Positions 1-64,000 are shown, counted from the first letter of the stretch. The stretch is DNA of 64,000 nt from a virus (IMGVR_UViG_2693429668_000006), one strand, 5' to 3'. The notes: generated by a model from the sequence alone, not told the origin. Numbers and translations are program-made.

Positions 1-42
1 CGAGTATTTTTAGTCATCCTGTTTACCTCTTTCTCAGGAAGT

Positions 43-198
43 TTAGTCTCCAGGATTCCCGGGGCGGTTCACTCTCTCAAATATGGAAACGTCTTCTATT
101 CCTCGAAGAATGGCTAACATTTTGACCAGTTCATTAGCATCCATTTCTTCGAATAAGGCGTTTTGTTCATCAGCTATCGCTTTGCATTTCTTGCACAT
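43..198 (-). CDS. small hypothetical protein (51 aa, CKKCK motif), below ORF-track size cutoff
   Basis: ATG at 198 preceded by the conserved translation-initiation context (GGAAAAACACATG) and class-B motif; stop at 43-45. Confidence 0.3.
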   Translation of the reverse strand: MCKKCKAIADEQNALFEEMDANELVKMLAILRGIEDVSIFERVNRPGNPGD

Positions 199-214
199 GT
201 GTTTTTCCTAATGC

Positions 215-235
215 TTAAACAAGTTGTTTTCTTAT
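215..235 (-). promoter_or_regulatory. class-B palindromic motif TTAAACAAGTTGTTTTCTTAT (candidate operator/promoter)
   Basis: one of 7 near-identical copies 20-45 nt upstream of minus-strand start codons. Confidence 0.4.
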
Positions 236-495
236 TGGCTTTATTGTGATGTGGCATAAAAGGGGAGCAAGCTAAACGTAAAGGTGCAAACTCTCTATTT
301 CGGTCAACGAAACACAAGGGCCATTTGGCCCTTGTCATTAACACGTTGCTTTACGGACTAGCGGATAAGCGAAGTAGATCGCCAGACCAATGAGGACGCC
401 ATCAGAAATGACAGACATCATCTTTCCCGTAAAATCCACCAACACCGCTATCACCAGAAGAGCAATGACGGTCACAAGCCGGAATCTCTCAAGCA

Positions 496-921
496 TTAGA
501 GATAAGCATCCAGTGACAACTGAAGCGCCTGGGCGATCTTTTTCAGCGCCTGCTCTTCTGGTTCATCAATGCCGTCCTGGTCGGCAATATCAAGGCACAG
601 ACACAGTACATCTACTGCATCATCAGTCCCGGCCACATCCGCCAGCTCACGTAAAGCCTGGGCATTAGCACGGCGCGGTGAGGCTTCGTATTGAGCGCGG
701 ATATTGGCGCTCATCTGGGCAATCTCACCAGCAAAAGGAGAAAATGCAGGCAGAGCTGCAATTGTTTTCTCAAGAATGGAAATTTCTTTTGCATCGCATG
801 TACCGTTGGCATAGGAGATCATGTACCCGCCCCACACGGTGGCTTCAACCGCATCACGGTTCTCCATTTTTTTGACTTCGATAACAGCTTTACGAGTTTT
901 CTTTTTGAAGAAACCTAACAT
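496..921 (-). CDS. hypothetical protein (141 aa); weak TerB-like resemblance in acidic C-terminal part
   Basis: ORF with conserved initiation context at 921; motif DQDGIDEPEE; class-B motif upstream. Confidence 0.45.
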   Translation of the reverse strand: MLGFFKKKTRKAVIEVKKMENRDAVEATVWGGYMISYANGTCDAKEISILEKTIAALPAFSPFAGEIAQMSANIRAQYEASPRRANAQALRELADVAGTDDAVDVLCLCLDIADQDGIDEPEEQALKKIAQALQLSLDAYL

Positions 922-945
922 GTGTTTTCCTTTTGCTATTTGTCA

Positions 946-961
946 AAACAAATTGTTTTCT
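946..961 (-). promoter_or_regulatory. class-B palindromic motif AAAACAAATTGTTTTCT
   Basis: AAACAA/TTGTTT inverted repeat upstream of start at 921. Confidence 0.4.
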
Positions 962-1014
962 GGTTACATAAATTGCTTACGCAAAGACGGTCAATGCATA
1001 TGCACTAACAACCG

Positions 1015-1203
1015 TCAGAAATAACCAAGTACCGAACCGACTGGAAAAATAAAAATCCCAACTACACGAGCCAAGGTCATGCCAGCCTGAAACTGGAGAT
1101 CACCTGAGCAAACGAGTTTTATAATGTTGGATACCCAACCGGCGGCCATGAGAGCCAGAATTGCCAGCCAAATTTTCCCAAAGTGATTTGAAAGCCAGTT
1201 CAT
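1015..1203 (-). CDS. small membrane protein (62 aa)
   Basis: hydrophobic ORF, two predicted TM segments. Confidence 0.4.
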   Translation of the reverse strand: MNWLSNHFGKIWLAILALMAAGWVSNIIKLVCSGDLQFQAGMTLARVVGIFIFPVGSVLGYF

Positions 1204-1212
1204 ACAACCACC

Positions 1213-1707
1213 TTAGTCACAACATGATCCTGAGTAACTGGATGAACTTGAGGTATCGCATCCACCGTCATCCCATCCAGAGTGACAGGACGCTCTACTG
1301 GAGTGGTGGTAATTGTCGTCGACGGAGGTGTGGTGATGGATGAACCCGGCATCAAAAGGCTCTGGCCGGCTGGAACGGCTACCGTCGCCAGTGAAACTAT
1401 AATGAGAACGTAGGCCATTGGTTTCAGCCTCTTTCTTTGAAAATTTTCCATTCGAACTGTCCTTGTTGTTTTTCTCCTTCACTAAAGGCCGTGTACTTTT
1501 CGCTTCGCGTGAAGAACCAGAGGCAACAATCGCCCCCACGTTCGCAACAACTGACGCTTGATTATCTAAACGTTCATTCAGCAACCGAACGGTAGTCTCT
1601 AGTTCATCAAGACGTGACATAACACGACCGCTAAACAATTCGGCCAAAATTTGACGTAAAGAACGAGGACGTTTAGTTGCAGAAGTGAAATAGGTTTGAC
1701 GTGCCAT
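1213..1707 (-). CDS. hypothetical protein; N-terminal ~100 aa look coding, 3-prime extent uncertain (overlaps alternative-frame ORF 1200-1451 with signal-peptide-like start)
   Basis: ORF track; basic/coiled N-terminus; low-complexity C-terminus suggests mis-extended frame. Confidence 0.35.
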   Translation of the reverse strand: MARQTYFTSATKRPRSLRQILAELFSGRVMSRLDELETTVRLLNERLDNQASVVANVGAIVASGSSREAKSTRPLVKEKNNKDSSNGKFSKKEAETNGLRSHYSFTGDGSRSSRPEPFDAGFIHHHTSVDDNYHHSSRASCHSGWDDGGCDTSSSSSYSGSCCD

Positions 1708-1855
1708 GTGGACTCCATCCAGTGTCAGAAAGAGTTGCGGCTGGCGATCGCCAGCCGCCTTTCTCGTTCCATCCTGGAACTGTGTCTTACCGACACATTG
1801 TCATCCTGACGCTGATAAGATACATGATTTAAAATGATAGGTAAACACTTACTTA

Positions 1856-2446
1856 CTACTTGTTATAAACAAAACCAATATCTTTCTTGTGAGGCATATC
1901 TGCTGCTGAAAAAGCTGCGATCTTCGCGAGTCGATCACATATTTCATTTTCACGATGCCCGGCGTGACCTTTAACCCACTTCCAGCGAACATTATGTCGA
2001 CTTGCGGCCTCATCCAGACGCTTCCACAGATCAACATTCTTTACCGGTTTTTTGTCAGAAGTCATCCATCCATTGCGTTTCCACCATTTCATCCACTGTG
2101 TCATGCCGTTTTTCAGATACTGGCTATCAGAGTACAAAATAACGTTGCATGGATATTTCAAACGCTCCAGCCCGATAAGTGCCCCCATCATCTCCATGCG
2201 GTTATTGGTGGTGCTATGAAAACCATCTGAGAACTCGCGTTCCTCACCACCATACTGGAGAACTATACCGTAACCGCCCGGGCCACCCGGATTTTTAAGG
2301 CAAGAGCCATCACTGAAGATTTTCACGGTTTTAAGCTGGGGATTGAACTCTACGACAGGCGTTGTGGAATTGGTGCGGGGAGAATTTTTGTTTTTGTCAT
2401 TTTTGCGAGTTTTTGCTTGCGATCGGGCTGGTGTCTTCGTCGTCAT
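1856..2446 (-). CDS. rnhA: ribonuclease HI
   Basis: RNase H domain motifs (FSDGSC..., ...[14 protein letters not shown]); ATG at 2446 with GGAG RBS; longer track ORF start rejected. Confidence 0.85.
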
Positions 2447-3031
2447 ATAAACTCCTGAATCAAGCGCCGCGCCGATTTTTTTTCCTCGCGCGTGCGCACA
2501 CGCGTGCGTGTTAATAATTATTAAAATAAACAAATTACTTCCCAGAACAGGTTTTTATAAACCTGAACTGAACGAACGAAGTGAGTGAAGTTCACCTCGA
2601 ACGAAGTGAGAGGTTGTCTTTTCAGGTAATACTCTCCCAGGGAGGTGAGTACAAAATTTCCTCACCAACCTGGTCGTTTCATAACCTGAAAAGTTATGAC
2701 CTAAGTCTACTGCCAGCTTAGGCTTGGGAAGTTATGGATGACAGCACCCCAGAACCGAGATCTTCCCACACTTTATGAAGGGGAGTACTGGATTCAACCT
2801 CTCGAAACACCCCAGACTCGACAATCATAAAGTGACCCTTGTCTCTGCTCACTTTGGTTCCCCCTTCCCCAACCCCTAAACGGTGCCGGTTCTACGCTGG
2901 TAGTGAGCTTTTTTAAACCTGACGCCAGTGACGCTTACCCCCACCCATCAGGTCGAGCCTCCAATCTACGACTGGAAACTATCAGATCTTAGCACTTACA
3001 ATTCACTTTATGAATAGTTTGTACTTATCTA

Positions 3032-3286
3032 TCATTTCGATTGATTATTTTTTCGACCATGTAGTTGAACATTCAAGGCAAACACCTCGTTGATCAACTC
3101 ACCTAAAAGCTGTTCAACAAGTTCGCGATGCTCCCCAAGATGCAAGCACTTAATTGCCCATTCGTACAAGTTGAAAGCCTGCTCACGATCTTTCATCATT
3201 TCACGAGCCTGGGCCAGAAAATCGCTCTCTACGAGCGCAACGACATTAGTCGGGTATGACATGTTGGTTTCCTTAAAGTGGTTCAT
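3032..3286 (-). CDS. hypothetical protein (84 aa)
   Basis: ORF track, same strand as neighbours. Confidence 0.4.
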   Translation of the reverse strand: MNHFKETNMSYPTNVVALVESDFLAQAREMMKDREQAFNLYEWAIKCLHLGEHRELVEQLLGELINEVFALNVQLHGRKNNQSK

Positions 3287-3368
3287 AAAATCGATTTTAA
3301 AGCGTCTGGGAAGGGGTTCTAGTGGATTCTGTAGTGGTGTTCAGGTCTGGGAGTCTCTGATATAAAAC

Positions 3369-3427
3369 AGCCTGCTTCCGTATATTAATAATTAATATGT
3401 AGTTATTTATATATACAGAAGCAGGCT
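3369..3427 (-). terminator. composite hairpin element: 10-bp GC stem (AGCCTGCTTC/GAAGCAGGCT) around 39-nt AT-rich loop, T-rich tail on minus strand
   Basis: perfect inverted repeat immediately downstream of the stop of gene 3449-4042; second copy at 53541-53599. Confidence 0.5.
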
Positions 3428-3448
3428 AATTACAGACGCCAGAACAAA

Positions 3449-4042
3449 CTAAGCAGCCTTCTTTGATGGTCTTTTTTTCCTGATCACATTCGCAGGATCA
3501 TACCCTCCCAGACTTTTCATGACGTCCAAAGGGATCTTGCTTATAGAGTGCCCAGCGTCCTGACAGAATCCTCGAAAAACAACGAGCATACTGCCACCTG
3601 GGTTGATGTTTACTTCTACCTGACCCAGATTTACGTCAGGCTCGACAAACGCTACGCGGCCACCAGACAGAATAATCGTCTCATTCGCACACTCTGTTGC
3701 ACGCTCATACCACTTTGTATCTAGGGATTGAGGAATTAGCATCACTGTTGTAACTCCACGAGCCTGCTCACGTATAGCCGCATCAATCCAGGGGGAGATT
3801 TTGGAGTAGGGTGGATTGAGGAAGGCAATTGTACCTGGCTGTCCCCATTCAGATTTCAAAGCATCACGCTCAACGCCTATGAAATTAGGCAGCTTTGCAT
3901 TGTCCTTGTTGCAGGCAACGTCAACATCAAATGTCACTCCAAGATAACGTTGAATGGCAGAAAACAGCCAGTCAGGTGTTCTCCAGAGGTCACGAAGAGA
4001 GTTGTCGCGCTTTCGCTGTTTGATTTTTTCGGCTGCAATCAT
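3449..4042 (-). CDS. DNA N6-adenine methyltransferase (phage Dam-like family)
   Basis: NPPY catalytic motif (FLNPPYS), WRTPDWLF N-terminal motif typical of phage N6A-MTases. Confidence 0.65.
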   Translation of the reverse strand: MIAAEKIKQRKRDNSLRDLWRTPDWLFSAIQRYLGVTFDVDVACNKDNAKLPNFIGVERDALKSEWGQPGTIAFLNPPYSKISPWIDAAIREQARGVTTVMLIPQSLDTKWYERATECANETIILSGGRVAFVEPDVNLGQVEVNINPGGSMLVVFRGFCQDAGHSISKIPLDVMKSLGGYDPANVIRKKRPSKKAA

Positions 4043-4052
4043 CTTCTTTCTC

Positions 4053-4073
4053 GATAGGTAAGTATATACCTAT
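4053..4073 (-). promoter_or_regulatory. class-A palindromic motif GATAGGTAAGTATATACCTAT
   Basis: recurrent motif family (13 copies) just upstream of minus-strand genes. Confidence 0.45.
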
Positions 4074-4225
4074 TTTTGCATTTGATTTTATGTCTGGCAA
4101 TCAAATAAAACGCGCCAGAAATGCAAACGAGAAGCTCTCTGGCGCGTTTTTGTGGTGCTGGGTATGTGATTGGCTTACCCAGTACTATAAAGCTCTCTAT
4201 GGGCTTTATTTTAAGTAGGGGAACG

Positions 4226-5035
4226 TCATCCAATAGTGTACTCCGCGACAAACTTCTTAACGATCGGTGATTCTTCGTTCAATGTTAGATTTCCACCGTC
4301 TCTAACGGCAATTCCTGTCGCTGGAAATACAGCCATCATTTGCCCAGCCTGAGTTGACGCAGTGTTAAGCGGATACGGTTTTTCTGGATTGCTCATTAAA
4401 GCAATCTTAATACTATTACTTGTAGCCTTCTTTTCTGTGAGAAGGTGTCTCATGGAAATTACCGTGTAAACACTAATATCTGGACCTCCGCTAAACCAAT
4501 TAAGAAGGTTTAATATCTTATCCTTTGCTTTGACAGGCGCGTTATCGTAAGCGTCTAAGAAAATATCTTTTTCTAAGCCCGCTTTATTGAAAAACGAATC
4601 ATCTTTATCACTTAAAGTAAAACGAGGACCTCTTGCAGTACGCGCTTTTTTATTTGTATTGCTATCATTTGACTGTTGAACTTTTAATTCATCATTAACC
4701 TCAACACACTCTTCAACCTCAATAAATCCCAATTGTTCTGGCTCGTTTTCGGCAGCTTCAACACTTTCAGCGTTAATTACGTTTATAGGCTCATGCGCTA
4801 ACTCCAACTCATTTAAAGCAGAGCTGAAATCACCTGCTTTTTCTTCATTGAACAGTTCTTCGGCAACATCATCAGAACTCATGGCTACGCCAGCATCTAG
4901 GCCGAGCAGCAGATCGTCAATATCATCAGTATTTTCAACCTGTGCAGCTTTTTTTACTGGTTCATCAAGTGATTGCAACATGGCTGTCAGCTCGTCCAGA
5001 TCATCATTTGTCATTACATTTTCAACCGAACTCAT
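4226..5035 (-). CDS. acidic hypothetical protein (269 aa)
   Basis: ORF track; Asp/Glu-rich N-terminal half. Confidence 0.5.
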   Translation of the reverse strand: MSSVENVMTNDDLDELTAMLQSLDEPVKKAAQVENTDDIDDLLLGLDAGVAMSSDDVAEELFNEEKAGDFSSALNELELAHEPINVINAESVEAAENEPEQLGFIEVEECVEVNDELKVQQSNDSNTNKKARTARGPRFTLSDKDDSFFNKAGLEKDIFLDAYDNAPVKAKDKILNLLNWFSGGPDISVYTVISMRHLLTEKKATSNSIKIALMSNPEKPYPLNTASTQAGQMMAVFPATGIAVRDGGNLTLNEESPIVKKFVAEYTIG

Positions 5036-5193
5036 GTAAGTCTCCTTCTGTTTGGTTACATTTGCGTTTCGATGGCTGCATTTTGACTAAACCTATCAGG
5101 CGGAAAAGTATTAAATACAGGCAGAAAATGATTGAAAGGCGACTGTTCTTTAAAAAAAAGCCTACTTTAAACTTTTTAAAGTAGGCTTTTGTT

Positions 5194-5751
5194 TTACACA
5201 ATTTCAGAGGGTAATTTAAAAAATCCGTACTTATTACGTGCCTTAAAGAAGCATTGCATCATTAAGTTTGTGTCATATAAGGCACTATGTGCTTTGGCAT
5301 GATCGTATATAAAGCCAAGAGAGAAGGCCAACTCTTCAAGGCGGGGACGTTTACCGTCTTCTGTGGCCCACAATCCCGATAACATAGTATCTATAACAGG
5401 AACTTCTGGCAGTCTTACTCCATACCCTGAAAACTCGTGTCGAATAAATGGTATATCAAATGCTTCGCCGTTATGAGCAACCCACACACTACATGCCCCC
5501 ATATAAGCGCCAATTTCGCTGGCATGATTTGACAACAAAGGTTCAGCTGCGAGCTGTTCCAATGAAATGCCATGAACGGCTTGAGCTTTCGGATCTATGT
5601 TTCTGCGAGGGTTAAAACGCATCTCCAGACTATCAATATGTCTCTGTGTCTCCAGTTCATAGCGGGTAATTGCGATTTCAATAATTTTATGACCAGCAAG
5701 GAAATCCAGTCCCGTAGACTCGATATCGATGCCTGCAACAATCGTTGTCAT
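5194..5751 (-). CDS. DEDDh 3-prime-5-prime exonuclease (DnaQ-like)
   Basis: Exo I GIDIESTGL, Exo II HNGEAFDIPF, Exo III HSALYDT motifs. Confidence 0.7.
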   Translation of the reverse strand: MTTIVAGIDIESTGLDFLAGHKIIEIAITRYELETQRHIDSLEMRFNPRRNIDPKAQAVHGISLEQLAAEPLLSNHASEIGAYMGACSVWVAHNGEAFDIPFIRHEFSGYGVRLPEVPVIDTMLSGLWATEDGKRPRLEELAFSLGFIYDHAKAHSALYDTNLMMQCFFKARNKYGFFKLPSEIV

Positions 5752-5760
5752 CAGAACTCC

Positions 5761-6180
5761 TTACAACTTCTTAGCGCCCTTAAGTAGTGCGCTACGTACA
5801 AATTGAGCCGCTTTTTTCAAAGTTTCTTCACTGGTTTCACAGACAATCGGATCTTTCCACTTACCTGACGCAGTGTTGAGAATATTGATTTGGTTGCTAT
5901 CCAGACAAACAGAGATATAAAGCACCGTGCCACCAGCCAGCATCAAATGCATAGGAAACAGAGGCTTTTTACTGCCTTCACTGAACTGAGACATGGCGAT
6001 GTTAATGGCTTCACCTACTTGTGCGCCAACAAGCCCCTGCGCAGTTTCGAATATGGCACGAATAGCCAGACGAGCCTCTCGATCGCTCATAAGCGACCGG
6101 GAATGTTCGTCCGCTACACGAATCAAAGCCTCTGTTGTTTTCCGATCCAGTTCATCTTCAAGCAACATTTCACTAAACAT
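5761..6180 (-). CDS. hypothetical protein (139 aa)
   Basis: ORF track. Confidence 0.45.
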   Translation of the reverse strand: MFSEMLLEDELDRKTTEALIRVADEHSRSLMSDREARLAIRAIFETAQGLVGAQVGEAINIAMSQFSEGSKKPLFPMHLMLAGGTVLYISVCLDSNQINILNTASGKWKDPIVCETSEETLKKAAQFVRSALLKGAKKL

Positions 6181-6241
6181 TTTTTATCCTTAACCCATTT
6201 TGAGAGTTTTATTGTCGCAATGTCGAAGAGGCGAACAATTT

Positions 6242-6886
6242 CTAATGAACGGTTACTCGGCCACAGAACCGGTTTTCTATCTTTTCTACAGCGTTATCTA
6301 GCATTCTCATCACTGATCTGGCTCTTGCTTCAACCGTGCGATATCGGTTGGAAACGACGAAGGTTTGCAGATCTCCCCTTTGCGGATGCAGGTGAATTTT
6401 TGTCAGTTCCCCGCACATCAACGCATCAATACGAGCGACATACAGACGGTCTAATGATGCTCGTTGTGATCGCAAGTAATCTCGCTCTGAGAGAGCGACC
6501 CCCGGGCGTAGGCCAGCAATGGCGTTAAAGTTTGAAATAGCAGTTTTGTGGCAAAACTTTTCGATATCGAGGGCTAACTCAATACACCGATCTTCATTTG
6601 TATGGCCGACCAAATCCAACGTGTAGGCCATAACATCAGCAGGTGTGCGATCGATAACAAAGCCTTCAACACCACGTGTAAGTAGCTCTATATGCTTTGC
6701 TATTTCCATTTGAATCTGAAGCCGCTCATATAGAGGCATAGACTCACCTACTCGAACACCGAGGCGGCTCATCAAACTTCCGACACCAGCATCCACGTAA
6801 GGGATTCCGTAATGTTTGTCGATATATTTAGCCAGGGTTGTTTTCCCACTGCCCTGAGCACCAGTGATCCCAATCCGGTAATCCAT
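6242..6886 (-). CDS. P-loop nucleotide kinase-like protein (possible dNMP kinase)
   Basis: Walker A GAQGSGKTT near N-terminus; sits in nucleotide-metabolism block. Confidence 0.5.
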   Translation of the reverse strand: MDYRIGITGAQGSGKTTLAKYIDKHYGIPYVDAGVGSLMSRLGVRVGESMPLYERLQIQMEIAKHIELLTRGVEGFVIDRTPADVMAYTLDLVGHTNEDRCIELALDIEKFCHKTAISNFNAIAGLRPGVALSERDYLRSQRASLDRLYVARIDALMCGELTKIHLHPQRGDLQTFVVSNRYRTVEARARSVMRMLDNAVEKIENRFCGRVTVH

Positions 6887-7362
6887 TACGACCTTCTGTA
6901 TACGATCTGCGAAAAGCCAGGCTCTTCCTCGCTGGCTCGTTGGGTATAAGCTGTTTCAACAGGCACAAAGCCTAAGTTACGCATCATGCTTGCCGGGAAG
7001 AATGCATCGGCGTTTGGTACATCAACGCCGATGTGGGAGAGCCAAATCTCTTCAACATGCGGCATGAATAGCGAGTAAATTTGTTCCCCGCCAATCACCC
7101 ACACAGGCTCTGGTAATCGCAACACATCATCCACACCAGCAGGGTAGAATCCATTTGGTACAAAGCCATGAGAGCGCGTCAAAACGAGGTTATGACGCTC
7201 TGGAAGAGGGCGTTTGAGACTTTCCATCGTTTTACGCCCCATAACGACAGTGGCGTTTTTGGTGAGTCTCTTAAATAGCTTCAGATCGGTAGAACAACGC
7301 CAGGGCAGTTCGTTCGCTATGCCGATCTCATAGTTACGGCCAACAGCAGCGATCATCTTCAT
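6886..7362 (-). CDS. folA: dihydrofolate reductase
   Basis: collinear with E. coli DHFR (IAAVGRN...LPW..DL..FK..T....VVMGRKT..S..RPLP.R.N.VLTR...VIGG..IY). Confidence 0.85.
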   Translation of the reverse strand: MKMIAAVGRNYEIGIANELPWRCSTDLKLFKRLTKNATVVMGRKTMESLKRPLPERHNLVLTRSHGFVPNGFYPAGVDDVLRLPEPVWVIGGEQIYSLFMPHVEEIWLSHIGVDVPNADAFFPASMMRNLGFVPVETAYTQRASEEEPGFSQIVYRRS

Positions 7363-7820
7363 TTGCTCACCTCATAGATGACCGGTCGATGGTGAGAGTC
7401 GGCTAAAGCGGCACGGAGTCGAGGATCGTGCACCAGCGCAGCGATAAGCAGATCGCCTTTATGCTCCGCTAATGTGCGCTTAATATGCTTCTCATAACTG
7501 GTGCCATTCGGTACGAGATGAAGCCAGTCATAATCAACGCCAAAATCTTTCAGCCATCGTTTAGTTGGCGCTTCAAGAGTTTCAGAGCGGCTACTGATAA
7601 GCACCACTTCAGCCCCTGAGCGAGCAAAACCACGCAACATACGGCTGGTGGGGAAAATGAGTTCATCACCGGCAATGAGCTGGCCTGCATCCGCGTCAGA
7701 TACTGATTTACGATGGCTGGCATTTGCCAGCACACCTTCAATTTCGCATAAGACATACATACCTCTTGCCATATCACACCGCCACTGGAACCTTGATCCA
7801 CGGTAGAGGGTCATAGCCAA
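7359..7820 (-). CDS. hypothetical protein; possible HAD-like fold (true start likely internal Met)
   Basis: ORF track; weak HAD-like motif spacing; not confirmed. Confidence 0.35.
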   Translation of the reverse strand: MAMTLYRGSRFQWRCDMARGMYVLCEIEGVLANASHRKSVSDADAGQLIAGDELIFPTSRMLRGFARSGAEVVLISSRSETLEAPTKRWLKDFGVDYDWLHLVPNGTSYEKHIKRTLAEHKGDLLIAALVHDPRLRAALADSHHRPVIYEVSK

Positions 7821-8877
7821 GAATTAAAACCTCGTCCCATTTGAAATCATCCAACTCTGACCATTCATGAGGGAAAATAACGACCGGATCTGAATGCTCT
7901 GGAGCCTGTCGTTTCATTAGCTCACACACACCTTCCATGTGGTTGTTGTACAAATGCACGTCAAAGCCAAAATGCACAAATGCACCGGCCATGTGACCCG
8001 TAATCTTCGCGAGAAAATGAGTGAGAATGCCATAGCCAGCAATATTGAATGGCATACCAACAAAAGTGTCTACGCTACGCTGTACGAGGCAGGAGTTGAG
8101 GATGCGTTTGGGGATTCCAAGTTCATCCAGTTCAGCTTCAGTAACACTGCCGTCCATCTCCAGATCGTATAGCATCTTGGTGTAGATAGACTCGTAACCG
8201 AGGCGACTGTGTTGAAGACCAATGTCAGTTGCCATCGTTAAACGGGTTTCAAAATCCAGCTCACGACTCCACAAAGAGAAGACAAAGTGGCAAGGTGGCA
8301 GTTTCATATCCTCAAGCTCGCCTACGTTCCATGCGTTAAGCATGATGCGACGATCGGTAGGGTTCGTGCGCAGTGTATCGACAATACGCTGTAGCTGATC
8401 GATTTCACGGGACAGCACTACGCGATCTTCACTGATACCCAGGTATCCCTCGACTTTGTACCCGCGTTCACGGAAAGTAGCGATCTTGCTCAGATATTCA
8501 CTATGGCTCACGATGCGGGTATCTTCCCATCGACGCCACTGCTTACCGTAAACCGGCCCCAAATCGCCATTCTCATCGGCCCATGCATCCCAAATCTTAA
8601 CGCCGTTATCCTTGAGAAATTGGATGTTGCCCGTGCCTTTCAGATACCACTCAAGTTCGACAAGTAGTGGCTTAAGATTTACCGCCTTTCCAGAAATAAG
8701 CGGCACAGTCCCACCAGTAAGCATGTAGTAAGAGGGAACGTAGCAGGTGCTTAAAGTACCAGTGCCTGTGCGATCATCAGCCTGCACGCCGCTTTTAAGC
8801 ACCGTCTCAATAACTTTTGCATACGATGCGTTTGTTACCTGACCGTTCGTATGCTCTCGATTCAAAAGGAGTGACAC
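7774..8877 (-). CDS. thyA: thymidylate synthase (GTG start, ~100-aa insertion relative to E. coli ThyA)
   Basis: DRTGTGT, GDLGPVYGKQWR, LPPCH active-site motifs; GAGG RBS before GTG at 8877. Confidence 0.85.
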   Translation of the reverse strand: MSLLLNREHTNGQVTNASYAKVIETVLKSGVQADDRTGTGTLSTCYVPSYYMLTGGTVPLISGKAVNLKPLLVELEWYLKGTGNIQFLKDNGVKIWDAWADENGDLGPVYGKQWRRWEDTRIVSHSEYLSKIATFRERGYKVEGYLGISEDRVVLSREIDQLQRIVDTLRTNPTDRRIMLNAWNVGELEDMKLPPCHFVFSLWSRELDFETRLTMATDIGLQHSRLGYESIYTKMLYDLEMDGSVTEAELDELGIPKRILNSCLVQRSVDTFVGMPFNIAGYGILTHFLAKITGHMAGAFVHFGFDVHLYNNHMEGVCELMKRQAPEHSDPVVIFPHEWSELDDFKWDEVLILGYDPLPWIKVPVAV

Positions 8878-8890
8878 AAAAACCTCACAA

Positions 8891-8913
8891 AGATAAGTAA
8901 TTACTTATTCATC
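8891..8913 (-). promoter_or_regulatory. class-A palindromic motif AGATAAGTAATTACTTATTCATC
   Basis: immediately upstream of thyA RBS. Confidence 0.45.
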
Positions 8914-8954
8914 GTGTGAGTTTACATTCATTGAGAGAACAAGACCAGACAGAT

Positions 8955-8980
8955 AAAAAAATGGTGGCCATAGGCCACCA
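8955..8980 (-). terminator. rho-independent terminator (minus strand)
   Basis: hairpin TGGTGGCC-ATA-GGCCACCA followed on minus strand by T7 run. Confidence 0.6.
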
Positions 8981-9047
8981 AAACGAATAGTCATTCCAGA
9001 GTTTTATTACGCATGTTAAATATACACAGATAGATAACTACCTACAA

Positions 9048-9917
9048 TTATTTTTTGATCATTCCGTACATTGCTGAGGCTTTAGCTTGCTCAACAAAGG
9101 AGGATAAATCGACATCACTATAGGTTGGAGACTTCAGAATCTTTCCATCGGAAATTCGAAAACCGATCATCTTATCGGTGCCATCAGCATGGCGGAATCC
9201 CAGATCTGAAGAGTCGTATTTGCAGTTGGCCACAGCCTGGCGACGTTCCTCAACATCAGCAGGCCATAATTTTGTCATGTTAGACCGATGAATTTCGCCA
9301 ACCAGCTCGACGACATTGATACCGAGGAAATCAGCCAGTCGATAAGTCATCATGCACGCCACATAGATTTTGTTCATTACACGGCGCAGTTCCTGAATCA
9401 GCTCAGAATCCTTAACAGTCTTCTTCTCAAGTTTATCTGCCAGCTCTTCGAGCATACATGACGCCTCACGAGCTTCCTGAAATGGCATTGCCATATCATC
9501 GAAAACAGTGTTACCGGGCACAAAAATTGTCTGCATAAAGCGATCAATGCTCTGTTCCTGCGTGTAATAGGTCATGCCGGTAGAAATACCACCTTTGATG
9601 GCGACCATCGTACCAACACCAACGTATAAAAAGTCGGCCATTGCATCCAGCAGTTGCTCAATATCCCCATTCATTGCGGCTGGAATACCTTCCACTACAG
9701 CTTCTTCATGAATCAGGCTTGCACGGAGACGAAGCAGCTCTGGTGTCGGCATAACGCGTCTCGGATGCTGGAAGAGTTCATGAAACTGATCGACCATCTT
9801 GTAAATACTTTCAGTAGCTACACCATGACCTTCATGCAACTCATATGGTTCTGGCTTAAATCCAATGAGTCGATCGGTGGCAAGTTTCAGGTGGTCAGTC
9901 AGTTTGGTAAAGTTCAT
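9048..9917 (-). CDS. hypothetical protein (289 aa), function unresolved
   Basis: ATG at 9917 (MNFTKL...) with RBS; longer track ORF overlaps nrdB and is rejected. Confidence 0.5.
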   Translation of the reverse strand: MNFTKLTDHLKLATDRLIGFKPEPYELHEGHGVATESIYKMVDQFHELFQHPRRVMPTPELLRLRASLIHEEAVVEGIPAAMNGDIEQLLDAMADFLYVGVGTMVAIKGGISTGMTYYTQEQSIDRFMQTIFVPGNTVFDDMAMPFQEAREASCMLEELADKLEKKTVKDSELIQELRRVMNKIYVACMMTYRLADFLGINVVELVGEIHRSNMTKLWPADVEERRQAVANCKYDSSDLGFRHADGTDKMIGFRISDGKILKSPTYSDVDLSSFVEQAKASAMYGMIKK

Positions 9918-9994
9918 GCTAGTTTTGTTCCTTCTTAATTCTTGTGATCCATTGTGGCCCAGCGTTGCCAGGCCACATAATGCTTTGTATCGGT

Positions 9995-11137
9995 TTACAG
10001 GTCTGCAAACTGGCTTAGAGAAGCCTTGTCCACGGTAGAATCGATCTGACCTACCAGATATGTGCTTTGCTCTGCCTCTTGTGGTGCAATTTGCAGTGTG
10101 TCGGTTAACAACCACTTGTTCATCCAGACCAGCGGATCTGTGGTAACTTCTGGAAATAAAGCCTTCAGGCCAAGACGATTCATAGCCAGATTGGTGCGGT
10201 ATTTTACATAGGTCTTCAGAATATCCGCGTTTAAACCAATCATCGAACCGTCTTTGAAGAGATAGTCTGCCCAGTTCATTTCTTGTTCGGCGACTGATTT
10301 CATGGTGTCGTAAATGACGTTTTCTTCATCAGCAGCAATCTCTTTCCACAATAAACCTTCGCGACCGGTACGCATGAAGCGGATCATGCGTTCAGTTCCT
10401 TCGCAATGCAGAGCTTCATCACGGGCAATAAAGCGCATAATTTTGGTGTTACCCTCAAGCAACTTCCGTTCGCCAAAGGCAAACGTACATGCAAAACTTA
10501 CATAGAAACGGATCGCCTCAAGCGCATTAATGGACACCAACGTGCGGAAAAGCTGACGGTGCAAAGGGTATGGCTCCCAGCCATATTCATTTACGTACAG
10601 ACGTTCAAACTCTTTCTCACCTAACGACTGGCGCTCGCAGGTCATCCTATAAAGCCTGTCATATTCAGCAGAGATACTGATCGCTCGGTTGATGATTTCT
10701 TCATCCGTAACAATACCGTCAAAAACAATACTCGGATCGTCCACCATGCCACGAATAATGTGGGTGTAGCTGCGGCTATGGATAGTCTCAGAGAAAGACC
10801 ATGTTTCAACCCACGTTTCCAGTTCAGGAATAGAGATAAGCGGCAGCAGCGTTGCATTTGGGCTACGTCCCTGAACTGAATCGAGTAACGTTTGATAACG
10901 GAGATTGCTCAGAAAAATGTGACGTTCGTGGTCCCGCAGCTTCGTGTTGAAGTCGATACGATCGCTCGAAATATCAACTTCTTCCGGCCGCCAGAAGAAA
11001 GACAATTGACGTTCAATCAACTTTTCAAAATCACGGTATTTTTGCTGATCGTAACGTGCCACGTTGACAGATTGTCCGAGGAACATAGGCTCTTTGGTTG
11101 CATCATTAGCACCCAAACGGAACGTTGAATATGACAT
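9995..11137 (-). CDS. nrdB: ribonucleotide reductase class Ia beta subunit
   Basis: di-iron/tyrosyl radical region [19 protein letters not shown]; RNR small-subunit length. Confidence 0.85.
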
Positions 11138-11165
11138 GTGTTTTTCCTTTTTCTTTTTTGGTGCG

Positions 11166-11187
11166 TTTAAACAAGTTGTTATCTTAT
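11166..11187 (-). promoter_or_regulatory. class-B palindromic motif TTTAAACAAGTTGTTATCTTAT (plus partial second copy 11191-11200)
   Basis: upstream of nrdB start. Confidence 0.4.
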
Positions 11188-11243
11188 GTGTTTAAACAAG
11201 GCTTACAAATCAAAGAGAAGGTGGGGATATCCCCCACCATATG

Positions 11244-13559
11244 TCAGATTTTGCAGGCTCCGTCGCACTCATCTTCTGGCTCGACGGCTACAGCTTGCGT
11301 CAGTGGATTCTGCGGTTCGTCGTCATCACGCTTTCCTGCCCCATCTCTGGTGTTGTGGTAGTAAAGCGTTTTAACTCCCATCTTGTAGGCGAGAAGCAAA
11401 TCTGACAGTAGCGTCATCATTGGGACTTTATCGCCTTCAAAGCGAGAAGGGTCATAGTTGGTATTGGCTGAAATAGCCTGGTCAAAGAACTTCTGGATGA
11501 TCGCCACCTTTGTCAGATAGCCGCGGTTGTCCGGCATATCCCACAGGTATTCATACTGTTCCTTCAGTTTTTCAAACTCAGGCACGACCATCTTAACGAT
11601 GCCGTCCTTAGAAGATTTCACCGACACCGGGCCACGAGGCGGTTCGATGCCGTTGGTGGAATTAGTGATCTGGCTGGAAGTCTCGCATGGCATTTGTGCC
11701 GTCAGTGTGGAGTTGCGAAGGCCGTATTTTGCAATACGTTCACGCAGTTCTTCCCACGGCATCTTTAACTCAAAGTTGGTTTCGCCACTTTCGTCTAATG
11801 AAGAACGGTAATGGTCGATCGGCAACTGACCAATTGCGTACTTGGTCTGCTCAAACCAGTCACACTCACCTTTTGCTTCAGCAAGTCGGCAGCTGGCATC
11901 AAGAAGGTAATACTGGATAGCTTCGAACGTTTCATGCACCAGTTTATTGCCAGCGGTATCAGAATAACGAACGCCATTCTTTGCCAGGTAATAAGCAAAG
12001 TTGGTTACACCAATTCCCAAGCTACGACGAGCTTTGGCAGGCACTTCGGCTGCCTCCATCGGATAGTCTTGATAATCCAGTAACGAATCCAGTGCAGCAA
12101 CGGCATAGAACGCCACCTCTTTAAGAGACTCCAGTGAACGGATGGCTCCGAGGTTAAAAGCGGATAAAGTGCATAGCGCGATCTCACCGTTCGGGTCGTC
12201 GGTAAATGCCAGTGGACGAGTGGGTAGAGTGATCTCCATGCACAGGTTTGACTGGCGGACAGGTGCAAGAGCAGGAATGAAAGCGCCATGCTCATTAATA
12301 TGATCGACGTTCGCAATATAAATTCGGCCCGTGGACGCTCGTTCCTGCATCAGAGATGAGAACAGCTCAATGGCAGGTACTGACTTCTTGCGAATTGAAT
12401 CATCGGCTTCGTATTTATGGTACAGCTTTTCAAACAGATCCTGGTCTGTGAAGAAGGCTTCGTACATATCAGGCACATCATGCGGGCTGAACAGAGTGAT
12501 GTTCTCGCTTCTGACGAGTCGACGGTACATTAGACGGTTACTCATGACGCCGTAATCAAGATGGCGAACGCGGTTTTCATCAATACCACGGTTATTTTTC
12601 ACCACCAGCAGACTTTCAACTTCAAGATGCCAGATCGGGTAAAACGCTGTTGCTGCGCCACCACGAACACCACCTTGCGAGCAAGATTTAACAGCAGTCT
12701 GGAAATGCTTCAGGAATGGAATAACTCCGGTATGGGTGGCTTCACCATTGCGGATCTCACTGCCCAGCGCACGGATACGGCCAAAACCAATACCAATTCC
12801 AGCACGACGTGAAACGTAGTCGATAATTGCGGCTGAAGCTGCACTAATCCCTTTCAGACTATCGCCAGACTCAATCAGCACACAACTGGAGAACTGACGG
12901 GTTGGAGTACGGACGCCAGCCATGATTGGTGTGGGCAGAGACAGTTTGAACGTACTTGTAACGTCATAGAAACCTTTGACCATCTCCATACGTGTTTTGC
13001 CCGCGCAGTCGTCTTCCCAATTCTGGAACAGACACATGCCCACCAGCATATAGATATGTTGCGGGCCTTCGTGAATCTCACCAGTAACACGGTTTTGAAC
13101 GAGGTATTTGCTTTGCAACTGCACCGTAGCTGCATAGCCAAAAAGATCGTCACGTTTCGGCTTAATGTAATTGCCGAGTTCTTCGATCTCTTCAAACGAA
13201 TAATGTGTCAGCAAATCCTTGTCATAAACGCCCTTGTTAACGTTCTTGACAATGTGTTGGTAGAAGTTCGGATAGTCGTAACGACCGAAGGCATCTTTGC
13301 GGATTTTAAAAATGTTCAGGCGGGCAGCCACCTGTGAGTAATTTGGTGCTTCTGGTGAGATCAAATCAGCGGCAGATTTAACCAAAGCCTCATGCAACTG
13401 GCTGGTGGTAATCCCATCAAAAATGCTGGCCGCAGCTCCCATTGCTACAGCGGATGCGCTTACACCACGAATGCCTTCTACGCCATACATTACGACGCGG
13501 TTGTATTTTTCTTCGGATAACGGCTCTGTTTGGCCGTTACGTTTTACGATGCTTATCAT
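11244..13559 (-). CDS. nrdA: ribonucleotide reductase class Ia alpha subunit
   Basis: 771 aa; C-terminal redox cysteine pair (...ECDGACKI); adjacent to nrdB. Confidence 0.9.
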   Translation of the reverse strand: MISIVKRNGQTEPLSEEKYNRVVMYGVEGIRGVSASAVAMGAAASIFDGITTSQLHEALVKSAADLISPEAPNYSQVAARLNIFKIRKDAFGRYDYPNFYQHIVKNVNKGVYDKDLLTHYSFEEIEELGNYIKPKRDDLFGYAATVQLQSKYLVQNRVTGEIHEGPQHIYMLVGMCLFQNWEDDCAGKTRMEMVKGFYDVTSTFKLSLPTPIMAGVRTPTRQFSSCVLIESGDSLKGISAASAAIIDYVSRRAGIGIGFGRIRALGSEIRNGEATHTGVIPFLKHFQTAVKSCSQGGVRGGAATAFYPIWHLEVESLLVVKNNRGIDENRVRHLDYGVMSNRLMYRRLVRSENITLFSPHDVPDMYEAFFTDQDLFEKLYHKYEADDSIRKKSVPAIELFSSLMQERASTGRIYIANVDHINEHGAFIPALAPVRQSNLCMEITLPTRPLAFTDDPNGEIALCTLSAFNLGAIRSLESLKEVAFYAVAALDSLLDYQDYPMEAAEVPAKARRSLGIGVTNFAYYLAKNGVRYSDTAGNKLVHETFEAIQYYLLDASCRLAEAKGECDWFEQTKYAIGQLPIDHYRSSLDESGETNFELKMPWEELRERIAKYGLRNSTLTAQMPCETSSQITNSTNGIEPPRGPVSVKSSKDGIVKMVVPEFEKLKEQYEYLWDMPDNRGYLTKVAIIQKFFDQAISANTNYDPSRFEGDKVPMMTLLSDLLLAYKMGVKTLYYHNTRDGAGKRDDDEPQNPLTQAVAVEPEDECDGACKI

Positions 13560-13605
13560 GTATCACCAAATAAAGAGGGCCACTAAATATAGTGGCTCAT
13601 GTTAA

Positions 13606-13625
13606 TAGATAAGTACTTACCTATC
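13606..13625 (-). promoter_or_regulatory. class-A palindromic motif TAGATAAGTACTTACCTATC
   Basis: upstream of nrdA. Confidence 0.45.
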
Positions 13626-13632
13626 AATGAAA

Positions 13633-14202
13633 TCAAATGAGAGACTTAAGAACATCGCGCACCTGGCGGAACTGATCTGTTTGCATACCGGTATGGATGG
13701 CAGCCACCGCATCAGCCAAATGTTCGTTTTTGTTCACGAGAACATCCTGTCCAGATTGCTTACGACGCAGCCACGGTGCTTTAGGGTGTTTTTTCGTAGC
13801 CCACTGGATAATCTCTTCTTTCGATGTAGTAAGTTTATTGCCGACAAAATGCTTGATTTCGTTTGGAGTAACCTGGATCAATGGCTTATCCACACACGCA
13901 AGTACACCGATACAAATACCGTAAGACGTCTGCGAACGAGAGTTTTGGCTCCCAACCGGTAGCTCACAAAAAACCATATTTGCCTTATCAATGATTGGCT
14001 TCGCAACACGCCATATTTCACTGGCGCGGCGCAGATCGTCACTGTTCACACGAACGGTCTTTTTGTTACTCCCCGCTTTAGTCTCAACAAGAGTAAGGCC
14101 GTGAATCTCAAGTTCGTCCGTTTCAAGGTCTAAAGTGCCCACAGCAAGCCCAAAGTTGCTCATAGAGGGATCAACACCAACTACGCTGATTTTTTTACTC
14201 AT
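13633..14202 (-). CDS. RuvC-like Holliday junction resolvase
   Basis: N-terminal VVGVDPS (cf. RuvC ILGIDPG), MVFCELPVG, C-terminal HLADAVAAIHTG (cf. RuvC ADAADALAIA). Confidence 0.55.
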   Translation of the reverse strand: MSKKISVVGVDPSMSNFGLAVGTLDLETDELEIHGLTLVETKAGSNKKTVRVNSDDLRRASEIWRVAKPIIDKANMVFCELPVGSQNSRSQTSYGICIGVLACVDKPLIQVTPNEIKHFVGNKLTTSKEEIIQWATKKHPKAPWLRRKQSGQDVLVNKNEHLADAVAAIHTGMQTDQFRQVRDVLKSLI

Positions 14203-14211
14203 ATAGTCTCC

Positions 14212-14955
14212 TTACCATGTTCCCCATATAGGGTTTTCCAATAATCTCGCCTCCAACGAATTGGCTACTATTGCCGTTTGCAACGTTGGTTGGGGATAGT
14301 TTGCAAAGTCTGAATACTCATTTTCCTGCGTGACACGTTTATCTGCGGCATGTTTAACACCACTTGCTATGAAATGACGCATGATGCCCAATAGCCTCCG
14401 ACTGTCTGCACTATCGTTTGCTAAAACATGAGGGAGCTGAAGTTCGATTTCTACCATTTCTCCATACTTACCAACAAACTGTAGTTTGTCCGCACTGTAC
14501 TTTTTATCCCTCCTTTGGATAAGGAAACCAGTAAAAGCATCACCTGGCGATGCCAAACTATCCACCCGCTTATTGGCAAGTCGAATAAGGTTCGTGAAAG
14601 CCATACAGTGATGCGCACCCATTCCCCCAAAGAACCCTTCGCTATTAATGTTAAGATCTTCAGTTTCATGGGATGCAATAAACCCAGGCCCGACGTTGGG
14701 AAGATATCCCCCCTCAACAAAAGGATTAATCAGGATCGGCGCAATACATCCAGGTGGTAGTGATTTCAAACTTTGCATCAATGGCGTCTCGGATATTAGA
14801 CCAAGCAACGCGGCGAATTGTACTCCGTCAATATTGTTGCTGCCCCACAGAATACGTGGAGCCGCACCATTGGAAGTATGCCCATTGATCAGTTTTATCG
14901 ACTGCATCACTGCAAATACCTGCAAAAACTGCGAGCGGCTTAATTTAAACGACAT
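14212..14955 (-). CDS. hypothetical protein (247 aa)
   Basis: ORF track; upstream of sbcC-like gene. Confidence 0.45.
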   Translation of the reverse strand: MSFKLSRSQFLQVFAVMQSIKLINGHTSNGAAPRILWGSNNIDGVQFAALLGLISETPLMQSLKSLPPGCIAPILINPFVEGGYLPNVGPGFIASHETEDLNINSEGFFGGMGAHHCMAFTNLIRLANKRVDSLASPGDAFTGFLIQRRDKKYSADKLQFVGKYGEMVEIELQLPHVLANDSADSRRLLGIMRHFIASGVKHAADKRVTQENEYSDFANYPQPTLQTAIVANSLEARLLENPIWGTW

Positions 14956-16861
14956 AGCTGCGCCCCTCTTTAACTTCCAGCGTAATAGTTTCCCGGAACC
15001 ATGACTTCATCTCTTTATGGGAGATAATCAGCACAGTACCTCGCTCGCGAGCTTTGGACTCCAGAATACCCATGAGGCGTTCAAGACCGGCTGTATCGAG
15101 TGCATCGTCAATTTCGTCGCCGATAAACAAATCGATGTTTTTACTCGCCCGGTTACTAACCAGATCCTGCAATGCCAAAGAACACGCAATGCGAACCTTC
15201 CGCTTCTCACCACCAGAGAGGGTCTGGAACGACTTACTTGAACCTTTCTTCTGCACACTAATGTTGAATTTGTCGCGATACTCACCTTTTTTAGTGACAT
15301 CCATCGTCGACCACTCAGCAGTAATATTCCCGTCAGACAACGTATTGAGATACTCGGCAGTGCGTGTATTCAGGAAAGGCGTAACAGACGTCAAAATATG
15401 AGAACGCACCCCGGCAGGAGAGTAGACCTGACGAGCTTTTTCCAATAGCAACGTTTGTTCCTGAATAGCCTTCAACTCATCTTTTAAGGACTTGAAGGTA
15501 GACTTACTGGATACCAAGTTATCTTCGTGTCTGGCGATAAGAGCAATAAACGGATTAATCTCTTTTGATATACGATCGACCTCAGTACGAGCACGAGTCA
15601 CAAGAGACTCAATAGCAACAACCTCCTTCTCACGATGACGCAAAGATGAGAGTTGTTTCGTAAGCTCTTCAATCCGGGCAATGATAGCCGTTACATCAGG
15701 TGTCGTTTTAACAAGGGCAGACTCAATGCTTAACGCTTTCTCAAGATTCGTTTTGTGTTTAGCCATTGCCTCTGCAAGTGTCTTCGCCTGACCAATTTCC
15801 TGACGTGCTTGTTCAATGAAATTCTCCTTCACCGTTGATAGATCTTCTTCGCAGTAGGCTTTGCCACAAGTAGGGCATGGTGATCCTACTTTAGTACCAA
15901 CCTCTTCTGCTTTGGTCTTAAAATTGCGCGCGCGGCTCATTGCATCAGCCTGACTATTTTCTGTAGCTTTGATGCTTGCCCGAATATCAGTTATCGCACC
16001 ACGAACTTTGAGCAACTTGGCGTCATGTTCTTCTTTTGAGGCTAACTTTTTGCGCTCACTTTCGATTGCCTTCTCGGTATCACGTATCTGTTCGGGAAGA
16101 GTGCGGATCTCAAGTTCAACTTCCGTTAACTCAACTTCGGCACTGGCCAGCCCAGCCAGGGCATCGTCATAACGTTTAGAACGCTCTTGCTCCCATGATT
16201 CAGAGGAGGCTTTCGCTGACTCAATTTCTGACTGTGTTGCCTCAATGGTCGAGATTGTCGACTCCAATTTGGTTTTAACCACATCCATACGTGCGGCAGC
16301 TGCATTAGCTCGCTCACGAGCAATAGCGTAGGCGCGTGTCAGTCTGTCAACGCCAGCGGCTTCTTCTACGATGGTTTTGAGGTTTTTGTCGGACATTCCA
16401 GGTAAATCTGGCATAGCTTCTTGGCTCGCATAGATGGAAGCCATGAAAACCTCTTTAGATGCACCGATCAGACGCTCGACGAACTCCTGCGTCAGCGCAT
16501 CTTTGCCTTTCGTCATATCGCCATCTTCACCACGAACGATAAGACGATTTTTGAACTCTTTGTGTTTACGGTGACGAATGATTGCGTATCTCTTGCCTTC
16601 ATCCTCGATGGTTACTGCAACACGACAGTTCTTTTCATGGTCGGTAGACAACACATCGTCACCCTTCACACCATGAGCTGTTTCGCCATAAAGACACCAC
16701 ATCAGGCTATTCATTAGAGTTGACTTTCCAGAGCCATTACTTGATGCGGAACTATCATCACTATTAACACCCTGAATAAGCACTAAACCACGCTGATCTA
16801 ACTCGACCTCCGCGCTGGCGATAGCCATAAAATTCTCAACCTGGAGCTTTAAAAACTTCAT
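14945..16861 (-). CDS. sbcC: SbcC/Rad50-like recombination ATPase
   Basis: Walker A ...NGSGKST, zinc hook CPTCG within coiled coil, signature LSGGEKRKV, Walker B DEIDDALD. Confidence 0.8.
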   Translation of the reverse strand: MKFLKLQVENFMAIASAEVELDQRGLVLIQGVNSDDSSASSNGSGKSTLMNSLMWCLYGETAHGVKGDDVLSTDHEKNCRVAVTIEDEGKRYAIIRHRKHKEFKNRLIVRGEDGDMTKGKDALTQEFVERLIGASKEVFMASIYASQEAMPDLPGMSDKNLKTIVEEAAGVDRLTRAYAIARERANAAAARMDVVKTKLESTISTIEATQSEIESAKASSESWEQERSKRYDDALAGLASAEVELTEVELEIRTLPEQIRDTEKAIESERKKLASKEEHDAKLLKVRGAITDIRASIKATENSQADAMSRARNFKTKAEEVGTKVGSPCPTCGKAYCEEDLSTVKENFIEQARQEIGQAKTLAEAMAKHKTNLEKALSIESALVKTTPDVTAIIARIEELTKQLSSLRHREKEVVAIESLVTRARTEVDRISKEINPFIALIARHEDNLVSSKSTFKSLKDELKAIQEQTLLLEKARQVYSPAGVRSHILTSVTPFLNTRTAEYLNTLSDGNITAEWSTMDVTKKGEYRDKFNISVQKKGSSKSFQTLSGGEKRKVRIACSLALQDLVSNRASKNIDLFIGDEIDDALDTAGLERLMGILESKARERGTVLIISHKEMKSWFRETITLEVKEGRSYVV

Positions 16862-17090
16862 ATAACACCTCTGATACCGTGTGTTAGCTTTTGGCCTTCT
16901 TTCAATCTGAACTCCGTATGCGCCGGGAAGGATCTGCGCCTCAATACGCCTTTTCTTGTTAACCTTCCAAGATAAAACGCTACGGGATTTCCTTGTGGCG
17001 GGGAGGGCTTGTGAAACATCACCGTCTGGCCTCGTTCAAGTCTTTTCATCGTGATGGCAAAGTCTCGAAAGCTCCCATAACGACTTTGCT

Positions 17091-18176
17091 TCACACAGCC
17101 TCCGAACTCTCCGCTTCGGTGAGGATTTCCTGACACAAAATATCCAATTTGCTCAGATCAAATCCGCCGTCAGTATCGTGGACAATCTTGCAATAAGCAG
17201 ATACCGACTCTCCCAGGCTATCGATTTTGCTGGTTTCAGTTGTGCTGGCTGTCCCTTCCATCATTGATGACTTACGGATGAAGTTGCACACGACACCTTT
17301 TGCACCCATTGTTTTGAGGATGTTCTGGTACTTAATGCCTTCTTCATCGTTCTCAATTACGGCGCGGAAACGCACGTAGTTGCCGCGAATTTGGTCATCA
17401 GCAACATCATCTTCCAGGTTAATGAATTTAGGCGCACTGGTTTCGTAGTGACTGAAACTGCCGTCCGGGTTTACGATCATGTAGCCAGCCAGAGATCCAA
17501 CATCTCCCCAATTTTGATGAGTCAGTGCACCGACACTGATAACTCCAGGAATGACCTCTTTGTGGTTGTGGTAATGCCCACTAAGCACGAGACGAAAGCC
17601 GATATCCTTTAACTCCTGCGCATCGATACCGACGTCAGGCATTGTTGGAATGGCTTTGTTAATGGATGTATGGATAACAACGTCATGATTATCACCTTCT
17701 ACGCTCTTACGTAATGCTTTCAGATCGCTGATAAGCTCCGCATGATTGTTACGCCAGCTAATCAGGTGGACAGTCACATCACCAATTTTTATTGAGTGTG
17801 GGCGCTTGCCACATACGATTACCACGCCGATAGAACTCAGCGATGCTGCTGCGTTGGCGCTATATACTGAATCGTTGGTTTCAAGATCGTGATTACCGGC
17901 CAGCATTACTACTGTCAGATCAAGCTCGTTGATAATCCACTTGTACGTTTCAGTTACGTAATGCAAAACAGAAGGGGACACAGTTCCTCGGACGTGAAAT
18001 GTATCACCGGCAACCAACATGTACTTACAACCGGCCTTCTTCATGGCGATGGCTGCTTCTTTCGTTGCTTCCAACTGTATTTCAAGTCTGGAGTTAAGCC
18101 CCTCAGCGTTCGTCGTGGAGAACGCATCCCATTTGTGGTAGTGGCAGTCAGAAATGACGCCGTATGGCAAAGTCAT
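17091..18176 (-). CDS. sbcD: SbcD/Mre11-like nuclease (calcineurin-like phosphoesterase)
   Basis: metallophosphatase motifs GDTFH, GNHD, GHYH; paired with sbcC. Confidence 0.8.
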   Translation of the reverse strand: MTLPYGVISDCHYHKWDAFSTTNAEGLNSRLEIQLEATKEAAIAMKKAGCKYMLVAGDTFHVRGTVSPSVLHYVTETYKWIINELDLTVVMLAGNHDLETNDSVYSANAAASLSSIGVVIVCGKRPHSIKIGDVTVHLISWRNNHAELISDLKALRKSVEGDNHDVVIHTSINKAIPTMPDVGIDAQELKDIGFRLVLSGHYHNHKEVIPGVISVGALTHQNWGDVGSLAGYMIVNPDGSFSHYETSAPKFINLEDDVADDQIRGNYVRFRAVIENDEEGIKYQNILKTMGAKGVVCNFIRKSSMMEGTASTTETSKIDSLGESVSAYCKIVHDTDGGFDLSKLDILCQEILTEAESSEAV

Positions 18177-18288
18177 GTATTTTTCCTTTGTGGTTATTTT
18201 GATACAAATTCTAAGAGCAATGAGGAGGTAAACAACTATGCATAACGGTATGTTAGGAATGAAACGAGCGCCTTAATATACAAAATTT

Positions 18289-18312
18289 ATAAGTAAGTAT
18301 ATACCTATTTAT
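18289..18312 (-). promoter_or_regulatory. class-A palindromic motif ATAAGTAAGTATATACCTATTTATC
   Basis: upstream of sbcD. Confidence 0.4.
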
Positions 18313-18430
18313 CGTGGCGCAACTTTGCTTGTCTGTATGACTAAAAATAAGACAGGATCACTGTAGAACGCTATGAGAGCTATTTTGAGGGGGCGTAGAT
18401 TCTATCTACGCCAATATACGATCTGGAGGG

Positions 18431-19075
18431 TTACAGCGCGTCAGTGGGCTTTTTACGCGCTGCGTTTATGCTTATGACGCCAGCTTTTGGACGTGGGTCA
18501 ACAAGGTTAAGCTCTTCTTCGCTGTGGTATTCGAGGTCGAACTCACGTTTTACATGTCTGATGTAGATTGCGGTGAGCAGGCTATCTTTGGTCAGAAAGT
18601 GTCCGTAGGATTTGCGGATCACTTCTTCTACTTTCTCGATTTTCTCACCACCCATACAGAGATGATTAAACCGGCTGTGTTTCCGCAACATTTCGTCTAC
18701 TGGGCCTGAGTAAACCTTGTCTACTTTCCCAAAACGGATGATTTTCCCTGTGTCTGCGGATACGAGGCAAATCAGCTTGTCTGGTGATAAACGATCTCGC
18801 CACGTCACACCTGAACGGAGTGTGTTGAAGTAGGGAGCATCCAATCCGATGATCGGTTTACGAAATGCGAGTAATGGAACGTACCTGATGCAACTGTTTA
18901 AATGAAAATTCACACCAGCCTTATCAAGTTTAATTCTGGTTTCGTAGATCGGGCACTTCGCCGCTATACCGCAGATGTCACAAAGCAACTTCTGCTTATT
19001 CAGGTTGGAATTTGATTCGATAGTGTAGGAGCCGTCTTCAAGACGACGAACCCAGCGCGTGCGTTTTAGATCCAT
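18431..19075 (-). CDS. hypothetical protein (214 aa)
   Basis: ORF track. Confidence 0.45.
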   Translation of the reverse strand: MDLKRTRWVRRLEDGSYTIESNSNLNKQKLLCDICGIAAKCPIYETRIKLDKAGVNFHLNSCIRYVPLLAFRKPIIGLDAPYFNTLRSGVTWRDRLSPDKLICLVSADTGKIIRFGKVDKVYSGPVDEMLRKHSRFNHLCMGGEKIEKVEEVIRKSYGHFLTKDSLLTAIYIRHVKREFDLEYHSEEELNLVDPRPKAGVISINAARKKPTDAL

Positions 19076-19274
19076 ATGTCATTTTTCTGTGATTGTTAGC
19101 CGAGGCAACGATAACCCACCAGGTGCGCCGAAGGTAGTAAATGCCTGTTTTAATTATTCACATATCCACAGGATAGATCCTAATAAAGAGATCCATAGAT
19201 AGATCCTTATATAGATCAAATAAGATCCCCGATCGCTGTAAGCCGCGCCACGACTGGTCTGAAGTCATGTTCAT

Positions 19275-19376
19275 GTATGCTGTCAGCGGTAATTGATAGT
19301 CTGTCAGCGGTTCACCGTATGCTGCCAACTGTTTTTGGTATTCTGTCAGCGGCAAATCAAGTATGCTGTCAGCGGT
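19275..19376. repeat. upstream iteron array: 5 copies of ~16-bp GTATGCTGTCAGCGGT (some degenerate)
   Basis: copies at 19275, 19295, 19317, 19338, 19361. Confidence 0.75.
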
Positions 19377-19396
19377 TGAATGACAAAGGTGTCCAC

Positions 19397-20491
19397 ATGT
19401 CCACAAAAAATAAAAAAGGTAAAAATAACAAAGAAGTAGAAGATAACATCGACAACTTTGAAGAAGGTTCCCTTGAATTGTACACAGGGGAACTTGTCCC
19501 TAATAGCAACAATACAGTCCAACCAATTGCGTTGATGCGACTGGGGTTGTTCGTCCCCACGCTTAAGGGAACAAAATACAGTAAACGTAACAAGCCAAAT
19601 GAGATCGATGCTTCAAAGGAGCTTGTCCAGCTCGAAGTAGCCCGTTCTGAAGGCTATTCCGATATCAAGATAACCGGTCCTCGCCTGGACATGGATCATG
19701 ATTTCAAAACGTGGGTGGGCGTTGTGCGTTCGCTGGCAGAATACGGCGAACCTAATGGTCGTGTCGAGTTAAGCATCACGAAATTTGCGAAGTTTTGTGG
19801 CTATCCATCGTCACAGATCCGCAAAACACTCCGCGACCGGCTTACAAACAGTCTTTTGAAGATCATGCGTACAACTCTGTCTTTCCAGAGAACGTATGAA
19901 GAAAAGAACGTCGACGGCTCTAACAAGATCTCGCTTCTGATGGTGCACCTCATCAATAGCGTGGACTACAACGAGCAGAAAGATACGGTGGTGTTCTATG
20001 CAGAACCGAAGCTGGCCGAACTATATCGCTTTGACCATAAGGTTCTTTTGCAGTTAAAGGTTATCAATAAGCTACCACGCAAAGAAACAGCACAGGCTCT
20101 GTACACCTTCATCGAAAGTCTTCCAACCAAGCCTGCGCCGGTATCGCTTGCTCGATTGCGTGCGCGACTCAATTTGAGTAGCAGGAATGTCAGCTCGCAG
20201 AATCAGACTATACGTAACGGCTTAAAAGCTCTCCAAGATTTGGGCTATCTCGAATACAGCGAGATTAAGCGTGGGCGGTCGATCTATATCCAGATTCACA
20301 GCCGCAATCCAAAACTCAAAGTCGCACCGCCAAAACCTGAAGACATCGAACCCAAAAAACCAGATGAGAAAGCCGGGGAAATTGATGCCAAACAGAACAT
20401 TATCAATAAGATAACCGAACTTTCGCAGAATTTGACGCCTGAAAATATCAAGATGATTGAGATCCTTTCCAATAGTCTCAAACTGCTTTGA
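19397..20491 (+). CDS. repA: iteron-associated replication initiator (RepA-like), 364 aa
   Basis: plus-strand gene bracketed by iterons; ATG at 19397 with RBS; longer track ORF starting inside iterons rejected. Confidence 0.6.
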   Translation: MSTKNKKGKNNKEVEDNIDNFEEGSLELYTGELVPNSNNTVQPIALMRLGLFVPTLKGTKYSKRNKPNEIDASKELVQLEVARSEGYSDIKITGPRLDMDHDFKTWVGVVRSLAEYGEPNGRVELSITKFAKFCGYPSSQIRKTLRDRLTNSLLKIMRTTLSFQRTYEEKNVDGSNKISLLMVHLINSVDYNEQKDTVVFYAEPKLAELYRFDHKVLLQLKVINKLPRKETAQALYTFIESLPTKPAPVSLARLRARLNLSSRNVSSQNQTIRNGLKALQDLGYLEYSEIKRGRSIYIQIHSRNPKLKVAPPKPEDIEPKKPDEKAGEIDAKQNIINKITELSQNLTPENIKMIEILSNSLKLL

Positions 20492-20608
20492 TATGCTGTC
20501 AGCGGTGAAATGTATGCTATCAGCGGCTATTTTTCTGAAAAGTATGCTGTGAACGGTTAAAGATATGCTACCAGCGGTATAGTGAGATAAACGTATGCTG
20601 TGAGCGGT
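20491..20608. repeat. downstream iteron cluster 1 (5 copies)
   Basis: copies at 20491, 20512, 20542, 20563, 20593 with alternating 21/30-bp spacing; first overlaps rep stop codon. Confidence 0.75.
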
Positions 20609-20768
20609 AAATCATCTATCACCACTCAATGCTCTTTTATACCTCCCCAGTGGTTACTAACCTCGAAGAGTGCATTCCATATAGGTTTGCGCTCACTAAC
20701 ATTCTATTCCCATTGCGCTGATTACTTGTAGTGAAAGGTATTTATTGCCTGCTGCTCCCTGATAGAAC

Positions 20769-21023
20769 GTATGCTGTCAGCGGTGTTTTATTGAGGAATT
20801 TTTGTTTGGATATGCTATCAGCGGTAATTAATGGCATATGTCAGACCTTCGTATGCTGCCAGCGGTAATTTTGTTCTGGTTATACCCATACCGGTACACA
20901 TTATTCATGCAATGTCTTAAGTATGCTGTCAGCGGTAAAAAATCGAGTAAAGTATGCTGTGAGCGGTGAGATAGACTCTCGATATGCTATCAGCGGCAGT
21001 TGATTGTGTATGCTGTCAGCGGT
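20769..21023. repeat. downstream iteron cluster 2 (7 copies)
   Basis: copies at 20769, 20810, 20851, 20921, 20952, 20982, 21008. Confidence 0.75.
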
Positions 21024-21070
21024 GACGACTATGAAATATGACTGCGGAACGTGCCGCAGTCAGTTTGCAT

Positions 21071-21283
21071 TTAGTGTATTTTCTTCAACAGACCCCAAAG
21101 TGTTCCGGCTTTTGTAGTCAGTTTTCCTGTTTCTGGATCGTACATACGCCATTCACGCCGCTGGTGGACGATATACCCATCTTCACGTTCCAGACGCTCA
21201 AGAATGCCAGGCTGCTTGAAACCCTTAGCACGCCAGTATCCGCTTGTTTTCTCGATTTCCAGACCTGCCAGTGTTAATGCCAT
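21071..21283 (-). CDS. hypothetical protein (70 aa)
   Basis: ORF track; ATGA-type overlap with upstream gene. Confidence 0.35.
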   Translation of the reverse strand: MALTLAGLEIEKTSGYWRAKGFKQPGILERLEREDGYIVHQRREWRMYDPETGKLTTKAGTLWGLLKKIH

Positions 21284-21618
21284 TATCCAACCTCCTTGCA
21301 GTCATCGAAAAGGTAGCTTTGCTGAGAAGCGTGAACGCCATAGAAGCCCTTGTATTTGTTGTATACGAAGTGGTCTTCTCCGACGCCGGTTAATTTGCCA
21401 TTACGATTTGTGAGATATGGGGATGACAACACTCGATCGTCACGCACAACATAGAACTGGTCGCCGCTGTCTACGACCATCGCTCCATATGGTGCTTTTA
21501 TGACGTCGGTAAGAGCGCCATTCTTAACGTCGGCTACAGACATTTCACACTGATAAACAGTGGTGTCGGCCACAACGATCGAAGAAAGGAACAACAGCGC
21601 GAATGGGATGGCCTTCAT
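21283..21618 (-). CDS. secreted hypothetical protein (signal peptide)
   Basis: N-terminal MKAIPFALLFLSSIVVA signal-like sequence. Confidence 0.45.
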   Translation of the reverse strand: MKAIPFALLFLSSIVVADTTVYQCEMSVADVKNGALTDVIKAPYGAMVVDSGDQFYVVRDDRVLSSPYLTNRNGKLTGVGEDHFVYNKYKGFYGVHASQQSYLFDDCKEVG

Positions 21619-21794
21619 GCTGCCACCTCTTTGATTACATCAAATGCTGAATTAAATACGAGCACGATAGCCAAAGCGTTTATGACTACGTCGTGCACCG
21701 GGGAAAAGACTTTACGAATGACACCAGTGAAAATGCAGTCGATGACAAAAGCTATTGAAACGATGAGTAACAAGTATTCAATAAAAATCTTCAT
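21615..21794 (-). CDS. small membrane protein (59 aa), below ORF-track cutoff
   Basis: hydrophobic ORF with stop/start overlap to downstream gene; class-A-like motif at 21795-21817 upstream. Confidence 0.35.
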   Translation of the reverse strand: MKIFIEYLLLIVSIAFVIDCIFTGVIRKVFSPVHDVVINALAIVLVFNSAFDVIKEVAA

Positions 21795-21833
21795 GATAGG
21801 TAGATACTAACTTATATAAATTTTACTGTAAAC

Positions 21834-22109
21834 TCACTCAAAAGTGCTGATGCTTAAAATACGCTCAAGATGTTCGGCATCTTCATCACTGATTTGTTGA
21901 GTCTCTTCTACGTACCAACAGTTGCCGTTATGCCAACAAACACCATCATCATCAACCATCACTGAATCAGCGTCATGACCTGTATATTCAACGAGAATAC
22001 GCTGGATCAGCGCGTCAGTTTCTTCGTCGTTAAGGCCATCGGCTTTGACCATAAAAAGCGGAAACACGTCATAGACAGTGCTGGTAACGATTCGAACTAA
22101 AACTCTCAT
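21834..22109 (-). CDS. hypothetical protein (91 aa)
   Basis: conserved initiation context at 22109. Confidence 0.45.
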   Translation of the reverse strand: MRVLVRIVTSTVYDVFPLFMVKADGLNDEETDALIQRILVEYTGHDADSVMVDDDGVCWHNGNCWYVEETQQISDEDAEHLERILSISTFE

Positions 22110-22164
22110 GTGTTTTTCCTTTTGTGGTTAGTGTTTACTTATTTTGTTAGTTATGAATAGGCGA

Positions 22165-22590
22165 TCAATCTTCTTGTTTAGGGAAAAACTGTTCAATAAC
22201 TCTGTCAACGGCTGTGTCTATATGGAGTAGATGCCACACAACCATATCTTTGCTTCCCATGCCTTGTGTGAATATCACGTCATACTTACGCCATGCGCAG
22301 TGGAACCAATATGCTGAGTCATCAATTGGTAAATCCTCTCCCGCCTCTTTGAAGTATTTCAGCAGCATTGCCTGCTCTGCCGTTGGCGTTGGACCTATTT
22401 CCTGAGCGTACATACGGATGAATCGCTGCCAGTCTGTCTCGTCGGGGGTTGGATCTGGTGGGGTCATTTCTGCGATAGCGTTTCGTAGCTGATGCGCCCA
22501 ATCAGGTTCAGGAAAGCCTTTTGCTACTTCATCATCAATAACATCCAGAGCCACGTTTGCGGCATCGTAGAGTTTCTTAATAGCTGCCAT
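22165..22590 (-). CDS. hypothetical protein (141 aa)
   Basis: ORF track; class-B motif upstream. Confidence 0.45.
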   Translation of the reverse strand: MAAIKKLYDAANVALDVIDDEVAKGFPEPDWAHQLRNAIAEMTPPDPTPDETDWQRFIRMYAQEIGPTPTAEQAMLLKYFKEAGEDLPIDDSAYWFHCAWRKYDVIFTQGMGSKDMVVWHLLHIDTAVDRVIEQFFPKQED

Positions 22591-22602
22591 GTTTTCTTAT
22601 CC

Positions 22603-22626
22603 TTTTAAACAAATTGTTTTCTTAAT
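22603..22626 (-). promoter_or_regulatory. class-B palindromic motif TTTTAAACAAATTGTTTTCTTAAT
   Basis: upstream of gene starting at 22590. Confidence 0.4.
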
Positions 22627-22681
22627 AAGATAATTGCGATAAAAAAGGCGTCCAACTGGACGCCTGAACTTTTTAGGGGAG

Positions 22682-23512
22682 TTATTTCACTGTAATGAAA
22701 GGAGTGTTAGCCCCTTGAGTCATGTACTGCGGTAACTGGCCATTCCATTTATTGATGGCTTCCAGTTCCATAACGTTCGGGTTTTGACGCAGAGCTTCAC
22801 CGCGCAGACGAATGGCGTCTGCTTCTGCTTGCGCACGAGCACGGATAGCATCAGCTTCACCATTAGCCTGTTCACGTAGCATATTCGCCTCAGCTTTACG
22901 TTGTTCAACTTCCTGCTGACGTTGCAGAGTACGCTGGTTAGCCGTTACTTTGGCGTTAATAGATTCAATGACAGTTTTTGGGTAATCAGGCTTTCCAACC
23001 CATGACAGGCTCAGTACCTCAATACCAACCGGAGACATCTCTTTCTGAATATCTTTCAGTGCGTTGTCCAGCAATTGTGCCTTACCACCGTCGATAAATG
23101 AGTCAGTGGTCATACGGCTGGCCAAACGGTTTAGAGAGTCGGCAATTTTCTGACGCAGATCTGATTCGGTGATATCGTCTACGCCTTTGCGATAGGTCTG
23201 GAACACCGTCGTTACCTTGTCACGATTAACCAGATACGCAACGCCAATTTTGTGACCAATAGCAGTACCGTCACTCATCTGGAATGTGAACGGCTCGTCG
23301 TAGGTCTTTATTTGTTTGAAGGTCGGGAATACGTAAAGTTCGGTGTTAAGACCTGTCCATTGGCGACCAACGCCAACCACTTCACCAATCCCTTTGTCTT
23401 CACCTAATTTGTTTACTTTGATGCCAACGTATCCAGGCTCCACGCGATCACAGCCAGTAAGACCCATTGTGCAAATAGCCGCCAGAGCAACTGCAAGTAA
23501 ACCTTTCTTCAT
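22682..23512 (-). CDS. SPFH/band-7 domain lipoprotein
   Basis: lipobox LTGC after signal peptide; SPFH-like core; C-terminal Ala/Glu/Arg/Gln-rich coiled coil. Confidence 0.55.
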   Translation of the reverse strand: MKKGLLAVALAAICTMGLTGCDRVEPGYVGIKVNKLGEDKGIGEVVGVGRQWTGLNTELYVFPTFKQIKTYDEPFTFQMSDGTAIGHKIGVAYLVNRDKVTTVFQTYRKGVDDITESDLRQKIADSLNRLASRMTTDSFIDGGKAQLLDNALKDIQKEMSPVGIEVLSLSWVGKPDYPKTVIESINAKVTANQRTLQRQQEVEQRKAEANMLREQANGEADAIRARAQAEADAIRLRGEALRQNPNVMELEAINKWNGQLPQYMTQGANTPFITVK

Positions 23513-23515
23513 TAC

Positions 23516-23716
23516 TTATTTCCCCTTTGCTTTGATTAATGAGTTGATAAACTTACGACCAGCAATAAGACCGATTACAGGAGCACCAAAACCAACGACA
23601 ACTCCAAACATGACGGCTAAATCACTCTTGGTAGAAATCAGCGACGGAACCAGTAAACCGTAGATGAGAGCCACTGAAAGGCCTGTGGCTACTGCCAATA
23701 GATAGATTTTGATCAT
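23516..23716 (-). CDS. small membrane protein (66 aa)
   Basis: two hydrophobic segments; immediately upstream of SPFH gene. Confidence 0.4.
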   Translation of the reverse strand: MIKIYLLAVATGLSVALIYGLLVPSLISTKSDLAVMFGVVVGFGAPVIGLIAGRKFINSLIKAKGK

Positions 23717-23745
23717 GTGTTTTCCTATGTGGTTGTTATGTGAAA

Positions 23746-23768
23746 ATAATAAGTAAGTACTTATATAT
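23746..23768 (-). promoter_or_regulatory. class-A palindromic motif AATAATAAGTAAGTACTTATATAT
   Basis: upstream of 23716 start. Confidence 0.45.
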
Positions 23769-23807
23769 TTTCAAGAGATAAAAAGGCGTCCTGTGGACGC
23801 CTTGTGT

Positions 23808-26147
23808 TTACTCTTCTACTGACTCGGTGGGGTTGTCTTTTGCTCTTCGGTCGTCGATTGCCTGCAAAGCCGCAATGATTTCAGCCAGTGGCTTCTCCCG
23901 ATACATCTCGACGATCTGCGATTTGGTGTATTTCTTGTCACCAATTTCAACTCGCCCGCTGGCGTTCTTTGGCAGGTATCCTTCTTCCAGCATGTACTCG
24001 ACGAGCGATTCGATAACGTCGAGGCCACGAGTAGGATCGAAGTAGAATTTCCAGGTGCATTTGCCATACGGTGGTGCAACTTTGTTTTTGATGCATTCTG
24101 CGCCTACGTCCTGGCCGATCTTCTCTTTACCATCCTTCATCACCGATGCACCAAGACGGATACGTACAGAAGCGTAGAACTTCGGTGAATCTCCACCTGG
24201 CGACGTAGTAGGGTCGCCAAACATTACACCGATTTTTGTGCGAACCTGATTCAAGAAGATGATGCAGGCGTTGTATTTGCGTGCCCACAAAGCCAGAGTA
24301 GGGAAGTTCGCACTCGTCGCACGAGCCAGTGCCGTATTGTCGTTCATGTTTAGCTGATCTTTGTCTTTGGCTGTGCCTTCAGCCATCTTTTCGAACTTCT
24401 CGGCTTTGGAGTTCGGAACCATAGACGCAAGAGAGTCAGCCACGATACAGATAGGTGCTGATTCGGGGATAAGCTCTTCATCACGAACCAATTTAAGTAT
24501 TGTGCCGATCAACTCTACAGAGTCTTCGAAGGTATCTGGCTGCTTGTATACCCACTGACCGTCATCCTCATCTGCGTTCAGGCCATTGGCTACAGCCAGG
24601 CCAACGTCAAAACTGTTTTCATGATCGAGGAATACCGCCAGACCATCTTGTTTTTGAGCGGAGATCATCGCTGCTGTTGCAAGGAATGTGTTGTGGCTGA
24701 TAATCCCGTTAGACCAGAAAGAGTGTGTTTCCGGCATCGCTACGTCGAACGTTGGTGCTTCACCTTCCTCAATAGCCACGACTTCGTCGTAGAACAAGTT
24801 AGAGCCAATTACCGCTGCCAGTTGTGCAAACAGATGCTCGTTAAAACGATTCTTTCTGCCAATGAAGGAGACATAGATTTCTCGCAGTTTGTCTATTCCG
24901 ACACGATCGCCGCGGCCAATAACGTGGTCTACCAGAGCGTAGTCTTCACGGGTGGTCTTGGTGAGCGACTCGTAGAGTGATTTCACTAAGCCGCTGATGT
25001 GCGGAACATAGCCTGAGTAAGTGCGGTCAAAACCAATGTCCCGTTTGGTTGCCACTGATAAACGTGCCGGAGATTCGAAACCAATCGTTGACAGAAAAAG
25101 GTCGTAATTAGAGCCACTGAATGACAGCCGGTAATATGTATTTTCATAACCCGCGACGTGTTTTTCAGAGATAGTTGACGTAATCCCCAGATTCAGGAGC
25201 ATGAGGCGAATTTGCTGTAGCAGCAGCCCACTCGCGCTCACAACCTCAATGCAGCGACCATCATTGACGTGGCATTCCAGCTCAAAGTAGCCGCGAAGGA
25301 ATGCAATTTGAGCCTCGCTATTGGCGCGACGCACACTCAACGGAACCTGCTTGCCAGCAGCTTTCTCATACTCCAGACCATATTCTTTAAAAAGCAGCGA
25401 ACGCACCTCTTTGCTAAACAGCACATGGTCTTCCGAGCCGTTATGTTTTCTCGTAACTGGCATCTTGTCTGATACCAGCGAAATGAGGCGGTAGTACTCA
25501 TCCTTGATGAAAGGATCTGTGTTAGAAAAATTCACTGAATTTTCAGAGGCCACGTATCCGTCAGCAATTAAATAGCCCATCAGTTTTGCGATATTGGCAT
25601 CCAGGTGCTGATCGCCGAATTGATGTGTGCCAACCATTGAAGGAATCGTGTCGCCTACACTGATTTTTTCAGCATGTCGCCAGACGACATTACCTAAGTC
25701 GTCAACCACACGGATTGGGTGACGGAACGTAGCCTCGATATAACCGCCTGATGCCAGCTTAATACGCTTGAATTTGCGACGGTTGTTCCATGTCAGGTGT
25801 GAGGTCTTCTCTATCACGCCATTTTCATTGATGAGTCCAACGTTATGCTCTACATCGCGAGTAGTGCATGTCGCTTTGTACCCTTCAATCTCAAACAACT
25901 CTTTCACTGTTACCATTCCACGCTCCGTCAGCAGCATGGTGTCTGCGGTAACACATTTCCCCGCGCTTGGTGGCCCGAATACTTCTACGATACGACCACA
26001 TGGGAAACCGCCATCGTAACGACCGGAAATAGCTTTGTTTAACGGAGGAAAGCCTGTGTCAATCCAATGAGTTACTTTCTGAATTTCGTCGTTGCTACCG
26101 ATTTTCTTTTTCAGAGCAAGTGCCAGTGCGGATTTTCCTTTTGCCAT
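23808..26147 (-). CDS. recA: RecA-like recombinase precursor interrupted by an intein
   Basis: exteins (64 + 293 aa) carry RecA motifs GRIVEVFGPPSAGK|TF, FLDHENSFD, IIFLNQVR; insertion inside Walker A. Confidence 0.8.
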   Translation of the reverse strand: MAKGKSALALALKKKIGSNDEIQKVTHWIDTGFPPLNKAISGRYDGGFPCGRIVEVFGPPSAGKCVTADTMLLTERGMVTVKELFEIEGYKATCTTRDVEHNVGLINENGVIEKTSHLTWNNRRKFKRIKLASGGYIEATFRHPIRVVDDLGNVVWRHAEKISVGDTIPSMVGTHQFGDQHLDANIAKLMGYLIADGYVASENSVNFSNTDPFIKDEYYRLISLVSDKMPVTRKHNGSEDHVLFSKEVRSLLFKEYGLEYEKAAGKQVPLSVRRANSEAQIAFLRGYFELECHVNDGRCIEVVSASGLLLQQIRLMLLNLGITSTISEKHVAGYENTYYRLSFSGSNYDLFLSTIGFESPARLSVATKRDIGFDRTYSGYVPHISGLVKSLYESLTKTTREDYALVDHVIGRGDRVGIDKLREIYVSFIGRKNRFNEHLFAQLAAVIGSNLFYDEVVAIEEGEAPTFDVAMPETHSFWSNGIISHNTFLATAAMISAQKQDGLAVFLDHENSFDVGLAVANGLNADEDDGQWVYKQPDTFEDSVELIGTILKLVRDEELIPESAPICIVADSLASMVPNSKAEKFEKMAEGTAKDKDQLNMNDNTALARATSANFPTLALWARKYNACIIFLNQVRTKIGVMFGDPTTSPGGDSPKFYASVRIRLGASVMKDGKEKIGQDVGAECIKNKVAPPYGKCTWKFYFDPTRGLDVIESLVEYMLEEGYLPKNASGRVEIGDKKYTKSQIVEMYREKPLAEIIAALQAIDDRRAKDNPTESVEE
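24690..25955 (-). mobile_element. intein (422 aa) with LAGLIDADG homing-endonuclease domain
   Basis: starts Cys (CVTADTML...), ends ...SHN followed by Thr; LAGLIDADG-type motifs LMGYLIADGYV and AFLRGYFELE. Confidence 0.8.
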
Positions 26148-26149
26148 GA

Positions 26150-26422
26150 TCAGGCTCCTTTTGTTTCGTTGATTCGTTTTAAAGCGGCGGATTCGTCTAA
26201 TACAATCGCATCGTGATTAAGGAGTCTGGATACACGAGCGAGGATTTTTACGACCTGCTCGCTGACTAATCCAAACTCGCGATCTGTCGCTTTCATTCCG
26301 GCAGCGCCTAGAATTGACGGCAGTGCGATGACAGCGTACTCACCGTGATAAAAGACAATCTCTTTTGCCAGTTGGGTGGGGGTGGTTGTAGCGCCATTAA
26401 TAATCGATTTAAGCATTAGCAA
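26150..26422 (-). CDS. hypothetical protein (90 aa)
   Basis: ORF track. Confidence 0.4.
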   Translation of the reverse strand: MLMLKSIINGATTTPTQLAKEIVFYHGEYAVIALPSILGAAGMKATDREFGLVSEQVVKILARVSRLLNHDAIVLDESAALKRINETKGA

Positions 26423-27411
26423 TACCTTTCGAATGGAAGAACAAACACTTCAAGGTCTTCAAGGAACGAACGGAAATTCAGCTCGTAGCACAGTTGCTCG
26501 AATGCTTTCACGTCACGATTGCCTTTGATTGTTTCGATTTCGGTAGGCGGAAACTTCGTCTCAATCAGGTTCATTAGCGTGATGTTTCTCTTGAACGCTT
26601 CGAGCATTCGACAGCCTGTTTTCTCGTTGAAGGCATTCTTCGCTAGTTTGTTGAAGGCGGTCTTATGACGCCCTTTATTAACCACGATTGAGCCGTCGTT
26701 GATGCCGCGTACCATCGTTGCGACACTTCCCCATTCATGCAGCAGCTCTTTCGCACCGCCAGCACCAATGCCTCCAACACCGCTAATGTTGTCCGAGTTA
26801 TCGCCTTGTAATGCTTTTGCTTCCAAAAATGCGCGAGGCGTGGCGAATCCTGTCAGCTCCGCAAATTGCTCAAAATTAACCTGCTTGTTTTTGGCGTCTT
26901 CACGCAGGCTTACCCAGCTTACGTTTTCACGAACTAACTGAAGCCAGTCGCTATCGCCTGTTAACAGATAGATGTGTTCAACGGTTGGCTGCGGTGCCAT
27001 GCGGGATACCAGCAGCCCGGCCAGATCATCCGCTTCTGCATCTTTTGCAATGAGTTGGGTAACTCCAAGCGCGGTCATCATTTTGAGGATGTATGGCTTC
27101 TGGATAGCAAAGCCTTCCTTCATCTTTTTCATATCAGGATCGTCGTCGCGATTTGCTTTGTAGTCCGGGTAAAAGTCGCGACGCTTGTCACTAAATCCAT
27201 CCCAAAGAATCATAGGTCGGGCATGGAGGATGGAGGCATAACGACGGACGTTCTTAACAAAGCCGAAAGCAGCCTGTACTTCCATTTCGCCGTTGTGCAA
27301 TTTGTCAGATTGTTGGTGGTAATAACCCAGGCTATTGCCATCTACGAAGAGATAATTCACCGGTACATTCCTTCCAAAAAGTAAGGCGTCCGTAGACGCC
27401 TTACTGGTCAC
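26416..27411 (-). CDS. 5-prime-3-prime exonuclease / flap endonuclease (FEN family)
   Basis: N-terminal YLFVDGNSLGY, acidic cluster DAEADDLAG, H3TH-like C-terminal region. Confidence 0.75.
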   Translation of the reverse strand: MTSKASTDALLFGRNVPVNYLFVDGNSLGYYHQQSDKLHNGEMEVQAAFGFVKNVRRYASILHARPMILWDGFSDKRRDFYPDYKANRDDDPDMKKMKEGFAIQKPYILKMMTALGVTQLIAKDAEADDLAGLLVSRMAPQPTVEHIYLLTGDSDWLQLVRENVSWVSLREDAKNKQVNFEQFAELTGFATPRAFLEAKALQGDNSDNISGVGGIGAGGAKELLHEWGSVATMVRGINDGSIVVNKGRHKTAFNKLAKNAFNEKTGCRMLEAFKRNITLMNLIETKFPPTEIETIKGNRDVKAFEQLCYELNFRSFLEDLEVFVLPFERYC

Positions 27412-27420
27412 GTAATGGGA

Positions 27421-28449
27421 TTACAGAGAGTCCAGCTCTCTCAGTAGGTCATCCAGACCTTCATCTTCCGTCGCAGATGCGGCTGCTACAGATGTCGCTG
27501 CGACTGCTTCAGACTCTTTGACTGATACTGCAACGGCAGCGGAACTTGCTTCTGGTTTAAATTCAGTTTCAACGGCACGGAGGATTTCTTCATCAACCAG
27601 ACTGGTTGGTTCAGAAGCCGGTGTGTGCGCGGTTGCTACAGCCGTCGCTCCTTCTGTATGACCAGTGACAGAGCCAAATCCAGGTAGTGCCGCAGCCGAT
27701 GTTTTCGCGGTTGAGGAAATTGCTGGTGCAGATGCTGCGGCAGTTGGTGCAGCGATGCCAATCAGACGACCCATAGTGCGAACTGTCGACAGAAGACGAG
27801 TTTCATCAGCCTGATTTGCGTATGCGATCAGATCATGCTGGGTGTTCCAGAATTTATCTTCGATATCGCCTTTGTAGACTTTACGCTTAGGCGAGACGTC
27901 ATATTTGGTATCGCGACCAGAGCCAGTACGTTTAATCAGGAATGCGTAGCCTTCCTCTTTGCTCAGTGGATTGCCGATATCATCAGCGATGTCTTCGGTG
28001 ATTGCTTTGCAGATATCATCGAATACAGTAGACGGCAGCTCGATTAACTGGCATTTCTCAGCATCTGCGAAATCCTCACGAGCAGAAAGAATGCCGTTGA
28101 CCAGGTAGCGAGGAGTGGCACGCATTTGACCGATGCGTTCTTCCATTGCTTTGTTACCCTTGTGACGAGCGCGACCTTCCATAACCATTTCGCATAGCTG
28201 ACAAGCGCGACCGTGAGTATGTTGCTCACAAATATAAGCGTTGGTTGCTTCTTTACCTTCCTCGTTCTGATACTTAACGTAGTGCATACCGAAAGTCTGG
28301 AAGAACTTACCGTTTGGGTCGTCTTTATTCGGGAAGATGCGGATATAGTTGACGCCGTCTTTTAAGCGAGTCAGATCAACGTTGTTGCCACGTTTGGCGG
28401 CAATGTCTTCACGAGTTTTGTTAAGCAAATCAAGTAATGTCTTAGACAT
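27421..28449 (-). CDS. single-stranded DNA-binding protein, T4 gp32-like
   Basis: VNYIRIFPNKDD... collinear with gp32 core; H/C zinc-ligand cluster (CEQHTHGRACQLC); acidic C-terminal tail (DEGLDDLLRELDSL). Confidence 0.6.
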   Translation of the reverse strand: MSKTLLDLLNKTREDIAAKRGNNVDLTRLKDGVNYIRIFPNKDDPNGKFFQTFGMHYVKYQNEEGKEATNAYICEQHTHGRACQLCEMVMEGRARHKGNKAMEERIGQMRATPRYLVNGILSAREDFADAEKCQLIELPSTVFDDICKAITEDIADDIGNPLSKEEGYAFLIKRTGSGRDTKYDVSPKRKVYKGDIEDKFWNTQHDLIAYANQADETRLLSTVRTMGRLIGIAAPTAAASAPAISSTAKTSAAALPGFGSVTGHTEGATAVATAHTPASEPTSLVDEEILRAVETEFKPEASSAAVAVSVKESEAVAATSVAAASATEDEGLDDLLRELDSL

Positions 28450-28532
28450 GTGTTTCTCCTTGTTGTGATTTGGCCGATGGCGCTATGCGCGTTGGGCTTT
28501 CGTTCATTCGTGGCTCTTTCGAGCTGTTAAAT

Positions 28533-28560
28533 GATAGATCAGTACTTACTTATTATCTAT
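28533..28560 (-). promoter_or_regulatory. class-A palindromic motif GATAGATCAGTACTTACTTATTATCTAT
   Basis: upstream of SSB gene. Confidence 0.45.
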
Positions 28561-28566
28561 CAAAAA

Positions 28567-28998
28567 TCAACGGGGAGTAATAAAGCGTTCAGAGCCTAAT
28601 CGCTCTAATTCAACGATGGCCATCTTTGACGCCTGAACGATCATGTCTCGGCGATGCGAAAAGGCGGCGACAGCATGTTTGTATATGTCTGCGATGTGCC
28701 GTGCTTCATCCAACTTCTGCCGTTTAGACAGATACTGTGGGTTTGTTTTAACCTTAGCGTCCAGTACAGACTCGTTGAACTTAATGCCGTTCATACTCAA
28801 GTTCTTACGCTCTGTGTCGTATAGCTTTGCTTCAACAGCTTCAAGGTTAAGTTTTGCCTCTGCGACATCTCGATCTGCCTGCGCTAGTTTTGACCCATAC
28901 TCCATTAAAAGCCGTGGCTGTTTACGCCATACTTCCTCAAGGTTGTCGCGGTCGAACTCCAGATCGGCCATGATTTTAGAAAAAATATCAGTGTTCAC
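28567..28998 (-). CDS. hypothetical coiled-coil protein (143 aa); possible UvsY-like mediator
   Basis: size and position next to SSB/recombinase genes only. Confidence 0.35.
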   Translation of the reverse strand: MNTDIFSKIMADLEFDRDNLEEVWRKQPRLLMEYGSKLAQADRDVAEAKLNLEAVEAKLYDTERKNLSMNGIKFNESVLDAKVKTNPQYLSKRQKLDEARHIADIYKHAVAAFSHRRDMIVQASKMAIVELERLGSERFITPR

Positions 28999-29253
28999 TC
29001 TAATAGGTTCCTACTTATAAAATCTGTATCAATTATATCAAACAGAGAACGGGTTTATGGCGTCATGTCAACTTTGTTCAGGGGAAAAATATTGAGATCA
29101 CCGAAGATAATTAGTTGTCTTATTTTGGTAAGCTGTGCTGACCATCTTTAGGTCACATACATGAGATGGATGGGGGTGTGGCATGAACGGATGAAATTCA
29201 GTCGCCGTTGACAGATGTCAACACTGTGAATAGAATACTATTATCGGAGGCGA

Positions 29254-29478
29254 ATGAAGCAACATCCGAATAAGCATATTCAAGCAGCCATTGACTATGC
29301 ATTAAGTAAAGGCTGGATCTGGGTAGCAGCTGGTGGTGCTGCACATTGTTTTTGCAGACTGCGATGCGGTAATCCAGAAGGTGAACACAAAACTCACCAA
29401 ATGAGCGTATGGTCGACTCCGGGTAATCCCGAAAACCATGCCAAACAGATCAAACGAATGGTTGATCGTTGTAAATGA
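29254..29478 (+). CDS. small hypothetical protein (74 aa); possible HicA-like toxin
   Basis: plus-strand island; His/Cys-containing basic protein; weak pattern only. Confidence 0.3.
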   Translation: MKQHPNKHIQAAIDYALSKGWIWVAAGGAAHCFCRLRCGNPEGEHKTHQMSVWSTPGNPENHAKQIKRMVDRCK

Positions 29479-29538
29479 TTTCAAGGCGGCATTAGCCGCC
29501 TTTTGCAGAAACTGTCCAACTATCTTCAAAGGAAAACT

Positions 29539-30102
29539 ATGGCGCTTTATAACTTCACTCTGACGCTCTCAGGCGTATCGTATGAGACGGAAGGACTGGA
29601 AGACGCGCTGTACCAAAACGGCTGTGACGATGCGCTAATTTGCGCATATGGAAACTCCGTCTATGTAGAATTTGACCGCGAAGCACAATCACTTGATGCA
29701 GCTATCGCATCTGCGGTCGACAATATTGAATCAGCCGGTATCGGTGCAATTGTTGAATCCGTCGACTCGGCTCTTGTGGGCTTAAGCGATATCGCGGAAC
29801 TGACAGACCTGTCTCGCCAGGCAGTGGCGTTGCTCAAAGACGGTAAGCGCGGAAGCGGCGACTTCCCTTGCCCTGTACAACGCATAAAAGGCCAGTCTCC
29901 TCTCTGGGATTGGGCTGATGTGGCTGAATGGCTCATGAATAACGGACGACTTAAAGAGGGCGATCAAATTGTCCAAAATGCCCGAACTTTGAGTAAATGG
30001 AATCTGGCGCTTCGAAACAGCGTCTCGAAAGATTTCAACGAAATAGAGCAAATTGCGGAGAAACTGATTAAACGCCGCAAAGATATTGCGAAATGCGCAT
30101 AA
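29539..30102 (+). CDS. hypothetical protein with C-terminal HTH-like segment; possible HicB-like antitoxin
   Basis: ATG at 29539 with RBS; C-terminal ...LSRQAVALLKDG...WADVAEWL helix-turn-helix-like pattern. Confidence 0.35.
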   Translation: MALYNFTLTLSGVSYETEGLEDALYQNGCDDALICAYGNSVYVEFDREAQSLDAAIASAVDNIESAGIGAIVESVDSALVGLSDIAELTDLSRQAVALLKDGKRGSGDFPCPVQRIKGQSPLWDWADVAEWLMNNGRLKEGDQIVQNARTLSKWNLALRNSVSKDFNEIEQIAEKLIKRRKDIAKCA

Positions 30103-30431
30103 TGATGCCCGCCAATTGGCGGGCATCTGTTCTCTGTAAAGGTGTCTGGCATCGTCTGGTTCGTTAACGTTTACTAAACCAATGGTGACAAAAATTAGTT
30201 ATCTTTGAAAAATAAAGGTTGCATGAAAAGAAGGGGTATGCGTTAATAGCATCGTTGGTTTGCAAGACAGACCTTATGTAAGCAGTTTTAGTAAAGCAGT
30301 CTCAGTTCAGTGTTATCTTCTGATTTCCCTTCTTCGTGAGTCTCCTCCTTAAGTGCCTAAGTAAGTCCCAATCTATACAGATCAAATTCTCGCCGCACTA
30401 TGTGGCTCACAAAATTAAGAAGGTAATATCT

Positions 30432-30647
30432 ATGTCTAATAAAATGACTGGTTTAGTAAAATGGTTTAACTCTGATAAAGGCTTTGGCTTTATTTCTCCT
30501 GCTGATGGCAGTAAAGATGTTTTTGTACATTTTTCGGCAATTCAGAGTAATAATTTCCGCACTTTGGAAGAAGGCCAGCAGGTCGAATTCTCTATCGAGA
30601 ATGGGGCTAAAGGCCCAGCAGCAGCAAATGTCGTTGCTCTAAGCTGA
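30432..30647 (+). CDS. cold-shock protein (CspA family, 71 aa)
   Basis: RNP1/RNP2 motifs KGFGFI and VFVHF; GLVKWFN start; ~190-nt leader upstream. Confidence 0.85.
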
Positions 30648-30925
30648 TTCAACGCTGATGATCCTCATTTCTACAATAACGAAGACGGTGTAAGCCTGAG
30701 TGGATAGATTTGTAGGATTGTACAAGTTGAATAAATTAGCATGGTAAGGCCATGCTAATTAAATCGACACAACGGCCAGTTTATTCCATAAAAGTGAATT
30801 GCCCATTGTGGCGAAATGCGGGGTTGCCGCATGAATAGTCAAAGGCAGAAGCTAACTGCCGGCATGGCAAAACAAAGTGCGTAAGAGGAGTGACTTCCTC
30901 AACAAGCGCCATAATTCTTTATAAA

Positions 30926-30950
30926 CCCGCCAACAGGCGGGTTTTCTTTA
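30926..30950 (+). terminator. rho-independent terminator
   Basis: hairpin CCCGCC-AACA-GGCGGG followed by TTTTCTTT; between convergent csp and dnaE. Confidence 0.6.
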
Positions 30951-33900
30951 TTACTTATTTATTGTCTCCGCGATATCAGCCAGAATGGCCTCCAGTCGCT
31001 CTCCTTCTTCCGGTCGGAAGTACAGGATATTCGGGTTAAATCCGTAGAAGACGGTTGCATCAAGCTCTGGGAAGTACTCCTTACGACCAATCAGATCTGA
31101 TGGTTTACTCTTATTGTTAAATAGTGCGGTTGAACGACTACCACACGTCAAAATGTAGGTTGGTCGTACAAGATTAATTTCTTCCCGCATAAAGTCTGTG
31201 AACTGGCCTATCTCGTCTTTGGTATAGTCTTTCTCTTTGTCCTTAACCTTCTTACAAACACCCGTGACATAAAGATCGCCCATGCGCAGATCTCCAACTG
31301 TCAGTAGTTTTGCCTTAAAGTCGTCGTATCCGTTCTCCATGAAGTAGCCGGTACGAGCGTCATTGCCGTTCGCATTGTCCAGAATGATCATGATTTTGGG
31401 TTTAATACCAATAGTCGGGCGTATCAACTCCTCACCCAAGCCCATTTCAGCCGCCATACGTGTCATGAGTACGTTGATTTCGGCAGAACGCTTAGGATTC
31501 ATTTCGAACGGACGTGATGCTTTAACAGCGTCAATGATGAGATTGCCCATCAGCTCAGCCTGGTCGCGCAGTCGTTCAGGATCAGTTGCTGGCAGACTGC
31601 CTGGCTCAATTGACGCAAAAGCCCCTACTTTATGAAGCGACTCGCGTACACGACTGTTACATGCACGCTTCTCGACCGCTTCATCGAATTGTGCCACTGA
31701 CTCGAATTTGCCACCAACTTTCTCACGCGCACGCATAATTGCCTGACAACCATTTTCAGAACAGCCTTTCACAGCAGAGAATGGCGCATACAGTGCCTGA
31801 CTGCCGTCTTCGAGTGTGCGGATCTCAATTCGGTTAGATGACACATTAACGTCTGGTGGCAATACGCGAATGCCATAGGTCAGCGCATCCTTCACCAGCC
31901 CCTGATGCTTATCCTCGCCCAGAATGGTGAGCGCAGCTGCGAAGAACTCAGCAGGGTAGTGCGTCTTTAGCCACATAGACTGATAACTGATTAAAGAATA
32001 AGAAACGGAGTGTGATTTATTGAACTGATAGGCTCCGTTTTTCTCAAATGCGGTCCAGATCTCCTTCGCTTTCATCTCTGATAGCCCTGGATGTGACGCT
32101 GTAACGCGTACTGCGTTTATAGGTAGTTTTGCGCCGTGCTCAAGTGCCTCTTCGACAGTTTTCAGAGTTCCGTCTTCGCATTTAAAATGTTCCGCACGGT
32201 GAATGCGCTGTGTAGTGCCATCTTCCAGCTCAACGTCTATCCAGCCAGCTTGAGCCTGAACGATGAACTTCTCGCCCATGCTCTTCATTTTTTCCATGTT
32301 CTTCTTACCGATTGCGGAACGCACAGCGTCAGCTTCAGCCATTGTGAAGCCGGCAAGCAATCGAGTCGCGTTCATCGTCTGTTCCTGATAGAGAATCACG
32401 CCATTTGTTTCCGCGGTAAGTTCATCAAGAACGGGGTGTAATGATTCCGGCGTCATAAAGCCTTTGGCGACAGAAACATAGTCATCCAACATGCCTGATT
32501 GAATTGGCCCCGGCCGGAAGAGCGCAGTTGTAGCGACGACCGTTTTAAAGCTCATTGGCTCAATTCCACCACCTAAATCTTTAAGCAGCTTGCGCATTGG
32601 GCCTGATTCAAGCTGGAAAACACCTTGAGTGTACCCAGCAGCAAAACCATCCAGCACCTTGCGATCTTCAAGAGAAATGGCATCAAGATTGATATCTTCA
32701 CCTGTGTTCTCTTTTATGTAGCGTTTTGCACTATCGAGCAAATCGAGAGTTGCCAGGCCAAGCACGTCCAGCTTAATTAGGCCCATAGCCTCGCAGTAAC
32801 GCTTGTCAAATGCGATACAACGCGCGTCACCACGGCGCTCAACCGGTGTACGTTCTGTCAGAGGAACACCTGCTACGATCATCCCTGCCGCATGTCTACC
32901 AAAGCCACGCATAAGGCTTTGTAACTTGCAGGCTGCATTGAATGCATCAGGATATTTTGTTGCGTATTTGTCGAGACTTGCCAGTTGTTCGCGCAGTTCT
33001 TCCAATGGAAGGCTATCATCCTCAGCGTTCTTCAGTTCTTTTGATACCGCCATATCTGCGGACTCCACACCATAAATACGAGCGGTGTCACGTAGTGCAG
33101 AGGCTGCGCCCAGGTAGGTGAAGTTCGGAATGCCTGCAACGTAATCTTCGCCGTAGCGTTCATTCAGATACTCGATCACCTCATGGCGACGTGCCTGGCT
33201 GAAGTCCAAATCCGCATCTGGCAAGTCGAGACGCTCAGGGTTGATGAAACGTTCAAACAGAAGACCGTGACGGATAGGGTCGACGTTGGTTATGCCTATG
33301 CACCATGCCACCAAAGAGCCAGCGGAGGAACCACGACCAGGCCCGACAGGAATGCCAGTTTCACGGCTGTGATTCATCAGATCGCGTACCATCAGGAAGT
33401 AACCACAAAATCCCAGGCGAGTAAGCGTGTCCATTTCGTACTTAAGTCGCTCAACATAAACCCTGTTCTCAGAAGCCGGTGGTGTGTATCCAAACTCTTT
33501 TGTGGTAAGACGTTTACGCAGCCCTGCAACAGCCAGTTTCATCAGCGTTGCAGGTTCGTCGTCTGCCATCTTGGGCAGTGCTGGTGGCAATTCATGCCAG
33601 CGCCATGTACAGGCTTCGATAATGGAGTCCTGCGTTGTTGAGGCCATTGCAGCTGTTACCGGCACATCCATGCGAACGGAGAAGGCTTTAAGCGCCTCAA
33701 GGAGATGGCGGCGACCATTGACGGCGTTATCTCGCTGGTGGGGTATACGCAGACGATGCGGCTGGTCGATTTTTATGTTGTTCGTAACCATGTGCGCAAT
33801 GTCTTTAATGTCTGCATCGTCGATCGATTCGTAATAAGCGGGATAGAACGCTACTGGCTCTATTTTCAGTGCGCTGGCTACTTTCATCGCTCGGACGTTA

Positions 33901-34469
33901 ATCTGGTCGTAGAATGGGGTAGGGTGCGGATAAACCACGCTATAGAAGTTGTCTTTCCCGCCCGCTGTAATCAGTGAGCTTATGATTTTTGCAAAATCGT
34001 TGCGTTGGAACACGCTACCGATGTCGGAAGTGAGCAGGATGATGTTGCCTTTGGCATATGTAGAAACCAACTGTTCGAGCGAGAGACGCGGTACAAAGTA
34101 GAACTGTTCTCGTGTGTTGGCCACCGTCATTAGTTCGCAGATGTCGCGATATCCTTGCTCATTTTTAATTAGAGCGGTAAACGAGTAGTTACGTCCCCGC
34201 TCTAATGATTCCATACATCTCATAGATTCTTTAGCAAGTTTAGCCCGGTGCTCGTATGTGGGATCATCAACGATATTTAGTTTCACACCACAAATAACCG
34301 CCATGTCGTCACCAGCGGCACGTTGTAGTGGAATAACACTCGCAATATTCATGCTATCTGCTGAAATTACAGCGGTGTAGCCAGCTTCTCTGGCAATCTT
34401 CACCGCGTTTTCTGCTTTTAGAGCCGACTCCCCAAGTGAGAAGTCAGTTCGAACCATCAGTGCTTTCAT
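30951..34469 (-). CDS. dnaE: DNA polymerase III alpha subunit (DnaE-type, PHP domain N-terminus)
   Basis: 1172 aa; Pol III alpha core (GPGRGSSAGSLVAWCIGITNVDP), degenerate PHP N-terminus; ATG at 34467-34469. Confidence 0.8.
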   Translation of the reverse strand: MKALMVRTDFSLGESALKAENAVKIAREAGYTAVISADSMNIASVIPLQRAAGDDMAVICGVKLNIVDDPTYEHRAKLAKESMRCMESLERGRNYSFTALIKNEQGYRDICELMTVANTREQFYFVPRLSLEQLVSTYAKGNIILLTSDIGSVFQRNDFAKIISSLITAGGKDNFYSVVYPHPTPFYDQINVRAMKVASALKIEPVAFYPAYYESIDDADIKDIAHMVTNNIKIDQPHRLRIPHQRDNAVNGRRHLLEALKAFSVRMDVPVTAAMASTTQDSIIEACTWRWHELPPALPKMADDEPATLMKLAVAGLRKRLTTKEFGYTPPASENRVYVERLKYEMDTLTRLGFCGYFLMVRDLMNHSRETGIPVGPGRGSSAGSLVAWCIGITNVDPIRHGLLFERFINPERLDLPDADLDFSQARRHEVIEYLNERYGEDYVAGIPNFTYLGAASALRDTARIYGVESADMAVSKELKNAEDDSLPLEELREQLASLDKYATKYPDAFNAACKLQSLMRGFGRHAAGMIVAGVPLTERTPVERRGDARCIAFDKRYCEAMGLIKLDVLGLATLDLLDSAKRYIKENTGEDINLDAISLEDRKVLDGFAAGYTQGVFQLESGPMRKLLKDLGGGIEPMSFKTVVATTALFRPGPIQSGMLDDYVSVAKGFMTPESLHPVLDELTAETNGVILYQEQTMNATRLLAGFTMAEADAVRSAIGKKNMEKMKSMGEKFIVQAQAGWIDVELEDGTTQRIHRAEHFKCEDGTLKTVEEALEHGAKLPINAVRVTASHPGLSEMKAKEIWTAFEKNGAYQFNKSHSVSYSLISYQSMWLKTHYPAEFFAAALTILGEDKHQGLVKDALTYGIRVLPPDVNVSSNRIEIRTLEDGSQALYAPFSAVKGCSENGCQAIMRAREKVGGKFESVAQFDEAVEKRACNSRVRESLHKVGAFASIEPGSLPATDPERLRDQAELMGNLIIDAVKASRPFEMNPKRSAEINVLMTRMAAEMGLGEELIRPTIGIKPKIMIILDNANGNDARTGYFMENGYDDFKAKLLTVGDLRMGDLYVTGVCKKVKDKEKDYTKDEIGQFTDFMREEINLVRPTYILTCGSRSTALFNNKSKPSDLIGRKEYFPELDATVFYGFNPNILYFRPEEGERLEAILADIAETINK

Positions 34470-34653
34470 GTGTTTTTACCTTTATGGTTTTTTTGATTTT
34501 GTCATTGGGGAAGCCTACGAACTTCCCATACATCGAAATCGCAACTTCTTTTGCTGATTGGTGACAATCGGGCTTGTCTGGACATACCAGACAAGCCTTA
34601 CCAGTTTCAGAAGCAGCGATAAGAGAGCCGAAACATCCTTTACGCACGATCAA
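34444..34653 (-). CDS. small Cys-rich hypothetical protein (69 aa)
   Basis: ORF track; CLVCPDKPDC cluster; overlaps dnaE start by 26 nt. Confidence 0.3.
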   Translation of the reverse strand: MIVRKGCFGSLIAASETGKACLVCPDKPDCHQSAKEVAISMYGKFVGFPNDKIKKTIKVKTHESTDGSN

Positions 34654-35885
34654 CCAAATATTTTTTGAACAACTTCACGAGCCGCTTGTGCAGAAGCTGA
34701 AGGGAGTTTGTTAATGAAAGAACGCTCAATACCTGTCACAAAGTCGCCTCGCATCATTCCAATCTTGGCCGACAACAAAAGTTCACGAGGGCCAATTGGC
34801 TGACTGATAAGGTGTTCTTCGTATCCATCGCGAACGATACCGGCAAACTTAACCATCTTTTCTGCGTATTCATCCACGATACCGGCATTTATCAACATGT
34901 TGATCTCTGCCTCTTTGCTCATGTATTTCACATTCGAAACGATGCCAAAACGCGAAAAGTTCGCGGCGTTCTGGATGTTTGTACCCTGGTACAAGCCGGT
35001 TTCATCACCAGATCCGTTCGTGTTGCCAGTGCCAATGAAAGCAAACCGTTCATGCGGAGTAATGCGACGCCATTCTGGAGTCGCCTCTTTGATGACCAAC
35101 GCTTCACCTTCCAGCACTGGCTGATACACGCCAAGAATCTGTGGAAACGCAAAGTCGTATTCATCCGCGAGGTAAACCCAGCCATGCTTCATTGCGAGCG
35201 CAAGCAAGCCAGGCTCGAAATACGTAGAGCCATCACGCGCCAGAATTTGCCCCGTAACATGTGCCTCTTCCATTGATGCTGTATGTTGGGCACGGATCAA
35301 CGGACGATTGAGCAAAGCACATAGTTGTGTAGGCAATGACGATTTGCCTGTTCCTGCATGACCCCACAAATAGCCAGGTATGCCAAGTTCAAGCATCATG
35401 AAAATGTCTTTGATCAGTTCGAAGTCGCCATATACGTAGCCCTTCTTCACTTCTGGAACGAACTCTGGAAACGGCGTATTGACGTTGACGCTAACCATGA
35501 GCGGCGTCCCACGTTTTGTTCCGAGTTCTTTCACCGTTACATTTAGCAGTTCGTGAGCTGCGACCAGATCTGTCTTGTACTCAACTGTGCCTGTGTAGCC
35601 TGGGCTACTGGTCACGCCAGATGATTTGGCCATTTCGCTTTTTTGCTCGGCACGTTTAGCTTGAATTGCATCAAGTGCCTTTTTCGATAGCGTTGGTTCA
35701 TCTGGAAACTGCGTTGTGTACATTTTCAGTACGGTGTCAGGATCGGCATCTTTTACTGACTCAGGAATGCCCTCGCAATTACCATTGGCTACATGGGACT
35801 TAAAATAGTGAAATGATTTGCCGCACCACTTGCAAACAAGGTAATCAGAAGGATTTTTATCATTTTGCAGTGCAGTAGTAGTCAT
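34650..35885 (-). CDS. AAA+ ATPase (MoxR/CobS-like) with N-terminal zinc-finger-like segment
   Basis: Walker A GHAGTGKSS, Walker B-like VYLADEYD; N-terminal CKWCG...C. Confidence 0.65.
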   Translation of the reverse strand: MTTTALQNDKNPSDYLVCKWCGKSFHYFKSHVANGNCEGIPESVKDADPDTVLKMYTTQFPDEPTLSKKALDAIQAKRAEQKSEMAKSSGVTSSPGYTGTVEYKTDLVAAHELLNVTVKELGTKRGTPLMVSVNVNTPFPEFVPEVKKGYVYGDFELIKDIFMMLELGIPGYLWGHAGTGKSSLPTQLCALLNRPLIRAQHTASMEEAHVTGQILARDGSTYFEPGLLALAMKHGWVYLADEYDFAFPQILGVYQPVLEGEALVIKEATPEWRRITPHERFAFIGTGNTNGSGDETGLYQGTNIQNAANFSRFGIVSNVKYMSKEAEINMLINAGIVDEYAEKMVKFAGIVRDGYEEHLISQPIGPRELLLSAKIGMMRGDFVTGIERSFINKLPSASAQAAREVVQKIFG

Positions 35886-35942
35886 GCGCTTTTCCTTTGT
35901 TCTCTAATGAGCGTTCAAGTTCTTATATAAATATACCATTAA

Positions 35943-35964
35943 CTATGGTAAGTAGTTACTTATC
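35943..35964 (-). promoter_or_regulatory. class-A palindromic motif CTATGGTAAGTAGTTACTTATC
   Basis: upstream of AAA+ gene. Confidence 0.45.
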
Positions 35965-35980
35965 ATTAAGGCTGTTTTAA

Positions 35981-38089
35981 TTACTTCAAAATGATACGAG
36001 ATAGTTCAGTAACTACAGATGAACCAAGACTATCAACACTAGTTACCAGGGCATGATTTGCGTAAAATCTCTCCGGTGCATCAGTCATGATGCCAATTGC
36101 CATCAAATCAATGTCAGTCTGCGTTTCAATTTGCTTCGTAACCGAACGCAAATGGGCGTCAAAACCTCTCCCAACAGCCCACGGCGCGCCATCACTCAGA
36201 ACAAGCATGATCTTCCTGTCCTCCAAGCGACCGGAAAATAACGATGCAAGGCTGGCTATGCTTTCACCATCCACGTTATTAAGAAGTGGGAATGTGTAGC
36301 CTACGCACCCCATACGTGAGCGAACTTCGCGAGAATTTGCTTTTTCATTCCAATTTTTGATGATAGGTAGCATTAAAGATTCAAAGCGAGAGAACTCATA
36401 TTTGATAGCCTTAAGTTCTCCTGCTGCCATATGACTGCCAAATGTAGTGAAGCCGGTGATAATGTTGGGAACATTTATTCGATCAAGTGCATCGGCGATG
36501 GTATATGCACTTGCAAGAGCTAGTTTTATCGTTTCGCCACTCATTGAACCCGATAAATCAATCACTTGTTGAACACAGGCGTTAACGGCTTTAGATTCTT
36601 CTTTTTTACGAAACACGCGATCATCATTCATTGTTAATCTGTAGATACTTGAACCATGAATGCGCCCCCGACGCTGGCCAGGTATAAACTGAACTCTGTT
36701 TCTGCTTGCTATTGCACGTTCCAGGTCTTTTGCCAGCGTCGACGAAACACCTGACGAAAGGTGCTTTTCAATATATTTGTCGAAGAGCTGGTTGCCTTCA
36801 GGAACGATGCGATAACGGCTGATTGGATATCCACCTAAATCAATATCGGAGAATGTTTTAATAAGCCGTTTGATATGGGCTTCTGCCTGATCAATCGAGC
36901 CGATGAAGTCGTATGAGCGATTGTATGGCCTGTATTCGCTTTTCGAGCTTTCTGTTAACTCGCTTTTAATCGTTTCGGATAGCGCATCTTCTGTCATGCC
37001 TCCGACTTCATCTTCCATGCTATCCAACTCCTCTAAAGCCTCTTCCAGACTCATTTTTGACGGAGTTGGAATGTCTGAAGAGCCGTCTTCTGTCGATTTT
37101 CTTTTTTCGTGGTCAGTGGTAAATGATTCTGACGCCGCGTTATCAGAAGCACCAGAATCTGATACCTCTTTATCATTTTCTGTATCATCGAATATTGTTT
37201 CTGATGATTCAGAATTATCTGAATCATCACTGTCGTTATTATCATGTTTGTACTTACTGTGTGATTCTGATTTGATAGATTTGTGATTATCTAACGCTGA
37301 GGGTGTCTCATGATCTTCGTTGTCTTCATTGTTTTCTCCAGAGGCATCCGTCTGGTCAGCGTCTGAAGGATCGGAAGTTTTTCCCGGAGCTGACTCCTTA
37401 CCTTTGCTTTCACTTTCAGTGTCTTTGAGGATCTTAGCTATGGTCGCAGCCACCTTTACACAATCCTCGGTGCAAGACATGTTACGCACGGCCACATCGA
37501 TACCATGTTCTTTTAATAATGAAATTGGTTTCTCAATGACAGGCCAATATTCATCCATGAAATCTACGAACGGTGCTTGGCCATCCCAGGCTCTTACAAC
37601 CGGACAGAGAAAGAAGTTTAGAAAAAGCGCGCGCTGATCTTTGCCACAATAAGCAATAGCCTCTGAAGCCTTTGTTTTAAAGACTTTTTCGATTATAAGG
37701 CGCTGAGTTGCCATCAGATTACGTCTTGTTCCGTTAAAGACCTGACCCATTTTTCGCTCGATGAACACGTCTTCTAAGGCATTCCATAGCGACCAGGAAG
37801 GAACGCGTCCTTTTTCTCTCATTTTGTTGGACACACGAATATCGGTAAACAAAATGTGAGCAACCTCATGATCGAGAAATCCGCGCACAGCATTCATCAA
37901 TGCCGGTGTTGCGTTATCCGGGATTGATGGGATGTTTACGAGAATTGGCTCTCCATCATCGTTATAGCGTACATAAGCGTCGTCCCCTCGTTCTGCAACA
38001 GGGATGTTTTTACCTGAAAGGAGAGCGACTACTCGTTTTACACTGTCACGGAAGTCCTGAACCTCTTTGATGGAACGTTTTTTAGACAT
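35981..38089 (-). CDS. von Willebrand factor A (VWA) domain protein (CobT-like partner of AAA+ ATPase)
   Basis: C-terminal MIDAS motif DLSGSMSG; long acidic Ser/Asp-rich linker. Confidence 0.6.
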   Translation of the reverse strand: MSKKRSIKEVQDFRDSVKRVVALLSGKNIPVAERGDDAYVRYNDDGEPILVNIPSIPDNATPALMNAVRGFLDHEVAHILFTDIRVSNKMREKGRVPSWSLWNALEDVFIERKMGQVFNGTRRNLMATQRLIIEKVFKTKASEAIAYCGKDQRALFLNFFLCPVVRAWDGQAPFVDFMDEYWPVIEKPISLLKEHGIDVAVRNMSCTEDCVKVAATIAKILKDTESESKGKESAPGKTSDPSDADQTDASGENNEDNEDHETPSALDNHKSIKSESHSKYKHDNNDSDDSDNSESSETIFDDTENDKEVSDSGASDNAASESFTTDHEKRKSTEDGSSDIPTPSKMSLEEALEELDSMEDEVGGMTEDALSETIKSELTESSKSEYRPYNRSYDFIGSIDQAEAHIKRLIKTFSDIDLGGYPISRYRIVPEGNQLFDKYIEKHLSSGVSSTLAKDLERAIASRNRVQFIPGQRRGRIHGSSIYRLTMNDDRVFRKKEESKAVNACVQQVIDLSGSMSGETIKLALASAYTIADALDRINVPNIITGFTTFGSHMAAGELKAIKYEFSRFESLMLPIIKNWNEKANSREVRSRMGCVGYTFPLLNNVDGESIASLASLFSGRLEDRKIMLVLSDGAPWAVGRGFDAHLRSVTKQIETQTDIDLMAIGIMTDAPERFYANHALVTSVDSLGSSVVTELSRIILK

Positions 38090-38106
38090 GGCTAATCCTT
38101 TGTTAT

Positions 38107-38124
38107 GAAAACAAATTATTTACT
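38107..38124 (-). promoter_or_regulatory. class-B-like motif GAAAACAAATTATTTACT (degenerate)
   Basis: upstream of VWA gene start. Confidence 0.3.
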
Positions 38125-38187
38125 AGTGTGTTTAATGTAGCACTGCGCGAACAGGGAACTAAGCCATTCGCGCAGGGAGAAGAGGGG

Positions 38188-38400
38188 TTAACAGATTCTG
38201 ACGGCTAAAGACCCGGAGCCGGTATTGAGAAGCGTGAAGCGTTTGTTGTTAAGTTCGAATATAAAGCCAGTTGTGTCATTCACACCAACCTGAATCTGCT
38301 CATTCGGTAGATCGGTGAGGATGTCAGCTACACACTCATCAGCTAATTTCTGTACGTGTCCGATCTCAAGAGCGATTAGGCTGGAAATAGTGGTGTTCAT
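38188..38400 (-). CDS. hypothetical protein (70 aa)
   Basis: ORF track. Confidence 0.35.
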   Translation of the reverse strand: MNTTISSLIALEIGHVQKLADECVADILTDLPNEQIQVGVNDTTGFIFELNNKRFTLLNTGSGSLAVRIC

Positions 38401-38651
38401 TCAATCAATCCATTCTAACTTATACTATGGTAAGGAATACTACTAAAATCTATATCAATACTGAATACATTCATATCATATGCAAGTTGATTTTCTTACC
38501 TGTTTTGGGCTAATTTTTCTCCGTGCAATGGCCTTTAACCGGTCTTTTAAGTGCCTATCGAAAAAAATGATAATAGCTTTACAACCCTAACCTTTGATGT
38601 AATATCGGTAAGCACTTACCAGAGAGAATTGAACGCGCAAAGGTTGTAACC

Positions 38652-39038
38652 ATGTCTGATAACAAGATTGAATTTATAGAAAGTCGCTACGCTGCTTTTA
38701 TCGCAGGGTTGATTGAATCCTCACCTATGAGCCAGGCCCAGATAGCCAAAACAATTGGGTATAAAAACGCCAACAACCTTTCTTTAATTAAAAGCGGCAA
38801 AATTCCTTTGCCTATCGATAAGGTTCGTCCGCTGGCGCTGGCACTGGGCATTGAGCCAAGTCGTCTTATGATGATGGTGCTGGAAGAACGCCAACCCGAA
38901 CTCGCAGCATTTTTATACAAAGAAGGCACTGCTCCTCTTAACGAGGACGAAAAACAGGTTCTTGCTGCATATAACGAGCGATTCGGTAAAGAGAAAGGCG
39001 CATCACAAAAGGTTGTTGAGGCCATAAAGTCTCTATGA
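38652..39038 (+). CDS. HTH DNA-binding regulator (XRE-like)
   Basis: helix-turn-helix segment SQAQIAKTIGYKNANNLSLIKSGK. Confidence 0.5.
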   Translation: MSDNKIEFIESRYAAFIAGLIESSPMSQAQIAKTIGYKNANNLSLIKSGKIPLPIDKVRPLALALGIEPSRLMMMVLEERQPELAAFLYKEGTAPLNEDEKQVLAAYNERFGKEKGASQKVVEAIKSL

Positions 39039-40136
39039 AAAATTTACACGAATAAGCTCTGTTGATAGACGATCTCCCTTAAATTTGTGGTCAATTTCGT
39101 CTAAATCCGGTTGCTCTACGATTGATGCGATGTACGTCGAGAAACTTTCTAAGGCGTCTCGCATCTCGTCCATATAATCGTGCCGGTCGTAGACCCGATC
39201 TATCCCCTCAAGACTGTGGTTCATGATTTTACGTGATACCTCCTGGCTTATGCCTAATGCTGGGAAGTAACTACGCGCAGTACGGCGCAAATCTCGGGGT
39301 GTAAATGGCTCAAGCTCCATCAGTTCTGGTCGTTCCAGAATACGACGTAATGCCTGGGCTATTGCCACTTTAGACATAGGAAGGTCTTTCCCGATTTTTT
39401 TATTCGAAGGCACGAGCCACTGGCTGTCTTTACCATATTCGAACAACTCTTCAATACAAGTGCGCATTAATGAGCTTAAAGGCAGAGAATGCTCACGGGC
39501 AGATTTGTTCCTCTTGCCTTGATTCCAAACCCCACGCTTAAGATTGAACTCACTTTTTTTAGCCCGCAGTACTTCGTCAGGTCGTCTTGCGGATACAAGA
39601 CATAGCCTGGCCGCCCATTTTGTACCAGCGCACACATTGAAGTAGTCCCATATATTCCAGAACACCCATACCTCTGCGTCGGTCAGCTTCCGCTCGCGAG
39701 GTGTGGGCTTTGCGCCACCGGCAACTTTGTTAAGTGACATATCGTTTAACGGTGACACGTCTATCATCCCCTGGAAGGCGCACCAGCTAAGGAACTGCTT
39801 CATCAGAGAGAAAACGCGGCGGCCCATAACAATTTTGCCATCCAGTATTAGTGGGTTGACCAGTTGGTTCACCATGAACCTATTAATGTCACTTACTTTT
39901 ACATCGGCAATGTGCGGCAAAACATGTATCAAAATACAATGAACAGCGATCTCTGGCCGACGTCTGGTTATCAGCAGAGATAAGCGAGTGAATAACATGA
40001 ATGCGTCCGAGAATCTCATGTCATTGCTGACCTGGGAGATCATAACGGCCTGCATTTGAGATGCTCTTTCGAGATACTCTATCGCCTCTTTTGAGGTGTT
40101 CTCCGCAGCGCGTGCTCTGTCAAAGCTATTTTTCAT
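39033..40136 (-). CDS. tyrosine recombinase / integrase family protein
   Basis: C-terminal catalytic region TPRDLRRTARSY (box II) and NHSLEGIDRVYDRH (His...Tyr); ARRPDEV box I-like. Confidence 0.65.
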   Translation of the reverse strand: MKNSFDRARAAENTSKEAIEYLERASQMQAVMISQVSNDMRFSDAFMLFTRLSLLITRRRPEIAVHCILIHVLPHIADVKVSDINRFMVNQLVNPLILDGKIVMGRRVFSLMKQFLSWCAFQGMIDVSPLNDMSLNKVAGGAKPTPRERKLTDAEVWVFWNIWDYFNVCAGTKWAARLCLVSARRPDEVLRAKKSEFNLKRGVWNQGKRNKSAREHSLPLSSLMRTCIEELFEYGKDSQWLVPSNKKIGKDLPMSKVAIAQALRRILERPELMELEPFTPRDLRRTARSYFPALGISQEVSRKIMNHSLEGIDRVYDRHDYMDEMRDALESFSTYIASIVEQPDLDEIDHKFKGDRLSTELIRVNFS

Positions 40137-40346
40137 ATGACAATCACCGAGTTACGCCGATGCACTGTATAAGTAAACAGTATATTAGGCATAGATTCTT
40201 ATAGGATCAAGAGTAAAAGTAACTCATTTTCAGCAATGATTCCATACATAGTAGGTATGGAATCATTTAGCCGTTGTTTTTTGAATTTTAAGGGAACCAA
40301 GCGTGAGTTTGGTGGGAACAAAAACGGCTCCTGTGAGCCGTTAAAA

Positions 40347-40592
40347 TTAGAGAGTGGTGACGTATGCAGCCAGTTCTGTGTATCCGCCAATCGGTTGGCC
40401 ATCGATCAGTACCTGGGGGATAGTCTCTACCGGTTTGCCAACAATTTCGCTAAGTTTTTCCTTATCGATACCGGCAGTGGTGATGTCGATGTACTCATAA
40501 TCACCATAGCCGTGTCCCTTTAGTTGTTTCGCCAGCTCGACCGCACGTTTGCAATATGAGCAGTTATCTCGTCCGTAGATAACGATAGTCAT
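40347..40592 (-). CDS. glutaredoxin-like protein (NrdC/NrdH-like)
   Basis: IYGRDNCSYC redox motif, thioredoxin-fold length, ...DGQPIGGY. Confidence 0.7.
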   Translation of the reverse strand: MTIVIYGRDNCSYCKRAVELAKQLKGHGYGDYEYIDITTAGIDKEKLSEIVGKPVETIPQVLIDGQPIGGYTELAAYVTTL

Positions 40593-40648
40593 GTTTACCT
40601 CATAATAATTATGTGTTACTTAACCAGAAAATAAATATTACTATAAAA

Positions 40649-40670
40649 GATAGGTAAGTAAAAACCTATT
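40649..40670 (-). promoter_or_regulatory. class-A palindromic motif GATAGGTAAGTAAAAACCTATT
   Basis: upstream of glutaredoxin gene. Confidence 0.45.
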
Positions 40671-40731
40671 TAATGTCTGCAATACATCGTAAACTTGCCT
40701 GTTAATCACAACTTAATTTAGTTAATATTTA

Positions 40732-42060
40732 ATGCAACTAACAATGGTAAGTACGAGAGCATACATGCCTGTTTTTATTTCTGTTGCAATTCTAATGTTT
40801 TCCATAATAATTTTGTTTTTAGGTTTACTACTTGAGCCATTTCAAGATTGGAAGGTTACAGACCAAATTGCTGTATTGAGTAGTTTTATAACGACAGCGG
40901 CTTTTTGTGCAACAGCGTGGAACGCCTATGAAGCAAGAAAAAGTGCAAAGGCAGCACTGGAGGCCGTTAGGATAACTACCGATTCATTGATTGAGATGAG
41001 AAAAAATTCTTTCAAAGAATGGTTTGACACTTTATTAAATCAGCATGATGAGTTGTACAATAATGTCATACCAATCATTGAACAGACAAAAAAACAATTT
41101 AATAAAAATGAAATGCATTCGTTTTTTTATCCATTGGTAAGAAAGCATGAGGTTATTCAGTACATAAAACATATTACCAATATATTAGTCTATGTAGATA
41201 ACCGATTTTACATAGATGGAAATTGTTTTGATGAAAAAATGGAATATATTATTCAATTGAGTGGAAAAATACCACCGCAAATGAAGTTGGTTATTGCAGT
41301 TTTTGGATTGGACATCGATTCTCGTGAACCGCTGGATTCAAAAAAACTGTATGCTTTATTAAATAAATATGATTTTTTCAAAGATGAAATATTCTTTGAT
41401 GATGCTTATTCAAGCATGCCTGAAGTAGAGCTATTTATAAAGGATAGATTTGATAAAATATTTAAAACCAAGATGTTAAAATACTTTTGGAACGTGATTA
41501 AGGAATATTATTCTCAAGTTGAAGTCAAAGAAATCTGGGTGGTTCGTCGTCCGCAAGTTGCTTCATCGGTATTAATGAACTACCAAACACCATTATCTGG
41601 TTTAATTGATGATTATTTTAAAAATTTGCCAAATGAGGTAAAGAGCATTTTTGATGAAGCACTAAAAAAAGCTAATGATAGTGTTACGTCTATTGATGAC
41701 TATATTCATCGTTTGATCGGTTGCAGAGTCGCGTCGATTTCAGAGCATGTCCATTTCGAAAGTGAAATACTGAGTAGTGAAAAGGATGTGAAGGATATGA
41801 TTAAAAATTACATAGAGCAAAGAAAAACTGGAAAAAATGCGGTAAATCTTGGGCAGTTATATTTCTCGAGTGAGTCAGATGTAATTACAGGTGATCAGTT
41901 GAGTGATGCGATCGATGAATATGAGAAAAAGTTGGCACTTATGGCAATAAACGATAATGATGATAGTGATAACCTATTGTGCCATATCTATATTAAATCA
42001 TGTGAGATAGTTGATGAATATAAGCGTGAAACATTAAAATTGGGCGAGTACGCACAATAG
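40732..42060 (+). CDS. AT-rich membrane-anchored hypothetical protein (442 aa)
   Basis: N-terminal TM helix (and possible second), large K/E/D-rich soluble domain, markedly AT-rich codon usage, opposite strand to backbone. Confidence 0.55.
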   Translation: MQLTMVSTRAYMPVFISVAILMFSIIILFLGLLLEPFQDWKVTDQIAVLSSFITTAAFCATAWNAYEARKSAKAALEAVRITTDSLIEMRKNSFKEWFDTLLNQHDELYNNVIPIIEQTKKQFNKNEMHSFFYPLVRKHEVIQYIKHITNILVYVDNRFYIDGNCFDEKMEYIIQLSGKIPPQMKLVIAVFGLDIDSREPLDSKKLYALLNKYDFFKDEIFFDDAYSSMPEVELFIKDRFDKIFKTKMLKYFWNVIKEYYSQVEVKEIWVVRRPQVASSVLMNYQTPLSGLIDDYFKNLPNEVKSIFDEALKKANDSVTSIDDYIHRLIGCRVASISEHVHFESEILSSEKDVKDMIKNYIEQRKTGKNAVNLGQLYFSSESDVITGDQLSDAIDEYEKKLALMAINDNDDSDNLLCHIYIKSCEIVDEYKRETLKLGEYAQ

Positions 42061-42311
42061 GTTGTGCAGATTCGAAGCCTCTTTAAATTTTGCGCTGAAA
42101 ATTGTTATTTTACGGTAAGTAACGCTGTTTTCAGCGCATAAATGTCAGTGAATAATTTGATGCTTGCTGTAACGATGGTACGCTACGTAAAATCCGATAT
42201 TTATGAGACTGATTGCAGGTAAGGACTTACATAGCGCACAAAAATTGCTGATACCAGATGCAATATATGTTTAATGTCAAATTTTAGATAGGGGCGTATA
42301 CGCCCCTGTCA

Positions 42312-42866
42312 TTATTTTATTTTATCTTCTTCTAAACGAGAAAATTTAAATTGTTTATCGGTGATGGTGAGTAGTGTTACACCTTCCTTTTCGTGTAAAA
42401 GACCGGCACCGTTTGACACCATAATCAATCTATCCTTCCCTCGAAAGATTTCATAATATTTACCAGCTCCACAAGTTTTAGTTTCAATACAGTCCATGCC
42501 AGATACTGCTTCTCTGTTAAAAACACGATCTTTTGTAGCAACGGGTTTTCCGTACTCCTTTGTCAGCATTTCACTTATCTGGATGAATGTATACTTACCA
42601 ACATTACTGGTTAATGACATTTCGACTTTTCCGTCGATCAGGTTGCCATTCGTATGCGGTTCTTTTTCAGTCGGACTATTTTTATCTTGAAGAATAAACA
42701 CTTCAACATTTTGTGTTAGCTTCTTGAATTGGGCTTTATAATTTTGTTCAAGTTCACTTTTATCTTTGCCTATTAACGTTAATTCATCTATTTCAGATTC
42801 GTTACACCCTGTTAGTGTTAACGCAATTATTAGAGATGCGAAAATATTGAGATGGCACTTCTTCAT
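42312..42866 (-). CDS. lipoprotein (184 aa)
   Basis: signal peptide with lipobox LTGC; AT-rich. Confidence 0.55.
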   Translation of the reverse strand: MKKCHLNIFASLIIALTLTGCNESEIDELTLIGKDKSELEQNYKAQFKKLTQNVEVFILQDKNSPTEKEPHTNGNLIDGKVEMSLTSNVGKYTFIQISEMLTKEYGKPVATKDRVFNREAVSGMDCIETKTCGAGKYYEIFRGKDRLIMVSNGAGLLHEKEGVTLLTITDKQFKFSRLEEDKIK

Positions 42867-42982
42867 TAATTTGTCTCCATGTTTAACTGCTGCGATCTAA
42901 TCAGGAACATGAAGGCAGTCTAACGCTGCCTCGGATCAAAGCGATAAAACGATACGTGAATATAACTAAGTGTCAACAAATC

Positions 42983-43005
42983 AAAAAAGGGGCCGAAGCC
43001 CCTTT
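42983..43005 (-). terminator. rho-independent terminator downstream of tRNA cluster
   Basis: hairpin GGGGC-CGAA-GCCCC with A6 on plus strand (T6 on minus strand). Confidence 0.6.
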
Positions 43006-43159
43006 GAATTTTGCGCTGAAAAAAGTGTTGCTAGGATGTTAGCAAGCTATGGTTAAGAACGTCTGCCGTAATTGTCTATCACAGCGTTGAGCGGTCTGGT
43101 TTATGTTAGCGGAGTCTTAATCTGGTTGATTAAAAGGCCAAACCGCTCAACGCTGTGTC

Positions 43160-43246
43160 TGGCGGAGAGTAATGGAATCGAACCATCATCGTTTGCACAA
43201 TGGGACGGTTTTCAAGACCGCTTGAGCACCATGCTCCCTACTCTCC
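43160..43246 (-). tRNA. tRNA-Ser (anticodon UGA)
   Basis: 87-nt cloverleaf with encoded CCA, anticodon loop CUUGAAA, long variable arm, T-loop TTCGATT. Confidence 0.8.
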
Positions 43247-43540
43247 AATTGTGTTGTGTGCTCCGTTTCGTGGAGCTAACGGCGGGTGATCAGACCGCAC
43301 CAGGTTGGACGTATTTCAGCGTTATGCTGTTGCAAGAGAGCCAAATTGTGATGGCCGGTGCTGATCTCCGGCATTGCCTACGTTAGCGGCCTTCAGGCAG
43401 TTCATCCGCTTGCTTCTACGTCGCACATCAGCCTGTGCATTCACCACAATGTTGAGAACACTGGTTGTCACGCTGCAACGCAACATTATATTCATAAATT
43501 GGGATATGAACCCGTTACGCCAATGTTCTCAATATTATGT

Positions 43541-43616
43541 TGGTGCCGGTTAACGGACTTGAACCGCTGGCCATTTGCTTACAAAGCGACTGCTCTACCA
43601 ACTGAGCTAAACCGGC
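43541..43616 (-). tRNA. tRNA-Thr (anticodon UGU), two mismatches in anticodon stem
   Basis: 76 nt; acceptor/D/T arms canonical; loop TTTGTAA; possibly pseudo-tRNA. Confidence 0.6.
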
Positions 43617-43620
43617 AATT

Positions 43621-43707
43621 TGGTGGGGAGTGATGGAGTCGAACCACCCGAGTCGCAATGACAGTAGATTTACAGTCTACACCGCTACCTCTACGGACTA
43701 ACTCCCC
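43621..43707 (-). tRNA. tRNA-Tyr (anticodon GUA)
   Basis: 87 nt; anticodon arm GTAGA-CTGTAAA-TCTAC; long variable arm. Confidence 0.8.
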
Positions 43708-43712
43708 TAAAT

Positions 43713-43787
43713 TGGCGATGGTGGGTGGATTCGAACCACCGATCAGTTGGTTAACAGCCAACTGCTCTACCGCTGAGCTACACCATC
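43713..43787 (-). tRNA. tRNA-Asn (anticodon GUU)
   Basis: 75 nt; anticodon arm GTTGG-CTGTTAA-CCAAC; T-arm GGTGG-TTCGAAT-CCACC. Confidence 0.85.
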
Positions 43788-44545
43788 AATTCAGCACTGC
43801 CAGTATTTATTACTCAGCAGTGCCAATCGCGGCGGTGTTAGTTTTTGCCAATAAACGCACCGCTACTTGCACTTTTCGTTAGTGCCAGACGTTTTCGACT
43901 TCGCTCAATAGAAGGCAAAATCTTTAAGTAGATGATGTTTCTGAGGACAGCACCTACTTTGTAATTTACATAATGCGGTGTATGGAATCATTTGTTGTGA
44001 AAACAGGCACCAATGGCAACAGTGGTTAAACCTACACAACAATCCTGTCTTCACAACGTTGAGGCCACTACCCCGATTGAATGTTTGCCCAACATGTTAC
44101 ATATCAACGTTCGCCAGTATCTCTGTGAATAGAACCTTAGAATTGATAAAAATGTAATGGCCTCAACGTTGTGTGCTGGCTAACCATACCAGCCGGGCTA
44201 CGTCGCCGCTTTTTAACCCAGTATAAACGACATAATTGAACAAAATGACGTAACAGGATGGGCGGTCAGTGGCTAAGAATCCGGGAGTGATATGGAGTTG
44301 GAAATATACCGACCGCCCATTCTGTTACTTCATCGGAGAGGGCATGGGTGGTGCCGTATCATGCCCTCTCCTGCGTTCTGCAATCACACTCGCTCAGTGT
44401 GTCCCATTTCGGTAACGAGGCTGGAAACTGACCTCGCTGGTGTTTGGCTTATTAGGCTACTGCCAGATAGACTTCTTCGTTTGCACTTGTATTTAAGTTC
44501 AAACAGTCGCGTCTCAACGAAAACAAAGCCATCTTATACATAAAA

Positions 44546-44567
44546 GATAAGTAAGTAAATACTTATC
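44546..44567 (-). promoter_or_regulatory. class-A palindromic motif GATAAGTAAGTAAATACTTATC
   Basis: upstream (minus-strand sense) of the structured noncoding region and tRNA cluster. Confidence 0.4.
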
Positions 44568-44576
44568 GTGATGTTT

Positions 44577-44867
44577 TTATTCGGTTGTGACTTTTTTGAT
44601 CATGGCCACTCTACGATCAGGTGTTCTTGTGATGGTTGCAGTGAATCGTTTCGCTTGGATAGTAATGGTTTCGTTCTCCTTAAGTTGCCCGTAGCGAGTT
44701 TCCACCAGGGTGCCAAGACGCCACAGGCAATCATCGATACGTTTATGACTGGCAAATTTAATCAGCAGCAGTTTTACGACTAACTGACCTACGTAAAAGG
44801 CGAATCCGACTCCAGTCGCGATGAAATAGTGTACCAACCACCAGTCCCAAGAAGTTAAATTGCTCAT
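44577..44867 (-). CDS. membrane protein (96 aa)
   Basis: N-terminal hydrophobic helices. Confidence 0.4.
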   Translation of the reverse strand: MSNLTSWDWWLVHYFIATGVGFAFYVGQLVVKLLLIKFASHKRIDDCLWRLGTLVETRYGQLKENETITIQAKRFTATITRTPDRRVAMIKKVTTE

Positions 44868-45012
44868 TTTCTCACCTTTGTTTCATGAATTACCCGATAC
44901 ACACGCTTTCCGATGCACAGTGTTTTGGTTTTAAGTTCCTGCTTAATTAAGTCACGACAGATGCCGAAGCCGATAAGGAAACCAGCCATAAAAGCTAATG
45001 AGATGTATGGAA

Positions 45013-45228
45013 TCATTCTAACGCTCCTGATTCTACTAATTGCTGTAGCAATACTTTCCCTTTATCAGTTAACTGGTAGTTGGCCGAGCACCACGTTTCA
45101 GAAACGTTTGCAACCAACCCTAACCGCTCTAACTTAGCCCGCGTTTTAGGCTTCCAGTACTCAGGGAACTCCGGCCACTTACTGATTTCATGAAGCGTTT
45201 CCTTCTCCCGCTTACTTAATACGATCAT
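45013..45228 (-). CDS. hypothetical protein (71 aa)
   Basis: ORF track. Confidence 0.4.
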   Translation of the reverse strand: MIVLSKREKETLHEISKWPEFPEYWKPKTRAKLERLGLVANVSETWCSANYQLTDKGKVLLQQLVESGALE

Positions 45229-45387
45229 CCTTAATCTCCTTCACTGTGTGGGTTATTTCTACAATGCGATAAATACGACCGCGTCGTTCTATAACACCGC
45301 TTTTAATGTAGTCATTGATGCAACTGGACATCACCACAATACCGATTAAAAAACCAACCGCTAAAAATGCAATCATCCAGCCGAGCA

Positions 45388-46710
45388 TCATTCTTTATCT
45401 CCGATTCGATCTTCTGTATCGCGTAAGCAACGCGGCCATTTCAGTCGTGGGTGGCGTAAGCTGCCGTCCGGTGTTTTCTCGTGACAATGAACCTCAACAA
45501 TACGACCACGGTACTTCTCTTTGTTGTTCCAGATCTCGTCCAGATATTTATGCTTAATGCCGCTCGCACGAACAATCACACCGTTTTCAAGGCGAATAAC
45601 AATTTTTCCAAGCGTGTTGGCAAAACCAGAGTCCGGGTCGCCCGACTCAAAGTCGATAATTTCACCATCTTCTGAATCTTCGTCTTTTAACTTCCACCAG
45701 CTGCGGGTACGTTTAAACTCGTAAACAGAGTTCGGATCTTTGCCCATCTCCCCTTCTTCGTTATCGTCAAGGCGTTTCATGAAGCGTTCGATGAAGTCTT
45801 CGTGGCTATGGATGATATAGAACGGATGCAGGTGAATGTCTTGTGTGTAGCCTTCACTGCGATCGTTTTTGAACAACGCCACGAGAATAGCCAGGCGCTC
45901 TTTCAGCTTCATACCTGTCTTTGCATACTCTTTGGATTTAGCCTGTGCCCGCCATTCCGGTAGGAAGAAGTCGAAAACATGATAAATAGCGCCAATTGCC
46001 TGCACGTTCTTTTTGCGCAATGCAGATACGGACTGGTTAAATGAACCGGCTGTTCCTTCACCATCGAAGAAGATGTGTTTGTGGCCTGAAAGTTTGCCTA
46101 ATTCGAGCATTGCTGGCTTTAGGTGATCGAGAGACGTGATTGGATTACCAGTACGAGAAAGGAAGTTAACCTCTTCCTCGTCAACAATAACCTCGCAAAT
46201 TACTCGCAAACCATCGAGCTTAAGACTGCCAATCATCGGCCATTTTGCTTTAGGGTTTGGCTTGAAGGGGTATTTGTCGCCTTTTTCTTTATACGGTGAC
46301 GCCAGCTGCACCTCGAATTTCGGAATGGGATTTTCAAAAACCTTGTTGCATAGGCTAATCCCAACACCCGCTTTCGGGTCTTTTAAGAGGAAACGACGGA
46401 ACACGTCCTGCCCATCGGCGCACATTGACGCCACGATAGACTCAACAGCAGCTATTGCTGCGTTCCCCGTCAGCTCGCGAGAGGCCAGCTTATTCAGTAC
46501 ATCAATGGCTTTTTCGTCACTTGGGACGGACTCACTAAGCGGCTCTGCCACTTTGTATTTCTTTACCCCAAAACGGATGAAAGGGTTGAGCATCAATGAA
46601 ACCATGCTTTGTTCAAAGTCATCCATGTTGGCCAATGCCTCTTTTTTTGCATTGGTTCCCATAGCTTTCATTTCGTCCAGCTTATGCTTAAGTGCGATCA
46701 ACTTTTTCAT
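45388..46710 (-). CDS. ATP-dependent DNA ligase
   Basis: adenylation motif I KLDGLR; 440 aa. Confidence 0.8.
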   Translation of the reverse strand: MKKLIALKHKLDEMKAMGTNAKKEALANMDDFEQSMVSLMLNPFIRFGVKKYKVAEPLSESVPSDEKAIDVLNKLASRELTGNAAIAAVESIVASMCADGQDVFRRFLLKDPKAGVGISLCNKVFENPIPKFEVQLASPYKEKGDKYPFKPNPKAKWPMIGSLKLDGLRVICEVIVDEEEVNFLSRTGNPITSLDHLKPAMLELGKLSGHKHIFFDGEGTAGSFNQSVSALRKKNVQAIGAIYHVFDFFLPEWRAQAKSKEYAKTGMKLKERLAILVALFKNDRSEGYTQDIHLHPFYIIHSHEDFIERFMKRLDDNEEGEMGKDPNSVYEFKRTRSWWKLKDEDSEDGEIIDFESGDPDSGFANTLGKIVIRLENGVIVRASGIKHKYLDEIWNNKEKYRGRIVEVHCHEKTPDGSLRHPRLKWPRCLRDTEDRIGDKE

Positions 46711-47177
46711 TGTTGTTTTGCCTCCATATGTTGATCGATTTGCTCATGTGTTTCTTTTGTTGTTTCTTCAATCAACGCCGCATACACGTCAGTGATCGCT
46801 GTTTGTGATGTGGCGCTCTTCTTAACCATGCTATTAATCATTACACTGTCACGTTTTCGTTTTATAGTTCTGGCTTGTTTATTCCGTTCTTCAACCTCCT
46901 TAATGAGTGCGGTCATATCTTCGAAATACAGAGATTCTCCTTTACGAATCTCTTCAACCATCATTTTTAACGCCTTGCATTTGCCTGCTTTAATAGCGGT
47001 TGCGCACGACTGGAAAGACGTTCGAGGAAGACGGTTTTCTTTGAAGGCAAGAATGGTGTGCTGGCAAACGGAGTAGCTGCAATATGCCGACTCACCGTTT
47101 ATCTTTACTTCCTCACAACGAAGTGAATAACCGTTATTTCCTGAAATAGAAGGGACTTTTGACAAATCAGCTTTCAC
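46707..47177 (-). CDS. hypothetical protein (156 aa), Cys-containing N-terminal region
   Basis: ORF track. Confidence 0.45.
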   Translation of the reverse strand: MKADLSKVPSISGNNGYSLRCEEVKINGESAYCSYSVCQHTILAFKENRLPRTSFQSCATAIKAGKCKALKMMVEEIRKGESLYFEDMTALIKEVEERNKQARTIKRKRDSVMINSMVKKSATSQTAITDVYAALIEETTKETHEQIDQHMEAKQQ

Positions 47178-47244
47178 AATTACCGCCAGAAATAATCTTG
47201 TGCTTACCTATCATTATTTGCGTAAAAAACGACACACAGAGAGC

Positions 47245-48027
47245 TTACCAACTTCCCCAGCTAATCATCTTGCGCTGATCGCTTTCTAAGCGATAGGGGG
47301 CAAGAAGCTCTGTGACATGATTGGTGGCGTATGATTTGGCCTCTTGCTCTATCATCGGTAATTCGTTAGCAATCCTGACCATCTTCCCAGCAAATTCCGC
47401 CATTACGCCATCACACGCCTTACCCGCATCAACAATGATATGCACAAGATCCAACTGGCTTTTGCACATGTCCCAAAGAGTCGAATATTCGCTCTCCCTG
47501 ATTAGGTTTACAGCATCATTAGCCCCTTTATTAATCAAAACCTCCAACAGATTTGTCGGGGTGACGAAATCGGCTTTCAGAGACAATGTTGGTTCAGCTT
47601 TTACCGACAGCAAGTAATCTTCAAAGTTTTGCTTGTCTTCCAGCAAAGCTAAACTACGCATAGCTCGAATTGATTCTCGAATAACGGCTTCAATATGTTC
47701 GTCACCTGGAGGACAGATAATGGTATCTGTATAGATGACTCTGCCATCAAACCACGCCCCAACCTGCACTTTTAGAGTTCGTAAGTTTTCTTTGCGTACA
47801 AAAACAACTAATGCAGAACGTCGTGCATGTGCAGGTTCGCCCCATACGCACAACTTAACCTTCAGATAAGGTAGCCCCGGTAGAGGGATCTCGACCAAAC
47901 GAGTGGCGATATGATCCATTGCCGTATTGACGGCTTTTTCAATGATGTCTAGCCGATTGCTCTCGCTGATTTCTAAACCAGTTTTATCAATGATGTTGCA
48001 GGCTAATCTCTTAATTTCTTCTTTCAT
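47245..48027 (-). CDS. hypothetical protein (260 aa)
   Basis: ORF track; class-A motif upstream. Confidence 0.5.
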   Translation of the reverse strand: MKEEIKRLACNIIDKTGLEISESNRLDIIEKAVNTAMDHIATRLVEIPLPGLPYLKVKLCVWGEPAHARRSALVVFVRKENLRTLKVQVGAWFDGRVIYTDTIICPPGDEHIEAVIRESIRAMRSLALLEDKQNFEDYLLSVKAEPTLSLKADFVTPTNLLEVLINKGANDAVNLIRESEYSTLWDMCKSQLDLVHIIVDAGKACDGVMAEFAGKMVRIANELPMIEQEAKSYATNHVTELLAPYRLESDQRKMISWGSW

Positions 48028-48068
48028 ACCAACTCCTAGCTAACGGATGAAAGTATTCTTACAAAAAC

Positions 48069-48089
48069 TTAAGTATGTATCTACTTATC
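48069..48089 (-). promoter_or_regulatory. class-A palindromic motif TTAAGTATGTATCTACTTATC
   Basis: upstream of gene starting at 48027. Confidence 0.4.
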
Positions 48090-48152
48090 ATTTTAGGTGC
48101 AATAGTTCTTTATACTAAGATGCCGGGCATATCCTCAGCCCAGCATTCACCT

Positions 48153-48566
48153 TTAATGAGCTACAGCCTCACTGTTGCACATCTTTCTGTAGACCTGCTT
48201 ATAACGCTGTAAATCATGAGGATCATTAGGTGCCAACGACTTCGATAGGATTTTGTATACCACCCCTTTTGAAAACATGCCCTTTGGCTTCATTTCGAGT
48301 TCAACAACATATGAGTGATAGCCCACGTATGCACCAAAGCCATTTTTGGCGTTTAATTCACCACACACAAAGCCTGTCACACTCCCATCATCATGATCAG
48401 TCCTGACAAACTTATCTTTCCTAAACATCACCGACGTGGGATCTTTCATATCATCCGCAATTGCCTGTTGGCCCAGAGTAATAGCCTTCTCGTCTGTAGG
48501 CTTACACCCAACTAATGCAAACAACGACAATAAAGCACCTGTTAAAATCAACTTCTTTTTGCGCAT
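48153..48566 (-). CDS. lipoprotein (137 aa)
   Basis: signal peptide with lipobox LVGC. Confidence 0.5.
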   Translation of the reverse strand: MRKKKLILTGALLSLFALVGCKPTDEKAITLGQQAIADDMKDPTSVMFRKDKFVRTDHDDGSVTGFVCGELNAKNGFGAYVGYHSYVVELEMKPKGMFSKGVVYKILSKSLAPNDPHDLQRYKQVYRKMCNSEAVAH

Positions 48567-48793
48567 TTTGACTTCCCTTTATTTATATTTATCGTAGGTA
48601 TTAGTTAACCAAAACACGAGCCGTGTCACAATAATTCCATAGCTCATTATTTCCATCAGTGATTAATATCACATCAACTTTACAGTTCATAAATTATCAA
48701 AGCTGACAGATTAACTAAATTTAAGTACCCTTTTCGCACACTTGACGCTTGCCGCGTCTAAACTGTTCATCCTATATCAACAGAACATAAAAT

Positions 48794-50047
48794 ATGAAAC
48801 TCATAAAACCTTCATCGTTGCTGGCATTAGCTTTGCTTTTCGGCCCTGGATACGTTAACGCAGATAATAAACAAACGCTGATCGACGCCGCCACCGCAGG
48901 AGATACCACAGCACAAAGTGCGTTAGGGACAAATTATTTGGATGGGGCTAATGGCTTTGATGAGGATTTAGTAGAGGCCAAGAAGTGGATCGATCTCGCC
49001 GCAGAAAAGGGAGATAAAGTAGCATATTATGCGCTTGGGGTTATGTACACAATTGGGAAGGGAGTAGATAAAGATCTAAATAAGGCCGTTGAGTACTACA
49101 AACTAGCAGGAAATGCTCGCAACGGCAGTGCTTACCATAATCTTGCCGTTATATACGAACGAGGTTGGACTGGAAAGGAGGACCCAGAAGCTGCTTTAAA
49201 ATATCACAAACTAGCAGTAGAAGCTGGTGATATACCTTCGCTTGCCTATATGGGATATTTATATCAATACGGTAAGGGAGTTCCGAAAGATTACAAGAAA
49301 GCATTTAAATCTTATAAAAAGGCTGCGGATAGTGGAAATGCCGCAGGAATGTATGGGCTAGGCTCTATGTACGACGATGGTGTTGCTGTTAAGCGCAACA
49401 ATAAAGAGGCAATTAAGTGGTACTTGAAAGCAGCTGAATTAGGAAATAATAACGCCATGAGCGCGCTTGGATACAAGTTGATGCATGGAGAAGGTATAAA
49501 AAAAGACTATTCGAAGGCCAGAAGTCTTTTAGAACAAGCAATCAGCTTAGGAAATGATTATGCCATGAACCACCTTGGTTACATGTATCTTAAGGGATTG
49601 GGCGTCAAACAGGATTATCGGAAAGCATCAGAGCTTTACCAAGCTGCTTGCGATAAAGATGACGAAACGGGCTGCGAAAACGTTGCTGCAATGAAAGCAA
49701 AAGGTACGTTCCGTTCGCCTTCAAAACAGCAAAATGCCAAATCTGACACTCAGCGACTTATTGCTAAATCCATTGATAAAGGCGTTAACGCAACATTTAC
49801 CTGGCAGGGTGATGATGCCGTCTTCACCGCTAATGATGGCAAAGTTGACTGCACCTTCTTGAAGGATTTTTCAGAGAAAGGAGGCAATCTGGCTACCTCG
49901 TTTGTTTGCACCGATAACGTTCAAATCATCCTGAAGCAATTCAGAGATACCAAGAATGCCTACCTCGCGGTAATGACTGACAACTTCAACACAGAAGTTA
50001 AATCATTTTCGGTCAATGTTTACGTGACTAATACTGGTTCAAACTAA
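48794..50047 (+). CDS. secreted Sel1-repeat (TPR-like) protein
   Basis: signal peptide; tandem ~36-aa Sel1-like repeats (A..LG.MY..G.GV.KD...A..WY.KAA). Confidence 0.65.
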   Translation: MKLIKPSSLLALALLFGPGYVNADNKQTLIDAATAGDTTAQSALGTNYLDGANGFDEDLVEAKKWIDLAAEKGDKVAYYALGVMYTIGKGVDKDLNKAVEYYKLAGNARNGSAYHNLAVIYERGWTGKEDPEAALKYHKLAVEAGDIPSLAYMGYLYQYGKGVPKDYKKAFKSYKKAADSGNAAGMYGLGSMYDDGVAVKRNNKEAIKWYLKAAELGNNNAMSALGYKLMHGEGIKKDYSKARSLLEQAISLGNDYAMNHLGYMYLKGLGVKQDYRKASELYQAACDKDDETGCENVAAMKAKGTFRSPSKQQNAKSDTQRLIAKSIDKGVNATFTWQGDDAVFTANDGKVDCTFLKDFSEKGGNLATSFVCTDNVQIILKQFRDTKNAYLAVMTDNFNTEVKSFSVNVYVTNTGSN

Positions 50048-51220
50048 TGCTGCTATACCTTTTACCTTGCTTAAAAGTTCAAGCTGTCGTGAGTAAGGTT
50101 TTGCGCAATAGTAGGCTTTGATAATCTGCCCCGGTGTCGCATCGCCGGGGTCGAGTCCTTCCTCGCCCAAACACGCAACTTTGACATTAAGACCAATACT
50201 GGTCAGTCGCCTGGCTGCGGCCATCGTGTTTCGTATAGCTTGCTTTTCACTATCCCACATCATGATCACATTACGTAATCCACGCGCCTTGAGCGTCAGG
50301 AACGCGCCCAACTGATCTTCTGCATCCTGAGTGGTGTTGCCAGATAGATGCATCCCGAACGTTCCTATTGGCTCCACGTAATCACGTAATGTTTCTTCGT
50401 CGAAAATAGCTCGTTTGACCCCCATAACATCGAACGCACCCTCACAGACAACTACAGTCTGTTTGCCGACTGCATTATGGCCGTTGTAGAGAAATTTACC
50501 TGAAGCTGGAAGCTGCATAGGAAAGAGGTAGCGGCGTTCTGCTGTACCGGTAATGTCTCGTCCCTGAAATGTCTTCATTACCCCATCCAGATCGTAAACC
50601 GGTATCAGTATTCGCATATCGAATATCTGCCCTTTTACCTGATCTGTATACGGATCTACATAAGCGTGCTTGCCTTCGACGCAGTATCGTAGGTCAAAAT
50701 ACTTTGCCATTTCAGGTGATATGTTTCGTTCAACCAGATAGTCTGGAAGACGGCCATCTATAGGAAGCTCGTAATGACGAGGGAGTGCAACTGGCCCCTC
50801 TAACTCGACTGTGCTTGCAAGCACTAGCTCTTCTTTCTTTGGTGTCCACCCCTGGGAAAGAAGAGCGTTCTGCACATATTCCTCGAACTGTCGTCGTGAT
50901 TTACCGCTGTAGTGCTTGAGGAAGACCAGCTTATTGAACTGAATCTCTTCGGGATGATCACCAGCGAAGCATTTGCCGACGCCACTGGTCAGATTGAAAT
51001 ATACCTTCCAGTTGGAGCTGCCGCATACCGGACACTCTTTGATATTCACTTCACGACCGCGAGCACTCACGCCTCCACGTCGATAAACGATACCTTCAGT
51101 ATCCAACCATTGTTCAAAATCTAATTCGGCAATTAGCTCTTTCAGCTCGCTCACGATAATTCCACTTTTAACAGGCAATATTGTGACCAACCTAAATGTT
51201 GATATAACATAAAGGCTCAT
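50039..51220 (-). CDS. DnaG-like DNA primase (zinc finger + TOPRIM)
   Basis: zinc-binding CPVCGSSNW...GKCFAGDH; TOPRIM VVVCEGAFDVMG / MWDSEK; ATG at 51220 with conserved initiation context. Confidence 0.7.
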   Translation of the reverse strand: MSLYVISTFRLVTILPVKSGIIVSELKELIAELDFEQWLDTEGIVYRRGGVSARGREVNIKECPVCGSSNWKVYFNLTSGVGKCFAGDHPEEIQFNKLVFLKHYSGKSRRQFEEYVQNALLSQGWTPKKEELVLASTVELEGPVALPRHYELPIDGRLPDYLVERNISPEMAKYFDLRYCVEGKHAYVDPYTDQVKGQIFDMRILIPVYDLDGVMKTFQGRDITGTAERRYLFPMQLPASGKFLYNGHNAVGKQTVVVCEGAFDVMGVKRAIFDEETLRDYVEPIGTFGMHLSGNTTQDAEDQLGAFLTLKARGLRNVIMMWDSEKQAIRNTMAAARRLTSIGLNVKVACLGEEGLDPGDATPGQIIKAYYCAKPYSRQLELLSKVKGIAALV

Positions 51221-51301
51221 GTGTTTTTCTTTTGTGGTTTGGCAAAAGAAAAGTTGTTTCACCAATGAATCAAGCGTGGAGGTGTTCTCCACGCTTATTT
51301 T

Positions 51302-52642
51302 TTAGGTAACGTCTAAGATTCGCTCAATGAAGCGCATTTGTTCGAGGTTTTGTTTAACGCGAATGCTGATCCCTCCCTGCTGGTTACGTGAACCGGCAAA
51401 GTAGAGACGAGCCTCTCCTTTCGCTTCTTCTTCTTCGGTTTTGTTGATCGTTATTACCAGGTCAGCAATACGTACTTTTTCGATGTTGTCGGCAGCGTGC
51501 ATCATTGTGGCAACTTCTGACGCGCCACCTTCACGGTTTGTCTGCGATGCCGTGATCCCAGCAACGTTATGCTTGTCATAAAGAGCACGTAAATCGGTGT
51601 AGATACTACGAATGTTGGCGCGATCATCACGAAGGTCATAACTGGCACGCATCAAATCTGCGTAGTCGACAACAACCATGTCAGGCACCATGCCGTTGGC
51701 TTTCATGCTGTTAAGCATACGGTCCAGATCTGCCGGTGACATACTTCCTGACGGACGCTCAACAACCCACAAACTACCAATCCCCTTAGAGGCTCCCAAC
51801 TCTGCCAACTTACGATGAACTTCATCGCGCCGTTCCACCAACTTGGACATTTCCGTCTCCGACAATCTTGCATCAAAACGGTCGGACAAAATGTTGGTGT
51901 GAACCTCCAGCGAGAGATACAGAACATTGTAGCCAGCAAGCGTTGCGTTTATGGAAAACTCGCCCATTGCGGTCGATTTACCGGATTTAGCGAACCCCAT
52001 GAAGAGCACCATTTCGCGCTTTGCCCAGCCTTTTTGGTACAGCAACCTATCGAGAAGAGGGAGTCCAGTTGTAATACTGTTTGGTACATACTCCTCTGAA
52101 GCCTCATATTCACGCGCTTTCAATCGCTCACTTGCGGAGGTGTAGTAGTCATAGATTCCGGTCGCTTCGTTCGATCCAATCTGCTGAACCTTGGCCATGA
52201 TTGCCATCGCCCCCTGAAAGTCGCCCTTCTCTTTCAGTTCAGCAGCCTTAATCAGAGCATCATCAAACGCTACGCTTTTTGCGAAGGTTGATACCTGGTC
52301 AACCATGTACGAGGTATCGGACAATTTTTCTGCAAGGATGCGCTTAAACGCAACAACAACATCGGCGAATAGTTCCTCACGGATAGTCTTATCGCGTTTC
52401 GCACGCTTAAGCATATCCAGAATTGCAGATGAAGAGGGCGCGCTCTTGTACATACGGTAATAGCCCGAAACCATATTAACCAATATGGCATTGGCCGCAT
52501 TGGCAAATTGGCTAGGCACAACCAGATCTCCCGCACGAGTAAGAAACTCGTGATCACGACAAAAATATGCCGTCAGTCTGTTCTGGAAATCTTCATCAAA
52601 CTCTTCGGACAGCCCGCGTCCTGTATGGCAAAGTTCGGTCAT
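51302..52642 (-). CDS. DnaB-family replicative helicase
   Basis: Walker A GFAKSGKST, RecA-like C-terminal domain, 446 aa. Confidence 0.75.
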   Translation of the reverse strand: MTELCHTGRGLSEEFDEDFQNRLTAYFCRDHEFLTRAGDLVVPSQFANAANAILVNMVSGYYRMYKSAPSSSAILDMLKRAKRDKTIREELFADVVVAFKRILAEKLSDTSYMVDQVSTFAKSVAFDDALIKAAELKEKGDFQGAMAIMAKVQQIGSNEATGIYDYYTSASERLKAREYEASEEYVPNSITTGLPLLDRLLYQKGWAKREMVLFMGFAKSGKSTAMGEFSINATLAGYNVLYLSLEVHTNILSDRFDARLSETEMSKLVERRDEVHRKLAELGASKGIGSLWVVERPSGSMSPADLDRMLNSMKANGMVPDMVVVDYADLMRASYDLRDDRANIRSIYTDLRALYDKHNVAGITASQTNREGGASEVATMMHAADNIEKVRIADLVITINKTEEEEAKGEARLYFAGSRNQQGGISIRVKQNLEQMRFIERILDVT

Positions 52643-52655
52643 GTGCTTTCCTTTG

Positions 52656-52680
52656 TTTTTTAAACAAATTGTTTTCTAGT
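52656..52680 (-). promoter_or_regulatory. class-B palindromic motif TTTTTTAAACAAATTGTTTTCTAGT
   Basis: upstream of helicase start. Confidence 0.4.
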
Positions 52681-52685
52681 ATTAG

Positions 52686-53426
52686 TTAATTAGATAGGGG
52701 ATCAATAAACCGCCGTGCTTCTTCCAGTTCTTCTGGAAAGTGGGCGGAAATAAGGCGCTCTGGAACGATTTCCATTAGCCAGATAGCGGAGAAAATTGCG
52801 CGTATGCGCTTACTGCGAGGGATGGTGCGCAAACGCTCCAGAATCCACTCAAAATAGCTTTCCTGAATCGGGTTGAACTGCATGTCTCCCATATGCTTAA
52901 AGCTAACCAGAGAGTCATCCAGACGGGTTGTTGCGCGTCTGGCTAATTTCTCTTCAAATATCTCAATCAGTTCTGGCTGCCACAAATGCTGTGGGCGAGG
53001 CAGCTTGTCCCACAGACGTCGTGCAGCTGCGGAAAGAACAGTGGAGATAAAGTAGTCGTATGAGCAGCAATAGCGATCCGCAAACTGGCGTGCTTTCCAT
53101 AGCGACGTTTTATTAGCAGTCGACAACTCCTGATAAGGCAAGCGTTTTAACCCGGTGGTGAACGGAGCTGTTTCAAAGTGTTCACGACCGTGCGTCAGCA
53201 TGATATTTGAGTACTGACGTTTGTATGCCTCCGTAAACAGACAGGTGGCCATGAGAGGATGCATATCGCGGTAATCAAACCACTTCGTCTCAAACAGTTC
53301 AGCCTCGTCTTTGCAGCGCGACAAACCAATGTTTTCAGCAACCCACTTGTCCATAACAGCGGTATTCCACTCTGTCATGAAGTCGTACTGGTCGTTGTCG
53401 ATGGTATCGAAAAAGATTTGGCTCAT
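52686..53426 (-). CDS. hypothetical protein (246 aa)
   Basis: ATG at 53426 with AGGTGA RBS (track GTG start at 53435 rejected). Confidence 0.5.
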   Translation of the reverse strand: MSQIFFDTIDNDQYDFMTEWNTAVMDKWVAENIGLSRCKDEAELFETKWFDYRDMHPLMATCLFTEAYKRQYSNIMLTHGREHFETAPFTTGLKRLPYQELSTANKTSLWKARQFADRYCCSYDYFISTVLSAAARRLWDKLPRPQHLWQPELIEIFEEKLARRATTRLDDSLVSFKHMGDMQFNPIQESYFEWILERLRTIPRSKRIRAIFSAIWLMEIVPERLISAHFPEELEEARRFIDPLSN

Positions 53427-53437
53427 GTGGCTCACCT

Positions 53438-53459
53438 GGTAGGTAGTTACTTACTTATC
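53438..53459 (-). promoter_or_regulatory. class-A palindromic motif GGTAGGTAGTTACTTACTTATC
   Basis: immediately upstream of 53426 start. Confidence 0.45.
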
Positions 53460-53540
53460 ACAATGAGCGGATGATAGCGACTGGTGGCAGTTTTTGGAAG
53501 TGGAAACGGAAGGGACTTGTTCTGGTGGGTGTCTTTAAAA

Positions 53541-53599
53541 GACCTGCTTCTGTATATACAAATAATAAGTAACTTATTAAATACATACGGAAGCAGGTC
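53541..53599 (-). terminator. composite hairpin element: 10-bp stem GACCTGCTTC/GAAGCAGGTC around 39-nt AT-rich loop
   Basis: second copy of the element at 3369-3427; directly downstream of KAP-like NTPase stop. Confidence 0.5.
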
Positions 53600-53607
53600 A
53601 TAATCTA

Positions 53608-55314
53608 TTAATGATTGAGTATTTTATTAACACGCAGCTTATTAAGTGTTGATTTTGAAGCAACTTCCTCCAAAGCTTCTATTGCTTTATCAGTGATGCT
53701 CTTCTGTTCGTCTGTCGGGTGTTGCATACCCTTGAACTTGAGCATAGTCTCTTCTACTAAATTCAAAGCATCCTGATCACAGGATAATATCCAGTTTACG
53801 TAATCATCTTTAGAAAAACTGTTAAGAATATTCACATCACTATGGTTAAATCTTCCACCAGCTATTTTTTTTATAATTTTATCTAAGTTATAGTCATCTG
53901 GATTTCTATCTTTCAATTTTTTTTCAATTCTGAAACCTAATTCTTCATTTCCGAAGATCTCTACTCGCAAAGAATTAAATGTAGCATACGCATTGTCTTT
54001 ATTAACAAAAGCATCTGCATATGCCTCTATAATATTATTACAATCTCTATCCAATTTGATTAGGACATTTATTAAACCTACGAACTGTCCAATTGGTATA
54101 CGCAACAGACTATCGTTAATTACGCGCTCAATTTGAAAAATAAACTCTGATTCATTATCTTTAAAAGAGTTTCTAAAAACATCCCAAATTTTATAAACCT
54201 CACATAAAACCCTATTATCTCTATATTGTTCATTTTTTTCTTTTATTATATTTAGAATATTGCTTTCAGAAGACACATAACCGTTCTTAAGGTAAAAATC
54301 TATATCATCATCGAAAGCACTTTCTGCTCGTTCATAAATAATATCAAGGCTATTAACAAATGAATATACAGAGTTAACTTCTTCCTTTTCATCTTTATCA
54401 TCTAACATATAGTCGAATGCATGTATATTTTTGATTGACTCCTTAAATGAAGCATAATCAACGCTAGGAACACCAAAATAGTAAACCACTGAAAATAAGA
54501 CCAATCTATTAATAAAACTTTCTCTAACCTTATCCTCTGCTAACTTTAGCACATCTCTAAATATAACTAGAGATGATTTTATTTTATTTAATATTCTAAT
54601 GTTTTTGATGTTTAAATCATTTGCTAGGTTTTTTAACAAAAGAAAATCAGGGTCAGTCTCATAAAAAACTTTTCTTAAGTTTTTCTCAGGCGTGGGATCG
54701 TATTTTATTTCCACATCAATTATTTTTTCTCTATACTCTAAAAACTGTTGTTGTGCAGTTTCTTCATGTAAGTTATCTTCATTTAATATTAGAACAACCT
54801 TGCAATTTTTTCTTCTTGCCAACTCATCAATTACCCCCATAATCTCTTTAATTTCTAGCGCACTACCTTTTCGTTCAATATCATCAATGCAAACCAAATA
54901 ATTATTAACAAATTTATACTCAAGAGATGACAGCAGATTATCAGTTTTGAACCCAAAAAAATCGTTCTTTCCAAAATGTATTAAAAATTTTGACAAGGAG
55001 TTGTATTTCAACCATCCCCAAAACCCATTTCTATAACGAATCATAGTTCGATCCGTTTCAGATAAAATCAGTTCTTTATATTTCTTTTCATTAATTGGTG
55101 TGGCACAATGATAAAGAGCTTTTTTAATGTCTCCAATAGAATTTATTCCAAACAAAGAAACATATGAATATGCATTAAAATCTAATTTTTTAGAATGTTT
55201 AGTATAAAAGCTATTCCAATAATGCGTTTTACCTACTCCCCAATTTCCTTTTATGACAGCAACCCGATGATCTGAGTCCAAAAAATTTTTTAAAAATACT
55301 TCTATCGATTCCAT
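53608..55314 (-). CDS. KAP-family-like P-loop NTPase (568 aa), AT-rich accessory gene
   Basis: Walker A GNWGVGKT (GxWGxGK[ST]), Walker B LVCIDDIERK (hhhhDD[LI][DE]R); strongly AT-rich. Confidence 0.55.
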   Translation of the reverse strand: MESIEVFLKNFLDSDHRVAVIKGNWGVGKTHYWNSFYTKHSKKLDFNAYSYVSLFGINSIGDIKKALYHCATPINEKKYKELILSETDRTMIRYRNGFWGWLKYNSLSKFLIHFGKNDFFGFKTDNLLSSLEYKFVNNYLVCIDDIERKGSALEIKEIMGVIDELARRKNCKVVLILNEDNLHEETAQQQFLEYREKIIDVEIKYDPTPEKNLRKVFYETDPDFLLLKNLANDLNIKNIRILNKIKSSLVIFRDVLKLAEDKVRESFINRLVLFSVVYYFGVPSVDYASFKESIKNIHAFDYMLDDKDEKEEVNSVYSFVNSLDIIYERAESAFDDDIDFYLKNGYVSSESNILNIIKEKNEQYRDNRVLCEVYKIWDVFRNSFKDNESEFIFQIERVINDSLLRIPIGQFVGLINVLIKLDRDCNNIIEAYADAFVNKDNAYATFNSLRVEIFGNEELGFRIEKKLKDRNPDDYNLDKIIKKIAGGRFNHSDVNILNSFSKDDYVNWILSCDQDALNLVEETMLKFKGMQHPTDEQKSITDKAIEALEEVASKSTLNKLRVNKILNH

Positions 55315-55365
55315 TGGTGTCTATCCTTCAACTCATATATTGGGCGTAACAAACGCCCAATATAA

Positions 55366-55725
55366 TCACCCTTTCTTCATCAACTCGCGTTTAATTTCAT
55401 CGGTACGCATCGTGACATCGGCAGCTGTGATCGCCTCGTTAAGTTTCACGATGTCCTCGATTTCCTGCGGTGTCTTCTCCGCAAGATGGAAAATAGCAGC
55501 ACGAATCACGTCAGAACGAGTGAACTTCTCGAAGCGAGGGATGAACTTCATCATCTCCAGCAGTTCGAAGTATTCGTCCTCCAGTGACATTGTGCGGCTT
55601 TTAATTTTCTCTTTGCCACGAGTCGGGCGTCCCTGTGGTCTGACTGGTTGGCGCAAAGGAGTTGTGTTCTTAGCCGGTGCATCAGGCTCTTTGCGCTTTG
55701 CTAGGTCACCCATTTTCATGGACAT
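55366..55725 (-). CDS. small partition partner protein (ParG/ParB-like candidate, 119 aa)
   Basis: translationally coupled downstream of parA; basic N-terminus. Confidence 0.4.
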   Translation of the reverse strand: MSMKMGDLAKRKEPDAPAKNTTPLRQPVRPQGRPTRGKEKIKSRTMSLEDEYFELLEMMKFIPRFEKFTRSDVIRAAIFHLAEKTPQEIEDIVKLNEAITAADVTMRTDEIKRELMKKG

Positions 55726-56393
55726 TATTCTTCTTCCTCCAGACTCAACAGATAATCTACAAATTCTTCAAACTCGGCTTCCGCCTTTTTGTCGCGCTCG
55801 CTACCGGTCATTTCAAAGATAGAACGACCAGACTCTTCCGCATCATCATAGACGTTGCGGTTATATAGATTGACTGGCGCAGACTCGATGCCAAACGTCT
55901 CAACAATCTCTTTAGCCGCCAGAATGCGAGACACTTGTGATGGCAAAGCCGGGCACTGGTTCATGACCGCGCGGACCTTCACTTTATCGTTTACATTACG
56001 AACATTGTCGATAATAGGATCGATGTCACGCAGAGATTTCAAATCACGACGCTTAGGACGAAGCGGGATAATGATAACGTCGGCCATCAGCATCGCTTGT
56101 CGCTGAATTTCGGAGTCAAAGCCACCAGCATCTACCACTACAAACTCAGCTCTACCCTGAAGCGATTTTAGGTGCTTAATGATGTCATCCTGAACGTATG
56201 CAAAAGGAATCAGCTCAAGGTCTTCGTTCTGTCGACGGTCTTCACACCAGCTTGTTGTCGTGCGCTGAATATCTATATCAGTGATATAAACCTTCTTCTT
56301 CTTTTTGACTTTCAGGCAAACGGCAATTTGCTGGGCAACGGTGGATTTGCCAGGCCCGCCCTTTGTGCCGCCAACCACAAAGATCTTGGTCAT
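55725..56393 (-). CDS. parA: ParA-family partition ATPase
   Basis: deviant Walker A VVGGTKGGPGKST; 222 aa small-ParA size. Confidence 0.8.
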   Translation of the reverse strand: MTKIFVVGGTKGGPGKSTVAQQIAVCLKVKKKKKVYITDIDIQRTTTSWCEDRRQNEDLELIPFAYVQDDIIKHLKSLQGRAEFVVVDAGGFDSEIQRQAMLMADVIIIPLRPKRRDLKSLRDIDPIIDNVRNVNDKVKVRAVMNQCPALPSQVSRILAAKEIVETFGIESAPVNLYNRNVYDDAEESGRSIFEMTGSERDKKAEAEFEEFVDYLLSLEEEE

Positions 56394-56425
56394 TGGAGAG
56401 TTCCCTTTGCGTCTATTATTATCGT

Positions 56426-56450
56426 CTGAAACAACTTGTTTTCTTATATG
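56426..56450 (-). promoter_or_regulatory. class-B palindromic motif CTGAAACAACTTGTTTTCTTATATG
   Basis: upstream of parA. Confidence 0.4.
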
Positions 56451-56711
56451 TGATATAGCCTAAATGCCTACGGCTACGGTGTAAAGGTTAAATGGTAGGT
56501 TGTGGTTAACAATTGGCAATCATAGCTTGTATTTGTCTGTTGAAAAAAGTAACAATGACCTCTATATTACAAGTACGGTGATATGCCGTACACAATTTGA
56601 TAATGCACACGTAATGGGCTATAGCCTTTTAAAGTAATTTTTGAGTCGAAAACTCAGTTTGAACAGAGGAGATTGATGGCCTTCCTACATCACGGCCATC
56701 AGGAGGAATAC

Positions 56712-56981
56712 ATGTCAGCACTAAAAAAGCAGCGCATCGATTTGAGATTAACCGATGACGATAAAAGCATCATCGAGGAAGCTGCCGCAATGTCTAACCA
56801 GAGCATTACTCAGTTTATGGTTAGCAGTGCATCTGAACGTGCCGTGAAAGTTATAGAGCAACACCGTAGACTAGTTCTGAATGAAGAATCCTGGAATCTG
56901 GTTATGGACGCTATAAGCAATCCTCCGGCACCGAACGACAAGCTGAAACGAGCTGCTGATCGTCTGAAAAGCATGGAGTAG
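56712..56981 (+). CDS. tacA: TacA-like antitoxin (DUF1778, RHH)
   Basis: ATG at 56712 after AGGAGG RBS; typical TacA N-terminus MSALKKQRIDLRLTDDDKSIIEEAAA. Confidence 0.7.
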   Translation: MSALKKQRIDLRLTDDDKSIIEEAAAMSNQSITQFMVSSASERAVKVIEQHRRLVLNEESWNLVMDAISNPPAPNDKLKRAADRLKSME

Positions 56982-56988
56982 TTTACTC

Positions 56989-57510
56989 GTGAGCAATACA
57001 ACGATAGAGATTTTCTCTGGAGAGAAAGATTATGATCTAAACGGTTTTGATTGCGGCGAAGAGTCACTAAACGCCTTTTTAGCCAACCACTTAAAAAGGC
57101 AGCATGAGGGAAAAATTCTTCGTGCTTATGTGCTTTGCACTCAAGAAGAAAGGCCAAAAGTGTTAGGATATTACACTTTGTCAGGTAGTTGTTTTGAAAA
57201 GGAGTCCTTACCTTCAAGAAGCAAACAAAAGAAGGTTCCTTATCGGAATGTTCCAAGTGTTACTTTGGGTAGGCTGGCTTTGGACAAGTCCCTTCAAGGT
57301 CAAGGATTTGGCTCAATGCTTGTAACACATGCAATGCGCGTTGTGTACAATGCATCTCTTGCTGTAGGCATTCATGGACTTTTCGTTGAGGCGTTAAATG
57401 ACAAAGCCAAGGCGTTTTATAAAAGTTTAGGCTTTATCCAGCTGGTTGGTAACAACGAGCGTTCTTTGTTCTATCCTACAAAATCTATCGAAAAATTGTT
57501 CGAAGAATAA
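56989..57510 (+). CDS. tacT: GNAT acetyltransferase toxin (TacT-like)
   Basis: GTG start 8 nt after tacA stop; GNAT acetyl-CoA motif (RLALDKSLQGQGFGSMLV). Confidence 0.7.
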   Translation: MSNTTIEIFSGEKDYDLNGFDCGEESLNAFLANHLKRQHEGKILRAYVLCTQEERPKVLGYYTLSGSCFEKESLPSRSKQKKVPYRNVPSVTLGRLALDKSLQGQGFGSMLVTHAMRVVYNASLAVGIHGLFVEALNDKAKAFYKSLGFIQLVGNNERSLFYPTKSIEKLFEE

Positions 57511-57542
57511 TGTGTTCCCCTCATTTGAGGGGAACTTCGACA

Positions 57543-57758
57543 TCACCAACCACAAACCCTCTCTCCCATCGTATTGTGAAAAAGGATTTGGCGTTCGGTT
57601 TCTTCAGTCATTACATCATTATTGCTGATATAGATAGGCTCAGCCCCATCGCAGAACAACACGCTGGCTGTTTGTGGTTTAATGACGCACCCACTTATCA
57701 TACAACTCACGATGAACGGCAGAAGCATCTTTCTGACGTATTTTACTGCTCGTCTCAT
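57543..57758 (-). CDS. o-spanin (Rz1-like lipoprotein), embedded out of frame in i-spanin gene
   Basis: signal + lipobox MISGC; overlaps 57679-57930 in another frame. Confidence 0.45.
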   Translation of the reverse strand: MRRAVKYVRKMLLPFIVSCMISGCVIKPQTASVLFCDGAEPIYISNNDVMTEETERQILFHNTMGERVCGW

Positions 57759-57930
57759 TCACCACTTTCACTGTGTTTTGAAGTCGTTTTCTGTCTTCCT
57801 GTTTTGCCTTCTCTTCCATTGCTCGTCGCGCCGCATTCCCGCCCATCGTGTAAGCGCCGACAAGAACGAAAAGAACGGCAGCCAGCGTAATCAAAGCAAC
57901 TTTTAGCTTTGTCATCAGGCTGCCTAGCAT
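57679..57930 (-). CDS. i-spanin (Rz-like)
   Basis: N-terminal TM helix then charged coiled-coil. Confidence 0.5.
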   Translation of the reverse strand: MLGSLMTKLKVALITLAAVLFVLVGAYTMGGNAARRAMEEKAKQEDRKRLQNTVKVVNETSSKIRQKDASAVHRELYDKWVRH

Positions 57931-57931
57931 A

Positions 57932-58651
57932 TTAGACCATCCCTTTCTGGTGTTTTCTTACCTGCGACCAGGCAATGAATCCTGCCACAACAATAGTGGC
58001 AATACCGAAGATGATGCGTACTGTATCCCCGCTAGAGATATGACCTTGTGCTTTATCCATAGCAGCGGAAACCTGCGGCATAACATCGGCCAGCTGCGCC
58101 AGACCAATACCTGCTGTAACAGTTGCGCCTGCGGTTTCTTTAGTTACAGGAACAGCCTTCACGGTTTTCACCGGCTTAACAACGCCAGCTCGACGCAGAC
58201 CTTCCTCAATAACTTCTGCCGCATACCAGGTGTTCAGCGTTTTTAGCGGGCCTCGGCCATTCTCGTGGCGAATGATTGCCTCAACCAAAGGTCGAAGGAT
58301 GTCGTAATCATGCAGATCGATGATCATGTCTGCGGTTACACCAACGGCTTTAGACACCTCATTAATGTAGGCGTCAGTATTGTTTTCATTCGGCGGTGCC
58401 CAGCGTTCAATAACTTCACGAATGGTATCGATACTTGTGCCGTCTTTTGCGCGACGTTTATCGTGGTAGGTAATTAGAGTCACCGCCAGCGCACGAATCC
58501 CCCAAACAGGGTCTTTAAACGTGCAAAAGCGCGGTTCGTCTGGATTCGCAACCAGACCTTGCCACGGTGATCCTTTATCAAGATTACCGGGGTTATTATT
58601 ACGAATGCCTCTCGGAGTCTTCATCCTTGATCTCCTGTTATTGCAGTCCAT
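57932..58651 (-). CDS. putative lysin (peptidoglycan hydrolase candidate) with C-terminal hydrophobic segment
   Basis: position between holin-like and spanin genes; IRNNNPGNL motif; call is contextual. Confidence 0.4.
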   Translation of the reverse strand: MDCNNRRSRMKTPRGIRNNNPGNLDKGSPWQGLVANPDEPRFCTFKDPVWGIRALAVTLITYHDKRRAKDGTSIDTIREVIERWAPPNENNTDAYINEVSKAVGVTADMIIDLHDYDILRPLVEAIIRHENGRGPLKTLNTWYAAEVIEEGLRRAGVVKPVKTVKAVPVTKETAGATVTAGIGLAQLADVMPQVSAAMDKAQGHISSGDTVRIIFGIATIVVAGFIAWSQVRKHQKGMV

Positions 58652-58961
58652 TTTTTACGCCATACGCGGCTAACCCCAAAAGCAGTGCAGTAATAATGAA
58701 CGACGTTATTTTAGAAACAATGCCGCCAAAGAACCCACTGGAGATGGAATCTAACCGGTTAAGGAGCTTGTCCAGGTTGGAGTGTTGAATACTATGTTGC
58801 GCCGGGGTCATATCACCAAAGTAGGTTTTCAGCTGATCATTGACCTCCTGGCCAATTTCTTCACGTAGCTCTTTGCCTAATTTGCCAACAACCTCCCGAG
58901 CAACGATCGCGGCAATACGCTCAACTTGCTCTGTTGTAACGCCCGCCATCTCGTTCGACAT
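58638..58961 (-). CDS. holin-like small membrane protein
   Basis: 107 aa, C-terminal TM helix; first gene of lysis cassette. Confidence 0.4.
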   Translation of the reverse strand: MSNEMAGVTTEQVERIAAIVAREVVGKLGKELREEIGQEVNDQLKTYFGDMTPAQHSIQHSNLDKLLNRLDSISSGFFGGIVSKITSFIITALLLGLAAYGVKNGLQ

Positions 58962-59022
58962 GTTTTCCTCCGTGAAAAGTCAAATCGGGATGGCGGATTT
59001 ATATCACACTTCTCCTTTTAAT

Positions 59023-59047
59023 TGTAGGTATATACTTACCTACCTAT
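59023..59047 (-). promoter_or_regulatory. class-A palindromic motif TGTAGGTATATACTTACCTACCTAT
   Basis: upstream of lysis cassette. Confidence 0.45.
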
Positions 59048-59164
59048 ACATATACCGTTTAACGGTTGTTCATATTCGCATCTAGTAACTCACTAATATA
59101 TCCCTATGATTGCGGCTGTGAAATCGCATTTTTAAACCACACAGCCATATAAATAATGTCTAAA

Positions 59165-62100
59165 TCAGTTACTTGTTGCCCCAACAGTACCTGCAAATTT
59201 CAGCCATTGACCTGACGGACTTCTATTACTACGGTAGTGATAAACGAGGATTGCGTTTGTAATCCCACCATAGTCAGCTTTGTGTGACGTCGTTAAACGA
59301 ATTGTATAATCACCGTTAGGTAGATTAAAAACTTCGATTATAGATTCTGCTAATTCTACAGCACCAAATCCCGTTATATTGTTGATACTGCCAGCATTGA
59401 ATCCCATAGCATCGCCAAAGCCAATCCAATAACTTTTGCTAAACGCCCCATTTGATTTTAGGTGGCTAATGAATGCGGACAAGCTCATGCCCATATCCCC
59501 ACCTGAAACAGAGGAAGTTCGCACAGTCATACTTGGAAGAGCACTGCTCTTCACATAGGAACTTAGAAGGTTTGTTACCTCTGTTTTCGTGTAAGCATTA
59601 AGGTTAGCCGCAGTCAAAGTTATATCGGCAGAGCCATCAAACGCCACACCAGCAATTTTCCTTGCTGTCTGCAATTTTGTGGCGGTTGCGGCATTACCAG
59701 TAGTGTTCTGGTTCCCATCTGCATTCACACCTGGAATGCTGTCTTTTTTAGTATATATCTGAGTCCAGTCCTCTTCGAACCCATAGCCATCACGTGATGA
59801 ACGGTAATACAATCCACCATTTTTATAATGCGCTCGGATTTGGAGAGTCCGACAACTACCTACGCCTATATAAAAATTTGCAACGATATAAGAATCCCCG
59901 GAGCGTGTAACATTATACGCACCTGATTCGGCATTCCACGGGACCGCACCACTAGCATCGGCATAAGTTCCAGTAGCGCGTCGAGCAAAAGCAGATACAT
60001 TTGCAGCTGTTAGTGTTATATCAGCAGAACCATCAAAAGACACGCCGCTTATTTTTCTAGCAGTTTGCAACTTCGTAGCTGTTGAAGCATTACCGTTCAA
60101 ACTACCATTTACGCCACCAGTAACATTTAGTCCATTACCAATGGACACAGCACCGCTGGTATTATTAATTGTAATAGGTCGCAAACCGTTCCATGAACCT
60201 AATGTGTCTCCTGATGCTGTTAGCATGAAATATGTGTTCGATCCATCATTACGGATAAAGAACCCAAAGCTACCGTAAGCAATGCGGAAACCATTTGCAT
60301 ATTTTGAAACGATCTCACCAGAAGACGTTAATCCGCCAGTTAACGCTCCTCCAGATAGTGGTAAAGCTCCGACATCAGCCGCAGTAGGCTTGTTTTTAGT
60401 GTTATACGCTCTGCGCCATCCTGGTGAATAGCTCGTCCCGTTAAATACATAGATAAACTCCGCATTAGTGAGAGCACCAGAGACACTCGCCGTTGTGGCC
60501 GTTGTTATACGGATCGTATAATTGTTTGAGCTACTACCGTTATTAAATACCTCTATAACAGCTCCTGCTAATGGAATAACGCCACAACCAGTTTCACTAT
60601 TTGGTATGGTTGCACTATTGGCATAGGCCCACGCACATCGAGCAATCCATGACTTTGTGTTAAATGCTCCATTATTTTGCAATAACGTCACTAACTGTGC
60701 TGTTGTTATTGCTCCGCCATTACTTCCTGTAGTTAACCAACCAGTAGGAGATGCCGGGCAACCTATATTTGCTGGCGACAAGGAAATATTTGCCGAGCCG
60801 TCAAACGACACCCCATTGATAGTACGCGCAGTCTGCAACTTCGTAGCAGTAGCCGCGTTGCCCGTTGTATTCTGATTACCAGTCGTATTAACACCTGGCA
60901 AATTAATATTCGCAGTACCATCAAAGCTCACGCCGCCGATAGTTCTTGCCGTCTGAAGTTTTGTAGCAGTTGCAGCATTACCAGTGGTGTTCTGATTACC
61001 CGTAGTGTTTACACCTGGAAGGTTAATATTTGCAGAACCGTCGAAAACAACTCCACCGATAGATCTTGCCGTCTGCAATTTCGTGGCTGTACTTGCATTA
61101 CCATTCAATGAACCAGTTAATCCACCTGTAACAGACAACGGACCTGAAACTGTTCCTCCGGTTGTTGGCAGTGCTCCAATATCTGATGGTGTAGGTTTCT
61201 GATGTGAGCTATACATCGTATAAACAACACCATCGGTAACGCTGGAAGGCTTACTCGCTGAATATGTTGGCGAGGTATAAATAGAAACTGTCGCATTTGC
61301 AGTACAATCCCAATGGATATTTACACGAGTCGCATAATTGCCAATCTCAACGTAAATATCATATGTATCGCCGGATGTGTTGATCCAGGCGAAATTCGTT
61401 AATCCGACAGCTGTACGCTTCCACAAAGCACCTGTAATCCCTTTGGGGTTTCCATTGCCTGCTCGTAGAACCAGTTCTGAAATGCCTGCCTGATGTGGGG
61501 AGCCGACGTTGTAACCAGCGCCACCAATCAATGCGATGTAAACGATGGAACTCGCTTGTGGCATGGTAACCGTAGCCAGTTTGAACCACCCTGCCCCGCC
61601 AGAGAAAGACATCGTTACTGAATTTAAAGTACCAATATCTTTCGGCGTTAATGTGATATCCGCAGTCAGTGCTTTACCGTTAACTTTTCGGTTAGATGGC
61701 ACCCTGCTATTCGCATTGTCATTGGCTGCTTTAACTGCTTTTGGCGTTGCGGCCAGCGATTCACTGGTGCTGTCGACAGCACTGCTAAGTTTCACAACAC
61801 CTTTAGTTGTAAGGCTTGCGTCTTCCATCGCAACTGCACCGGCAATCTCTTCAGCACGATCAGCAGCAGCTTCCGCACGGGTCGCAGCGGATTCAGCAGC
61901 AGTTTTGCTCTGAGATGCTGCCGTCGCACTGCCTGCCGCCTCTGTTGCTTTCGTGGATGCCGTCGTGGCACTGCCCTTCGCTGCTGACGCCTGTCTGGTC
62001 GCCTCATCTTTTGAAGCAGACGCAGATGATGCCGATGACGCCGCCGAACTGGCGGACGATGCGGCAGCCGTTTTTGAGGATTCTGCGCTGGTTTCCGACG

Positions 62101-63190
62101 CTTTCGCGTTCGTTTCGGATGTCTTCGCTGCGGAAGCAGACCTCGCTGCTGCGCTAGCCTGTTCAGTGGCTTCGCCAGCCTTCGTTGTGGCTGTTGAAGC
62201 AGACGATGCGGCACTTTCTGCCGATTTTCCGGCGGCGGTGGCACTGGCTGAGGCCTGCCCGGCACTTGTTGACGCGGCACTGGCAGACGACGCAGCCGCT
62301 GTTTTTGAGCCTGCCGCAGCTGAGGCACTCTGTGCTGCTGCCGTCTCAGAAGACTTAGCGTTCGTCTCGGACGTTTTTGCCGCCTTCGCGGAATTGCCTG
62401 CCGCTGTTGCCGAGGAGGCTGCACTACTGGCGCTCAAGGATGCGTTCGTTTCTGATGATTTCGCTGCCTCTTTTGAGGCCGCCGCATCCCGGGCTGAGGT
62501 GGCAGCTTCTGACGCTTTCGTGGTCGCGGTGGATGCAGAAGTGGCTGCTGATTGTTGTGACGCTGCGGCATTCGTTTCAGATTTTTTCGCAGCAGTTGCA
62601 CTCGCACTTGCGGCACTTTGTGAGGATGCCGCAGCGGATGCACTTTGAGACGCTTGAGAGGCTTTTTCTCCAGCGGTATTGGCGCTTTCTGCTGCTGCGG
62701 CAGCACTGGCCGCTGCCTCACGAGCTTTGTCGCCAGCAGCATCAATCGCGTCAGTGTTATTTTTATACCACTCAACGTTTTCGTTGTGCTCGTTGACGAT
62801 CTGCATTAGCGGCTTAACGGTTACTTCTGTACCGTCTTCACGCTCGATTGTCACCTCATCCAGAGCAGTCAACCAACTGCGCATAGACTTGGAATCAGCC
62901 GACATACGCGACATTAGTGCTGTAAAGCGCGCGCTAAACTGTGTTAAGTCGCCTTCATAGGTCGTAATGATTCGGCACGGAACCTCAGACTGAGTTTCGC
63001 CGGTATAAGGTTCTGAGAGAACAATATTCGTATCGCTTATTACGCGCTTGATCTCATACAGCTTATTGTCGGGGCCAATGACGATCATCCCCGGCAACAC
63101 ACCATTAGCTGTTACGTTCCAGGCTGTCCCTGCCCCAACCAGAGTATTGCTACCCTGTGTAAATGTGATAGTACCTTCCCTGTACCACAT
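59165..63190 (-). CDS. tail fiber protein (1341 aa) with Ala/Ser-rich coiled region and T4 gp34/gp37-type fiber repeats
   Basis: ~200-aa Ala/Ser/Thr/Lys low-complexity segment; repeated GNASTATKLQTAR.I.GV.FDGSA.I.L units (>=5). Confidence 0.8.
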   Translation of the reverse strand: MWYREGTITFTQGSNTLVGAGTAWNVTANGVLPGMIVIGPDNKLYEIKRVISDTNIVLSEPYTGETQSEVPCRIITTYEGDLTQFSARFTALMSRMSADSKSMRSWLTALDEVTIEREDGTEVTVKPLMQIVNEHNENVEWYKNNTDAIDAAGDKAREAAASAAAAAESANTAGEKASQASQSASAAASSQSAASASATAAKKSETNAAASQQSAATSASTATTKASEAATSARDAAASKEAAKSSETNASLSASSAASSATAAGNSAKAAKTSETNAKSSETAAAQSASAAAGSKTAAASSASAASTSAGQASASATAAGKSAESAASSASTATTKAGEATEQASAAARSASAAKTSETNAKASETSAESSKTAAASSASSAASSASSASASKDEATRQASAAKGSATTASTKATEAAGSATAASQSKTAAESAATRAEAAADRAEEIAGAVAMEDASLTTKGVVKLSSAVDSTSESLAATPKAVKAANDNANSRVPSNRKVNGKALTADITLTPKDIGTLNSVTMSFSGGAGWFKLATVTMPQASSIVYIALIGGAGYNVGSPHQAGISELVLRAGNGNPKGITGALWKRTAVGLTNFAWINTSGDTYDIYVEIGNYATRVNIHWDCTANATVSIYTSPTYSASKPSSVTDGVVYTMYSSHQKPTPSDIGALPTTGGTVSGPLSVTGGLTGSLNGNASTATKLQTARSIGGVVFDGSANINLPGVNTTGNQNTTGNAATATKLQTARTIGGVSFDGTANINLPGVNTTGNQNTTGNAATATKLQTARTINGVSFDGSANISLSPANIGCPASPTGWLTTGSNGGAITTAQLVTLLQNNGAFNTKSWIARCAWAYANSATIPNSETGCGVIPLAGAVIEVFNNGSSSNNYTIRITTATTASVSGALTNAEFIYVFNGTSYSPGWRRAYNTKNKPTAADVGALPLSGGALTGGLTSSGEIVSKYANGFRIAYGSFGFFIRNDGSNTYFMLTASGDTLGSWNGLRPITINNTSGAVSIGNGLNVTGGVNGSLNGNASTATKLQTARKISGVSFDGSADITLTAANVSAFARRATGTYADASGAVPWNAESGAYNVTRSGDSYIVANFYIGVGSCRTLQIRAHYKNGGLYYRSSRDGYGFEEDWTQIYTKKDSIPGVNADGNQNTTGNAATATKLQTARKIAGVAFDGSADITLTAANLNAYTKTEVTNLLSSYVKSSALPSMTVRTSSVSGGDMGMSLSAFISHLKSNGAFSKSYWIGFGDAMGFNAGSINNITGFGAVELAESIIEVFNLPNGDYTIRLTTSHKADYGGITNAILVYHYRSNRSPSGQWLKFAGTVGATSN

Positions 63191-63232
63191 GTTGAATATG
63201 CTCCTTGATTTGGCGGGTTATCCTTGCCCGCC

Positions 63233-63253
63233 ATTAAGTAAATACTTACCTAT
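63233..63253 (-). promoter_or_regulatory. class-A palindromic motif ATTAAGTAAATACTTACCTAT
   Basis: upstream of tail-fiber gene, followed by 5-prime-UTR hairpin and AAGGAG RBS. Confidence 0.45.
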
Positions 63254-63283
63254 TTTTACCGATATAAAATTTTTTTTCCACCA

Positions 63284-63994
63284 TCACAGACGGCCAATTC
63301 TTACTCGTAGGACGTTGTTATCGTCATAAACGTCAATCCGCTGACCATTTATAACCAATCTCCCATTGCCGCCGCTATTACCGTTGATCTCAAGCGTTCC
63401 ATTTTTGCCGAACCGCCATCCAGATCTACCGCTAACAAAATTGGTAGATTGCAGATCGCCTACTTTTGCATTGGTGATTGTGCCATCCTTGATATACGCT
63501 CCATTCATATAGGCGATACTGTTTTCGATAACAAATGGCGTTGTGATCTTCCCGTTAACAGAGTTGACCAAACCAAACCTGTCCGCCTGAACCAAAAACT
63601 GAGATAGCCCAGTGGTGTCAATACCAAGCGCAATACCGGCAACATACTTCTGCCCTCCGCTCGTTGAAGTCTCCATTTTCAACGTCCACGCGGTTGATAC
63701 TTTTTTGTTGGTATCAGCAATAGCTGTTGCCTGCTGTTGAATTGTCGCGGTATTTCCATCCACCTCTGCTTTCAGAGTATCGATTCGCCCACTCAGAGCA
63801 TTATCTGCCTGCGTTCTCGCTGTCGTTTCAGTTGTGACCGCCGCAGAAATGTTGGCTGCTGTTTGAGACTCTAAGTTTGTGATTTGAGTCGCCAATGCAG
63901 CATCTTGCTCTGTACGCGTTTTCGTTTCGGTTGCTACAGCCGCTTTAATATCCTCTTTGTATTGAGAGGTCAGCTTGGTGATCTGAGACGACAA
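63284..63994 (-). CDS. tail fiber/tail tip protein, C-terminal part (gene probably continues beyond window end)
   Basis: coiled Thr/Ala/Gln-rich segment then beta-rich C-terminus; only 6 nt remain upstream. Confidence 0.5.
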   Translation of the reverse strand: MSSQITKLTSQYKEDIKAAVATETKTRTEQDAALATQITNLESQTAANISAAVTTETTARTQADNALSGRIDTLKAEVDGNTATIQQQATAIADTNKKVSTAWTLKMETSTSGGQKYVAGIALGIDTTGLSQFLVQADRFGLVNSVNGKITTPFVIENSIAYMNGAYIKDGTITNAKVGDLQSTNFVSGRSGWRFGKNGTLEINGNSGGNGRLVINGQRIDVYDDNNVLRVRIGRL

Positions 63995-64000
63995 CGCCGA

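Follow-up and report, generated by a model that had tools for sequence, protein, structure and literature searches.

What kind of tail fibre is encoded by the 4-kb open reading frame in the window (the whole stretch of 64,000 nucleotides that was analysed), and are the short units repeated in its distal half those of the T4 long tail fibre, as an earlier note on this DNA had held? The open reading frame begins with ATG and encodes 1341 amino acids. Its description in that note as a tail fibre gene was borne out: the PHROG families matched by the protein are tail-fibre families, the gene lies between J and the holin gene, its DNA is 97% identical to the annotated "tail fiber protein" gene of phage Cyrano, and the protein matches Mu S/S' and T4 gp34 in the PDB. 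The DNA of the gene is 100% identical to that of plasmid p19KM1803_1, with which the whole stretch shows 1 mismatch in 12,836 nt, and the gene order in both Cyrano and p19KM1803_1 is J, fibre gene, holin, endolysin and spanin. In the RefSeq copies, the annotated starts are at least 92 codons too far downstream. The long start is favoured because a Shine-Dalgarno sequence precedes the ATG; moreover, the PHROG profiles begin to match at residue 1 and the DNA homology to phage SSU5 begins at nucleotide 1. The product is a protein of a known kind, which annotations already list as a tail fibre. It very probably serves an SSU5-like phage-plasmid of E. coli, a siphovirus, as its side (lateral) tail fibre, modular and of mixed ancestry. 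It is an ordinary yet clearly modular host-recognition protein, most likely a homotrimer, in which short conserved units separate globular domains.

In the matching plasmid p19KM1803_1, an IS3 element (transposase) interrupts the J gene directly upstream of the fibre gene, and the present copy may consequently be regarded as an inert remnant in a defective phage-plasmid that has ceased to use its fibre gene. This reading carries a minor but appreciable probability. It contrasts with the intact 4-kb open reading frame and its good ribosome-binding site, with the intact J of sister elements such as Cyrano, and with the conservation of the units at the protein level despite near-saturated synonymous change. 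In addition, P0001, whose sequence is identical to the present protein, stands at the head of a cluster with 182 member sequences, and at least 80% of the gene is present in each of 67 complete E. coli genomes. The question of an inert copy bears only on the present host and not on the identity of the gene.

Table 1. Features of the tail fibre gene and of its product (positions counted from the first nucleotide of the window).
Feature	Residues	Position	Strand	Basis and remarks
Complete tail-fibre gene	1-1341 + stop codon	59165..63190	(-)	ORF list
Shine-Dalgarno AAGGAG		63201..63206	(-)	Sequence read; 10 nt 5' of the ATG at 63190
N-terminal domain, SSU5-lineage, putative tail-attachment module	1-150	62741..63190	(-)	SSU5 DNA identity
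Ala/Ser-rich rod	151-450	61841..62740	(-)	43 unbroken heptads A-x-x-S-A-x-x; predicted trimeric coiled coil, ~44 nm
Pfam Phage_fiber_2 (PF03406) unit, LTTKGVVKLSSAVDSTSESLAATPKAVKAANDNANSRVPSN	459-499	61694..61816	(-)	72.1 bits, E 2.7e-20; putative junction or hinge from coiled coil to distal part
Beta-sandwich domain, ending in KPTPSDIGALP motif	500-690	61121..61693	(-)	AF2 + Foldseek; swappable cassette 499-664
Unit U1	697-724	61019..61102	(-)	Regex, profile, DNA repeat family D2
Unit U2	737-764	60899..60982	(-)	Regex, profile, DNA repeat
Unit U3	777-804	60779..60862	(-)	Regex, profile, DNA repeat; variable cassette 805-934 begins directly after
Internal knob, Mu S'-type	805-934	60389..60778	(-)	phmmer to PDB 8ju3; swappable cassette
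KPTAADVGALP motif + Gp34_trimer domain (PF21446)	935-1032	60095..60388	(-)	Pfam + PDB matches
Unit U4	1033-1060	60011..60094	(-)	Regex, profile, DNA repeat; left junction of pSCU-306-2 swap
gp37_C-type domain (PF12604)	1061-1164	59699..60010	(-)	Pfam segment scan; PDB 8ju3 324-411; swappable cassette
Unit U5	1165-1192	59615..59698	(-)	Regex, profile, DNA repeat; right junction of gp37_C swap
C-terminal tip, second Mu S'-type knob	1193-1341	59168..59614	(-)	Paralogue of 805-934; AF2 + Foldseek

The N-terminal part of the fibre is shared with the SSU5 lineage: nucleotides 1-515 of the gene are 77.9% identical to the tail-fibre gene of Salmonella phage SSU5. No Pfam model, including that of lambda StfN (PF08400), matched this domain in scans of the whole protein and of its segments, but two alleles (P0082 and P0095) carry a PF08400 N-terminus in place of residues 1-181. 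The SSU5-lineage domain would anchor the fibre to the tail.

The Ala/Ser-rich segment that follows had been described earlier as some 200 residues of low complexity. The segment is real, and Ala, Ser, Thr, Lys and Glu make up 88% of it (A 39.7%, S 23.7%, T 10.7%, E 7%, K 6.7%), but it extends over 300 residues, in each 50-aa block of which the fraction of A+S+T is 0.70-0.78. Nor is it merely of low complexity. The power of the Ala periodicity is 8.1 at a period of 3.5, versus 1.75 for the 95th percentile of shuffled sequences, and position 1 of the heptads is Ala in all 43, position 4 Ser in 77% and position 5 Ala in 70%, with no stutter. The segment is 72% identical to residues 205-352 of lambda orf-401/Stf over 148 aa (and 54% identical to orf-401 over 185 aa), and at the DNA level it shares 87-92% identity with stf genes from lambdoid phages. 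In Ur-lambda gpStf, the matching region belongs to what is termed the "proximal coiled-coil domain" (Stf 102-393), a trimeric coiled coil (PMC12617516). An intrinsically disordered, flexible tether could be suspected from the extreme composition of these residues (A+S 63%, without aromatic or large aliphatic residues to form a core, and with C, F, H, M, P, V, W and Y all missing) and from the lack of a match to any Pfam model. This reading is highly improbable in view of the consecutive heptads with invariant Ala and with Ser/Ala fixed at +3/+4, the absence of Pro and the Gly content of only 3%. As judged from its sequence, the segment is a coiled coil with a strict heptad pattern, homologous to that of lambda Stf, and the rod would form a shaft about 44 nm long.

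Directly distal to the rod, a single Phage_fiber_2 unit was detected with an 80-aa segment as the query (cut-off, 22 bits). The match goes unreported in scans of the whole protein and of residues 151-508, in which the adjacent Ala/Ser-rich region probably masks it. The same unit occurs in Mu S (residues 105-156 of PDB 5yvq/8ju3) and in lambda Stf (360-394), where it borders the hinge region, residues 394-422, on the proximal side (PMC12617516). The unit may likewise act as a hinge or junction in the present fibre.

The distal part contains the repeated units, of which the earlier note had counted at least five. The motif GNA[AS]TATKLQTAR.I.GV.FDG[ST]A.I.L occurs exactly five times as a 28-aa unit, beginning at residues 697, 737, 777, 1033 and 1165; the first three are in tandem with a 40-aa period, which Tandem Repeats Finder detected as a 120-nt period at 60843-61103. 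All five copies were also recovered by a DNA repeat search (family D2), and a profile derived from the units scored 82-87 bits on each of them and also picked up one weak half-unit at residues 502-521. Among the 44 aligned columns, 18 are invariant, far beyond chance. In contrast to the protein, the units are only 68-74% identical in DNA within the gene, and codons for identical residues differ in 50-74% of cases, so that synonymous change is near saturation while the protein sequence has been kept.

These units had been equated with the repeat of T4 gp34 and gp37, and this equation did not hold. In the Pfam Phage_fiber_2 scan, named beforehand as the refuting test, no model including PF03406 matched the units, whether the query was the whole protein, the three-unit array, a single unit, the U4-gp37_C-U5 segment or the T6 gp37 unit, at E values up to 10. 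PF03406 was in the library and served as a positive control, matching residues 459-499, a separate element, and P0061 (65.6 bits). Moreover, FDG[ST] is missing from T4 gp34, gp35, gp36 and gp37, none of which matched the units with phmmer --max (HMMER filters off). The T4 gp34 repeats, as described, are a different alpha-beta unit (PMC5537660). As the repeat of T4 gp34/gp37 in the strict sense, the five units were rejected on the basis of their absence from the T4 proteins and the lack of a PF03406 match.

A wider form of the same proposal equates the five units with the Pfam/T4 repeat and takes the protein for a long tail fibre of the T4 type that contains a low-complexity spacer. It finds some basis in the features in which the kinship with T-even phages resides, namely the Gp34_trimer and gp37_C domains and a single copy of the unit in the N-terminal part of T6-type gp37 (residues 79-110); the unit also appears in many T-even-like, P1, P2-like and Mu-like fibres. 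It is nonetheless very unlikely, given that the fibre is the product of a single gene beside J in a siphovirus-type tail module, with no gp34-35-36-37 assembly, and that the supposed spacer is the coiled coil described above. Among solved chains, only PhiM1 gp47 (8vbx, E 5e-4) and phage L Dec (E 6e-4) carry a relative of the unit, which is longer, and both matches are weak; the C-terminus of Dec was itself modelled only at low resolution (PMC6449081). The units would form short trimeric beta connectors.

The globular domains between and around the units are of different kinds. The AF2 model of the beta-sandwich domain (pLDDT 71.1, pTM 0.67) is all-beta, and Foldseek matched it to Pantoea WceF (6tgf; E 3e-7, TMq 0.55, rmsd 2.8) and to Acinetobacter phage tailspikes; homologues with 50-75% identity are found in E. 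coli and Salmonella prophage fibres. The internal knob corresponds to residues 186-326 of PDB 8ju3, a Mu S/S' fusion (phmmer domain E 1.5e-27). The Gp34_trimer domain was identified by Pfam at 105.7 bits (E 2.7e-30, cut-off 27). In the PDB, T4 gp34 (4uxe/5nxf) and Mu S (5yvq) match over residues 931-1033, with E values of about 1e-21 for 4uxe, 5nxf, 5nxh and 9x3r over 941-1033. The gp37_C-type domain (residues 1076-1162) scored 31.6 bits against a cut-off of 22.5, only with the segment 1029-1200 as the query, and is unreported in the whole-protein scan; its model (PF12604) fails to match T4 gp37 itself. The whole fibre matches 8ju3 in three stretches (phmmer full E 4.7e-55).

Structure prediction of the C-terminal domain, which had been suggested beforehand, gave an AF2 model with pLDDT 81.6 and pTM 0.75, for which 8ju3 was the only significant PDB fold match (E 3.6e-8, TMq 0.71). 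The terminal knob is also 37% identical to the internal one (E 7e-14). The C-terminal tip is probably the receptor-binding end; the terminal knob, and possibly the internal knob as well, may bind a glycan on the cell surface, for instance the LPS core, and thereby set the host range.

A block identity map of 120 homologues was used to compare alleles. The variable segments (499-664, 805-934, 1055-1155 and 1189/1211-1341) each begin right after a conserved unit, and the domains that vary from one allele to another are bordered by conserved units. The beta-sandwich cassette is replaced in 1309-aa alleles, the internal knob in 1362-aa alleles, the gp37_C cassette in 1342-aa alleles, and the tip, by tips bearing Peptidase_S74, in 1384-1622-aa alleles; U5 is also where the tip swaps at 1189/1211 have their left junction. 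The allele of pSCU-306-2 is 100% identical in DNA except from gene nucleotide 3129 to about 3500, i.e., between U4 and U5. Its first mismatch (nucleotide 3129, aa 1043, position 60062) falls within U4, beyond the shared GNASTATKLQTAR codons; identity resumes where U5 starts. In the allele of pN1131_1, one unit has been lost by an exact in-register deletion of 120 nt across U1 and U2 (aa 706-745). Repeat number and C-terminal domain, which had been proposed as likely host-range determinants, do vary among relatives: alleles carry either two or three tandem units, and the distal domains vary too. The suggestion that the units are sites of recombination also gained support, from the two alleles above and from the cassettes that start at units.

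The junctions at U4 and U5 and the in-register deletion are signatures expected of crossover within a conserved stretch. As judged from the sequences compared, the units serve as crossover sites for cassette swaps and for changes in unit number, although the junctions could partly reflect selection for foldable chimeras. In its full form, the latter explanation holds that breakpoints fall at units simply because the chimeras that fold and survive are those with joins at domain borders, the units being structural connectors with no preference for crossover. We regard this as possible but doubtful. Their low DNA identity, owing to which crossover within one gene should be inefficient, and their differing codons make the units poor substrates for homologous recombination, and the C-terminal borders of two cassettes fall not at a unit but at a different motif, KPTxxDxGALP. 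It is less easily reconciled with the switch to divergence inside U4, the return of identity at the start of U5 and the exact register of the deletion between U1 and U2. The two explanations are not mutually exclusive.

In the overall organization, the SSU5-type N-terminus is followed by the Ala/Ser rod, the Phage_fiber_2 unit and a beta-rich distal part, in which the five 28-aa units alternate with the beta-sandwich, the Mu S'-type knob, Gp34_trimer, gp37_C and the terminal Mu S'-type knob. Six-frame translations of the whole plasmid revealed no homologue of the four chaperone families searched, which cover Mu U/U', lambda Tfa and T4/T6 gp38 (Tfa and U/U' at E values up to 1). No fibre chaperone is annotated in Cyrano or p19KM1803_1, where the holin gene directly follows the fibre gene. 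Judging from this search of four families, the fibre would fold without a dedicated chaperone of the Tfa or U type, and it may accelerate the reversible phase of adsorption that precedes binding of the central fibre J to its receptor.

A more speculative reading, to which we assign a low probability, is that the lateral (805-934) and terminal (1215-1341) knobs are independently exchangeable and read two surface glycans at once, with no dedicated chaperone and with the units as selected "universal joints". If so, units that keep their peptide and scramble their codons would limit intragenic deletion, while cassettes could still move among lambdoid prophages, P1/Mu-type myoviruses and SSU5-type phage-plasmids.

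Several known systems share parts of this architecture. As with lambda Stf (Ur-lambda gpStf; orf-401/orf-314 in lambda; gene order J, lom, stf, tfa), the fibre gene comes after J in a lambda-like tail module, and in both fibres a homologous Ala/Ser coiled-coil rod precedes a PF03406 unit; the StfN domain of alleles P0082 and P0095 is a further likeness. Unlike lambda Stf, the present fibre has an SSU5-type anchor without PF08400, a perfectly regular rod and a distal half unrelated to the lambda/T4 gp37 needle tip, and no tfa gene follows.

Similarly, the PF03406 unit, knob and gp37_C of Mu G(-) S' (8ju3) are matched by sequence and the terminal knob by fold, and P1 Sv', from the variable part of P1/P7 S, aligns over U4-gp37_C-U5 with 45% identity. 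In contrast to Mu and P1, no Gin/Cin recombinase or inverted alternative exon is annotated beside the fibre gene in Cyrano and p19KM1803_1, and a U/U' chaperone was not found in the six-frame plasmid search. The knob occurs twice here, the copies being parted by Gp34_trimer, U4, gp37_C and U5, whereas the knob of Mu S' is followed directly by gp37_C; moreover, Mu is a myovirus and the present fibre belongs to a siphovirus-type phage-plasmid.

With the T-even gp34/gp37 fibres are shared the Gp34_trimer and gp37_C domains, a PSDIGALP-type motif and, in T6-type gp37, one copy of the 28-aa unit. T4 differs in that gp34 and gp37 lack this unit, the gp34 repeats being of the alpha-beta kind, and in that its fibre is a kinked assembly of four proteins (gp34-35-36-37) with a tip assisted by gp38 and gp57A, as opposed to a single-gene polypeptide with a coiled-coil rod. 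The six-frame search for gp38 revealed no homologue in the plasmid. Finally, the fibre gene of Cyrano (OV696614, CYRAN_21) and those of the RefSeq "phage tail protein" entries from SSU5-like E. coli plasmids represent the same gene, with 97-100% DNA identity over the full length and the same neighbours.

The tail-fibre gene proposed in the earlier note is real and lies where it had been placed, with an AAGGAG Shine-Dalgarno sequence 10 nt 5' of its ATG. Over its full length it is 97% identical to the gene annotated as a tail fibre in Escherichia phage Cyrano, and the "phage tail protein" gene of p19KM1803_1 (NZ_CP151018.1), a plasmid of an E. coli isolate from a Swiss cat, is 100% identical; the window and this plasmid differ by 1 mismatch in 12,836 nt. 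The records of Cyrano and p19KM1803_1 share the order tape measure, M, L, K, I, J, fibre gene, holin, endolysin and Rz, after which come plasmid partition and replication genes. The first 515 nt of the fibre gene share 77.9% identity with Salmonella phage SSU5. These identities, the common gene order and the 5' end shared with SSU5 identify this as the fibre gene located after J in an SSU5-like phage-plasmid.

The gene is already present in public databases as a tail fibre, and its class, the mosaic host-range proteins, is well known; this fibre goes unmentioned in papers on SSU5-type phage-plasmids. The cluster headed by the identical protein has 182 members. Complete E. coli genomes with at least 80% of the gene numbered 67, and a portion of it, for the most part coiled-coil DNA, was shared by 4124 of 5426. 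A scan for promoters and terminators gave nothing exceeding shuffle expectation. The RefSeq starts lie 3' of the ATG that bears the ribosome-binding site, by 92 codons in p19KM1803_1 and by 128 and 454 codons in pSCU-306-2 and pN1131_1 (plasmids with variant fibre alleles), and the conserved SSU5-type N-terminal domain is therefore cut off. Directly upstream of the fibre gene, J is split by an IS3-family transposase in p19KM1803_1 (NZ_CP151018.1 43888-49951, just past the window end at 64000), so that this copy of the phage-plasmid may fail to produce infectious tails.

The unit GNA[AS]TATKLQTAR.I.GV.FDG[ST]A.I.L, of which at least five copies had been claimed, is present in exactly five copies, at residues 697, 737, 777, 1033 and 1165 (U1 to U5), the first three copies forming a tandem array with a 40-aa period. 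Each copy scored 82-87 bits against a unit profile, which also detected one weak half-copy at residues 502-521, and the five copies were likewise recovered by DNA repeat tools. The internal paralogy was apparent in segment comparison and with the unit profile; a blastp self-comparison gave the identity hit only. Protein identity among the units of this gene is 79-89%, against only 68-74% at the DNA level, and 50-74% of their identical residues are encoded by different codons, a pattern that points to strong constraint on the unit peptide.

The family assignments made for these units in the earlier note did not hold. Neither the three-unit array, a single unit, nor the segment from U4 through gp37_C to U5 matched any Pfam repeat model, even at E values up to 10, and the units are thus not the Pfam Phage_fibre_2 repeat. 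Nor are they the repeat of T4 gp34 and gp37: FDG[ST] is absent from T4 gp34, gp35, gp36 and gp37, none of which matched the unit array when every HMMER filter was disabled, and gp34 has published repeats of another kind, an alpha-beta unit (PMC5537660). By eye, the gp34 repeat resembles the PF03406 unit described below rather than U1-U5, yet it is not scored by PF03406. One copy of the unit is present at residues 79-110 of T6 gp37, and tblastn with the U4-gp37_C-U5 segment retrieved 489 phage records, including T-even-like, P1, P2-like and Mu-like phages; the five units are nonetheless a genuine and widespread fibre element. A longer form with a 7-residue insert was observed at the C-terminus of phage L Dec and in the PhiM1 tail fibre gp47 (PDB 8vbx). 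Against PDB sequences, the three-unit array yielded nothing beyond a marginal match to Dec, and the unit profile matched only gp47 and Dec, both weakly; no solved structure in the PDB could be assigned to the short unit.

In a Pfam scan of the whole protein, the check suggested in the earlier note, the sole match was Gp34_trimer (PF21446, 105.7 bits). PF03406 is in the library, and matches the relative P0061 outside the positions of the five units. When the segment that follows the Ala/Ser-rich region (LTTKGVVKLSSAVDSTSESLAATPKAVKAANDNANSRVPSN) was scanned alone, it matched PF03406 with 72.1 bits; the match goes unreported in queries that include the adjacent Ala/Ser-rich region, a loss likely due to the compositional bias handling of HMMER. 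The same segment matches Mu S and lambda Stf. Since this segment matches PF03406 while the five units do not, the protein has one Phage_fiber_2 unit, at the transition from the rod to the distal part.

The Ala/Ser-rich segment measures 300 aa (residues 151-450) rather than the approximately 200 aa first estimated, and instead of mere low complexity it is a strict-heptad coiled coil of the lambda Stf type. It is composed of 39.7% Ala, 23.7% Ser and 10.7% Thr, and lacks C, F, H, M, P, V, W and Y altogether. Ala periodicity is sharp at 3.5 and 7.0 residues (power 8.1, versus a shuffle 95th percentile of 1.75). One position of the heptad register is Ala in 43 of 43 cases, the +3 position is Ser in 77% and the next (+4) is Ala in 70%; no stutter was detected among the heptads of this segment. 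Lambda orf-401, the N-terminal part of Stf, is 72% identical to the rod over 148 aa, and a further 185 aa, extending into the unit after the rod, are 54% identical; the rod DNA shares 87-92% identity with the stf genes of many lambdoid coliphages. In the trimeric side fibre of Ur-lambda, residues 102-393 of gpStf constitute the proximal coiled-coil domain, and a hinge comes next (PMC12617516). By homology to this proximal coiled coil of lambda Stf, residues 151-450 would form the proximal rod, for which a length of about 44 nm is estimated at 0.148 nm per residue. Long ORFs also overlap this coiled-coil DNA, in alternative reading frames and on the complementary strand; they were rejected as genes, being by-products expected from periodic GCN/TCN-rich sequence. 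In the reference annotation of lambda, a comparable antisense ORF, "orf206b", covers the homologous stf region and is probably no gene either.

The distal part is a series of globular domains interspersed with the units. Residues 500-690 form a beta-sandwich in an AF2 model (pLDDT 71), which is similar to a domain found in Pantoea WceF and in Acinetobacter phage tailspikes. The internal knob (residues 805-934) matches the variable part of Mu S' (PDB 8ju3 residues 186-326), the Gp34_trimer domain (residues ~935-1032) is common to the fibre, T4 gp34 and Mu S, and residues 1076-1162 are recognized as Pfam gp37_C (31.6 bits in a scan of the segment) and match 8ju3 residues 324-411. The link to T-even phages thus stands for the Gp34_trimer and gp37_C domains but not for the five units. 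Residues 1215-1341 are paralogous to the internal knob (37% identity, E 7e-14); modelled with AF2, the C-terminal region reaches a pLDDT of 81.6, and the sole significant PDB match of the model is 8ju3 (E 3.6e-8, TMq 0.71). A word-indexed homologue search with the C-terminal domain returned 5 fragments only, and an exhaustive search of 1.84 billion representatives, used instead, found only 71 relatives of the tip; the domain is usually internal in the fibres of distant relatives and terminal in close ones. A second short conserved motif, KPT[PA][SA]D[IV]GALP, is carried by T4 gp34 as PPQPSDIGALP.

The tandem array varies between two and three units in the best 120 homologues (1301-aa versus 1341-aa proteins), and a block identity map revealed discrete replaced segments. 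Every distal cassette begins directly after a conserved unit, in the order PF03406 unit, U3, U4 and U5, and the KPTxxDxGALP motif closes two of these swappable cassettes. Replacement tips often contain a Peptidase_S74 intramolecular chaperone domain, and in two alleles the lambda StfN domain replaces the SSU5-type N-terminus. The pSCU-306-2 allele is 100% identical as DNA except from gene nt 3129 to ~3500, where divergence starts inside U4, past the shared GNASTATKLQTAR codons, and ends at the start of U5. In the pN1131_1 allele, exactly 120 nt are deleted in register between U1 and U2, and coiled-coil residues 201-400 are present in a divergent version. The block map, the variable unit number and these DNA junctions support the earlier proposal of variability in unit number and distal domains, with the repeats as sites of recombination.

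Coordinates of the fibre gene, its motifs and replaced segments, and other features of the window
Feature	Window	Residues	Strand	Remark
Tail-fibre ORF	59165..63190		-	ATG start, 1341 aa
Overlapping ORFs, not genes	61792-62648		both	210 aa (-); 231 aa and 113 aa (+)
PF03406 unit	61694-61816	459-499	-	72-bit Pfam match in isolation
KPT[PA][SA]D[IV]GALP	61166-61198, 60353-60385	665-675, 936-946	-	conserved motif
Replaced segment		1-181		block identity map
Replaced segment		202-356		block identity map
Replaced segment		499-664		block identity map
Replaced segment		805-934		block identity map
Replaced segment		1055-1155		block identity map
Replaced segment		1189 or 1211 to end		block identity map
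Four-tRNA cluster	43160-43787		-	Ser-UGA, Thr-UGU, Tyr-GUA, Asn-GUU
cspA thermoregulator	30254-30672		+	full-length Rfam match, 185.7 bits
KacT-like toxin and antitoxin	56989-57510 and ORF just upstream		+	GNAT-family acetyltransferase toxin, DUF1778 antitoxin

The analysis establishes that the protein is a tail fibre, where its gene lies, the heptad rod, the order of the domains and the position of cassette borders at the units. Beyond this, the fibre would be a homotrimer, anchored by its SSU5-type N-terminus, in which a rigid coiled-coil rod leads to a hinge at the PF03406 unit and then to a beaded distal part. The terminal knob of this part, and perhaps also the internal one, would bind a surface glycan. 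By analogy with lambda Stf, which makes reversible adsorption faster before J engages its receptor (PMC12617516), the fibre may speed up reversible adsorption at the same stage. The LPS core is a reasonable guess for the receptor, because, according to a secondary source (PMC11821841), the outer and the inner LPS core are the targets of the two versions of the Mu fibre. Homologues of Mu U/U', lambda Tfa and T4/T6 gp38 were found nowhere on the plasmid, nor are any annotated, and the fibre thus likely folds without a dedicated chaperone.

Several other features of the phage-plasmid were observed. Ser, Thr and Asn are abundant in the fibre protein, and the top Ser and Thr codons of its gene are TCA (23%) and ACA (33%), which are read by the Ser-UGA and Thr-UGU tRNAs of the cluster in the window. 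The full-length match to the Rfam cspA thermoregulator implies a leader of the cold-shock-protein type, probably with a cspA-like gene. The KacT-like toxin and its antitoxin adjoin the lysis cassette and are transcribed towards it. Outside the window (NZ_CP151018.1 80827-91291), two chromosomal-type genes of the phage-plasmid, metG (methionine-tRNA ligase) and apbC, precede a complete type I restriction-modification system.

Side tail fibres determine the strains that a phage or phage-plasmid can reach, and SSU5-like phage-plasmids are common in E. coli. The cassette map provides exact joints for host-range engineering (the PF03406 unit, U3, U4, U5 and the KPTxxDxGALP motifs), and identifies modules common to lambdoid prophages, Mu/P1-type phages and phage-plasmids. 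For annotation, the masking of PF03406 by a neighbouring coiled coil is a general trap in the automatic treatment of Stf-type fibres, the RefSeq start codons in this gene family are often too far 3', and the GNAxTATKLQTAR...FDGSA unit is widespread but has no Pfam model. The clear cassette structure and the missing chaperone gene are of modest specialist interest. Swapping at conserved motifs is well established for tail fibres, for instance in the gp37/gp38 locus of T-even phages and in the fibres of P2, Mu, P1 and lambda.
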